Source: Octopus vulgaris (lineage: Eukaryota). From it: 64,000 nucleotides of DNA. Both the position numbers and the translations under genes were made by a program. The stretch lies in contig OX597825.1 in assembly GCA_951406725.2 (NCBI GenBank), positions 18,476,001 to 18,540,000 on the forward strand, in the 5' to 3' direction. Numbering within the stretch: position 1 is the stretch's first letter; each line of letters begins with the position of its first letter. This document shows positions 1 to 64,000 of the stretch, piece after piece. Below the pieces are notes generated by a model, which saw only the letters and a program-made list of their open reading frames with translations, made no database searches and was not told the origin of the DNA.

Positions 1-112
1 TATATATTTCTGGAGAATTTAATGAACGGTGAGGTAACATTGCTAATGATGAGAGTTATAAGGGAAACTGGTTAGATAAACTGGTTGCTTCTGGTTGATT
101 AAAGTAAATAGG

Positions 113-640
113 TATCGCTCTGTAGTGAGAAGATTCTTTCCCAACCACATGGTGGCGTGTTCAGTCCCACTACATTGCACCGTGGGCAAATGTCTTCTAC
201 TTTCACCTTGGGTCAATCATTGTTTCGTGAGCGGATTTGGTAAGTGAAAACCCTACGGAAACCCACCATATATATATATGTGTATGTATGTATGTATGTA
301 ACAAGTATAGTGTTATTTGACGCTCAGGAAAGGAAAGAAAGAAGGAGGATTTAATGTTTCGAGCGGAGCTCTTCGTCAGAAACAAAAAAAAAGGAAAGGT
401 CCAAGGAAGGGAAGACGGAGAAAGAAAATGCCAACGATACACACGCGGTCACACACACACATATATATATATATAAATGCGTTTGGGACTGTCCATACCA
501 TTGCCTGTTAACCGGTATTGGTTTGCTTACGTCCTCGTAATTTGTTGGTTTGGCAAAAAGGGGACCGAGAGAATAAATACCAGATTAAATGTATAAGTAC
601 TGGGTTTGATTTATTCAACTAAACCCTTCAAAGCCGTCCA
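113..640 (+). mobile_element. tRNA-derived SINE family A, diverged copy interrupted by an HHR-bearing insert
   Basis: Head 'cccaaccacatggtggcgtgttcagtcccact...gggcaaatgtcttctact' and tail 'gcttacgtcctcgtaa...ggcaaaaaggggaccgagagaataa' match the younger copies at 25045 and 45011. Confidence 0.75.
300..455 (-). mobile_element. Penelope-type terminal-repeat remnant with minimal type I hammerhead motif (~349-383)
   Basis: Minus strand reads UUU-CUGACGA-A-GAGC-ucc-GCUC-GAAAC-AUU-AAA. Flanks resemble 8095-8260. Sits inside the internal microsatellite of a SINE A copy. Confidence 0.65.
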
Positions 641-778
641 ATACGTAATCCTATTAATAGATAACATATGACGAAATAAGACGACGAGCTGGAGTACCCT
701 TTAGCACGCCGGACGAAATTAGGGCTAAACATCATCGCTAACAACAACACGATAATTATAACCACTGAAGAAATATTT

Positions 779-955
779 ACTTAGTCGTTCGACCTGCTAG
801 AAATCTCAGCGAAATATTTCTCCAGTTGCATCTGATTTTCTTTAACAAAAAGGACACATTTAATATATTTAAAAAGGAGAGGTATGTCTCGGCTGAATTG
901 CTTTTGATCATTGGTTTTGCTCGACCTGGGCTGATGATGGACTAGTCAAGTGCAC
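779..955 (+). mobile_element. Old interspersed repeat family F (retroposon-like, usually ending ggggctaaacaacaac)
   Basis: Motifs 'gacctgctagaaat', 'aaaaaggaca', 'tttgatcat', 'ctgggct' recur at about 33860-34210, 46560-46765, 47625-47815, and inverted at 30185-30420 and 57580-57790. Confidence 0.5.
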
Positions 956-1294
956 CAAGTGAGTAATTAACAGCAGATTCAGTACAGTGTTGAATAACGT
1001 GACTTAATGAAGACCGTACCGCTGTTTTTGGTGATTATTTCCCAGTACTTGCCAAATCAATCAGCACGTGTACATTTCAAAGAAATGGTCAATATATTCA
1101 TACTTGTAGTATTGATTTTCTATAGATCGGACACTACTTTTCCTACTCACACCCACACACATACCCACTTACATACCTACAAACATATATACAAGTACAC
1201 ACACATAAACAGATACGTACACAGACACATACATATATAGATACACATATATCTCTCCAACCCACTCTCCTGTCTCCCCCATTCTTTCTCTGTA

Positions 1295-1718
<424 letters not shown>

Positions 1719-2407
1719 GGTTGTGGTGTAAGTAATTTCAACTTTCCTCCTGTATTTATCGATAGCAATCATAATCCAATATGAACATTTACAAAACAAA
1801 CTTAGCTTCGCCATTAATGATCAATAGTTATATCGTACTTTATACGCAATATTCAACTGAATTCAAATTGATTCATATGATCTCGTCTTTAAATTTGATA
1901 AGATATTTCTTGCTCAATACTTTACAAGATGTATATCTTGTTATATTTAATTTTTTCATGATATAATATTTTTTTTTCTTATCGTCCATGATAGGTAAGG
2001 TTTTTTTTTAAAATTTTTGTATATGAAGATGAAATCTAGTTTTATGTTTTCACAAATTTAATCTGACTGTCTGCATAAGTAAGACTTCATTCACACTGCA
2101 ACGGAATACATTATATAACTTAGTCGTATGAGAATTATATATATATATGTCACAAGATACCATATATTTGTGTATTTTCGGCGTATAATTCTCCAACATC
2201 ATTTGGTATTTGTACATTAATCCCATGTATTAATTAAGACAAAATTTTAAAAAGAGAAATCTTCTTTCATATACACGTTCGGTCTATTGAATCAACTCGT
2301 TGCATGATAAAGCCGTACTTTTGAGATTTACAGTATGTGACCTAATATCACATAAAAGAATATAATGTATAACACATTCATATTCAATAAATTCACATGA
2401 AATCAAC

Positions 2408-2800
2408 GTGTTGCAGTGTGGTTATGAAGCTTGCCTTATAGCTATGTTCTTTCAGGTTCAATCACAAAGTGCGTCACCTTCGGCAAGTGTCTGCTACTAC
2501 AGCCTTGGACCGACGAATGTCTTGTGAATGAATTTAGTTGACAGAAACTGTATGAAAAGACCATCGTAAATGTATATATACCTGTGTATGTTTGTGTTTC
2601 TTCTCGCTACCCTTTGACAACCTATGTACGTTTGTTTACGTTCTCGTTAGATTGCTCACTCTCGACGGGTTTCTATTCGTTTTAGTTTACCTGATCAACT
2701 TATAAAACTTTGACTGGACTGGGGCTATAGTTGAAAATACGCAGTGGTACTGAATCCAAAATCACGTGGTTGCAAAGCTAGCTTGTTAACCACAGTCCTA
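2408..2800. mobile_element. Two diverged SINE A fragments in inverted orientation (+ 2408-2650; - 2663-2800)
   Basis: 'gtgtggttatgaagcttgc...ggcaagtgtctgctactacagcc' followed by the reverse-complement head 'ggggctatagttgaaaatacgcagtggtactgaatcc...aaccacag'. Confidence 0.7.
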
Positions 2801-3077
2801 CTTGAGACTACGTTTGCTTCTATAGTATTTATCTTCCAAACAATTTCTCCTATTTCACATTTACACTTCGACTTGTTAACCATTTCAAACATCTATCAAT
2901 ATGACCGTTTTATACTCGTCTTTAAAACAATTTCTTGCTTTCAAAAGCTTTTCAAATATTTTTCGTTTTTTTCCCATTGTGGATTTTTGTCTTATTCAAA
3001 AATATAAAGTTTGTGGGATTTCGGATTTCATTTACAGGTTTCTAAATGATTCTGTTGAGAGCTCTGTTGAAATCACT

Positions 3078-3600
3078 GCCTACAAAGAGCAAAGACGTGG
3101 TATGAGCAAACCCCAGAAGGACTCACCGAGAATGAAGTTTGCAAGATTCTGTGAGATGCAAAGATTCAGTGCAATCACCTGACCAGACATCGGAACTGGA
3201 CATTATTGTGAATAATATAAAAGAAATGAACTTCCATGATAATCGACATAGCATATTCCAGTGACAACAGGATCAAAGAAAAAGAAGAATAACAACTGAA
3301 CTACTATAACGATTTGAAGTGGGAAATACGAAGGCTGTGGTGAACGAAGGGAATAGACATGATACCAAAAGTAAATAGCGCACTTGGATGTATCAGCACT
3401 CAGCTAACAACATGGCTCAAAAAGATTAGTGCAAATATAAAGTTAGAACACCTACAAAAATCAGCATTGTTTGGGACTGCAAGAATCCTTCGCAGGGTCC
3501 TTGTGGCAAGATAAATAAGCAAAAGTCACCTTAGTCTACTGGCTGTTGACAGCTGACGCTTTCCTTCGGTTCCGGCAAAAGAAGCTGTGAGTTCTCATCA
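3078..3600 (+). pseudogene. 3' fragment of an R4/Dong-clade non-LTR retrotransposon (restriction-like endonuclease domain plus 3' UTR), disrupted
   Basis: Translation with stops and frameshifts: TWYEQTPEGLTENEVCKIL*DAKIQ..DIIV..IIDIAY.SDNRIKEKEE..YNDLKWEIRRLW..SALG..LQKSALFGTARILRRVL*. This is the typical RLE C-terminus. Ends in TAA repeats. Confidence 0.85.
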
Positions 3601-3620
3601 AATAACAATGATAATAATAA

Positions 3621-3851
3621 TTATTTCTTTACTACCCACAATGGGCTAAACATAGAGGGAACAAACAAGGACAGACAAAGGGATTAAGCCGATTACATCG
3701 ACCCAGTGCGAAACTGGGACTTTATTTATCGACACCGCGAGGATGAAAGGCAAAGTTGACATCGGCGGAATTTGAACTCAGAACGTAACGACAGACGAAA
3801 TACCGCTAAGCATTTCGCCCGGCGCGCTAACGTTTCTGCCAGCTCTCCGCC

Positions 3852-3853
<2 letters not shown>
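3621..3853 (-). mobile_element. SINE family B (MetaSINE-like central domain), full length
   Basis: Reverse complement gives aggcggagagctggcagaaacgttagcg...gagttcaaattccgccga...gcctttcatcctcgcggtgtcgataaataaag...gtagtaaagaaata; followed by (TAA)n to 3927. Confidence 0.9.
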
Positions 3854-3928
<75 letters not shown>

Positions 3929-4737
3929 TCTATCATGAAAAATACCTTTCGATAAATGTGATATAAGATTTGAGCTATCAGTTAATCCTTCGATTATTTT
4001 GTTAATTTGTTTATGTTTCAGCGCTTACTTGGTTTCTGCGCTGTTTTTGCTGTCATTTCTTCCCTCTTGTATAACAAATTACTCGTTAGTCTAATTTGTT
4101 ATAGGAGAGGAGAAAATGACAGCCACATCTCAAATATTTCTGTCTACAAAAAAATACAAAAAAACACAAAAAAAAAAAAAAGAAACTGAAAAATACTTTC
4201 TTTCTCATGTCTTTCTTGATAAGCTGATTTCGAATATTTTATCACGTTTGCTTGCATATGATTGGTTGAATATCTTTCGTAGTTTTTATTTTTTTATTTT
4301 TTACCATTATTTCCTCTCATAAGTTTCCCGGGCACATTATCTGGCAAAAATATTAACACAAACGTTGACCAGCGTAATCTTTGAATGGAAAGTTGAAGGT
4401 ACATCGCATCAGACGTTATTGATTTGCAATAACGTTCTTTTCCATTTGGCAACATTTTAATAGCGATGTGTCTTTATCAGTGCCAGCCTCTTTGCGGACT
4501 ATCCATTTCAGGTAGCGGGGAAAACGGGAAGATCTCAAGTAAAGATCTGTTCTGAATAAGTCATTAGATGTTTCGTTCATTAGAATTTTCTTTTATCGCC
4601 AAGAACACTTGCATCTTATTTAGTGTTTACTTACGTCTGGAATGAAATGTCTGGAGAAACGGCAAAAAAAAAAAGAAAGAAAAAAAGATGAACACTTCAG
4701 TATTATGACGAAATAATCTTTCTCAGTATATTTTCGA

Positions 4738-5280
4738 TCATTTACTAGTTTCAATCACTGGAGCGTGGTCATGCTGTGGCACCGCTCTGAAGGGTTTTAG
4801 TTGAACAAGTAGACTCTGCAGCTTATTTTTTTTAAAGTCTGGTACTTATTATAACCGTTTAAATTGCCGATCCGCTTAGTTACGCACACATAAACAAACA
4901 AGCAATGTGTGAGGGAACAGACACAATCACTATACACACACATATAAATACACACACATATAAATACACACATACATATAAATACATACACACACGCACA
5001 CGCCACGAACATGCACACCCACAGATATACACACATATAAATACATGCATGCATACACACGTACATATAAACACACACCACACACACACACACACACAAA
5101 CACAAACACACACATATGTATGTGTATACACGAAGGGTTTCTTTCATATTCCGTCTGCCAAATCCATACTATAGCCTGGATTTATATTAGAACATACTTA
5201 CCCAAGGTGCCATCAATATTAGTGAACGTGAAACTATGGTTGTGAACCAAACTTCTTACCGCTCAGACGGGCTCGCGTCT
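4738..5280 (-). mobile_element. SINE family A, diverged
   Basis: Reverse-complement head 'cccaaggtgc...aaactatggttgtgaacc', internal (CA)n tract and 3' tail. Confidence 0.75.
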
Positions 5281-5679
5281 ATAGTAATATCTTTTTAAAA
5301 TGTCTCTACAGGTTCCATTTATTTAGAATTTTCATTTATTGAAGGACACATGCACCGAACTCATCTACCTATTTTAAATTTCACTTACGTCTGGAATTCA
5401 ATATCACAATAAATGTGAAAAATATACTGGCCTGGTTTATGACTAAATAATATTCGTCAGTATGTTCAACGTTATACAGTTTTTATTTTGAACAGATGTT
5501 GTCTTCATTAAGTAATCTCTATGTATATCAGATATGGAAATAAAATACTAAATTTATATGAGCGGCCATAAACATCACGTAAAATACATTTCTTAGTAAA
5601 AATGTGTCATCATTAAAATTTGTCTGCTATTTGATAACGGATTCTGGAAATGCAGGTGCTGACTTGTATTTGCGCTTCA

Positions 5680-6410
5680 GAAAAGGAAAGATTGGCAAAA
5701 ACGGCCAAAATTGATATCGTCAATGCCGTTTCCGTATCTGTCTTTATCTATGGTCACGAGTGTTGGGTAATGATTGTAAGAGTACGATAGCGAATACAAG
5801 CGGACGAAATGGGGGTTCTTACAAAAGATTGCTGGGGTAATATTCTTCGACAAGGTACGTAACTCGGAGTTCAGCGAATCTCATCAGGTCGAGCCGTTAC
5901 TTCTCCGCATCAAGAGATCACAAATATGGTAGTATGGACATGCGATTAGAATGTCGTAGGAAAGAATTGCAAGAAAGGTTTTCAAAACCGAGCCAATCGG
6001 TATAAGAGATAGCGTTAGATGGCGAAAAGCTTTGCGGTATTTCGTCTGCCGTTACGTTCTGAGTTCAAATTCCGCCGAGGTCGACTTTGCCTTTCATCCT
6101 TACGGGGTCGATAAATTAAGTACCAGTTACGCACTGGGGTCGATGTAATCGACTTAGTCCCTTTGTCTGTCCTTGTTTGTCCCCTCTATGTTTAGCCCCT
6201 TGTGGGTAGTAAAGAAATATATAAGATGTAGCATTAGATGGAGAATCAGATGGTTGGACAATATCCATAGTTTCCAGTTGGTCATGAATTGGGAATCCAA
6301 GCAAAAATTATAATGAGGGTTGCTTCTAATGGAACCTAATGTAGGAGGTGCCTGGGCAATCTATCCCAGGGACCCTCCTAGAAATAATGGGCAGAGGACA
6401 GGGATGGAGG
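5680..6410 (+). pseudogene. 3' fragment of an RTE-clade (Expander/Rex3-like) LINE, split by a SINE B insertion
   Basis: AKIDIVNAVSVSVFIYGHECWVM..RIQADEM.FLQKIAG...DKVRNSE....VEPLLLRIKRSQIW*YGHAIRM; resumes after the SINE as RIRWLDNIHS. Confidence 0.8.
6021..6219 (+). mobile_element. SINE family B, 5'-truncated, with ~22-bp target-site duplication
   Basis: Near-consensus body. Flanks tataagagatagcgttagatgg (6001-6022) and tataagatgtagcattagatgg (6220-6241) match at 19 of 22 positions. Confidence 0.9.
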
Positions 6411-6704
6411 ATAATTATACAACGAACAAAAAAAATAATAAAATAAAATTCCTTCCCCCTCGTAATATATTTTCAGCATATCTAACAAATGAAAATATAG
6501 TGTGGAATAAAGTTTAAATGGTAAAGATAAATGTTATGATTTTGTAAAGAAATCGCCCCTTTATTAGTCAAATCTTTTGACCTTTACTATAAATGTCTGA
6601 TTTACTTCTCATCCTAATTTCCTACTTCCTGCTGTGGACTTTGCAACAATACTGTAGTTAGGATGTAATAAATGGCTTAGGATTTGTTCTGGAAGCTTAT
6701 TTCA

Positions 6705-6781
<77 letters not shown>

Positions 6782-7262
6782 GTTTATCCGTCGGTCTATT
6801 ATCTATTAATCTGTCTGTATATATGTGTGCGTGTATGTGAATATCTGTTTATATGTATGTATCTTTGCATGTATACTTTGCATGTATGCATACTTATGCG
6901 TGTCTATCTGTGTGTGTACTTTTACGTTTTCAAAAAAAATCTAATTCCGATTTCCTCACTTTGCATAACCAGGAAATATTACCAAGCATTTCCGTGTGAA
7001 AATACTTCTACTACTAAAAGGAATAAATAAATAAATGAGAACCCTTCTCGATATAAATTCTTCTAAACGTATTTAGAATATCATTGACAATGGTACAGTC
7101 CTGCACTGCTTCCTGTTGCAACATCCTTGATTTGTGGAAGGCACTAGTATTGTAGAATTGAGAGCGTATATACGTTTGATTATAACCTCAAGCAATGGTA
7201 CACCCATTCAAATCATCCGCCGTTCCAAATAACATCTGTAGTAAGATTATTTGCATGTATAT

Positions 7263-7590
7263 CAGGCGTGGCTGTGTAGTAAGAAGCTTGCTTCGCAACC
7301 ACGTAGTTCCGGATTCAGTTCCACTGCGTGGAACCTTGTGCAAGTGTTTTCTACTATAGCCTCGGGCCGATCAAAGTTTGTGAGTGAACTTCGTACACGG
7401 AAATTGAAAGAATCCCGTCGTATATATAATATGTATGCATATATTTGTGTGTTTGTCACCACCGCTTGACAACCGATGTTTGTGTGTTTACGTCCCTATA
7501 ACTCATAATAAGTCCTGGGGTCGATTTGTTCAACTAAATGGTGTTGATCTAACATGGCCACAGTCAAAATGAGTGAAACGCTTAAAAGAA

Positions 7591-7672
<82 letters not shown>

Positions 7673-7842
7673 GTACGTATGTGTGTGAGTGTGCATGCGT
7701 ATGACGGGCTTCTTTGAGTTTCCATCTACCAAATCCAATCACAAATGTTTCGTTGTCCCGGTGTTATTGAAAAATACACTTGTTACAGTTCTTACGTTAT
7801 GGTACTGAATCTGGAACGATATGGTTAGGAAGCAATCTACCT
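7263..7842. mobile_element. Inverted pair of SINE A copies (+ 7263-7590; - 7701-7842)
   Basis: Head 'caggcgtggctgtgtagtaagaagcttgc', then the reverse-complement head 'gacgggcttctttgagtttccatctaccaaatcc...ggttaggaagc'. Confidence 0.85.
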
Positions 7843-7858
7843 ATTCATCTCTCTCTCT

Positions 7859-7910
<52 letters not shown>

Positions 7911-8000
7911 CTATCTATCTATCTGTCTGCTCTATCTATCTATCTATCTATCTGTCTGCTTGTCTATATATATGTCTGTCTGTGTGCATGTAAGTATGTA

Positions 8001-8057
<57 letters not shown>

Positions 8058-8094
8058 GTGTGTGTGTGTGTAATTATATACAAGTGTTGATGGA

Positions 8095-8260
8095 GATTTC
8101 TTACTCTTCTTTGGACATTCAGGTTCTCCTTTCCGACGCAGAGCTATGCTCGAAACATCAAAGACCCTCTCATTTCACGGAGCATCAAGCTAAAAGATTC
8201 CTTGTGCATATCTTCTTGTTGTCTTTTACTTTTAGTATTCGTTTAATTTGAATTAACTAT
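8095..8260 (+). mobile_element. Penelope-type remnant with degenerate hammerhead motif (8129-8163); same family as 300-455
   Basis: CUUU-CCGACGC-A-GAGC-uau-GCUC-GAAAC-AUC-AAAG; core mutated relative to CUGACGA...GUC. Confidence 0.55.
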
Positions 8261-8409
8261 CAGAATTTGTACCGGACTTTTGCAGATTCTTGGATTTTCT
8301 TTTTAAACATTTTCTTTTGCAATTGTCTGATTATAAAGACATAGACATGCCCAGATGTATCAATAAATTAACATTGATATTTTTCTCACCGTTGTTACAG
8401 TCATCTGAA

Positions 8410-9496
8410 ATGGAACTGTCAAAGCACGGTATTCGAGCAAGTGTGCTATTCAACTTCAAAACGGGACGTAAAACAGCTAACACTGCTCACGATATCAACG
8501 AAACGCTTGGTGAAGAAATGACTAGTGGATAGTCAGCTGGAAAAGGATTCAAACGATTTGGCAGTGGAGACCTGAGCTTAGAAGTTCGTGAGTGAAGTGG
8601 GCGCCCATCTCTCATTGATGACAGTCAATTAAAGACCGTCATTGAAAAAGTTCCACGTAAAACCACTCGAGAACTGGCAAAAGAACTTCACGTTAGCCAG
8701 AAAACTGCCTGCGACAATTTGCATGAGATCGGAAAGTCAAAAAATCTCCACATATGTGTACGACACGATTTGAATGAAAATCAGAAAATGCGCAGATATG
8801 AAATTTGCTCGTCGCGTCTTCTACGTAACCAGACCGATCCATTTCTCAACCGTACTGACTTGCGATGAAAAGTGAATTCTGTACAAGAATAAAAAAAACG
8901 TTCGCTGTGTTTGGATGAAAATGAAGCACCGGAAAACTTCCCTAAACTCGAGCTCTTCAAAAAGAAGGTTATAGTAACTGTTTAGTGGTGTACTGCTGAG
9001 CTTATCCACTATAACTTCTTAAAACCTAGAAAAACCATTACTGCAGAAATATATTACCACGAAATTGCCAAAATAAACGAAAAGCTGATACTCCTCAACA
9101 GAAGAGGGCCAATCATTCTTCATCACAATGCTCGAGCACACGTTTCACTAATGTTGCTCCAGAGGTTGAGGGTACATGGCTACGAAGTTCTTCCCCACCC
9201 AGCGTATTCCCCAGACCTAATCTCCTACCGGCTACCACTTTTTCAAGCAACTTCATGATTTCCTGCGTGAGTAAGAGTTCAAAAATCAAAGCGGAGCTGA
9301 AAGTCCGTTCAAAGAGTTCAACAGCTCCATAACTCCAGATTTTATGTTACCGATATAAACAAACTTGTAACTCGATGGCAAAAATGTGTTGATTGTAATG
9401 GTACTGACTCTGAGTAATAAAATTTCCGCATTGTTGAAATATATTGTGATGGATTTCATGTTTCAAAACGTTGCTTACTTTTTACTCAGCCTGATA
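8410..9496 (+). pseudogene. Tc1/mariner (mariner-type DD34D) transposase pseudogene with probable 3' terminal repeat
   Basis: MELSKHGIRASVLFNFKTGRK...FKRFGSGDLSLE..SGRPS...TTRELAKEL...TCDEK*ILY...HHNARAH...HPAYSPDL...YHFF...INKLVTRWQKCV. Multiple stops and frameshifts; ends 'ttactttttactcagcctgata'; no clear 5' TIR. Confidence 0.92.
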
Positions 9497-10019
9497 TATA
9501 TGTGTATGTGTGAACTAGGTTGAATATTTAGATCTGTTAATAATTGCAACTATCATTGTATATTAGTAATTAAGTCTTGAGCGAATAAAGTAACGGAAAG
9601 GATAATATACAAGCTTTACAAAATTAATAGATTAGGAAGTACAGTTTTAGTAAATTAATTTGTAGAGATTAAATGATTGAAATGAATGTATATTACGATG
9701 TTAGATAACCGAGTTTGTTTAGCTTCCGTGTATCGTTATGGCTTGGAGTATAACTTCATTGAAATTTTTTTTAAAAATGCAATGCTATCATACATATGAG
9801 ATAATTGGAAACTAATTATAGATTAACTGCAACGAAATTTCATTTCAGAATTAATACTGTAGATTACGAAAAGTGTTTGATTAAGCCATATAATAAATAA
9901 TTCAAGTGGTTAGTTTTAGTGAAAGTTGTAAAGTAAACGGAGATGGAATGCATGTTGATCAGAGAGTTGTGAAAGCTAAACAGGTTCTGGATTGTGTTAA
10001 TCTTGGTATGAGATTTTAG

Positions 10020-10420
10020 TACAAGGACAGCTACCTTGAAGGAATGGGAATTCGATTACATCGATACCAGTAATAAACTAGTTCTTAATCTATAGACACT
10101 GAAATGGATGAAAGCAAATTGAATTAAGGAGAATTTTAAATTGGAACGATTGAGCGGTAAACCGCGCTAAACAATTTGTCTGGCGCGGTAACTATTCTGG
10201 AAGTTCGTCACCTTGTAATAATTTTAGGAATTTGATGATGGTGAGCTGACAGAAACGTTAGCACACCAGACGTTCTAAGTTCAAATGCTATTAAGATAGG
10301 TTCCTATTTTCATCGCTTTCAGGTCGAAAAATAAAGTGCTACATACGTACAGGTGTCGATGATATTGACTAAGCCTTTTCCCAGCAGATTTCAAGCTTCG
10401 TGCCTAGAAGAGAAAGGATT
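10020..10420. mobile_element. Two old SINE B-like copies, head-to-head
   Basis: Minus copy ends 'ggaagttcgtcacctt'; plus copy starts 'tggtgagctgacagaaacgttagcacacc'. Confidence 0.6.
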
Positions 10421-10444
10421 AATTTTACTAGTGTAGGAATCATT

Positions 10445-10993
10445 AGGTGCACAACTGACTGTGTAGTAAGAAGTGTAGTAAGAATGTTTTTCCCATTCAC
10501 ATGGTTTTGGGTTCAGTCCCACTGCGTGGCACATTGGGCAAGTGTCTTGTACTATAGTCTTGGACCAACCAAACCTTGTGAGTGAATTTGTTAGACAAAC
10601 ACTGAAATAAGCCCCTCGTATATATTTATATCATAATCGGCTTGCTCGTCTGTCTATTATACTTCAGTTAGTTAGAAATTTAGTTAGTGAAAGATGGAGT
10701 AAGAGTAAGAGAGAGAGGGGGTTAGGGAGGTTTGAAGAAAGAAGGAGAGAAATGTGATTGATATTAATACACCATCATCGGTTGTCATGTGATGGTGGGG
10801 GTACAAACACAGACACATAAATACATATATTCATAAATATATATCCATCCACACATACATATATACATACGTCCACTCATAAAGCTTTGGTAGGCCCGAG
10901 GCTATAGTAGAAGACACTGGCCCAAGGTGCCACGCAGTGGGACTGAAACCGAAACCATGTGGCTGGGAAGCAGGCTTCTAACCATACTGCCAC
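10445..10993. mobile_element. Inverted pair of SINE A fragments (+ 10445-10620; - 10765-10993)
   Basis: 'gggttcagtcccactgcgtggcac' and its reverse complement 'gtgccacgcagtgggactgaaacc'. Confidence 0.85.
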
Positions 10994-11717
10994 ATACATA
11001 CATACATACGTACATACATACATACATACTTACATACATACATACATACGTACATGGATAAATTCGTACATACATATTAGCGTGTATTTGTATGCGTATG
11101 AGCTTGTGAACTGCTAATATCGTATATTAAAATCGTCCCCAATTTTTGTTTACAAGTAATAAATATTCACCAAAACTATATTACCCCTCATAAATTTAAT
11201 AATTATTTTTATGCTCTCAAATGTAAGATGAAATCAAATATAGACAAATTGCCCTCAAGTTATCAATGTCAGTGGCGTAATATCACACTTACGAAGAGAA
11301 AGTTGTTTGAAGGAAGACGATCCAAATATATATGAAAATCTAAATATTCCCTTGCCTGAAGCGGACGCATAGAGCAGATAGCTTTAAGTGTATATAATGA
11401 AGGAATTTCATGAAATGGACACGGAAATAATATCAAGATATTCGTAGCTTGTCAGAGTATCGTAGAACGATTTGCATTAGTGACATTCACTATCATTTTC
11501 ATCAGTAACATCTTAGCACCATTATAGTCTCATTCCAGCCGGGAAGATCAGTGCAATGTGCCCTGTAAGTTTTATTCACTAATAGGAAACCATAGCAGGC
11601 ATGGGTTTGGACTTGGTTTCCAAAGCCAGTGAAGACCCTGGAAAAATCACTGAACTGGATTCCATAGCATTTATTTCTTGGCTGCAGGGCACAGCATAAA
11701 TAGGCCAGAAGTAGGCC

Positions 11718-12463
11718 TCTAGGCCTCTCAGGCTATTGGGTAAATCCTATTTCATTTGTTTATTGACAGCTAGCCACAGTATACATAGATTAGAACTGGG
11801 TCTCATACCCTTGTGATGACCTAGGACAATTCAATGCACGAGATCTTATAGTATATATTAATCGACAGCAGGACACAGCATATATTAGAAAGGAAAAAAG
11901 TTGACTTCGCCAGGGATTGAGCCCAGAAAGTTGCGGTATTATTTTAGCAGGTGTTCGTTAAAACACTCGTGAATGGAAGAAAACTGAAAACGCTCTTTTA
12001 AAAACAAGGAAAAGAAAAAACAATTATGTGGAAGAATATAACATGGAATTGTAACTTCATGAATTTATAACAAACATCCACCATATCAACATCTAGGCCT
12101 CTCAGGCTATTGGGTAAATCCTATTTCATTTGTTTATTGACAGCTAGCCACAGTATACATAGATTAGAACTGGGTCTCATACCCTTGTGATGACCTAGGA
12201 CAATTCAATGCATGAGATCTTATAGTATATATTAATCGACAGCAGGACACAGCATATATTAGAAAGCAAAAAAGTTGACTTCGCCAGGGATTGAGCCCAG
12301 AAAGTTGCGGTATTATTTTAGCAGGTGTTCGTTAAAACACTCGTGAATGGAAGAAAACTGAAAACGCTCTTTTAAAAACAAGGAAAAAAAAAAACAATTA
12401 CGTGGAAGAATATAGCATGGAATTGTATCTTCATGAATTTATAACAACCATCCGCCATATCAA
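11718..12463. repeat. Near-identical 374-bp tandem duplication
   Basis: 11718-12089 is repeated at 12092-12463 with about 8 substitutions. Confidence 0.95.
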
Positions 12464-12643
12464 TATACAGACACACACACACACACACACATACACATAT
12501 ATAAATATATATATATATCTGTATCTACATTCATAAAGGCAGATATACGCATGTGTATGTATGTATGTATGTATGTATGTATGTATGAATGTATGTATGT
12601 ATGTATGTATGTATGTATGTATGTATGTATGTATGTATGTATG

Positions 12644-12674
<31 letters not shown>

Positions 12675-13140
12675 GCATGTATGTTTGTATGTTTGTGTGT
12701 GTGTATGTATGTACGTATCTGTATGAGTTATAGTGCTTTATCTTCTGTGTGTTTTTATGGTTGCGAATGGTACGGACACCTGTGATGGTGTTGAATGTCT
12801 TGGCTCCAGTCGCAACCAGGTGGGAAATTTCAACTTGAAAGCATAAACAAAAGAATGATATCTAAATGACAAACATTACATTAATTTTTACTTTTACTTT
12901 TTAATGCTTTATTATGGAGGAAGACTCTGTTCCTCTGACCCTCGCGTACACTGAGCGGCCGGCTATATTCATTCCATAACATTCCCGTTGGAGGTTTAAG
13001 AAAAAAAAAAAACAAGCGAAAAAAGAAACATAAAACAAGATGAAGAAAAACAGTTGCAGGAAGGGGATACTTACAAACACCATTTTAGGGAAATAAGTAC
13101 CGAACGTAGAGTAAAAAGAGTGGCCATGATAGTGAATATA

Positions 13141-13741
13141 TATTTCTTTACTAACCACAAGGGGCTAAACATAGAGGGGACAAACAAGGACAGACAAACG
13201 GATTAAGTCGATTATATGGACTCCAGTGAGTAACTGGTACTTAATTTATCGACCCCGAAAGGATGAAAGGCAAAGTCGGCCTCGGCGGAATTTGAACTCA
13301 GAACGTAACGACAGACGAAATACCTATTTCTTTACTACTTATAAGGGGATAAACACAGAGAGGACAAACAAGGACAGACAAGCGGATTAAGTCGAGTATA
13401 TCGACCCCAGTGTATAACTGGTACTTACTAAATCGACCCCGAAAGTATGAAAAGCAAAGTCAACCTCGTCGGAATTTGAACTCAGAACGTAAATACAGAC
13501 GAAATACCTATTTCTTTACTACCCACAAGGGGCTAAACACAGAGAGGACAAACAAGGACAGACAAGCGGATTAAGTCGATTATATCGACCCCAGTGCGTA
13601 ACAGGTACTTAATAAATCGACCCCGAAAGGATGAAAGGCAAAGTTGACCTTGGCAAAATTTGAACTCAGAACGTAACGGCAGACGACATACGGCTACGCA
13701 TTTCGCCTGGCGTGCTAACGTTTCTGCCAGCTCTCCGCCTT
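13141..13741 (-). mobile_element. SINE family B trimer (one full head plus two extra 184-bp units)
   Basis: Tails begin at 13141, 13325 and 13509 with the same junction gacgaaatacc|tatttcttt. Confidence 0.9.
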
Positions 13742-13779
13742 TGGATAGTGAATATATCATCATTGATGAAATATTATGA

Positions 13780-15130
13780 GACAAATTATTCAGGTTCGCC
13801 TGTGCGGAGTAGCAAGTGCCAAAGCTGAGATAAAGATGGGTTGCAGTAGAATATGGGTTTGACTGTTGTGCTGATAAATTTTACGAGAGTACATCAACCA
13901 TTACAGCATTCAATTTAATTTAGAATGTTTGAATTAGTAATATTAGCACTGACCCCTACGAGGAAAGATGAGTATTCTTTTGTGCGTATCACTTGAACTT
14001 GTGGGTTAGGATTTGATTTGATAAAAGGCTTTAGGATTTCTTGACCCAGAAGAAAGTCAGTCGTTGTGATACACTATGTGCTCTGTGTTAAAGCTGTGCT
14101 ATGGGCAGGTATCTCAGTAATGACTTTACCGGGTATTTCTATGATTTTTGAGTAGCTTAGTCGCGTGCTTTTAGATGTAAGAGTGATTGTATGTGAAATT
14201 ATTTTCTTGGAATGCGTAGTTGCATCATTATGCGTTTGAGGGAGACTTTATTGGATGATGCTTTCGAGTTTTCTGTTTATGGAGTAACCGTGGGTTTGCC
14301 ATGAGGTACCTAAATTTTTATGTGCATTGCAGAAAGTTGCATCAGCAAAATTGTTGATGGTGGGATCTGTAACGATAACTCCCATCGAAGAAATGAAATA
14401 TGGATGCACAGTAGAGACATACTGTTTTGCGAAGACGTCCATGTATCAGGCGGTTACGAATGTATCTCGACACTAGTTTCACAGAATTTCTCAAGAGAGA
14501 TTACGAGCGGGTTAATCATACAGAAGAATAAGACCCTTTTTTGCAGGGCTGGCTTCAGGCAAGCTGTACTTGTAGCTGCTGAGGAAGAAGAGAAATTTAG
14601 AATATTGGAGAATATTGTTAATAGCTGTTATATTCTTTCTTTTAGAGTACTTCTCATTTAACCGCCAAACACGCAGTGTGTTTTTATTTAGAAATTAATA
14701 AGTTTCATGACATTTAAAATCTTGCTACAGAATGTATCACGAGAAACAACTGAATGGCAACAATAATCAAAACAGTGTGAGTTATTGAAAATTATTTTTA
14801 AAGTTTTGTCATGGTGGGAAGGTCAACGCTCTTGGATCTCTTTTGGCGGTCGGAGTCTGATTAAAAGAAAGAAAGAATGCATCTTCAGGCTAGAAACCTG
14901 TCTCGAGTGCTTACAGAAGCCAGTGCTCAAATGGATTAGTATTAGTCAGCCGACCGAATTATTAAGTCTACTAAGATCAGGAATAAGATGTCTCCCCATT
15001 TTCCACAAGAATTTGGTAAACTTTATCATACTAAAAGACATTTGGTCAAAGTGGTGTAAAATAACCTTGAATCTGAAAGAGGGGAAATGGCAAGATGAAG
15101 TTTTTAGCCAAAGGACAATTCCTGCGTCTA
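13780..15130 (-). pseudogene. Possible highly decayed L1/Tx1-like LINE fragment
   Basis: Minus-strand 'IKFTKFLWKMGRHLI...NSVG*LIL' loosely resembles the post-RT FLW.G...GGL.L motif. Strand-biased composition. Weak support. Confidence 0.3.
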
Positions 15131-15347
15131 TACTTAATGTTGTGTAGTGATATAACGAATTCTGATTTTGTGTTTATCCGGCTTTACGCTCTGAGTTTGA
15201 ATGCTGCTGAGGTCGTCATTATCTTTTATCATTTTGAGGTCGATAAATTTAGTACCAGTTGAACACTGGAGTCGATGTAATCGATTGGCCTCTGCCCAAC
15301 AAAATGTCAGCCCTTTCATTAATTGTAGGAAGAATTATTTCAAGCTT

Positions 15348-15568
15348 TCGAAAGGGTGCTGAAAAGCCCCTGGCTTAAAAGGTTATGCGAAAGGCCTGTT
15401 TAGCGGCCCCACTTTCTGAATTCTTATAGAAAGCTTAGGAAAACTGAAGGACCGCTGAAATAAGTGTGTGAATCTGAGAAGGGAACATATTGAATAAAAT
15501 TATAATTAACTGAACCTCCCATATTTTCCATTACCGAAAATTAGTAACTTTCCAGCATCCTTTCGTAT
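15348..15568 (+). mobile_element. Mariner-derived MITE
   Basis: Imperfect TIRs 'tcgaaagggtgctgaaaag' and 'ctttccagcatcctttcgta'; internal RKLKDR*NKCVNLRREHIE* is a mariner transposase C-terminus. Confidence 0.75.
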
Positions 15569-15878
15569 ACAAAATACTCGCAATTTTACTCAATGTTATT
15601 TATTCAAACAACGGCAATCCAACATTCAGCAAAATATTAGGGGACTACTTCGTTTGGCTTTTCTTGAAGACCCTATTCTACTGCGTAGTCTGCGATTTGG
15701 CCACATCCCTGTAAATGTAAATTCAGATATTGGCATTCATTCCTCGGGGCCTCTCTGTCCTTTGATATATTTCTGCTGTTTCCAACTTCGTATATTCCTT
15801 ACATACTGCGACGCTATACTTCGCGGGTAAATTCGTTACAAACATCTGGAAAAAAAATCGTGGATATCATTTTTTAAA

Positions 15879-16115
15879 TTCTTTTACTTGTTTCAGGTAA
15901 TTTGACTGTGGCCATGCTGGAGCATGCTTTCTTTTAGTCCAAGAAATCGACGCCTCGACATATTTTTTGTAAGCCAGGTACTTAACCTACCGGTTTCTTT
16001 TTCCGAACTGCTAAGTTACTGGGACGTAAACATACCAACATCTGTTGTTAAGCGATGGTGGCGGGACAAATACAGACGCGAACGCACAAATATATACATA
16101 TATATATACATACAT

Positions 16116-16147
<32 letters not shown>

Positions 16148-16315
16148 GTATACTACTGGCTTCTTCAGTTTCCGTCTATCAAATACACTCACAAGGCTTT
16201 GGTCGGACCGAGGCTACATTAGAAGACACTGGCCCAAGGTGCCTGGCTGTGGGATCGAATCCCGAACCATGTTATTGGTAAGTAAGCTTCTTAACACACA
16301 ACCACGTCTTTGCCT
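15879..16315 (-). mobile_element. SINE family A, full length
   Basis: Complete reverse complement of the family consensus with internal microsatellite. Confidence 0.9.
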
Positions 16316-16663
16316 ATATTATGGTAATTTTTCTCGATTCCAATTATCATGCTCGGTAATATCGATGTAATCGATGACATCATCTGCATCTGCTCTTCAG
16401 ATTTGCTGGCACCAACCATCTTGATATCAGCACAAGTTAGAAAATATATTACATTTGCATGATGTTAAAGGTCATATTCCTGATAATTCTGTGCGCGATT
16501 TACGGGCACGATAATTTCTTGATAAGAATTTCGGGCGCTTTTGTTTTGTTAATATAGTTACTTAGCCAAGGTCAGCAGTAATCCTCCATGCCCATTATCA
16601 AATGTAGCTCCATGTAACACATACGTCTTTCATATATACACCCACACACATACACACATTATA

Positions 16664-16706
<43 letters not shown>

Positions 16707-16834
16707 GTATATACCTACTTGGAAATGGGTGCGTCAATTAAATAATAAAAGATTATATATATATAACATTATATATATATATTGAATCTTATTATCGTGA
16801 GTCTTATACTCTAAACATTGAGCTATGCGACTAA

Positions 16835-16893
<59 letters not shown>

Positions 16894-16902
16894 TATAGTA
16901 TG

Positions 16903-16951
<49 letters not shown>

Positions 16952-17080
16952 CATTTTCCTGTATTTGCACGTCTCTTTACGCGTATTATATATCTATACA
17001 AATACATATATACATGTATGTATATGTATGTGTATATATATATATATATTTATATAAACATATATATATGTTTCTGTCTC

Positions 17081-17231
<151 letters not shown>

Positions 17232-17355
17232 GACTACTTGTCTATCTATGTTTGTATGCCTGTCTATCTGTTTGTCTCTTTGTCTGTTTGTATAGCCGTT
17301 TGTTTGTCTGTTTCTATGTATGTATATAGAAATGCGCATGTATATGTATGTGAGA

Positions 17356-17406
<51 letters not shown>

Positions 17407-17886
17407 ATTGTATGTTTGTGCGTATGTGTATGTAATTGGATTGTATATACACGTTCGTGGAGTATCATTTCTCAGTTTGTATATGTGAACGAGCTACACT
17501 TAATGGATCTGTATTATATTACGAGCAACGGGTCACGGTTTAAAGCCGTGAGACCTCCCATTGAGCTCCGACTAATTGACATAAATGGCTTTTAAAACAC
17601 TTTCCACAGGACAGCAGGCAAAGATCAGATATGAGATGTTTACTTGTCCTTTTGTCAAGCTGTTCTCGTCGATGTTTACACCTGCCTTGACCAAGTACAC
17701 ACACATCTTCTCCAGAATCAGGTATTTTGTTTCATTTGTCGTATCAATTATACACCTCTCGATGTGAATATATACATATATATATATGTATGTATGCATG
17801 TATGTATGAATATATGTATGTAATTGTATGTTTATATATATATAGATAGATAGATAGATATACATATATATATTTATGTAATTGTA

Positions 17887-17937
<51 letters not shown>

Positions 17938-17938
17938 G

Positions 17939-18255
17939 GGCGCAGGAGTGGCTGTGTGGTAAGTAGCTTGGTTACCAACTACATTGTTCTGGGTTCAGTC
18001 CCACTGCGTGGCACCTTGAGTAGATGTCTTATACTATAGCCTCGGGTCGAGCAAAGCCTTGTGGGTGAATTTGGTAGACGGAAGCTGAAAGAAGCCCGTC
18101 GTATATATGTATATATATATATATGTATAAATGTATATGTGTATGTATAGGTTGTGTATCTGTGTTTGTCCCTCCAATATCGCTTGATAACCAATATTGG
18201 TGTGTTTAGGTCCCCCGTAAACTAGCGGTTCGGCAAAAGAGAACGATAGAATATG
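17939..18255 (+). mobile_element. SINE family A, 3'-truncated
   Basis: ggcgcaggagtggctgtgtggtaagtagc (A box), gggttcagtccc (B box). Confidence 0.9.
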
Positions 18256-19641
18256 TACATGCATCAAACATATTTATACGTATGTGTTATTCGTTATATG
18301 TCCCAATATGTTCTTCTCTGTATATGTTATTGTACACTTCGTATTATATACAGGGTACACTACTGCATGTGCATTTCGTACCTGAAAAACAACCCTGAAG
18401 TGTTGAATTACTTATATTACCTCTTAGTTTAATTGCACAGACACACGTACACATGCACACACACGAATGTATATACATACATATATACACAACAGTATAT
18501 ATATATATATACGTGTGTGTGTGTGTGTGTGTACGTAAAAAATACAAACAGGGACAAGAACGCAAAACATTTAGAAGACGATACAAAAAGAACCGGATCA
18601 TCCTCGCAATTTCGGCTGATTAATCTTGAGATTGCTCCGACCTGGCCAGCCCCAAAGGAAAATCTAAGCCAAGCGCATTAGATTCCTTGGAAGAAAGCCT
18701 CGAATGTATACAAAACAAGGACGGAAAAACGGACGATGTAACACGAATAAGAATACAAAAATTCGTAAAAACAATAACGATAACACGAATAAGAATACAA
18801 AAATACGTAAAAATAATAATGATAATAATAATACTAATAAAACAGGACGTCACAGATGCACATGTATATGTATGTATAGGTATGCATGTTTATATGTATT
18901 TAATGTACTTGCATCAATATACAGACACATTATGTATGTATACATGCGTATATGTATAAATACGCTCATACTTATGTCAGTGTGTGTACTTATACATATA
19001 TATATGTGCGTTCGTGTGTGTTTCTTCGGTGATAGAGATGATTGTAGACACACATACATATGTTATTATTAGATAACGCACGCATTAATTTCTCCAGCAC
19101 AAAGAATATTAGCGGAAAATTCCAATCAAAACTTGTAAATATAACACACAGGATAGATGGTTCGAATTGAAAACATGGAATAAATATAATTATTGCTTTT
19201 AATGTGGATGTCAGCAGCCAAGCGTTCTGAACAATTCCATCGAAATTAGTTTCATGTGAATATTTGTGGGCCACTGCTTAGACGCTTATAATTTGTCATT
19301 CAGTATTAGATATTTACATATGGGTCTGTTATTACTTGATAATGTAATGCGTAGGATAATACCTATGGAGTTCATTCAAAGAATAATATCATGTACGTGT
19401 AATCTGTAATTCCAGCGGGTAAAAGAAACTGCAAGTATACGCAAATCTTGAATAAATGCACACACACACACATACACACACACACAATATAATATAATAC
19501 ATATACGAGAGAGAAACAGGTTTCATACAAAAATAGTATACACGTGATATAAATAGGGGAGAAGTAAAAAGAAACAAAGGAAATATACACTAGATATAAA
19601 CGTAATGGCTCTTTTGGATATATAAACACAAAGATATATAC

Positions 19642-19830
19642 ATACAAATAAATAATTTAAGGTGGAATTAAGAAATAGAACAATCATTATCATGAGTGGA
19701 TATAGAAAGTCATACCGGTTTCGTCGACGCTAGTAGGTGAACAGCGACGAAGAAACCGGTATGGTTTTCTATATTGACTCATGACAAGATTATTATAGTT
19801 CTTAATTACACCTCTCATCATTTATTTGTA
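19642..19830. repeat. Long imperfect inverted repeat (~78-bp arms, ~30-bp spacer)
   Basis: 'tacaaataaat...catgagtggatatagaaagtcataccggtttc' versus 'gaaaccggtatggttttctatattgactcatg...atttatttgta'. Confidence 0.85.
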
Positions 19831-19937
19831 CTGCTATATCTAGGCAGTGATTCGACCACGTAAGGCATCAATTCTTAGTTCAGATTCCCTTCTTTTATGT
19901 AATATTATCCCGTGACATATTTCATAATTAAGATTGT

Positions 19938-20158
19938 AACCCGTTAGCATTCACATTATTATGTCCTAAGTAATGCTTATGTAATCATGTTTTGAATTAA
20001 TATTACATTATTTTGTAGCCTTGAGATTTTGATATAGTAACTCTTTTTTATTTAGAATGATAACGTAAGATTGACGTGAGAGGTCAAATCTAACATGATT
20101 GAATAAAAAGTAGGTAGAATACTTGGGTCTGATATGGGCTGTTTAAATCCTAAATAAA
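19938..20158. mobile_element. Possible decayed MITE
   Basis: Begins 'taacccgttagcattc'; a degenerate complementary end 'tttaaatcctaaa' lies ~215 bp later. Confidence 0.35.
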
Positions 20159-20690
20159 GTTCGGTGGTTAGTTCCCACTGCTTAAATGGCTCCTTCGTTT
20201 ATTCGAAATATTCAATTAAAGGACGTGAACCAATCATATTCCACCAAAGTTTCGAAAATCCCGCTCTCTCATTATTATTTTCATGTATTTCTAACAATTT
20301 TCTTGTCACTTTTTTAATGTTCATAATTTTCTTTTCTTATAACAAATATTTTTATTTTTGCCAGCGGCATTTGCAGCAAAGATACACGAATTATTGGATT
20401 TGCCAGATCGAAACTGACATGGATTCCTCTGCTACTAGCAAGCATTACTCGCCATCAATCGATACATCCATAAGTTCATATTTACGTATGCTGGAATTTT
20501 CTTAATTATATATATACACAAGATATGATTATGTGACATTAATATCATCCTTCAATGCATTAATTTCCTCAGTTTCTATAATGCGAGATTTTTTGCTGTT
20601 GTTTGTATTAAATATAAAAAACACCACGCCCATGGTAACACGTATTGATATCGAGCTTCTACCACAGTCTTCTAGGCTTGTTACACTTAC

Positions 20691-20738
20691 ATTAACAACT
20701 TGCACTCCATATATGGAAACAAATTCTTTCGGTAGAAC
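20691..20738 (-). other. Candidate 48-nt exon
   Basis: Minus strand: ttgttctttctggtgctgcagcag|GTTCTACC...GTTGTTAAT|gtaagt. Open as VLPKEFVSIYGVQVVN, or contains an ATG giving MECKLL. No homology recognised. Confidence 0.3.
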
Positions 20739-21859
20739 CTGCTGCAGCACCAGAAAGAACAACAGCAGCAGCAGCAGCAACAGCAGTAGCAGCAACAAAA
20801 GCAGTTGTAACAGTGGCGTTTCTTGCAAAATGACCGAATAATGATAAACGCTTGTATATTCTCTGCAAAATAAAATCAATTGCGCACACATGCTCTGGAT
20901 TTGTGTTAGATATGAATGGAATGAGTGGAGAGTAATATAAATAGTTGCCCTATTGTTATCATATTTGGTCGTTTTATAATATTTGATAAGGCTGTATTTA
21001 CAATCCTACTTTCCTTTGACAATTATTATTCAATATTGATATATATATTTCATTCGTTGGATCTTGAGTTAACCGTATGTTTACAGTATTAGTACGATCC
21101 ATTATAGTTTGTAAGCTAGCATTTATGCCTTTGCGGTCATAAACACTCTTTGGGCAAGTCTTTGTGTGAAGTTTATTGTTCTGTGCCATTCTTTGTCGGG
21201 TTAGTCTCGGGTGAACTGAAAAATAGACAAACAGCAGCTTCAACATAAAAAAAATTGATAGAAGCCATAAAAGTACTGTCAAAGAATAAATTTAATCAAT
21301 ATTTTGTATTTAATAACTCGCTTTAATTAAATTAATAAAATACAGTGAGTGTTAATAACATACAATTCGGAGGGCAGGCATCGCTGTCTGGTTAAAGATT
21401 TCGCTATGCTAAAGAATTTTTCCCCATATACAAGTCTATGCTAAAGAATTTCCCCCACATACAAACATTATTCCAGGTAGTAACGGACAAAGCAAAATGA
21501 TAAAACAGAACTTCTGTTGACAGAGACTGTGCCAAAAGACATTGGTACTGTTCAAGCGTTAGGGTAGTAAATCTACATTCGGTGTAGTATCAACTGAAAG
21601 GCTAATCAGGGCCGTTCTTCTTATAAGACATAGAAATCTTCGGAACTGTTTTCGGTGTTAACTTCTTTATTTCAGGAAGCAGTTTAGAAGCAACTATTTA
21701 CCAAAGCCGTTATGTGTCCAGAAATGTTTACCTCGACGAAAGTTAAGAACGTTTTTAAATAAATAAATACGTATTTGGCTGACTAGAATCTGTTTACATT
21801 AGAAGATAAATTTAGTATTTTGCCCATTCAAAAATTAAATAAAAGACATAAACAATAAC

Positions 21860-22132
21860 CGCAGATGGCTACGTGGCTAGGGAGTTCGTTTTGCAACCAC
21901 GCGATTTTAGGTTCAGTGCTACTGTGCAACACCTTGGGTAAGAGTCTTTTACTGTAGCTCTAGGCCAATTCTATCTATCTGTCTATCTATCAATCTATCT
22001 ATCCATCCATCCCTCCACCCACCCTTCCATCCATCCGTCCGTCCGTCCGTCCATCCATCCATCCATCAATCCATCCATCCACCCACCCATCCACCCATCC
22101 ATCTATCCATCCATCCATCCATCCATCCATCC

Positions 22133-22170
<38 letters not shown>

Positions 22171-22660
22171 GTGTATGTGTGTGTGTATGTGTGTGTATGT
22201 GTGTGTGTGTATGTCTTCCATTGGAGATTCCATGCCTATTTTCTTGGACCAGCAGCACGGACTACCAGCTCACGTGACAGATCTTGTTCGCATTGCGGCA
22301 GAATGTCCATAACATCCCTTACCTGGAAAACCAAGTGTGACTGTCGGTTTAGTCACCGATTATCCGACCTTGAAACAGATACTTCTATCTACATATGTGT
22401 ATGTATGTGGGTGTACTTGTGAATTGTATGTGTGTGTGTTTGTGTGTGTATGTGTGTGCATCTCTGTTTGGTCCCATCCCCGCTCGACAAACGGTGTTGA
22501 ATTTTTACATCCTCGCAATTTAGTGGTGTCAGTGAAAGAAACAGCTGCAACAAGTAACAGACTTAAAAAATAAGTACGGGTGTTGACTGAACCCTTTAAG
22601 GTGGCGCCCCAACATGGCCGCAGTCCAATTGACTCAAATAAGTAGAAGATAAAAGATTAG
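21860..22660 (+). mobile_element. Old SINE A copy with a greatly expanded internal microsatellite and insert region
   Basis: Head at 21860-21970; tail at 22460-22660 'ggtggcgccccaacatggccgcagtcca...aaaagat'. Confidence 0.65.
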
Positions 22661-22959
22661 CAATACATCTTGCAAAGAAATATTTTCTTCATGTTTCACT
22701 GTTTTTTTTTCCTTTCTTTATTTCCTTTTTTTTTTTCTAAATGTATCGCGCATTGAAAAAAACATCACCGAAAGTTGTAGAACAACCTTTTCTAGCGAAT
22801 ATGTTTAGAATATAGGTAGATATCTGCTATTACTTTATTTTCCTACTTCAAGTTTTCTTCCGAATTCCATCACGCAATATTTGATAAAATGGTTTGAATT
22901 AATAAAGTTAATTTGTGTACAATATACATAAATATGTTTATACAAACCTTTTACCAGTT

Positions 22960-23655
22960 TAAATAAGCATGGAGCATATTCGAATCCGTAACAAAGTTTC
23001 CTTTTGTTTTTTGTTTTTTTGGGTTTTTTTTGAGAAAATGTCATGCTGTAGGCAAATAGGTATAAATACACCAAATAGTTAAGAGCGCTCTCCTTTCCGG
23101 CATCTGATGCTGAGGAGGAGCTAATCACTCGAAATGCAAGCATTCATCAGTCAGGGTACGGGGCGTTTCGACGTGCAACAGCGCGTTTACATCTATTTCC
23201 TCTGTTGAGATATATTCTCCATGAAAAAATACACCCAATGGCTTTCTTACGGATACCAATATGCCCCAAGCATATTTGAACAAATAGCAAGATTGTGTTT
23301 GTATTTACGGCGAGCCCCAGATTAGCGCAACCAGTCATAGTATGATGACGGGAAAATAATATAAGCTATCCATCACCTCTTGTCATTTCGTAGGGTTCCA
23401 CATTCTGGCGTCTGATGCTGAAGAGGAGATAACCACACTGAAATGCATACACCCATCAGTCTGGTATAGGGTACCTGGAATTGGTGTGGTATGTTCATAC
23501 CTTGTTTTTTTTTTTTGTTTTTTTTACAGCGAAAAAATTTCTCCATGACAAAATATAGGGAATAACGTTCTTACGGGTTCCGGTGTTCCCAAGCATATTT
23601 GAACTGGTAACAAGCTTGTATTTATGCACACCAGTGCTCAGCGCTTCTAGTCGTA
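22960..23655 (+). mobile_element. Diverged tandem of ~310-bp units carrying type I hammerhead motifs (retrozyme-like)
   Basis: HHR motifs at 23104-23150 and 23412-23459. Shared blocks 'ttctccatga.aaaata', 'ttcttacgg', 'cccaagcatatttgaac'. Partial third unit near 22972. Confidence 0.75.
23104..23150 (+). ncRNA. Type I hammerhead ribozyme motif
   Basis: CUGAUG / CUGAGGA-G / GAG cuaauca CUC / GAAA / UGC aa GCA / UU / CAUCAG: all three stems pair. Confidence 0.7.
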
Positions 23656-24175
23656 AATGTATTTATATATTTCTTAATATTTCTCAATATTGACACCAAT
23701 ACCGAGTTAGAAATAAATAAACGAGAAATAATAATCGATAACCATATGCAATATACAAACATATCGATATATTACACAATATATTCAAACAAGATCTAAA
23801 TGCATTTTTGCATTAAATTTCAAATTTACATTCGAAAATACGGAAGACAAACAACATAAAAAACGACGTGACAATTTCCTCCCGTTCGCGAACAGTCGAA
23901 AATATATTAAAATACGTTGCTAGCGCTACAACTTGGTTAAGATTTTAAACAAATTATTTGTTTCGCTTTGTTTGTGTCTACGCGTGCGCATAGAGGAACA
24001 CATCCGTGCATGTACACAAACGCATCCATACGAAAGAACAACACAAACCTACATTTCTGTTCTACCTACACATATATGTACGTATATATAGGAGTATGAA
24101 TGTATATATATATATTTCTTTATTTTGTTATTATATAAATATGTATATATATGTGTATATATATATATATGTGTG

Positions 24176-24270
<95 letters not shown>

Positions 24271-24401
24271 ACATGTATATATATATATGTATATAAATAT
24301 ATATATGTATTATATATATATATATATATATATATATCCATTCACACACACATACACACACACATGTATATATATATATATACATACATACATACACACA
24401 T

Positions 24402-24435
<34 letters not shown>

Positions 24436-24671
24436 TTATTTATAATATTGCTTATGCCTAAATACCGCGTCGCGCTAACACAGGCGCACACATACATACA
24501 TACATACATACATACATACATACATACATACATACATACATGCATACATACATACATACATACATATACACACATTCACATACACGCACACATATTGCTT
24601 ATGCCTAAATACCGCTTGACGCTAAAACACACGCACACATACATACATAAACACACACACTCACATACACG

Positions 24672-24741
<70 letters not shown>

Positions 24742-25044
24742 AGCAAAGATATATGAGTGTGGTTATGCATATTATATAGGAAAGGAGGCAGTTGGTAATT
24801 TCAGTTTTTCTTCTAAATATTGAAACGAATATTTTACAATATCAGAGAGTTTTCATTCTTCAGGACTAGTTACAGTGAAATTATTCATATCTTATGGAAT
24901 AATGTAAGGTCTAACAGTTATAATGCCTTTGAATGTAGATGACTGATAGTCTAGGAGTGACTTGGGGCTAAACAGCCACCACACTATATCCATCTGTTAT
25001 CGTAAGTTTTTTACTGCAGAATACTACTTCACTCCGTCTTCTCA

Positions 25045-25465
25045 AGCGTAGGAGTGGCTGTGTGGTAAGTAGCTTGCTTACCAGCCACATGGTTCCGGGT
25101 TCAGTCCCATTGTGTGGCACCTTGGACAAATGTCTTCTACTATAGCCTCAGCCCGACCAAAGCTTTGTGAGTGGATTTGGTAGGCGGAAACTCTGAAGAG
25201 TCTTGTCGTATATATGTATATATACATATATATATTTATGTTTGTGTTTGTGTGTCTGTGTTTGTCCCCCCAACATCACTTGACAACCGATGCTGGTGTG
25301 TTTACATCCGCGTAACTTAGCGGTTCAGCAAAAGAGACCGATAAAATTAGTACTGGGCTTACAAAGAATAAGTTCTGGGTTCGATTTGCTCGATTTCAAG
25401 GTGGTGCTCCAGCATGGCCTCAGTCAAATGACTGAAAGAAGTGAGAGAGTAAAAGAGTAAAGAGT
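25045..25465 (+). mobile_element. SINE family A, full length
   Basis: tRNA-like head, central (TA)/(TG) microsatellite, tail ending gagtaaaagagtaaagag. Confidence 0.93.
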
Positions 25466-26056
25466 CTAATAAATCTGGAGATTTAGGTCAATTTCCGAAT
25501 GCATAGATTACGAGATTGCATGGTTCTTAGTTCTGTCACATGGGACCAGTTTCTTTAATCAAGTCAATTGATATCCGCTGATCTATTATCCCTGCGTTTA
25601 AGGAATTAGCAAGCATGAAATACAGTTTGTGATACTGTAGACAATGAAAGCATGTTGCTATTGTATCGTTAGAATGTATGCATTTGTGCGGGGTATTATT
25701 TTGCTTGCATCCGGTAGTGGTGGCCCCAGGTAAGGAATTCTAAAATCTTGCGTAGTTTGGAACCAGGTCGTAGCCACTATTAACCTTAAACGGAGTACCA
25801 GCTATAGGTTGATTAGTATGTCACGGAATTGTCTCTGGGGAAAGTCACTCACAGTGACCCCAACGGTGTCAGAGAAGAGGGAACCCTAAGAAAAGTTAAT
25901 ACCTAGCATTTTCTACATCCTGATTACTACTGGGCTTTTCATGCTTGTTGCGACAAGCAAATGCAAGTTTGAAGGATGAAAGAATAGGAATGGCTCTGCA
26001 CAAACTATACTCACTATAATAATACTTTTCATGCAGTTTGTTCAACAAATTACGAT

Positions 26057-26290
26057 ATATTTCTTTATTGCCCACAAGGGGCTATGCATAGAGGGGACAA
26101 ACAAGGAAAGACAAAGGGATTAAGTCGATTACATCGACCCCAGTGCGAAACTGCTATTTAATTTATCGATCCCGAAAGAATGAAAGGCAAAATCGACGTC
26201 GGCGGAATTTGAACTCAGAACATAATGACAGACAAAATACCGCTAAGCGTTTCGCCCGGCGCGCTAACGTGTCTGCCAGCTTGCCCCCTT
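26057..26290 (-). mobile_element. SINE family B, full length
   Basis: Matches 3621-3853. 'caaattacgata' occurs on both sides (26046 and 26294) and is a probable target-site duplication. Confidence 0.9.
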
Positions 26291-26777
26291 CAGCAAATTA
26301 CGATACCAGTGCCAACACTATCACACTTTCTTCATAAGTCAGATGCTGATAGGCGAAAGAGGTTCGGAGACAGGTAGAGGATGTTAGTGGAAGTCATCAA
26401 ATTTGACCCTGCGCTCAGGCGGCCATAGGGTAATGGTCGACTTCCACAAACCTGAGGCAAAATGTGGAACCCTTATTCGTCAAAGAGATGAAATAGTCTA
26501 GAACATTTTATAATATTTTAAATAACCTCCTGTACGAAATGTATTGTTAGTCTACGTAGACTTAAGGGAAAAATCAGTCTGTTGTATTTCTCTTTAAACA
26601 TTCTACACAAGTTTCCTACTCTCTGTCTACGACTAGCGTTTGATCGATTTACGAACTTCGCGACCAGCGTAGTCAAACATCAACAGAACAAAGTTTACCC
26701 AGTTTGCCTGATCCTTCATCCAAGGATCAGCAATACAGGTCAAATGAAGCGCTACTTCTCTTCTTAATCAGACTTAC

Positions 26778-26911
26778 AAATAAAAATCTGAAGTGTGGGA
26801 ACGATGCCAGCAGCAGGAATAATTGATGGCTGTAATGTGCAGTGTGTGGAATCTGTGCCAACAGCAAGGATCAAGAATGCAATTCTAATATCGATGCGGG
26901 AGGAGAAGAAG
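26778..26911 (-). other. Candidate 134-nt exon, possibly non-coding or UTR
   Basis: Unique balanced-composition sequence bounded by tattattcag| and |gtaagt on the minus strand. Confidence 0.25.
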
Positions 26912-27501
26912 CTGAATAATATGTACACATTGATTTCTATACAGCAGGAATGTATATACATAAAGCTGGTTTATGCATGTAAGTGTATATATTTAAATGG
27001 ATGTTTGTACATTGAACGGCATGTATGTATGTTATAGTTGCTATGTTAGACGTGAGATAAGCAAATAGCCTCACACACACATACACGTCTTATTCTGCAG
27101 TGTGTATTGTGCCTTCATGATATAATGTGTAATTAACTAATTGTTGTGTGTGTTTCTGTGTGTATATTTTATGGTGTGTTAGTGTATGTATATCTGTACG
27201 CGTGTGATATATCGGAGATCATGTGACTACATAACACCATATATATTGTGGCTACCAGTATGTAAATATATATATATATATGTGTTTGTGTTTGTGTATG
27301 TATATATATGTGTGTGTATGTGAGGAGTCTGTGGTGTAAGTATTCATATGTATGGATATAAGTCTGTATGTATTCGTGTGTTTATGATATAGGAAGATTT
27401 CTGCGCTAATGCGATTCGATATAGCATTCTAAGTTGGCATGTTTAGCCGCATAGGACCATACATATATACACACAAGCAGATGTATACACATACATATAT
27501 T

Positions 27502-27569
<68 letters not shown>

Positions 27570-27579
27570 TGTATGTATG

Positions 27580-27664
<85 letters not shown>

Positions 27665-27872
27665 GTATATATATGTATGTATGTATGTATGTATACATGT
27701 ATGTAAACACAAATGTAAATGTTTAAAATGATGGCATCTTTTACATGGAGATGATCTATATACATGAATTTGATGTGAGTGTATGAATTTATGGATAACG
27801 CCGTGTCTACTACGGACAGAATCAACAAGAGTGTTTGAGATTTCGCAAATATTGACTTTGTGTATATATATA

Positions 27873-28315
27873 TTCTTTTATTATTTTATTCTTTTACTTG
27901 TTTCACTCATGTGACTGCGGTCATGTTGGAGCACTGCATTTACTCGAACAAATCGACGCCAGGACTTACTCTTTGGAAGCCTAGTACTTATTCTATCGTC
28001 TCTTTTGCCGAACCGCTAAGTTACGGGGACATAAACACTCCAACATCGGTTGTCAAGCGATGGTGTGGGAACGAACACACACTCGCACACACATGCACAT
28101 ACACACACAGACATACACACACATACACACACACATATATATATATATATATACGACAGACTTCTTTCAGTTTCCGTTTACCAAATCCATCCACAAGTCT
28201 TTGGTCAACCCGAAGCTGCAGTAGAAGACTCTTGCCCAAGGTTCCACGCAGTGGGACTGAACCCGGAACCATGTGGTTGTTATGCAAGCTACTTATCACA
28301 CATCCACTCATGCGC

Positions 28316-28317
<2 letters not shown>
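27873..28317 (-). mobile_element. SINE family A, full length
   Basis: Complete reverse complement of the family consensus. Confidence 0.9.
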
Positions 28318-28358
<41 letters not shown>

Positions 28359-30689
28359 TTCGTTTTTGTGTGTGCATGTGCGTGTATTTTTATGTGTGTC
28401 TGTATGTGTTTGTGTTCGTGTGTGTGTACGTGTGTGTGTACGTGTGTGCGTGTCTGTGTGTATGTATGTTTTATGTGTGGGACGCAGATTGCGCTGCTGA
28501 TTTCGATTAAATCTTTGCAACTCATCACGTGATTTAGGCTCGAAAGATAAATATCACTGCACGGCATGTTAAGACTGCGGAAGGAAAGGAAGGAAAGAAG
28601 GAAAGAAGGAAAGAAAGAAAGGAAGAAAGAAGGAAATAAATAAAGAAGGAAGGAAGGAAAGAAAGAAAGAAAGAAAAATGTAAGAAGGGAACAAAGAAAG
28701 AAAAGGAAAGACAGGAAAACAATAATGGAAGACTACGAAGGAGGAGGAAGAGGAGCCAGGAAGAGGAAGGAAAAATAAACAAAACATTACAAACAGTAAA
28801 TAAAAGAACCGACAATAACAGCAACAACAACAGGAAAAACAACAACAGCGACGTTAATAATGAATGCAAAAATCAATAGCAAAATATAATAACAACCACA
28901 TATTTATTTATTTATTTGTTTATTTATATTTGTTTTTGTTTTTTTTAAATATTATTTATGTTTATAATTATAAGTAAAAAGGGTTTGCATTATTCAAAGA
29001 GGGAGAAATGTGTATGCAAATGTATGTATGTATGTATGTATGTATGTATGTATGTATGTATGTATGTATGTATGTATGTAGGTATGTATGTACGTGTGTA
29101 TGTATGCATGCATACATGCGCATATGTATGTATGCATGTATGTACACAATTACGCATGTCTATGTGTGTGTGTGTGTGTATGTAATGTATGTATATATGT
29201 ATATAAATATATACATATATATACATATATATCGATATAAGGGTATGGATATTGAATATATACATATATGCATACAATATCTATATACATCATATATGTA
29301 TATATGTATGTATATGTATATATATATATATATACATACATAGATTCACAAACACATTAAAAAATATATATATACACATATGTGTGTGTGTGTATGTATG
29401 TATATGTATGTATAATACGTATATGCATATATCCATGTATGTATCTTTCTAAGGATACTTGCGTATCAATAATTGTAAATACGTATCGAAATTATATTAC
29501 ATAGCATTTGGAATTGGATTGACTGTATTCTACAGAATTTTGTCTTACTTATTTTTTTGTTTGTATTTCATGTTGCTATTTATTGTATATATTATTATTA
29601 TTATTATTATTATTGTTGTTGTTGTTTTTGTTGTTGTTGTTGTTGTTTTAAATAATAGTTGTGGCCTTAGTGTTAGTAGTTACGGTCGTAGGAGGAGAAG
29701 CGGGAAGAGGAGGCGATGCAAGAGGAGAAATGGCCGGGACGTGGATGCAAAGAAGTTACACTGCATCCAACATTAACTGCAGACGGCACAGTGGAGTGGG
29801 AGGGTCATGTGATTCAAGACCAGCAGCCTGCAGTATTCTGGCGACCAATCGAACACCCAGACTGTCTTTTCTGATTGTATTGGAAATATGCAAAATAACG
29901 ATGGTGTAATCCTATTACTATGGGATATAACCAATGGCAGAAGTAGTCATAGTTGTTGTTGTGATGATTAAATGGTAAAGTTGGTTGTAGCGGCTGTAGT
30001 ATTGGCAGTGGTGGTGGTGGTTGTGGTGGTTTTGTGGTGGTGGATAGACTTATAACGGCAATGATATCATTAATATTGGTGTTTCTACATAACTTTTATT
30101 GCGGCGGTTTTGGTGCCATTAATAATAACGGTAACTTTATTTGTTCACGATGTTGTTGTTCATGCTGCTGTCTTTGTTGTTGTTTTTTAATCCTTCAAAC
30201 CAACTCTGATTAAGTAGAACTGTGATCAGAGACACTGTCAAGTATTGACCGCCCCCACCTATTATGTCTTAGCAGATACAGTCTATCTAGGATTACATTA
30301 GATAATGTCACCTACTGTAAAAATAACCCCCAACCCAAACCTGGGGCATATCAATCTGGAGAACTTTTGCCTGCTTCATCTATGACGTCTAGGAGCCACA
30401 TAGACCGTTCCTCGTTGGCCTGTTAGACACAAAGAATAAACCACAAAGAATAATCTTTAATTCGAGCCTATTCTAAGCTACCAAGAATGCTTGCGGCATT
30501 CTTGAAGATCCACTTACCACACGCGATAGAGTGGCGGTTCCACGGGCGCGTAAACTACGTTGTTACCTTCATTCTGTAAACGGTGGCTTTTAACTGGTGG
30601 AGAGCTGAAACATCCTGGGGTACAGAGGATTCGCAATCTAGACTAGGATCTGAAAGTTTTACCACACCATAGTGGGTTACACTATGGTT

Positions 30690-30897
30690 CCTCTATCTGT
30701 GGCAGAAGTAACTAGAAAGAGTGATAGAAATTATGGTGAAAGAGTACAGTGGGGTTCACCCCTCCCCCACTCCGGAGCCTCACGGAGCTTAGATGTTTTT
30801 GCTCAATAAACACTCACAATTTCTGGTCTGGGAATAGAAACCACGTTCTTACGACCGCGAGTCCACTGCTCTAATCACTGTCCTACTGCGCTTCCAC
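30690..30897 (-). mobile_element. tRNA-derived SINE family C, 5' part
   Basis: Reverse complement matches the head of 45721-46030 (ggactcgcggtcg...cccagacc...gtgtttattgagc). Confidence 0.8.
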
Positions 30898-30937
30898 TTA
30901 ATTGTTGGAACATATGGTCGTTTTGTTAATTGTAATG

Positions 30938-31146
30938 TTATTGTTCATTATTTACATTATTTACATTCGACGGATATTTGTCCTCATCTTGTTTGTTGTT
31001 AACGCAACATTTCGGCTGATATACCCTCCAGCCTTCATCGGGTGTCTTGGGGAAATTTTGAACCTGGGTTCTCATTCCTAAAGTAATTTTCGATGTTGTC
31101 GTTGTTGTTGTTGTTGTTATTATTATTATTATAACTATTATTATTA

Positions 31147-31204
<58 letters not shown>

Positions 31205-31498
31205 TACTACTATTACTATTATTATAATTATTATTATTATTCAGGTCACTGCCTGGAATCAAATACTGAATCTTGGGGTTAGTAGCCCGCGCTCTTAACC
31301 ACTACGCCATATGCCCATCGAAAAGTACCTTAGGAATGAGAACCCAGCTTCGAAATTTCCCCAAGTCACCTGATGAAGACTGGAGGGCATATCAGCCGAA
31401 ACGTTGAGTTAACAATAACCAGGATGAGGAGAAATAACCGTCGAATGAAAATAATGTAAATAATGTACATAATTCCTCATCTCTTAACTATAGAACTG
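30938..31498 (-). mobile_element. Composite element: tRNA-like head, (AAT)n, hammerhead-bearing tail, plus an inverted tail copy at its 5' end
   Basis: Head 31316->31242 gggcatatggcgtagtggttaagagcgcgggctactaacccc (A box TGGCGTAGTGG). Arms 30938-31095 and 31316-31472 are reverse complements. HHR motifs at 31001-31046 (-) and 31365-31410 (+). Confidence 0.8.
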
Positions 31499-31550
31499 TT
31501 CGAACATTTTGTGGTTGTTAAATATACTGGTGATGGGTAGCCCTAAATGC

Positions 31551-31875
31551 GTGAAGGCGCATGGCTTAGTGGTTACAGTCTCGGTCTCACAATCAAGAGG
31601 TAGCAATTTCGATTCCTGGCCCCGTCTGTATGTCGTGCTCTTGAGCAAGACTCTTTATTTCATGTTGCTGCAGTTCACCGAGCTGTAAAAATGAGTTGCG
31701 ACGTCACTGATGCCAAGCTATATCGGCCTTTCCCTTGGAAAACATCAGTGGTGTGGAGAGGGGAGTCTGGTATGCATGGGTAACTGCTGGTCTTCCATAA
31801 ACAACCTTGTGTAGACTTGTACTTCTGAGGGTAACTTTCTAAGTGCAATCCCATGCTCATTCACGACCGAAGGCA
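31551..31875 (+). mobile_element. tRNA-derived CORE-like SINE family D
   Basis: tggcttagtggtt A box, ttcgattcc B box, CORE-like 'tcttgagcaagactctttatttc...ctgtaaaaatgag'; second copy at 49640-49970 (-). Confidence 0.8.
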
Positions 31876-32144
31876 AGGCAGTCAGTACCCTTTTTTGTGC
31901 CTTTCATCCTTTCGTGATCCATTAAATAAGTACCACTGGGGTTGATATAATCGACTTAATTCCTTTGTCCGTCCTTGTTTGTCCCTTCTATGTTTAGCTG
32001 TGGGCAATAAATAAATAAATAAATATTTGATCACAGAGCGTAGAAATTCGGGGCATATAGCGTACATTTTATCATTCTCTTTCTAACACCATTTATCGAA
32101 CACAATGTATAAAGTGGTGCTTGTATCAAATATTTGTCATTTGT

Positions 32145-32385
32145 TCCTTCTTGAGTCATGCCTGGCTCATAAGGGCCGGTTTCCCAGTTTCCTTGGCGTA
32201 TAGGTTCCCCCCACCTGGACAGGACGCCGGTCCGTCGCAGTTGAAATGCAAGATGCAGGAGGAAAGAGTGAGAGAAAGTTGTAGCGAAAGAGTCAGCAGA
32301 AGTTCGCCATTTCCTTCTACCAGAGCCGCGTGGAGCTTAGGTGTTTCGCTCATAAACATACATATCCGGTGTGAGATTCGAACAT
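32145..32385 (-). mobile_element. SINE family C variant (V-domain-like 3' half)
   Basis: 'gggccggtttcccagtttc...cctggacaggacgccggtccgtcgcag' is the reverse complement of a V-domain-like motif shared with 37520 and 45721. Confidence 0.75.
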
Positions 32386-32810
32386 AATTTATAAACTGGT
32401 GCTTGTATCAAATATAGTGTGAGTATTTTATTAACCGTTAAATTTCTTAGTCGCGTGACGTCGTTGTAAGGACGTGAGTTCGATTTTAGGACAGTGGGTT
32501 GTTGTATTTTTGAACCAGGTATTATTCTTCAGGATTATCTCATCTGCTCAGCTGAAAATGAGTACTACACGAATTCTAGTCTAGCTCCTTGTCTTCTCCG
32601 CATCCAAATATTCCGCTAAGCCAAGGAATAAGATGGCTGAGAGGTTATTTCTGCCTGCTTGCGTGTACATAAGTACCTAAAAGAATAACATAAACATGTT
32701 ACTAACAACCCCATCGAATATTCTAGCAACTTAAGGGCTATGCCCTTTCTACTAGAAATCTTGACTTATAAAAATTCTTATAAAACGAGCCTCTATACAT
32801 TATCGGTATT

Positions 32811-33219
32811 TCTCTTTTACTTGTTTCAGTCATTTGACTGCGGCCATGCTGGAGCACCGCCTTTAATCGAGCAACTCGACCCCGGGACTTATTCTTTGTA
32901 AGCCCAGTACTTATTCTATGAAACTCTTTTGCTGAACCGCTAAGTGACAGGGACATAAACACACCAGCATCGGTTGTCAAGCAATGCTAGGGGGACAAAC
33001 ACAGACATACAAACATACACGTACACACATATATATATATATATATACATATATACGACAGGCTTCTTTCAGTTTCCGTCTACCAAATCCACTCACAAGG
33101 CTCTGGTCGGCCCGAGGCTATAGTAGAAGACACTTGCCCAAGGTGCCACGCAGTGGGACTGAACCCGGAACCACGTGGTTTGTAAGCAAGCTACTTACCA
33201 CACAGCCACTCCTGCGCCT
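32811..33219 (-). mobile_element. SINE family A, young full-length copy
   Basis: Near-consensus along its whole length. Confidence 0.95.
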
Positions 33220-34540
33220 ATATGTACATTTTGTGAATTTTGCAAGAAGTTTTGGTTATCATTTCATGGTGGCCTATTGCATATTGAAGCGAGAATATAT
33301 TTGGCCAAATATGAATAATCGTCAAAGTTACTCATATTGATATCTGGAAAAGGATTATTATCATTTACATATTTACATGATCATATATACATATTACGTG
33401 TATGTGTATCCCACCACCCATATATATTTAGATAATCTTCATAGAAATTCCGTGAATCAAATGAGCATTATATTGTTAAGATATCAAAAGGAGGAGAATA
33501 AAATGCTGGATTTAGCCTATTCGTCTTATAATAGAAGCGTTATAACAACGTGTTTCATTAAACATTTTGCTGCGAATAAATCACAACAGCTGAACAACTT
33601 TGACTAGAATGTCAATTAAACGTTTGAAGGGGTAGAGAGATTTCTTCCCTGGGGCGTGCAAGCTCCTTATTAATTTAACTTTAATTAGAACATTCTTCAA
33701 CAAAAGGATACAAGGTTTTGCATAATGTGGTCTCTGTGGAAAGCCAGGATGTTTGGAAGCTCCAATGAAATTACAGTAATATTCAGAAGTAGCTCCACTC
33801 ATTAGGATTCCCTCACCTAAAGAGGGACAATATAATAGGACAGTCAACTATAAAATCTCTACGTAATAGCTTGATCTGATAGAAACAACGACCAAGTGAC
33901 GAACAACTTTCCTTTAGATCACAGCCTTGAGTCAACAGCAAATTTTCTATGTATTCACTCAATCAGCTAGAAATAACAACCAAATTTCCCTTAAATGCAA
34001 ACTAAAAATGTCTTCTATGTAAAGTCGCACAGATTACAGAAAAATATCATCCAAATTTTTCTTAAATCAGAAACTAGAATCTCAAAAAATTAAGAACATA
34101 TTAGATAAAATGTACAGTGATACTTCTAGAAATAAATAAATAATTCTTGTCAGGAAGATGTATTGATCGCGAATCTGCTCGATTAGGGCAGACCTGGGGT
34201 TAAACAGCTCCTCCTACTTTTCCTCCTCTTCCTTTTACTACTACTATTACTAGTACTAAGGATAGCCTTACAGTGAAGCGAATTACATTTGTAAGAATAA
34301 CTATGTAGATGTCGATCGATATCAATGATAAGATCCAATAACTGATCTATCTGTTAAATAATTAGCATGTGATGATATGAACTTTTAGAAGAATGCGTCA
34401 TGCCATGAAAGAGCAAACAACGAACTTTCTATGTAGTCCATTGACCGGTTAGAACTAACAAACAAATTTTCCTTAAACCAAAGCCTACGTTTTTGAAACT
34501 GGAAAGGACAGACTGGCTCACATTACAGAACGGTATACGG

Positions 34541-34875
34541 TAGTGTAGAAGTGGCTGTGTGGTAAATAGCTTGCTTACCAACAACATGGTTCCGGGTTCA
34601 GTCCCACTGTGTGGCACCTTGGGCAGGTGTTTTCTACTGTAGCATCGGGCCGACCAAAGCTTTGTGAGTGGATTTGGTAGACGGAAACTGAAAAAAGCCC
34701 GTCGTATGTATGTATGTATGTTTGTATGTATGTATGTGTGTATGCGCTTGTCTGTCTATGTTTGTCCCACCACAACATCACTCGACAACCGATGCTGGTG
34801 TGTTTACCTCCCCGTAACTTAGCGGTTCAGCAAATGAGACCGATAGAATAAGTACTAAGCTTACAAATAATATGT
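34541..34875 (+). mobile_element. SINE family A, 3'-truncated; abuts a minus-strand CORE-like SINE (34880-35072)
   Basis: Consensus head and body; downstream 'caagaacacaacgcac...gaatcgaaccc' is a reversed tRNA/CORE head. Confidence 0.85.
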
Positions 34876-35479
34876 CGCTGGATGGGTGAGCAGGAAAACA
34901 TTGCCCCTGATCGGAGGACTAGTCCGTCGCAAGCTTACTTGAACTGGGGCAACACCAACGTAAAAGGAAATGTTTCGTTCAAGAACACAACGCACTTGCC
35001 GGTCTCCGAATCGAACCCACTATCTACCGATAGTGAGTGCAACAAACTATCCACCAGGCACGTGCCTTCGCATTTATATTATTATAATACCATAGAAATT
35101 ATTCTGTAGTAAAACAGATGTACTGGAAAGTTTTAGTACATCATTGTATGTAACAGTAGCTAAAGTATGGTTGAATGATCACTTCGCAACCAGGAAGACA
35201 CGGTTTCGATTCCACTGCGTAGGAGATAATGCAAATATAATTTTAAATAGCCTCGTGCCGATATGTATTTTATAGTAGTATGCATACGGAAATTGTATAG
35301 AAGCCTTCCGTCTCGGGTGGAATTTTCGTGTGGAATTTTCTTGTAACCCAATAGATTGAGGTTTCTTGATTACAACCAAGAAATTAAATTAGAATAGATG
35401 CATATGTGGAGTACTCGGGAATTCACGTATTAATTCCGAACCACGAACAGTTAAATCCTCATCGCCGAACGACAGACAA

Positions 35480-35836
35480 TCATCCACTACCATTACCACC
35501 ACCTCCACCACCACTACTACAACCACCACCACCACAACTACCAACACCACCAACACCAACACCAACACCACCATCACAACCCCCCACCACCACCATCACC
35601 ACCACCATCATCATCATCACCGTCACTACCATCATCACCACCTTCACCACTGCTCTCACCATCACCACAAACACTATCAAACACAACCACTATCACCAAC
35701 AACACCACTGTCATCATCAACACCACTATCATCACCACCATATCATCATCATCACCATTAGCGCCTCCGTTACCGTTACCGCTACCATCACCATCACCAC
35801 ATCACCACCACCAACACCACCACCAACACCACCACC
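35480..35836. repeat. (CAC/CAT/CAA)n low-complexity trinucleotide tract
   Basis: Directly visible; generates the Pro/Thr/His-rich pseudo-ORF. Confidence 0.9.
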
Positions 35837-36689
35837 GGATTTAATAAAATACTGCTATCGATTTTGCTCTTCCTGATTTACAAACCTGTTCACCAGTTCA
35901 ATCAGGGTTAAAATTATTTTATTTTTTTCAGGAATCCTAACCAGAGTACTGCAGATAAGATACGAAACCGCGAAGCCTTGTCTCTTAGACTGATCGACAC
36001 CACATACCAGTCGCCAAAGTCCAAATCTTAGGCGAGTTGCGGTGCCAATTAAAAGAGAAAAACACTCTGAGAAAATTGTATTAAAAATGTGTTGAATAAA
36101 GGTAACATAAGAATATTCGCATTTGTTTCATATTTCTTATGAAAGATTTCATTGTTTCAGCTGTTGCTGTTTTATTGTTGATTGAATAGTAATTGTAGCT
36201 ATACGACTGTCTGTTGTCTGCATTATATTAGTGTTGTGTGTGATAGGATAAATATTAGTTGACAATAGCTGTAAGTTGGTTCATCAATTGGGATTATTGT
36301 CTTACATTAAAAAGAGAAAATAAATCTATCTAAAAATGAAAAGCTGATAAAATGAGAATGACGCCACAGCCTCAAAGAAATGGCTGTTTTACTGACAAAC
36401 AATAGAGATGCAAATGACGACGAGGGAATATATATATATATAAATGTGTGTATATGTGTATATATGTATGTATATATATATATATATATGTATATACAAA
36501 TATATGTATATGTAATATATATATATATTCATAGACACACACATAAAAACAAACCTACTTAATCATATACACGCACCTATGTATGTGCATGTTTGTTATC
36601 AGTGTGTATATATATGTATATGTATGTATATATATATATATATGTATATGTATGTATATACATACATACATATATATAAATATACATAT

Positions 36690-36743
<54 letters not shown>

Positions 36744-36785
36744 GGTTTGTATACGCATACACACGCATATTATTATTATTATTTT

Positions 36786-36847
<62 letters not shown>

Positions 36848-37519
36848 CACGTATTTCTTTAAAATATTTCCCACTTTCTCTGTGTGAATGGCGGCATGGA
36901 TGCACGTGTATGTCTGAATGTATGCTTGTATCTGTATGTGTGTGAATGTGTTTATGTGTGTGTGTGTGTGTGTGTGTGCGTACGAGTGTGTGCATATGTG
37001 TTTGTGCGTATATGTGTGTGTGTGTATATATGTGTGTGCGTATCTTTTTTGTCGTTGTAGCGAACAAAAAGAAAATTTAATATTGATATATTATGCCTCA
37101 GCGTACTTGAAATAATCACACACAATCACCTTTTATGTACAAACACAAATACACTCATATATTTATAATACACACATGTGTATAATATATAATAATAATA
37201 AAGACAGTATATATATCTTGTTACAGACATATCATTTTATCAGTTGTAAGTTCTACAGAATGGCGAGTATTTGATCTTAGATAATTTTAAACTCATCTTA
37301 ATCTAACATCCATAAACAATTTAGCTTAAAAGTTTATAAGCTAAATATCCTTTTCATAAATCTATAGAATCTATACGCTGCTATTTGTACTGACAGTAGG
37401 ATATTATCAGTGGAAACTGATAAAAGGATACTGATTTTTCTAGAAATTTGGGTTTGCTTTTAGGATTAAAATGAAAACCAGACGTACGGTTTAGTATAAT
37501 AAGTATATAATAATAAAAA

Positions 37520-37769
37520 ATGCGCCCTTTTTAAAGCCTAGCCAGACTCATGGACGCGGTTTCCCGGTTTCTATGGCTTATGTGTTCTCCAGCTGGACGG
37601 GACGCCAGTCCATCGCAGCGTTACTCATTTTTGCCAGCTGAGTGGACTGGAGCAACGTGAAATGAAGTGTTTTACTCAAGAACACAACGCGTCGCCCGGT
37701 CCAGGAATCGAAACCACAATCTTACGATCATGGTGCAGACACCCTAACCACTAAGCCCCGCGCCTCCAC
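37520..37769 (-). mobile_element. tRNA-derived SINE with CORE-like and V-like domains, full length
   Basis: Reverse complement: gtggaggcgcggggcttagtggttaggg...ttcgattcctgg...ttgtgttcttgagtaaaacac...gctgcgatggactggcgtcccgtccag...aaaaagggcgca. Confidence 0.88.
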
Positions 37770-38039
37770 TATAAGTATATATAATTACATATATTAAATT
37801 CATGATACTTTCTTCGTGTTTTTGAAGATCATGAGGAAGGGAGTCAACACTAGGTAACTACGTAAACTGATCTTTAAACGTCAGGCTCTTCCGCAATTGT
37901 GGTACATCTACAGGCTTTGGTCAAATGAAAGTTTGGACGACAACTCGTTTGTATTTGCCGTTTCTCATCCGCTGTAGTCACTCTGGCTTTCTCAAAGTTG
38001 TTTGTAGCGATCTGGTTGCTGTCTCGTCAAATTTATGCT

Positions 38040-38200
38040 GCTTCAACAATGAATACCTCCAGCAGGTCAATATCTCCAGCATTCAAGCCGTGCTTCTGCT
38101 CAGTCAGTTCAGATGGGCAGGACATATCTGACGTATGGGCAAATTGAGAATCCCGAAAGCAATATACTGCAGTGCTGCCAGGACAAAAGAAACTGGGGAT
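38040..38200 (+). pseudogene. Short RTE-clade LINE C-terminal fragment
   Basis: NNEYLQQVNISSIQAVLLLSQFRWAGHI*RMGKLRIPKAIY matches the RTE pattern 'N.EVL....SI...L...QLRWAGH..RM...R.PK.I.Y'. Confidence 0.75.
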
Positions 38201-38524
38201 TCCATTGGAAGCTCAAATAGACAAAAATAGAAGCCAGTGGCTGGATAAGTCAGCACAAGGAAACGCATAGATGTATAGAATATATCATATGAAAAACGCA
38301 TATGAATATACGAAGAATATCTAAGGTGATACACCAGTTATATATGTTGAAATATGATGATGATGACGATGAAGATATTGTCAATAAAATAAATTTCATG
38401 CTATTTGCTGCTCATTATAGTGAGGTGTTAATTGGAAAGACGTTTCATAACAACTTCATCTAAAATTTAGGAGCAAAGATTTCTACCTATGTTAAGCCGA
38501 TGGCAATATTATTAGTGTTTCCCA

Positions 38525-38551
<27 letters not shown>

Positions 38552-38558
<7 letters not shown>

Positions 38559-38720
38559 TTTATTTAGAGCAGCAGAAAATTCAACAAAACCTGTTACTCT
38601 GAGTTTCCCGTTGCCATTCATCGGACAGTTTTTGCTAGCAAAATAAAGCATATTACTCAACCACTGGTATTTGAGTACTCTTTTTTCCACCTTGTTTCAC
38701 ATTTATGTATTTACTCCGGT
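38552..38720 (-). mobile_element. Penelope-type remnant with degenerate type I hammerhead (38591-38628), between (TA)n and (TACA)n
   Basis: Minus strand: CUGU-CCGAUGA-auggcaacgg-GAAA-CUCAGAG-UA-ACAG. Stems I and III pair; U4 and stem II are mutated. Confidence 0.6.
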
Positions 38721-38814
38721 ATACATACATACATACATACATACATACATACATACATACATACACACATACATACATATATACATACATGCATATATAG
38801 TTATAATCATACAT

Positions 38815-39005
38815 ACTGGTTGGGCCAGCAGGCCCCGTCTCCTGATCAGAAAGTCATTCCATCGCTGTGTAACCCATTTACAGCTACGTTGACTGGAGAA
38901 ATGGGAAATGAAGTATTTTGCTCAAGAACACAACGCGCAGCCTGGTCCGGGAATCGGACCTGCGATGATCGCAAGTGCGAAACCTTAACCACTAGGCCAC
39001 TTGTC
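38815..39005 (-). mobile_element. CORE-like tRNA SINE
   Basis: 'ttgctcaagaacacaacgcg...gggaatcgg...cttaaccactaggccac' is a reversed tRNA head plus CORE. Confidence 0.75.
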
Positions 39006-39089
39006 TTGACACAGACAGACACATTTACAGACACACTGACACACATGTATATATACATTCGTATCTCCGTGTCTGTATACATATGCATT

Positions 39090-39124
<35 letters not shown>

Positions 39125-39183
39125 GCAGATATATATATATATGTATATAAATAAAAATGCACATACATATATATATATATATA

Positions 39184-39223
<40 letters not shown>

Positions 39224-39859
39224 ATGAGAAGAGTCTGGGGAAGCAGAATAGATGAGAATGAAATTTAAAGTGGTGTAAGTTTCAGAAAAGTCAGAGATGT
39301 ATTAAACGGAATAATGAAACGATTAAATCTTCAAAATAAATAAACTGTTGATATGAAGGAAAAATTGGTAAACTATTCGAAAAAAGAATTGGTTTCCTAA
39401 GAAAAGAAATATCACATGTGTCTTTCGTAAATTTATGACTGTCGTTTTTCGAGACTTTGTTTACATTAGGGAATCAAATACTTTGAATATTTATTTCGTT
39501 CTCACCTGATATGTAGAATGACGACCAAACGTTTATATAAAATAAATTATTATACAAGATGGGAAATATTCATAAACTGTTTTGATAAAATATATCCCTT
39601 TCATTGTTTAATGGTGTATTTATAGTTGTGGGTCGTCAGTTGGGATTTCAGTCATAAACAATTTTTCGTTTGTTATTTAAAAAACAGTTGCACCGCATCT
39701 TAGGCAAGTGTGTTTTGTTTGTTCATTTGTTTTCATTGTAGCCTTCTGTTGACTTAAGGCTTGTGAGTCGAATTGCTTAGACAGTAATTGTAATTGTATT
39801 CCAAAGGCCCAGTTTCTGTGTAATATTTTCTTTTGCTGATTGTGTCTGAGAAATTACGT

Positions 39860-40005
39860 TTTAGCGATTCGGCAAAATATACCGATAGAATAAGTACTAG
39901 GCTTACAAAGAATAAGTTCTGGTATCGATTTGCTCGACTAAAGGCGGTGCTCCAGCATGGCCACAGTCAAATGACTGAAATAAGTAAAAGAGTAAAAGAG
40001 AGTGA
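39860..40005 (+). mobile_element. SINE family A, 3' fragment
   Basis: ttagcgattcggcaaaatataccgatagaataagtactaggc...aagtaaaagagtaaaagag. Confidence 0.85.
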
Positions 40006-40425
40006 AGAGTATAGTTTTGTTTGTAGTACAAGCTTTAGAGGAAATGTTCTCAGCGCATAATTAGCCCTGACCCGGTTGAACTGTAATCAAATGATTTTTA
40101 TTCGTAAAGTGAGAGATCGAACCCTAGTTGCAGCATGGAGACTTGTATACCTTAATAAACCCTGAGAGCCATACTAGCTTCTAGTAGGGTCTGCCATGCT
40201 ATGCAGATCAAAAGCATTTAAGCCAGTGTAATATAGAACACCTCTTCGCAGAAATAAAAATGGATTTGCGTAGAGTACAGAAGTATTGATGACTGTTAAA
40301 ATCTAGCAAGACCTGTGAGAGGAAAGCCATCCCAAAGTCGAGAACAGCGGAGAAAAGTTATGGATGGGATGTGCTCCAACAGTCAAATAAGTAGCAGTGG
40401 GATACGAAGCCGTTTACTTGCTAAT

Positions 40426-40525
40426 NNNNNNNNNNNNNNNNNNNNNNNNNNNNNNNNNNNNNNNNNNNNNNNNNNNNNNNNNNNNNNNNNNNNNNNNNNN
40501 NNNNNNNNNNNNNNNNNNNNNNNNN
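40426..40525. other. Assembly gap (100 N)
   Basis: Run of N. Confidence 1.
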
Positions 40526-40549
40526 TTTCCGTCCGGTGTGCTAACGTTT

Positions 40550-40832
40550 CTTATTTCTTTACTGCCCACTCAAAACGCAATACCGGCAGACGAAATACCT
40601 ATTTCTTTACTACCCACAAGGGGATAAACACAGAGAGGACAAACAAGAACAGCCAAACGGATTAAGTCGATTACATCGACCCCAGTGCGTAAATGGTACT
40701 TATTTAATCGACCCCGAAAGGATGAAAGGCAAAGTCGACCTCGGCGGAATTTGAACTCAGAACGTAGCGGCAGACGAAATACTGCCAAGCAATACGCCCG
40801 GCGCGCTAATGTTTCTGCCAGCTCACCGCCTT
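40550..40832 (-). mobile_element. SINE family B with a remnant second unit
   Basis: Full copy at about 40600-40832, plus the same gacgaaatacc|tatttcttt junction seen in the 13141 trimer. Confidence 0.85.
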
Positions 40833-42037
40833 ATTCTAGGTAATATATTAAAAAAAAAAGTAAACATCACCATCGGATTGAAATGTTAGTCATTATTGAA
40901 ACTGATGTAATCCCAAATGATGTCATCACATATCCTCAGCTAAAAAATGTAACCAATCGAAAACAACTCTCAACGACATTCTCAACAATTTCCTTCGACC
41001 CCACGACTTCCTGCGATATCTCATCTCTCTCTTAGTGACACACGCTGCTACTTATATGTGTTCGGCTAGTCCATTCTCATTGGGGGGCGGTGTCATTGTT
41101 CTTGCCATATTACAAATATGCATACATACATACATACACACACACACACTCACACACACACTTACACAAGCACATATATTCCTTTGTATATGGGTGTTAT
41201 ATGTTTGTATAGATAGGTGCATATATTTGAATCTGCACTTTTGCCGGTATATACCGGAACATGCTATTGCATCCCTAAACGTCCAAAATACAACTTCGAC
41301 TTCGGAAGAATTTAGGGGGTAAAAAAAAATCATAATAATCAATGCCTGATCAACATATTTACTGGAACGCGAAAAAAAGCTCTTTAAAGCAGTAACTCAT
41401 CATGGTCGTTGTCCAATGATTAAGACCAGCAGAAAATATGTAAAAGACATATTTATATCTTGCATCTTTGAATATCGCTACAGATTCTAGAGCGGCCAGC
41501 GTTTCCTTTTCTTGAAAACATCATCTTGTATTACAGTCAACATTATTATCTTTATCAATGGAATGGTGAACATGAAATAAAAATAGAATAAACAAAAAAA
41601 AACGAAAAAAACTTGTTTAAACAACTAGTCTGATGTCACAATCACAACTGCCATTAGTTTCCCTACCACAGCCACCACCACCACCACCACCACCACCGCC
41701 GCCATTATTAGATATATCATTAACATCGCCATCATTACAAGGACCATACCTACCACCACCTCAACCGCCGCGAACACAACCACCACCACCAACAACAATT
41801 ACACTACCGTCATAATCATTATCATTATCAGCGGCAGTAGTAGCAGCACCAGCAACACCACCGCCTCAACCACTTCCAATAGTACGACGGGGAAGAAAAA
41901 AAAAATCATTGATAACACTAACAACTTTATCATAAACACACATCATCTCATTCAGCACGTCATAACAAAGGTGATAAGCATTGACATCTGTCTCTGACAC
42001 AAATTACAGTAAGCCTTTGAACCAAGGACAATTTACA

Positions 42038-42345
<308 letters not shown>

Positions 42346-43647
42346 TTTCTTTATATTAACCACAAGAGTTAACATTAAGAAAAACATTATGGACGGAACA
42401 GAACAAAACAAATAATGTGTGTGTATGTGTGTGAGTGTGCTATGTTGTGAGGGTTCCCTTCCCTATCGCAGTTACTTCCCCCTGTATGTAGAACAAATAA
42501 TGTAACCTCTAAATGGTTACACAACTTGCTAGAAACATCAGTCACATTTTCTTCCAGTCAGTATTCACAGAAGTAAAAGAAGAATTATTGTATTTATGCG
42601 CGTAGAAGTCGTAATTTAGTGTTAAATATTGATGCAAACATTTTTTCATTCTTGTAGTTTTAGCTTTGACCCTCATGTAAGTCGTCTCCCCCCCCCCTTT
42701 TTTTTTTCTTTCAGTTAAAAGTAGAAAATAATGTGTCATATACATGTTTAAATCAGGTATATATTTTGATTAGAAACAGTAAACCAGATGGTCACGATTG
42801 GAGATCATTTGAGCATACACAGCTTCTTCGAAAGAGCAAGCGCAGAATCACCATTAACAACAACAGCAACAACAAAATCATTGAAGAGCAAGTAATTCAA
42901 CTGTTGTAAAAATTGTGAACATTCTCGAATATAAGAAGATACATATGTGGTCATACATCTGACTAGAAATAGAAACCAAACTTCACTGATAACTCTACTT
43001 ACTCCTTTGAAAAAATAGAAAGAAACTTTTAACAATGTAATCCACGATTTATAAAGTTGGAAGAGTAATAGCTAGAATGCATTTAATTACATGTTTGCTA
43101 GCATGAGCTGAGATTTCTTCAATTATCACTAACAAAGAGCTACCTTTAACAAAAGCAATTACAACATGGATATTTAAACTTTGTCAACATGGAGAAAATA
43201 TTACAAGTGCGATCATCTCTTTAAAACTCATTTTTCCCATCGTCAAAAATAACAAAACGAAGATATATGTGTCTCCGCAGTGGTTCAAACTGCTAGCAAC
43301 ATATTTTAGTTGCTAAACGTAGGAACACACTTCTTCACGTTACAACCTACTATAAGTAAAGAAATGGGAATATACGATAAACTGGTCAATGTTGTTATAA
43401 ATATATTTCTTTAGTTACTTGGATAAGATTCGGCCAGTAATGTTCCAAGCCATGACTAACTTAATAGCATCACGTGGAAAAGATATTTAATCAGGTTTCA
43501 TGTTACATTCATATTTTAGACACCATAGAGTTACGCGTTTATTTTTACTGATAAAGTTCTGCGATTTATTCGAGATTTGCGGGAGGAACCTGTCCAAAAA
43601 TCATATGAATGTTATGTAATATTTTTCCTCCTTTCTGTAACTTGTTG

Positions 43648-43958
43648 ATGCACGTGATTTATTGTTTAGGGGTATTCCGCTCACGATCGCAAGGTCTTAA
43701 GTTCGATTCTGGCGTTGTGTTGTACTCTTGAGTAAGGTACTTTATGTCACGTTGCTCTAGTCCTCTGAGCTAGCAACATGAGTTGTATCTATAATTTAAA
43801 GAGTCTGTCACATTCTATGTCACGCTGAATCTCCATAAGTACTATATTAAGGTTACACGTGTCTGTGGAGTGCTCAGCCACATGCACGTTAATTTCACGA
43901 GCAGCACCTGTTCCGTTGATCGGATCAACTGAAACCTTTGTCGTCGACGGAGTGCTAC
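43648..43958 (+). mobile_element. Diverged tRNA/CORE-like SINE family E
   Basis: 'aagttcgattctgg...tcttgagtaaggtactttatgtcacgttgctctagtcc' head and CORE, followed by a distinct tail. Confidence 0.65.
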
Positions 43959-44278
43959 TTTTGTCATGGCAATTGGTAAAAGGGAGCAGAACCAGTTGAG
44001 GGCAAATGGTTCTATTCTAGTGTTTGTTATGTTAGTACTCTTTTTGAAATTCAGACGTACGATTCTTGTATTCATCCCATTGTGAAAAATGGAATGAGTT
44101 GATTTGCAATTTCTTGTGAGGGTACTGTAGGGTTTGCTAATATTAGATAGCAAGACTGGCGTTACATTATGGATTATCCTTTGTGCGGATGTTATTCATA
44201 GTTCAATAATGTTCTGGCAACTTGCATCACATTCATTGCAGATTATGAATGATAACTTATCCAATATTTAAGTATCAT

Positions 44279-44660
44279 GCGTAGGAGTGGCTGTATGGTA
44301 AGTAGCTTGCTTACGAACCACATGGTTCCGGGTTCTGTCCCATTGCGTGACACTTTGACCAAGTGTCTTCTGCTATAGCTTCGGGTCGACCAAAGGCTTG
44401 TGAGTGTATTTGGTAGACGGAAACTGAAAGAAGCCCGTCGTATATATGTATGTGTGTGTATGTTTGTGTGTATGTGCTTGTCCCCCAACATCGCTTGACA
44501 ACCGATGCTGGTGTGTTTACATTCCCGTAACTTAGCTGTTCGGCAAAAGAGACCGATATAATACGTTCCAAGCTTCCAAAGAATGAGTCCTGGGGTCGAT
44601 TTGCTCGACTAAAAGCATGGCCACAGTCACATGACTGAAACAAGTAAAAGAGTAAAAGAT
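44279..44660 (+). mobile_element. SINE family A, full length
   Basis: Matches the family consensus. Confidence 0.92.
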
Positions 44661-45010
44661 TATCTTTGTGATTAAGAAAATCAACAACGGAACAGCACTA
44701 AGTTATTAATAAATTCACTAATATCCAGATTTCTGAACATCATAAATGCCGGGAGAATACAGATGAATTTGAAAGAGTCAGTCTTGTTTGTATTTCATAT
44801 TACAATCACAAAGGAACAACTTCCCTTGATTTGACATAAAACGTAGTGCTCAAATTTTTTAGTTGATGCTGCTTTTGAAAGTTATTATAGAGTAGGATTA
44901 TAAGGAAACACGACCTAAAATAGGAAAGAGTGAAACATAGGCACAATACTTGCAATATTCAGCGTATTCATGTCTCGCTGGGTAAGAAAGCAGCAGTTCG
45001 TTAGTTTGCG

Positions 45011-45183
45011 AGGCGCAGGAGTCGCTGTGTGGTAAATAGCTTGCTTACAAACCACATGGTTCCGGGTTCAGTCCAACTGCGTCTAACCTTGGGCAAGAGT
45101 CTTCTGCTATAGCCTCGGGCCGACCAAAGCTTTGTGAGTGGATTTGGTAGACGGAAACTGAAAGAAGTCCGTCGTATATATGC

Positions 45184-45273
<90 letters not shown>

Positions 45274-45446
45274 ATCCCCCAACATCGCTTGACAACTGAT
45301 GCTGGTGTGTTTGCGTCCCCGTAAATTAGCGGTTCGGCAAAAGAGACCGATAGAATAAATACTAGGCTTACAAAGAATAAGTCCTGTGGTCGATTTGCGG
45401 TGCTCCAGCATGGCCGCAGTCAAATGATTGAAACAGGAAAAGAGTA
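45011..45446 (+). mobile_element. SINE family A, full length, with long internal (TG)n
   Basis: Matches the family consensus. Confidence 0.93.
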
Positions 45447-45720
45447 TAACGCAAGGCCGCATAGTCCGTGCAAAATTATTTGCTTATATGCACCTCGCTG
45501 TTTCACTAGTACATATTATACCCTTCACGGAAGGCTCGATGAGCGAGAAATTCGATTTTTGCGACATTTAGACTCAGAACGTATTGGACCAGAACTAAGT
45601 ACTGCAGGATATGTTCTCACCATTCGGAAATATCGTCTCAAGCTCAATCATTTATGCTAATCTGCAAAGTTTCCACGGCAATACTAATTAAAATTTCACG
45701 ACCAGTATACTTATATGTGT

Positions 45721-46030
45721 AGGAGGCGCAATGGCCCAGTGGTTAGGGCAGCGGACTCGCGGTCGGATGATCGCGGTTTCGATTCCCAGACCGGGCTTTG
45801 TGTGTGTTTATTGAGCGAAAACACCTAAAGCTCCATGAGGCTCCGACAGTGGGGAATGGGGGTAGCGACCCCTGTTCTAATATTTTGCCCCAACTTTCTC
45901 TCACTCTTTCTTCCTGGTTCTTGGGTAACGCTGCGATGGACTGGCGTTCCGTCCACCTGGGGGGAACGCATGCGCCACAGAAACCGGGAAACCGGGCCCG
46001 TGAGCCTGGCTAGGCTTGAAAAGGGCGCAT
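45721..46030 (+). mobile_element. tRNA-derived SINE family C (V-domain-like), full length, with target-site duplication
   Basis: tggcccagtggtt A box, ggtttcgattccc B box, gctgcgatggactggcg motif. 'atacttatatgtg' flanks both sides (about 45707 and 46048). Confidence 0.9.
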
Positions 46031-46794
46031 AAATAAAAATAAATAAGATACTTATATGTGAGTAACAAAGATATAGTTTTAAGTCAAAAGGTAACGACTT
46101 ATAAACCAGTAAAATTTACATCATCATCAGCCACTACACACCCAAACGCCATGACGTGAAAGATATTTGGTGATATAGAAGACGAAATGATTCTCAGATC
46201 CTACAAATACTTCATTTAACAGGAATATGACAACAACAAGAGCAACATAGGGATGGTTTTAACATCCAGGTAATAGCGAATTCGAAGAAACTTTATGGAA
46301 AAATACAGGGCCGTATAGTAATGATCACACGAGCTATTAATCCATTTTATAACCAATACAAAAGCACTACGTTATCACACGATATTGTTTAACACAATAC
46401 GAAGACCGCAATCGATATCTTGAATCTATCAAATCTCTATAATTGATATATTGATCTATGTTATAAAATGTTTACTAAAACATCAAAAGCAAAAAAAAAA
46501 AAAAATCAGTTGCTGTAATAGGTAGAAAAGCGTCTACGTAATACGCGACCTACATTGGCACTGTCTCACGAAGTCAGTGAGCTAAGTTAGAAAAAGCAAC
46601 GAATTTCCCTAACATTAATCTCAATTGTCTTTAAATCTTTTTTAAAATCTTTAAAATGTAAGGACATAATAGCCAGTGTAGCCCTACATATAACAAATGA
46701 CGGAAAAGTCATATCTGGAAGGTCTTTGCTCATTTGTCTACTATGAGTGTGCTGCTAGACTTTGAGCTAAACAACAACAACTCTGACAACCATA

Positions 46795-47615
46795 ATCTTT
46801 TTAGTCATTATATTGGCCATAAAGGCCTTACAGAGAAGGGAAGCTACGGGCTGGACACAGACATAATGTTATATGAAATGACAAATGAAAATGATGATAA
46901 ATGAGGGCAAGAAGCAACGCCCGCCCATTGCTGTTTACTCAAGAACATTGATCTTTTATATTACATATAAGAGGCAACAAACAATTCAATAACAAAATTC
47001 ATTTACGAGGCAACAAATCACTTACATTGTTCACAATTCAAAAAACAAAATGAGGTATTAAGCCTCTTACTTTTATTATCAATTATAAACTTTCCTGCCC
47101 GACCAGGCTCCTCGCCTCATTCAAACACCTGGACGGTGCTAAATCGAGTCATATTAACATAAATCTAAAGGTCTCCTCGGGGAAGAAATCCATCACCCTG
47201 CACAAATCTGTCTCTCATATGACCTCCGCAGCCACCTGCGAAGGCCAGTCAGGGTCCTCAATACAGGATAGAATCCCTTCTCTCCAGATTTTATTTTTAA
47301 ACTTTTTAACGAAGCTATCCAGTGACCCCCATCCTTTATGGAAGAGGATCACAAATTTCTAATCCTTTGCATGGGAAGGGCCTACAGGTTCTACCTTCGG
47401 TGGCACAATTCCCACCGAAGGAGCTTCGAGACACGCCAGCAGTGTATCACAAACCGCTGGCAATGTCCTGTTTTTCTGTTTCTTCTATTTTTTTCCTTCA
47501 GCCACGGGAGAGTGGAGTTCTTCCGTTTTGTCCGGATGATCTTCCTTCCCTCCCGTACCCTTCGGATCCTTCGGTGGGCAACCATTAGTGGGCAATAGCA
47601 TTATCCAACGAAGAA
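46795..47615 (-). mobile_element. Unclassified retroelement-like fragment with a decayed ORF and 3' UTR
   Basis: GC-richer block with a disrupted minus-strand frame (KNKIWREGILSCIEDPDWPSQVAAEV...). Minus end 'gcctttatggccaatataa' resembles the terminus at 58760-58781. Confidence 0.4.
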
Positions 47616-48834
47616 ACTTTAAGTGGTTGAATCACCTGCAAGAAATAGTTGTCAAATATCTTCGAGTCACACACTACAATCGTAAAAAAAGGAAGAACGT
47701 TTTAACCATGTAGTCCTTGACATATAGAAAAAAACAACATTAGGATGGTTGAATCTGGAAAGTCTTTGATCATTGCTCACCTTGAACACGGCTGCCTTGG
47801 GGTTAAACAACTATAATAACAACAGCAACTATGAGAAACTCAACAAAAACAAAACAAATATGTAATGACCAAGATTAAACCATTAGAACAAAGCGACGCG
47901 AGAAGCGGCAGCGCCATGGCAGCAGCAGTAGCAGCAACAGGAGCAGCTATGCTATCATTTGAAACTTTAATTAAAAAGGGAATAAATTTAAGGATTTCGC
48001 AGCCGTCAATAACAAAAAAAAAATTAATAAAAACATATATATATACTTTATAGAATATGAACGTTATGATGATGTCGCAGGAAAAATACAAAAAAAAAAA
48101 GTTAAAATGTTGAGGCGTTTCTTTATAAACATGGATTTGATAGTTTAATCTAGCAAATTGATTTTAACTACCAAAGGCACATAAAATAAATTGTTTGATC
48201 GCGGCTTTTGCTGCAGTTTTTCTACTGCTCTATAATAACTTTACAAACCACAAGCTTTAAGAATCGCCCATTCCGCACACTACCACCGAACAGGATACAT
48301 ACCGCCCACTGTACAAACATCCCATCTGTATGAAGCATAGATTGTAAAAACCATCCACTATACAAACACATACAAACTACCATGCAAGAGCCAAAATCTA
48401 GGCAGCCATTTTATGCGATAACCATCAACAATAAATATGCAGGAGAGCCAGCTATAAAATACTTGTCGATCAATAAATAGGCATGTTTGTTTATGGATGT
48501 ACATGTACATGCGTTGATAAAATTAAATCTATATCTTCCTTCCTTGTTTCCCTCCTATCCGAAATCTCTCATCCACTTCATATATTGTATACGTATATAT
48601 ATATATCTGTGTGTCTATGAGCGGACGTGTACGTGTAAGTATGGGCCTGTGTGTGTATGCGTGCTTGCGTATATTCAGTAGGGCCATTTCATCTGTGTGG
48701 ATCAATTGTTGCACAATTAGAGATATTTTGGAGTCGATGTGTCTGTAATACTGGATCCTTTGGACCAGTACGAAATTCGATTGCTCAGAACACAATGATA
48801 CTACTAACGCTACTACTACTACTACTACAAATAG

Positions 48835-48917
<83 letters not shown>

Positions 48918-48922
48918 TTAAA

Positions 48923-48953
<31 letters not shown>

Positions 48954-49209
48954 AAGAAGAAGAAGAAGAAGAAGAAGAAGAAGGATGAGGAAATAAGTTA
49001 TTAGATAAGGCACTTGAAGCGTAAGATTTCAAACCAATAATTTAAATCATTTAGGTACTCAAGCTTAAGTTTAGTGACTTTGTACAAGAATGTTGGAACT
49101 ATGCTCAGAATATCTCGATCTTGAAGTAGGTCTTTCGAAGGAAATGTATTCAAACTTGAAAGTTCAAAGTCTAGCTTTTACTCTCTCTCATATAAATATG
49201 TATATACGT

Positions 49210-49240
<31 letters not shown>

Positions 49241-49639
49241 TCGGAGAAGGAATGGTAGCACCCATAATCTTTTCCCATGATCTCCAGCTTCTTTCTTTCT
49301 TTCTTTCTTTCTTCCTTTCTTTCTTTCTTCCCTTCGTTCTTTCTTCCTTTCTTTCTTTCTTTCCTTCTTTCATCCTTCATGTATTTATTTCTGTTTTTCA
49401 TTTACTTAATTGAATAACGGGCAAACTATTTGAATATGCTTTATTCACTTGCCCTTGTAATCGTTCAGAAAATCTAATCTAGAATGATCGTGAGAAGTCT
49501 ATTAGTCATACTAATCGGTTTTTGTAAATGCATTCCTCAGAATTTTCAACCAGTCTGATAAATGCTAACTTCACGAGACTTACGGCCCTTCATCCACTCT
49601 AAAATCTCTGCCATTATATATATATATATATATATAAGG

Positions 49640-49970
49640 ACACCTTTCGGTCATGACTGACCATGGAATTCCATATAGAATGTTCCCCCCCCCCGAGGCA
49701 GAGGTCCGAGCAATATTGTTCATAGAAAACTAGCAGTCGCTCATGCATATCAGCCTCCCCTCTCCACGCTACAGGTGTTGTCCATGGGAAAAGGTGATAC
49801 AGCTTGGGGCCGGTGACGTAAGAACTGATTTCTATAGCTTAGTGAAACTAAAGCAACGTGAAAAAAAATGTACCTTTCTCAAGGACATAATAAACTGACC
49901 AGTCCGGGCATCGAACTCACTTCCTCATGATTGCGAGACTGATGATCTAACCACTGAGCCATATGTTCAT
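49640..49970 (-). mobile_element. CORE-like SINE family D, diverged
   Basis: Reverse complement of 31551-31875. Confidence 0.75.
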
Positions 49971-50194
49971 CTGTATAGTTGTATTCTCCTGTTTCTGTAA
50001 CTAATTCTAAAATTAATATTAATGGGGAAATTTCCCTCGTGATTAGAGATATACTCCGAGTACTTTCAACAACGAACATCACTAAACACGCTAAAGCGTA
50101 ACACAATTGTTTATACATGGATGTCAGATTAAATGGAAAAATAGCTAAAAACTTTCACATAAAATTTAAGGTATGTGGTGAGTGTGTTATGATC

Positions 50195-51418
50195 ATTACG
50201 CAACTGGTACATAATTAATCGAGTCCGAAAGAAAGAAAGAAAGAAAGAAAGAAAGAAATGCAAAGTCGACCTCGGCGGAATTTGAACTCACAACGTAACG
50301 GCAGACGAAATCTCTCTAAGCATTTCGCCCGTCATGCTACCGTTTCTGCTAGCTCGCCGCCTTCCCCTCCCCTCAAAATTGATGACCTGGAATACAGAAT
50401 TAGGAAGGTTTAGTATTTTTTTAAAAATCCAGATCGATAGTGTGTCAGACAAAATATATCAGAGTCTTAATTACTTTCCAGTGTAATTTTGGTTCAAATC
50501 CTGATTAATGCAACTTTCTTGGGTGGTTAAAATATACAGCAAGTAAAATCAAATTCTTTTATCTTTTTCACATTTCTAATATTGCACCAAAAAAAAAGAG
50601 ATCAATATATAATTATCGCTACCATATTGGCTGAGGCATTAGCAAAATCGTTACAGTGACCGATAAAATTCCTTGCGGTATATAATTGCATTTAATTGCA
50701 AATCTTTGAATTGTGGATAGAAATCCCGCCGAGGTTAATGTTACTAGTAATCCTTCCGGGGATTGATAAAATTAAGTACTAATCAAGTCATGGATTTTAT
50801 ATATCTGTTATACATATCACAGTTCGAGCCAATTGCCTCCATTGGTAATCATATCAACCATGGTGTTGTGTAGTTGTTTATAATTCCTGTATAACAAAAC
50901 AAACGCACGCGTTCACGCAAAAATACTGGGAACAAATCGTAATCACCTCATTATGATAAATATCGTTATCATTCGAATTTATCTTTAACTAGCACTATGA
51001 CCCGGCAGAATCATTAGCACACTGGGCGAAATGCTTTACGGCATTTCGTCCACCCTTACATTCTGAGTTCAAATTCCGCCGAGTTGACTTTGTCTTTCAT
51101 CCATTCGGGGTCGATAAAATATGCACCAGTTACTCACTGGGGGTCGATATAATTGACTAGCTACACTACTGCCCGGAGAAAGTTCAGACCATGTGCATAT
51201 ATTAGAAATTATTATTATTATTATTACTATTATTATTACTATTATTATTAGTATTATTATTGAGTGAGAGAGCAGTGCATATTGTTGTTGTTTTTGTTAT
51301 TGCTATTAAGGCGATGAGCTTGGCAGAATCGTTAGCACGACGGGCACGATGCTTAGTGGCATTTCATCGGTCTTTACGTTCTAAGTTCAAATTCCACCGA
51401 GGTCTACTTTGCCTTTCA
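50195..51418. mobile_element. Cluster of SINE B copies and fragments (- 50195-50363; + 50630-50800; + 51000-51210; + 51308-51418)
   Basis: Repeated 'gagttcaaattccgccgag...tttcatcc..cggggtcgataaaat' motifs. Confidence 0.8.
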
Positions 51419-51775
51419 GGACTCAAAGAAGGGACTGAAGAAATTTTAATTTGAGCACAAGACCAAAGACTCCTCACCATAAGTTACCAAAAACATATAA
51501 TGAAATGAAATATAAGTAACTGCAGAATATGGGAAGATGGTGAAAAAACATCCCATAATATTATCTCTGGCTTTCCAGTCCTAGCTAAGAAGGAATATAA
51601 TCACTGACACGACAGATTTGGGATCTACATACAGTAGAAGCTATGCCAACACCATAGAATAACAATAGAAAGGAAAGATGGTATAGGCACAAGCCAGAAA
51701 AGGTCACAGAAAATAAGAATGCAAGCATACTATGGGATATGCTAATACACAGATAACGAAATTAAGGCCAATCGT
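51416..51775 (+). pseudogene. Internal fragment of an R4/Dong-clade LINE (zinc-knuckle region to start of RLE)
   Basis: GLKEGTEEILI*AQDQ.L.T..YQKHI...NCRI....KTSHNIISG.PVLAKKEY...HD......KLCQ...WYRHKPEKVTENKNASILWDM. Confidence 0.85.
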
Positions 51776-51957
51776 TGTTATAAAGGAGAGATGAATACTT
51801 AGGAGGGTTCTAAGTTGACTTGCTGTAGCCTGATGTTAGTAATATATTTCCAACTGTATAATCTGTTGTGCGTATATGAAATAATAAAAATAACAACAGC
51901 AACAACGTCGACGACGACAACAACAACAACAATATTAATAATAATAATAATAATAAT

Positions 51958-52019
<62 letters not shown>

Positions 52020-52574
52020 CAATAATGCAATACGAGAGACTGTCTGTCATCGCTTTTGATCTTAAGTGATTGGAAATGTTATCATGTACGTTGTTTTGTC
52101 TTGGTATAAAAGATAAACTACTGCAGATATTCTGCTGAATACCACAGATTTGCTTGTCAGTTGTTTCACCTTAACCGGTTGAGCATATCCCTCAGTGGCT
52201 GATGATGCGTGCATCTCTCATTACGGGCAGAAGTAGTGGGGGAGCATCATAGCCATGTGCTGGGAGGAATTCTCTGGGGTTTCACTAATTCGTCTCTAGA
52301 AACATGGGTGTTTCGTTTAGCATCATTAAGGAACCTTTATTAGGGGAATTTTAGTGCCTGATGGGCAACTCGAACTGAAGAACATTCCACCTGGGCCTCC
52401 AACCTGCAAGGTCATGCGCTGTTTATCTTGATATGAGATCATCATGTCGTGCACATGTGTCTCTGATGCGTGTGCCTGGTGTACCCTTATCAGACGGGTA
52501 GTCATGATGGGTATATTGGCTTTTGTATATTTGTACCCATGTGTCATTCTGATGGCACACACTACTCACTCACG

Positions 52575-52576
<2 letters not shown>
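52020..52576 (+). mobile_element. Non-coding interspersed element embedded in (AAT)n/(ACT)n; possible Dong-dependent non-autonomous element
   Basis: Flanked by trinucleotide arrays on both sides. Its end 'cacactactcactcac' resembles the reverse complement of 'gagtgagagagcagtgcat', which abuts (ATT)n at 51262-51280. Confidence 0.4.
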
Positions 52577-52633
<57 letters not shown>

Positions 52634-53090
52634 ATAATAATAATAATAATAATAACAATAATAATAATGTGAAACAAAAGCAGTGTATACGTTTATTACT
52701 GGGAGAATGACCTTTCAGAGATACAAAAGAATTTGATTCAAAACAGAGAATTCACTTTAAGAATCTTGCAAATCATAAGCAATAATATGTGTGAGTGTGT
52801 GTGTGTGTGTGTGTGCGCGTGTGAGTGTGTGCGTGTGTGTGTGTGCATGCATGCGTGTGTGAGTGTGTGTGCGTTTGTATGCATGTAAGTATATATACAA
52901 AATGCGATGTTCATACTTCCCCACAGGTCAGAATTTCCATAGTCAAAGATTTTTGCAACCGGGACAGTTGAACGATGAACTTGATCAGTATAAAACGGAA
53001 TATTCATCACACCCATATTATATGGGTCTACTTGCAATTATATCATAGAAAAAAAAGGAAGAGAGAAGATTGTTAGCGACAAGGAAATTT

Positions 53091-53147
<57 letters not shown>

Positions 53148-53210
53148 ATACAAACACACACACACAGAAGGAGAGGGAGAGACAGATAAAGACTGACAGA
53201 TAGACAGGAA

Positions 53211-53608
<398 letters not shown>

Positions 53609-54063
53609 GAGATAACGAGAGAGGAGGGCGAGGATATAAATTTAGCACTTGGTGTGTCGAATCTTTAAGCATTATATAATATTTTAAACATAAATTACAG
53701 AACTGATTTAGTGCAATTTGTTAAACTTTAAAGAGAATATAACGCAGTCATGTAGTAATCACATTCTATCAAAAGTCAATATACTCGATGGCTTATCTTC
53801 CTTCCTTCCTCACTCTCCTTCTCTTTCTCTGTCTCTGTATCTGTTTCTCTTTCTCTCCCTCTCACAGACGCACACACGGGCACACTCACACTTCTATATA
53901 GAATCGTATGATTGTAAGCAATTCTCTTATTTAGTCGTGTGTGTTTGTAAATGTGTATGGCTAGGGAAAGGAATGTCATTAGCTGAATTATATCACACGG
54001 CCAACAGTCGTACGAATACACAATCCCAGTAGCACCATAATACACAACTTGACACAAGTATAA

Positions 54064-54121
<58 letters not shown>

Positions 54122-54177
54122 ACACTTACATGCGCACGCATATACACACACATATATATTTATATTATTTATATATG

Positions 54178-54225
<48 letters not shown>

Positions 54226-54759
54226 TAGAAAGAGAGAGAGAGATAAAGAGAGATAGGTTAATATAAACAATAAGTATATGTGTATAGATATATGAGTCTA
54301 TACGTATGTGTATTTACATATACATATACATATATATATATATATATATATGTTTACACACACATATACATACATGCAAACATACATACATACATACATA
54401 AATACATGCATACGTACATACATACATACATAAATATATACATACTTATAACATAAACACATACACAAGTTATTCATGATTGGAAACCGATGTTGTTTGA
54501 GCGCTCGTATAGACGCCCGCAGCAAACGCACCACGTACACACTCGCATACACTAACACGCGTATATATATATATAATATATATAGGTGCGTATTTTTCAG
54601 TCTCTCAACCGAAAATCAATTAAGATATTGACTTTATTTTGCCATTAATCACAAAGGGTTTTGCGAACAACGGCACTTAGTTTGCGCTTGTGAAACAAGG
54701 ATGTTTTAGTTCAAACAGTGAGGAAAAGAGAAAACCACGACAACGAAAATTTAATACAA

Positions 54760-55332
<573 letters not shown>

Positions 55333-56043
55333 TGTTCTTCCTAAAGTTACACCATTCTATAATGAATGCGGATGTCAACGATTCCAAGTAAGAAAATATT
55401 TACTTTCAGTTAAAATAAAATGTTAATCCTTATTATAAAGCCATAGATGTCACAACTTCTCATTTATCTTCCTTTTATCAATAGTGGATTTAACGAAGCC
55501 TGCTTGAATGTCTCTGCTTTCTGCTATGTAGATAATATGTTTTTAAAATTTCTGAGGAAGTTAAGTACTTTAAGTACACACCTTAAATGTTAGTATATTT
55601 GTATATCTTCATAGGCTATACCTACTAATTAAATTTATCTGTTTTTAGCGTCATTACTTCTGTTGGTTGACACTGTATCAATCCAGAATGAACAGATCTA
55701 TGATTCGAGGCATTCCACTATTAAATCTCCCACCATTTTTCTTGATATGTTTAAAACGATATTGCACACTTTTCTATTTAAATTAACAAGCTGTGATTTG
55801 AGGAAGATTTTGCTGGTCTTTTTAAATGTCCCAATGTCTATAAGAATTCTCCGCATTCTAATGATTTTAATATTGCTGTTTCTGCATTGTGCATATATAA
55901 CCTAATAATTTAGCTATTGAGGCAGGGTTTATTACTGTAAACCATAATGCAACTTGTCTTTTTACTGCTTTGTGATACGTTCATTTTTCAGTGTCTCGAC
56001 AGGCAAAATATATTTCGCTCAACCATCCATCCAACTTCAATCC

Positions 56044-56415
56044 TCTCTTTTACCCTCTTTTACTTGTATCAATCACTTGACTGTGGTCATGCTGCAGCAC
56101 TAGGACTTATAATTTGTAAGCCTAGTACTTATTCCATCGGTCTCTTTAGCCGAACCGCTAAGTTACGGGGATGTAAACACACCAGCATCGACGGGCTTCT
56201 TTCAGTTTCCGTCTACCAAATCCACTCACAAGGCTTTGGTCGGCCCGAGGCTTTGGTCGGCCCGAGGCTTTGGTCGGCCCGAGGCTTTGGTCGGCCCGAG
56301 GCTTTAGTCGGCCCGAGGCTATTGTATAAGACAGTTGCCCAAGGTGCCACGCAGTGGGACTGAACCCGAAACCATGTGGTTCATAAGCACTTACCACACA
56401 GCCATTCCTACGCCT
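56044..56415 (-). mobile_element. SINE family A with the central microsatellite deleted and a 5x 17-bp internal amplification
   Basis: (aggctttggtcggcccg)x5 at 56231-56315; direct junction 'cagcatcg|acgggcttc'. Confidence 0.9.
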
Positions 56416-56495
56416 ATTCATCCCTTCATCCATCCATCCATCCATCTACTGTCTATATTTTCATCTGTTGTGTTTGGGCCTCTCTGTCTCCTAAA

Positions 56496-56535
<40 letters not shown>

Positions 56536-58515
56536 ATATATATATATATATATATATCTAATGTCCACGCTGTGTGCTCATGCTAGCTACTTTCAATGGC
56601 TTTTGTGCACTGGGCCCTCCAACAAGAAATAGCATCAACGATAACGGCACAAAACTATTATGATCTCTTGGACGTTGACTGATGAGGAATAAGCTACAAA
56701 TTTTCTGGTTGTTAGGCTTTTGTCAAATTTTCTGTGTTTTGCTAAATATTCTGCTTATTTCTTTATTAAAAATTCCTGGCCTAAACAACTATAGCAACTA
56801 TAGCAACTGCAACTACTCTACAAAAATCAAATTAGGATAATAATATAGTTCCTTGTACTAGTCAAAACCTGACAACTTGACAAGAAGTCTTTAATCATAA
56901 ATTTCAAAGACCCCAGTAGGAATAATAATGAAGTGTGCCGTGTCCGCCTGCGTACAATTTCAGAAAGTGTTTAATGTTATTCGGGGGAAATCAGTCACAT
57001 TTCTGGATATACTTTCTGATGTACATTAATTTCTGATAACGCTTGTATAGTATTGTCATTTATATGTATATGTATAGTTGTGCATAAAAGAGTAAGATTA
57101 TCTAATTCTACAATCATATGAATTAGTGATAGCATTTTCCCTTGTCCATGTCAATTACCAAGATACTTTACAGTTCTAATCCTGTTGTTAAGTGTGTATT
57201 GGCGTTGAAATACTGTGGAACATTTTCCATGGAGAAACGACGCCAGCTGTCATGTGATTGGCTTATTGAATGATGAGTGCATGATTTGTAGTCATCATTT
57301 GTTGAGTGAAACCCCACGTATCCGATGGTGATATATACTAATCCAGCGGTATACAATTTCAGTTGAGTGACTTAACTCATTTAGTTTTAAGTGTTTTTCT
57401 GAGGGATAAAGCCAAATATTGACAGATAATCCTTCAGACATGCAGTATTTCGAAATGGGAACCAGAAGTTGTATAATATATGCAAATAGCGACGAATTTA
57501 CATGGTATGCCTGAAAAATAGGACCCTCTTAAAGAACAATATTTGTGAAGATATTTACCTTTGATTGTAAACGTTTCGCTGCTGATTATCCCCTGTTGAG
57601 CCCTGATCGAAGTGATTAATGATCAATGGGGCTTCAGCTGCAAACAGCCGTCCCTTTTCTTTATCCAAGAATCCTATTGCTTATAATGTTATATATTTTA
57701 AAGACAATGATGGGATTTAAGGTAAATTTGAAAGCTATTTCTGGGAAGATCAACGACCAAGAAACAGCTTCCAAGCATGACCACAGAGTGTTTGATTTAC
57801 TGCCTTGCTTCATATTCAACAGTGTTTATAAACCAAACATACATGTTTCAGAGAATGGGTTTGAATTTATATAATTCATGTGTAACATCTCTACAATTTT
57901 ATTTCATTTTAAATACGTCATACTGTCAATTTGATAAAAAAAAAACATAGCACTAACGGTAATACAATAAAGAATAACAATTGTATAACCCATCTTGCAA
58001 CAAAAATTAGTGTCGGTAAAACTGTAAAGGAAATATGAAATAATGAAACATATGATTCAACATTGTGAAGAAACACAATACATTTTAAAGAGGACGAATT
58101 AATTAGAGACGTATGACTGGTACCAGGATGCATTTCAAGAAGAAATACATGATCTTCGATGGATTTGTCTTCTATTCACTTATAAAGAGAAACCATTTGT
58201 TTCCAGAGATAGGAAGTGACCTTAATAAAAGATACGAAAATCGAAATAACATAATACGCATACTCATATTTTAATGAACATAGTTTGTTAAATTCTAAGT
58301 AATGGTTACCTATAATTTTCAAGTTTCAGAACCTTATGCTCCTTGAGACAAGGGTGGGAATTCTACTAAATAAAGGAAATACGAAATAGTATGTTGATTA
58401 ACAGATGGCCAAAAGCGTTATCATTCTGGAGTAATAGAAAATACATACATGCAAAAATGTGTGTGTGCGCTTATGTATGAATGCATTTATGTATGATTCT
58501 TTCTATCTATCTATA

Positions 58516-58569
<54 letters not shown>

Positions 58570-58578
<9 letters not shown>

Positions 58579-58781
58579 TTATATTTTTTTTATATTTTAT
58601 TTAATTTTTTAATTTTTTTTGTTCTTTTCTTCCCTTTTACGATCCCTCTTGATCGAAAACCTACGCCACCCCTTTTTTATTCTCTTTTGTTTTTTTTTGT
58701 TTTTTTTTTCATCCCCCAAAAGAAAAGCTCTACCTTGTAACTTGTCCCATCTGTGTGCAGCCCTGTGTGGCCAATAAAGAA
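58570..58781 (+). mobile_element. Probable 5'-truncated LINE 3' UTR inserted in (TATC)n
   Basis: (TATC)n on both sides; T-rich body ending cttgtcccatctgtgtgcagccctgtgtggccaataaagaaa, homologous to the SINE B tail. Confidence 0.55.
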
Positions 58782-58783
58782 AC

Positions 58784-58847
<64 letters not shown>

Positions 58848-59337
58848 ATATCTATCTATCTATCTGCCTGTCTATCTATCTATATTCCTGTCTGTCTATC
58901 TATTTATCTCTCTGTATATGTTATATATTAGTAAGCTGACATAAAGTACATTTCTAACAGCACTTCAGATACTTGGAATCATTGGAGTTGATTCGAATTC
59001 TTCCTTAAGGAAAAATTAAGAACAACATCTCTCCGAACATCAAATGATGTTAGGAATAACGAATATAATCCAAGTGGGAACTAAGTATAGCAAAATATTT
59101 CACCGTTTGATGCATTCACTTCGGTTGCTGGAGGATATTTTTTCACTAAAACGTTGGTAGCTAAATTTGATTCTAAGGGTCGTTACCCTCTGGAAAACCC
59201 TTGCAAAGGAAGCTTAACAAAGGCCTCAAATCTTTATAAACCTCACTTATCTCATAAATAATTACTTTTCTTTCTTTATTTATTTATTTAGTTCTGTCTC
59301 TCACCCTATAAATATAATATATATATATATATACATT

Positions 59338-59366
<29 letters not shown>

Positions 59367-59370
<4 letters not shown>

Positions 59371-59840
59371 TGACAGGACACAGAAAGTGTGTCTATGGCC
59401 AGCTGGAGGAGTGTGTCCTCCTGGGGCTAAAAACTACAGTAGCATCCACCCTTAGGGGTAGCCATATTGAGATGGCAAATATACGTCACGATGTGTTACC
59501 GCTACGGTATATAACTCACTTTGATATTTATCATTGTTTGATTTCACTTTTTCAATATCAGCGACAGTGGACGCTGGAAAAAGTATAAGTATTTGTGAAG
59601 GAGATCTAATTCTCGCCGACAACTATGATTGTCACACGCTGACGAGAGGTCAATACCTCGAAACTCGAGTCCGTGTGTATCATAAGTTGAAGACGGGAAG
59701 GATGACTTCCCTTTGCAAATACTGACAGGACACAGAAAGTGTGTCTATGGCCAGCTGGAGGAGTGTGTCCTCCTGGGGCTAAAAACTACAGTAGCATCCA
59801 CCCTTAGGGGTAGCAATATTGAGATGGCAAATATACGTCA

Positions 59841-59844
<4 letters not shown>
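59367..59844 (+). mobile_element. Retrozyme-like element: 1.36 copies of a 352-bp monomer with an intact hammerhead, inserted in (TA)n
   Basis: 126-bp direct repeats 59367-59492 and 59719-59844 with one mismatch; (TA)n on both flanks; no recognisable protein. Confidence 0.88.
59620..59689 (+). ncRNA. Type I hammerhead ribozyme with intact core; predicted cleavage after GUC (C59671)
   Basis: CAACUAUGAU-ugu-CACACG / CUGACGA / GAGGU caau ACCUC / GAAA / CUCGAG / UC / CGUGUG-u-AUCAUA-AGUUG. Confidence 0.92.
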
Positions 59845-59874
<30 letters not shown>

Positions 59875-62146
59875 TTGTATATATACACATGCATACATAT
59901 ACACACACATCTGCATACATACACATTCACACAAAATCGTGTATATGTAGGTATTAGCTTTTCGCGACAGTAGCAGTATTCGTTGTATTAGATACGCTTT
60001 TATCCTTATATCTTACTTAAAGCATATATATTATTGAAAGCTTTTTAGTCACTCTGTAACTATATCATTTGGCCTCCGATTTTTGCTTACCACGTGACAC
60101 TTGTGGATTCTTGATACCGATGAATCCAAAAGAAGCAGACGTGCATACTTAGAAATACCACTGCCGCTGCTAGACAGATTTTGCCTACCGCTGAATATAT
60201 TTCTGTGGTTTTTAACATTGTACATGCATAATATATAGATGGGAGAGAAACACCAGTTATCTCCCATCTATATATATAAACTGGTCATATATGTACATTA
60301 TATGGGAACCGTCATGTTGCAGAGACTAAACTTTATTAGTCACATGAAAAGTTACAACACTGAATAACGAAATCGGTATCCTTTATATGATCGTTCCTCT
60401 TTCTGGAAATAATAAAAATTCCTTCAAATCATTTTCACTTTTTTTACACTTAAAGAGAAATGCGATATTAGATAACGTAATTATGAATACAAGGTAGTCA
60501 ATACTGGAATGCATATGACTCTGAGCATGTTTGATGATAACTAATCAACAGCAGATTTGTTAAATTTTGCTGTATCCAATCACTATAGATAAAAGTGTCA
60601 TTCTCTGTTGTATTAATAAGAGAGGTATTCGTTGGTCAGTTCAAACTTGAATGATTTGATGTTTTAGTTCAAGCAAGTGACTAATATGTACACATAATAG
60701 TTAATATAAGGGCTAGGCAGGGAAACAAAGCGGGGTGAGAAGATGGGATCTAGTGTATCGATTCAGGTGTGAAAGAAATGGTAAATATCTTTAGCTATTT
60801 TTGGAGCTGAAATCTTCGTACTTACGCAGAACCCACAGAGTGAGAGAACAACGCTTAGAAAGCATAATAGTGTTATGTGGGTTCAGTTTTCTGATATGGA
60901 TCTAGCTAGACTATTCAAGTTATTCACTAGCCACTAAAACAAGAAATATTTTCTGACTCTGAAAGGAAAGCAATTGTTTCAGATATAAATTTGCGATGTT
61001 ATGAACCTAGACATGGCGGCGATATGCTCAATAAACATACGGAATTAATTTGAGAATAATTTTCTGTTGTCAAAGATTATGGAATTTCAGATAGGTGATG
61101 TTCTCCTTGATATAAGTAGCGAATATGTCTGTGTGATGACCCATATGAAAAATTATAATGGGAGCCGTGAGACATCTAGGATAAGCTGTACCTAATCAGC
61201 CTCATTTGTTCTTGCATATTTTGAGACATATTCAAAATAATTTTCAATTTTTCCAGCATAGAAGTTTTCAGTTTTACCAGACAGTACAGCTTTGAGTAAG
61301 TGTAAAGACTGAACGAAAAATGCAAGTCTTCATAAGCAAATACAGAAACAAAGTCAGATCAGTTCGATAATATACATTTATGAGTATAAGGAAGCATGTG
61401 TAATTTTCACACATACACACACAAACATATATATTTGAATATTGCAGGACCTGGCTGTGGTTGAATATGTGACATATGTGACTATTTCATAAAGTTAGTA
61501 AGTAGCCATATAAAATGCCTAGAAATATTTGATGCGTTCTTTTGAATTCAGAGTACAAAAATAAACCGGAGCCGCAACATGAATGACAATTTATTAAAGA
61601 CTTTGGAAGAGAGTGGAAAGATAGTAACTGATCAGCGAAAAGAATAACTTCGATAGCAATATTAGTTTGTTCTAATAATAAATGTTTATAAAATGTTTCT
61701 TAAAATTTTACAACTAGAAACTGGATATTGGCCAGAACATTATATAAAACCTATTGAAAATGTTGATGAAATGTTGGGAGGTGGAGTAATATTTTTGGAA
61801 ATCCTTTAGCTTTTATATAAACTTCGAAAAAGAAAAACACTTCATATTGGTTTGGGTGTTTCTCCATACAAAGTCCCTAGAAATGATGGTCAGGTTCCTA
61901 AGATATTATCCATTCTCCACGAAGAAATGTTGTTTTAATGAGCCAACTTAAAATGTAATAATAGTGAAAACCGCTGGATCCAAGTGAAGTTTGATTTGAC
62001 CTGATCATATACAGTTTTAGATTTCATAAATCACAAAAATAGCAGAGGTTCGAAGGTTTAAGAGGATCGGGTGAAGTTTTGACATGATAAATTTATGCTT
62101 AATAAAACTTATTCATGCAAAGAATTATTCACGTTACCTTCTCTCA

Positions 62147-62205
<59 letters not shown>

Positions 62206-62937
62206 TCTCTTATAATTACAGTTACTTGAATTTCAGTACCTTACATTACACCAGAAGCTCATTAGCCCTTCACAGAAGTGTAATTATCAAGCGACCTGGA
62301 AGATAATATTTTGCTTAGCATCGCTAATAAATCCAAGAATCATACTGAATTAATCTACTTCTCGGAAACTTGTCAAAAATTTATTTGAAAAAAAAACAAA
62401 ACATGTATTTAAAACGTCCTTTAAAAGTTTACTTTATTTCACATACTTTATTCCAATTTTTTATCTTTATATATTTAACTTTGAGTTCTTTACAAAATTA
62501 ATTTTTCTATAAAGCTAGCGAAATAATAATAACGCAAAAGAGAAAAAAATATTATCTCCATTCTGCTTTCCAAAAATTATATCCTTTTCAGCAATTTCAT
62601 CGCCACACAATATAAGCGAATTTGGAACGGAAATCGTAGAAACGTCACCGACTTAAGACATACAATTACTGTCATTCACTGCATGTTAATATTCCGCTAT
62701 TGTTACTTATCCTAGTTTTGCAGTTTCGCCACATCTTTCATTTAGTTATTACTGTTTCACTTCAGAAAAAACGCTTCATTCCATGTTAATTTTTATTTTA
62801 AGTAATTGCTTTAAAAATATATTTCTCTTCACTAACGACCCATTGATATTTTTATTGAGAGAGGAAATTTTGTATTCTTTATGTAGTTTATTCAGAATAT
62901 TAATGAATTAATTAAAATTATATATACATATATGTGT

Positions 62938-63031
<94 letters not shown>

Positions 63032-63325
63032 GTGTAAATATAGATACAGCCACACACATACACACACTCACTCACATGGATATATACACATATATATATA
63101 CACACATATTTATTGATATAAGACATTACTTATTTTGGTTTTTCATTGGTGTCTTTATAGTAGTACATCACATTTCTTCAATTTATCACTTAGTTTCAAT
63201 AACGCGCAATCATTCTCATATACATATACAGAAAGTAGATCACTGTAAACACGTGTTACAAATGCATATGAGAATATGTATGTATGTATATATATGTTCG
63301 TATATATAAATATGTGTGTGTGCGT

Positions 63326-63383
<58 letters not shown>

Positions 63384-63472
63384 AGAGAAACAGGGACATA
63401 AATAGAGACGTAAACAATGAGAGTGGGAGAATAAAGGATATACATGTAAACATGTGTACATACATACATAAA

Positions 63473-63519
<47 letters not shown>

Positions 63520-63532
<13 letters not shown>

Positions 63533-63893
63533 AAAGCTGAAGTTCTCTGTGTATGGCGGGTTTGGTAGCCTTTAACTAACACTATCTCCTCCGAGACCCT
63601 GCGGCACCAGTTCACCAAAATTGAAAGTTTGATAGTAGAAGGCTTGCTCCTCCTTCCGTAGAAGAACAAATTCAAATTTGACCATGTTAACACCAAAAAT
63701 CATTTCCAAAAAGGGTGCTTTTTTTCTATGAAAATCCATATTTTTTACTATGTTTTGACTGCTGTTTATTTCCACAAGAAAAGTGTTCACTTAAAGAGAA
63801 TAACAAGCTACATAATGCAAAATTTTTACTTTCCGAAAATTTCTATTCTAAAGTGTCGAAACAAACCCGAGCAACGCCGGGCATTAATGCTAG
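63520..63893 (+). mobile_element. Non-autonomous Helitron-like element
   Basis: Subterminal GC hairpin cccgagcaacgccggg (63866-63881), then CTAG|T (63890-63894). The 5' end 'tatgtataaagctgaagtt' merges into (TA)n. Confidence 0.75.
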
Positions 63894-63938
63894 TATATAT
63901 ATACAAATATATATATATATGTATATGTATGTAAGTAT

Positions 63939-63971
<33 letters not shown>

Positions 63972-64000
63972 TGTGTGTGTATGTATGTATATACACACAC

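Follow-up and report, generated by a model that had tools for sequence, protein, structure and literature searches.

The question raised by this locus is how a short non-coding insert in a TA tract came to combine a terminal repeat with a ribozyme motif, and which machinery placed it there. The window, i.e., the whole 64,000-nucleotide stretch of Octopus vulgaris DNA that was analysed, contains at this point 1.36 units of a 352-bp non-coding repeat: a full unit (59370..59721, 43% GC) is followed by a partial second unit (59722..59844, unit positions 1-123) that stops at the 3′ site called A below. Both lie on the + strand, as do all motif coordinates that follow, and unit numbering starts at 59370, so that predicted cleavage falls after unit position 302. 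The original prediction had described a 126-bp direct repeat (59367-59492 and 59719-59844) with a period of 352 and a single mismatch, C59463 versus A59815, and all of this was found in the sequence; the first 3 bp of the insert (ATA) are common to the TA tract, and the redundancy is thus 123-126 bp. The longest ATG-started frame around the 352-bp circle is 38 aa, and a tRNA check of the unit found no tRNA in it. The target duplication, TATATACATTTGTATATAT, is present on both flanks (59328-46 and 59866-84) and is at least 14 bp long at this copy; TA runs separate each duplicate from the insert, the left duplicate (TA-CATTTG-TA) and its run occupying 59328..59369 and the right run and duplicate 59845..59885. 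The octopus origin agrees with an SLX1 exon of the same genome, whose 50 aa match a protein assigned to Octopus vulgaris at 100%, the next match being Argonauta at 80%. Elsewhere in the window (11718-12463) lies a 374-bp tandem duplication of 2.0 copies at 97%, with no hammerhead or Rfam match, which is probably a local duplication.

The type I hammerhead motif occupies 59633..59677, and its parts were present as originally described: the CTGACGA (59639-45) and GAAA (59660-63) of the core, a 5-bp stem II (59646-50/59655-59), a palindrome, and a GTC site with predicted cleavage after C59671. Stem I (59633-38/59672-77) continues into an extended bulged stem (59610..59699) with compensatory changes in older subfamilies, and the palindromic stem III, ACTCGAGT (59663..59670), is predicted to pair between two ribozymes in a dimer fold, an arrangement of the type described in the accessible text of PMC4209133. 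In folding calculations, the palindrome gave a self-duplex of -10.7 kcal/mol and formed no hairpin alone, and the monomeric active fold lay 5.9 kcal/mol above the local minimum. The Rfam check that had been suggested gave a divided answer, in that Hammerhead_1 (RF00163) matches 59633-59677 at 32.2 bits (E 5.2e-6) with all core bases present, but below the gathering score of 34, which was reached by no Rfam match anywhere in the window. This score under the cut-off and the weak monomeric fold would speak against a circle. The whole 352-nt unit folds at -111.9 kcal/mol (z -3.6), better than 100/100 shuffles. One of the hairpins put forward, UACCG/CGGUA, is private to the window copy because G59506, on which it depends, occurs in 1/192 aligned units; the copy has two private substitutions in all. 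When 29 copies, most of them old and decayed, were folded jointly with RNAalifold, the consensus was weak (-6.5 kcal/mol) and the hammerhead was not recovered in it, and pairwise fold tests on six diverged units gave modest support (P 0.001 to 0.095). The element had been called intact, and this holds for the ribozyme core but not for the insert, which with its single hammerhead is unable to release unit-length RNA or a circle itself; as two consecutive ribozymes are required according to the accessible part of Li et al., the window copy would be a product and not a source.

A 33-nt core of the unit has 439 exact matches in the genome (control 0); the locus is not single-copy, and the expectation of a young, multi-copy family was borne out. 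The family is dispersed as well as tandem, its units measure 352/353 bp with up to 6 units per arm in the young family, and at least two hammerheads stand in one arm at 22/57 loci chosen by the exact core only. Older sister families are present in the same genome, with relatives at about 89%, 75-80% and 70% identity besides a distant 342-bp family, and a degenerate hammerhead pattern gave 2729 matches versus 75 in the control. Across the sister families the hammerhead core is kept, stem II varies compensatorily (AGGT/ACCT versus GGGT/ACCC), and stem III is often another palindrome (CTCGAG, CCCGGG or CATATG). The 342-bp family (L234:2768-3400, L225, L243, L232; G000:C1) has CATATG as stem III, a hairpin with an ATTGAG loop and an A-like 3′ end in TA tracts. 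Further hammerhead-like families (L226-L231, L241; G000:C1), with CTGACG/CAGCCG or CACGTG as stem III, showed no tie to the unit or to a PLE (Penelope-like element) frame within 4 kb.

By its sequence-level features, the octopus family is a non-LTR retrozyme: each 352/353-bp tandem unit, a size within the 150-450 bp typical of the class, carries a type I motif, the units are dispersed, non-coding and below 50% GC, and target duplications, when present, exceed 4 bp (10, 13 and 9 bp at L004, L059 and L081, all non-TA targets). The window copy is a 5′-truncated member of this hammerhead-bearing tandem family. As far as the accessible text of PMC7229834 goes, metazoan non-LTR retrozymes share with it the 150-450 bp non-coding tandem organisation (mussel units are 350-390 bp), a GC content under 50%, a type I hammerhead whose helix III is short and palindromic, target duplications above 4 bp and PLEs in the same genome, and with the available part of Li, Clavereau & Pollet 2026 also the dispersal as monomers to multimers. 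The octopus family is known here from sequence, and, in contrast to the published families as these texts describe them, no pLTR sequence link was found for it among the three PLE families compared. The occurrence of retrozymes in molluscs was to be expected; a search of the literature, as distinct from repeat databases, retrieved no published description of the octopus family, in keeping with the original prediction, which knew of none in this lineage. No data set listed as containing the unit was recorded as RNA. Among four runs (three presumed to be RNA), a 383-nt contig spans the whole unit of the common haplotype (353+30), but as it is equally expected from a tandem, DNA or a circle, it was not used as evidence.

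Where such copies begin and end was followed at 89 young loci with 129 arms, aligned on a tandem ruler and drawn from roughly 260 core-bearing loci (an estimate from the 439 core matches). Fifty-seven loci were chosen only by an exact core on contigs 1-3, the rest being top BLAST hits, which favour long copies; L031, L035 (which duplicates L033) and, of L023, the arm belonging to an old subfamily were left out of all counts, and L060, with a misaligned internal inversion, was left out of the variant counts. The 3′ ends lie at site A (unit positions 119-123; internal copy 59488..59492) in 76/129 arms and at site B (positions 164-171; 59533-59540) in 46/129, with 7/129 in other places. These fixed sites, about 45 nt apart, delimit a tail (59493..59540); counted downstream from where cleavage is predicted, they lie at 173 and about 216-220 nt, and site A, the commoner, is presumably the start of reverse transcription. 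Just upstream of it, a hairpin with an ATTGAG loop (59461..59476) would be a candidate RT-binding element; a hairpin with the same loop stands before the 3′ end in the distant 342-bp family. A resemblance between a tail hairpin and one in a PLE tail was dropped, since it relies on a base private to the window copy. As predicted, insertion was into TA tracts (a TA run adjoins 114/129 3′ ends), and the 5′ ends are scattered over the whole unit. The permuted start points that had been forecast are therefore real at the 5′ side but not at the 3′ side, where 122/129 ends fall at the two sites, so that the terminal redundancy reflects a fixed internal start and a random stop, not a random entry into a circle.

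The variable 5′ ends also refute an LTR or TRIM element with 126-bp LTRs, to which the terminal direct repeat of the window copy might have pointed and for which fixed 126-bp ends with PBS/PPT had been named as the mark. The young family has arrays of up to 6 units, its ends lack the TG...CA form, no purine run exceeds 8 nt, and neither a PPT nor a 4-5 bp duplication belongs to the family; this reading can be given almost no credence. Plant LTR retrozymes, as covered by the available text of PMC4918200, are likewise non-autonomous and hammerhead-bearing and have a circular RNA intermediate, which in octopus would be the circle proposed below; they differ in that their hammerheads are of type III and lie within true LTRs, in having PBS/PPT and 4-bp duplications, and in relying on Gypsy helpers, traits that were not seen in octopus.

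All 40 loci with two arms are head-to-head, and in 36/40 one arm ends at A and the other at B, whereas A+A or B+B was seen in 0/40 and one odd end in 4/40; under independence, the chance of 36/36 A+B would be about 1.5e-12. The rule held in 25/28 two-arm loci of the subset picked by exact core alone on contigs 1-3, and in 7/9 two-arm cases among 20 further loci, mostly of sister subfamilies, the other 2/9 having one off-site end. Loci with a single arm end at A in 39 cases, at B in 7 and elsewhere in 3, and the window copy, ending at A, is such a one-arm insertion. Junctions between arms (39 cases) show overlaps of 1-16 nt in 25, a flush join in 3 and filler in 11. In 9/36 A+B loci, or 8/35 once the misaligned L060 is set aside, the shorter arm does not nest within the longer one, and two primings are therefore needed. 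L060 and L094, on different contigs and with different flanks, have the same arm junction (217/82) and nearly equal arm lengths. Target duplications were found at 20/89 loci versus 35/440 shuffled pairs, most being masked by TA runs. In a literature search, no published strict rule of one site per arm was found for PLE ends.

The original prediction had pointed to Penelope-like machinery, and the genome offers candidate helpers, with at least three families encoding an RT plus, at the C terminus, a GIY-YIG domain with a CX4CXXC linker, seen in the sequence, which according to the consulted part of PMC8557442 marks Neptune/Nematis. This count comes from a GIY-YIG search in which 150/6136 candidates were scored. 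Two of the families are young, with RT-GIY-YIG frames of 781 and 775 aa and DNA identities of about 98% and 99.7%, respectively. In one young PLE, 126/126 scored copies are listed at 100% over 316 aa, many with the 775-aa frame, and the 775-aa family, to judge from its sequences, is likely to have been active recently. Very young Neptune-type copies of the latter (L255:1775-6045, G000:C3; L147:2582-4983) form full-unit tandems of a 4.27-kb unit, and a degenerate minimal hammerhead-like motif lies about 140 nt before their first 3′ end. The 781-aa family (L135:430-5672, G000:C16) has 456-bp pLTRs and an upstream frame that overlaps the RT-EN frame in another phase; this frame reaches 479 aa in L138 and L145, and a 359-aa version had no Pfam match. 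Copies of the young PLEs have their ends in TA, at two sites separated by about 40 nt, and their two-arm loci were A+B in 3/3 cases (15 loci examined) and 12/12 (22 loci examined, some of them selected for being opposite-strand pairs, though without regard to end type). The retrozyme thus carries the PLE insertion signature, and the same A+B rule holds in the young PLEs (15/15). Its two 3′ ends about 45 nt apart (the tail), its 5′ truncation and its inverted arm are those of a non-autonomous PLE passenger, and an intact EN+ PLE of similar age is present in the genome. The retrozyme ends and the A+B rule speak clearly, at the genomic level, for mobilisation by a PLE.

A SINE-like element carried by a LINE, with arms inverted by L1-type twin priming, would also have TA-rich targets, 5′ truncation of varying extent, duplications of 9-13 bp where the target is not TA, and 5′ inversions, all of which are known for LINEs as well. 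Such an origin is nonetheless highly improbable here, given that a fixed 3′ tail is absent and that the end pattern equals that of the PLEs in the same genome; moreover, twin priming inverts non-overlapping parts of one RNA, unlike the two internal 3′ ends and overlapping inverted arms of the octopus loci.

A sequence link between the retrozyme and a helper was sought and not found in the material compared. Three PLE families shared no sequence with the unit (best E 0.33 and 4.1), the genome Rfam hammerhead search returned six matches, none related to the unit, and no autonomous parent sharing its sequence was among 20 loci fetched from degenerate hammerhead matches. No sampled PLE resembles the unit, unlike the 21/57 Xenopus families with pLTR homology reported in the available part of a preprint (bioRxiv 10.64898/2026.07.22.740005), and this would weigh against a PLE and circle model. 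At L057:33-1957, the 3′ UTR of a broken PLE passes straight into a retrozyme array with no TA spacer, the PLE part being 4-8% diverged from its family and the retrozyme about 1% from its own; the join could be a template switch, but a subsequent insertion accompanied by a small deletion is equally compatible with these values. At L238:2719-5000, an array is joined without a TA spacer to the 5′ region of a PLE, either by a template switch or by nested insertion. L031, with two cores 3.25 kb apart, was considered as a PLE and rejected as a duplicated insertion in an AT-rich satellite; retrozyme fragments lie within this duplicated, AATTTT-like satellite (L031:2396-5882).

The nature of the template was approached through the cleavage site and the sharing of variants. 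The site is crossed by 118/129 arms, 200 times in all, with nearby indels in two rearranged loci only, and 5′ ends fall at it in 3/129 arms versus 4.0 expected; from a linear RNA starting at the cleavage site, A-primed cDNA would stop after 173 nt. As the 89-locus sample had been selected on the core, crossing was also checked genome-wide: of 827 exact matches to the next 33 nt downstream of the core, 700 continue exactly across the site. Among eight loci lacking the bases upstream of it, six carry variants or extend further, and two (L274, L278) begin within 5 nt of the site, as a linear cleaved template would give. Within one arm the units differ by 0.56%, compared with 0.58% from arm to arm and 1.54% from locus to locus (88 loci), arms match at marker sites in 38/39 loci, and alleles found in at least 11 loci are uniform within the locus in 102/105 cases. 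The 148 sample-private substitutions are confined to one unit in 128 cases, occur in all covering units in 16 (a private substitution is shared by 6/6 units in L051 and by 5/5 in L026 and L050), and in some units in four (L051, L059, L039, L068). Single-unit variants recur between loci in 19 pairs versus 19.1 +/- 4.4 by chance, so that no block copying of heterogeneous arrays is seen. Because long uniform arrays exist for many haplotypes, a one-unit bottleneck followed by regrowth is needed, which rolling around a circle would provide. A circular RNA, probably one template per insertion, fits this variant pattern best; of the rolling reverse transcription originally envisaged, the circle would stand, although with a fixed entry.

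The same PLE machinery and start sites could instead have worked on an uncleaved linear multimer, or on a linear monomer by template jumping, with no covalent circle. This is unlikely. In its favour, ribozyme mutants left anole PLE insertion unaffected in vitro, where unprocessed RNA was used and no ribozyme cleavage was needed (PMC11167929). The weak monomeric fold, the two loci beginning near the cleavage site and the four partial variants, the one in L051 being in the same register in both arms, point in the same direction; these partial variants, together with a mosaic nine-unit older array (L282), would fit a multimeric template or later recombination. However, 5′ truncation of a linear template can only shorten arrays, whereas many haplotypes are uniform over 4-6 units and in both arms, shared single-unit variants are not in excess, the cleavage site is free of the scars that jumps would be expected to leave, and the core and palindromic stem III are kept across sister families. 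Matching arms would also be produced by two RNA molecules from one homogeneous source locus.

It is improbable that short single insertions were later expanded and homogenised as DNA by unequal crossing-over, gene conversion or fold-back repair. The mosaic of L282 and, within L059 and within L039, a variant shared by the junction-proximal units are what such events would yield, but the one A and one B end of each inverted pair (36/40) and the eight non-nested pairs are left unexplained, and the arrays, at 0.56% between units, are very young.

To return to the circular RNA, we consider it probable that the retrozyme is mobilised in trans by a Neptune-type PLE RT/GIY-YIG protein and copied from a unit-length circle. 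Transcripts with two or more hammerheads would cleave, probably via the dimer fold, to a 352-nt monomer, to be closed into a circle by a host ligase. Both strands of a TA-rich target would then be nicked by the PLE protein; one 3′-OH would prime at A and, in about half of the events, the other at B, the primer being held in each case by 2-3 nt of AU pairing. Every cDNA would roll around the circle, over the sealed cleavage site, and stop after a random distance, a single arm giving a tandem such as the window copy, and two arms, joined at their variable ends by microhomology, giving a head-to-head array that ends once at A and once at B. Within this cycle, transcription, cleavage, the circle and the identity of the acting PLE are the parts that we infer. 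In the available part of the Xenopus study, 8/9 dimers did not cleave (bioRxiv 10.64898/2026.07.22.740005), which would weigh against such a cycle. Whether PLE integration in general is a two-primer reaction on one RNA circle, with its own start site for each nicked strand and a microhomology join, we regard as evenly poised.

Much of this cycle has precedents among EN+ PLEs. As the available parts of PMC8557442 and PMC11167929 describe them, Neptune/Nematis elements resemble the octopus copies in their partial tandems, 5′ truncation, inverted 5′-truncated arm, one-ended tail (a frequent state according to PMC8557442), targets in TA microsatellites and 3′ ends that lie downstream of a hammerhead, whereas the octopus retrozyme has no ORF and its tail measures 43-47 nt versus 30-40. 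In vitro, the anole PLE cuts AT-rich DNA and extends both strands, two adjacent internal RNA start sites defining the tail (PMC11167929). In bulk, the start site did not differ by strand (Frangieh 2024, PMC11167929), unlike the single octopus insertions, in which the two strands always start at different sites. Non-autonomous Chlamys elements such as MRC1 are, in the accessible text of PMC8557442, short PLE passengers without coding capacity, which have pLTRs and insert in multiple head-to-tail copies; the octopus elements would be similar.

The hypothesis that PLEs move animal retrozymes by way of circular RNA has been put forward in the available texts of PMC7229834 and PMC4209133; its published basis is co-occurrence and pLTR homology, the latter reported for Xenopus in the 2026 preprint. 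The octopus family adds evidence at the level of single insertions, in that the same fixed ends and the same A+B rule are found in the retrozyme and in intact PLEs, and the sharing of variants in its arrays points to one template per insertion; the portions of the retrozyme papers that were available (PMC7229834 and the 2026 preprint) contain no map of insertion ends. The end map and the A+B rule make the hypothesis directly testable, and the 352-nt RNA, its mapped start sites and two very young PLE proteins are a ready system for testing tails, inversions and circularity. If true, a two-primer reaction on one circle would explain pLTRs, the one-sided tail and inversions at once, and the retrozyme, as a minimal substrate of 352 nt, would capture the PLE machinery through the structure of its RNA while having no similarity in sequence to the helper.
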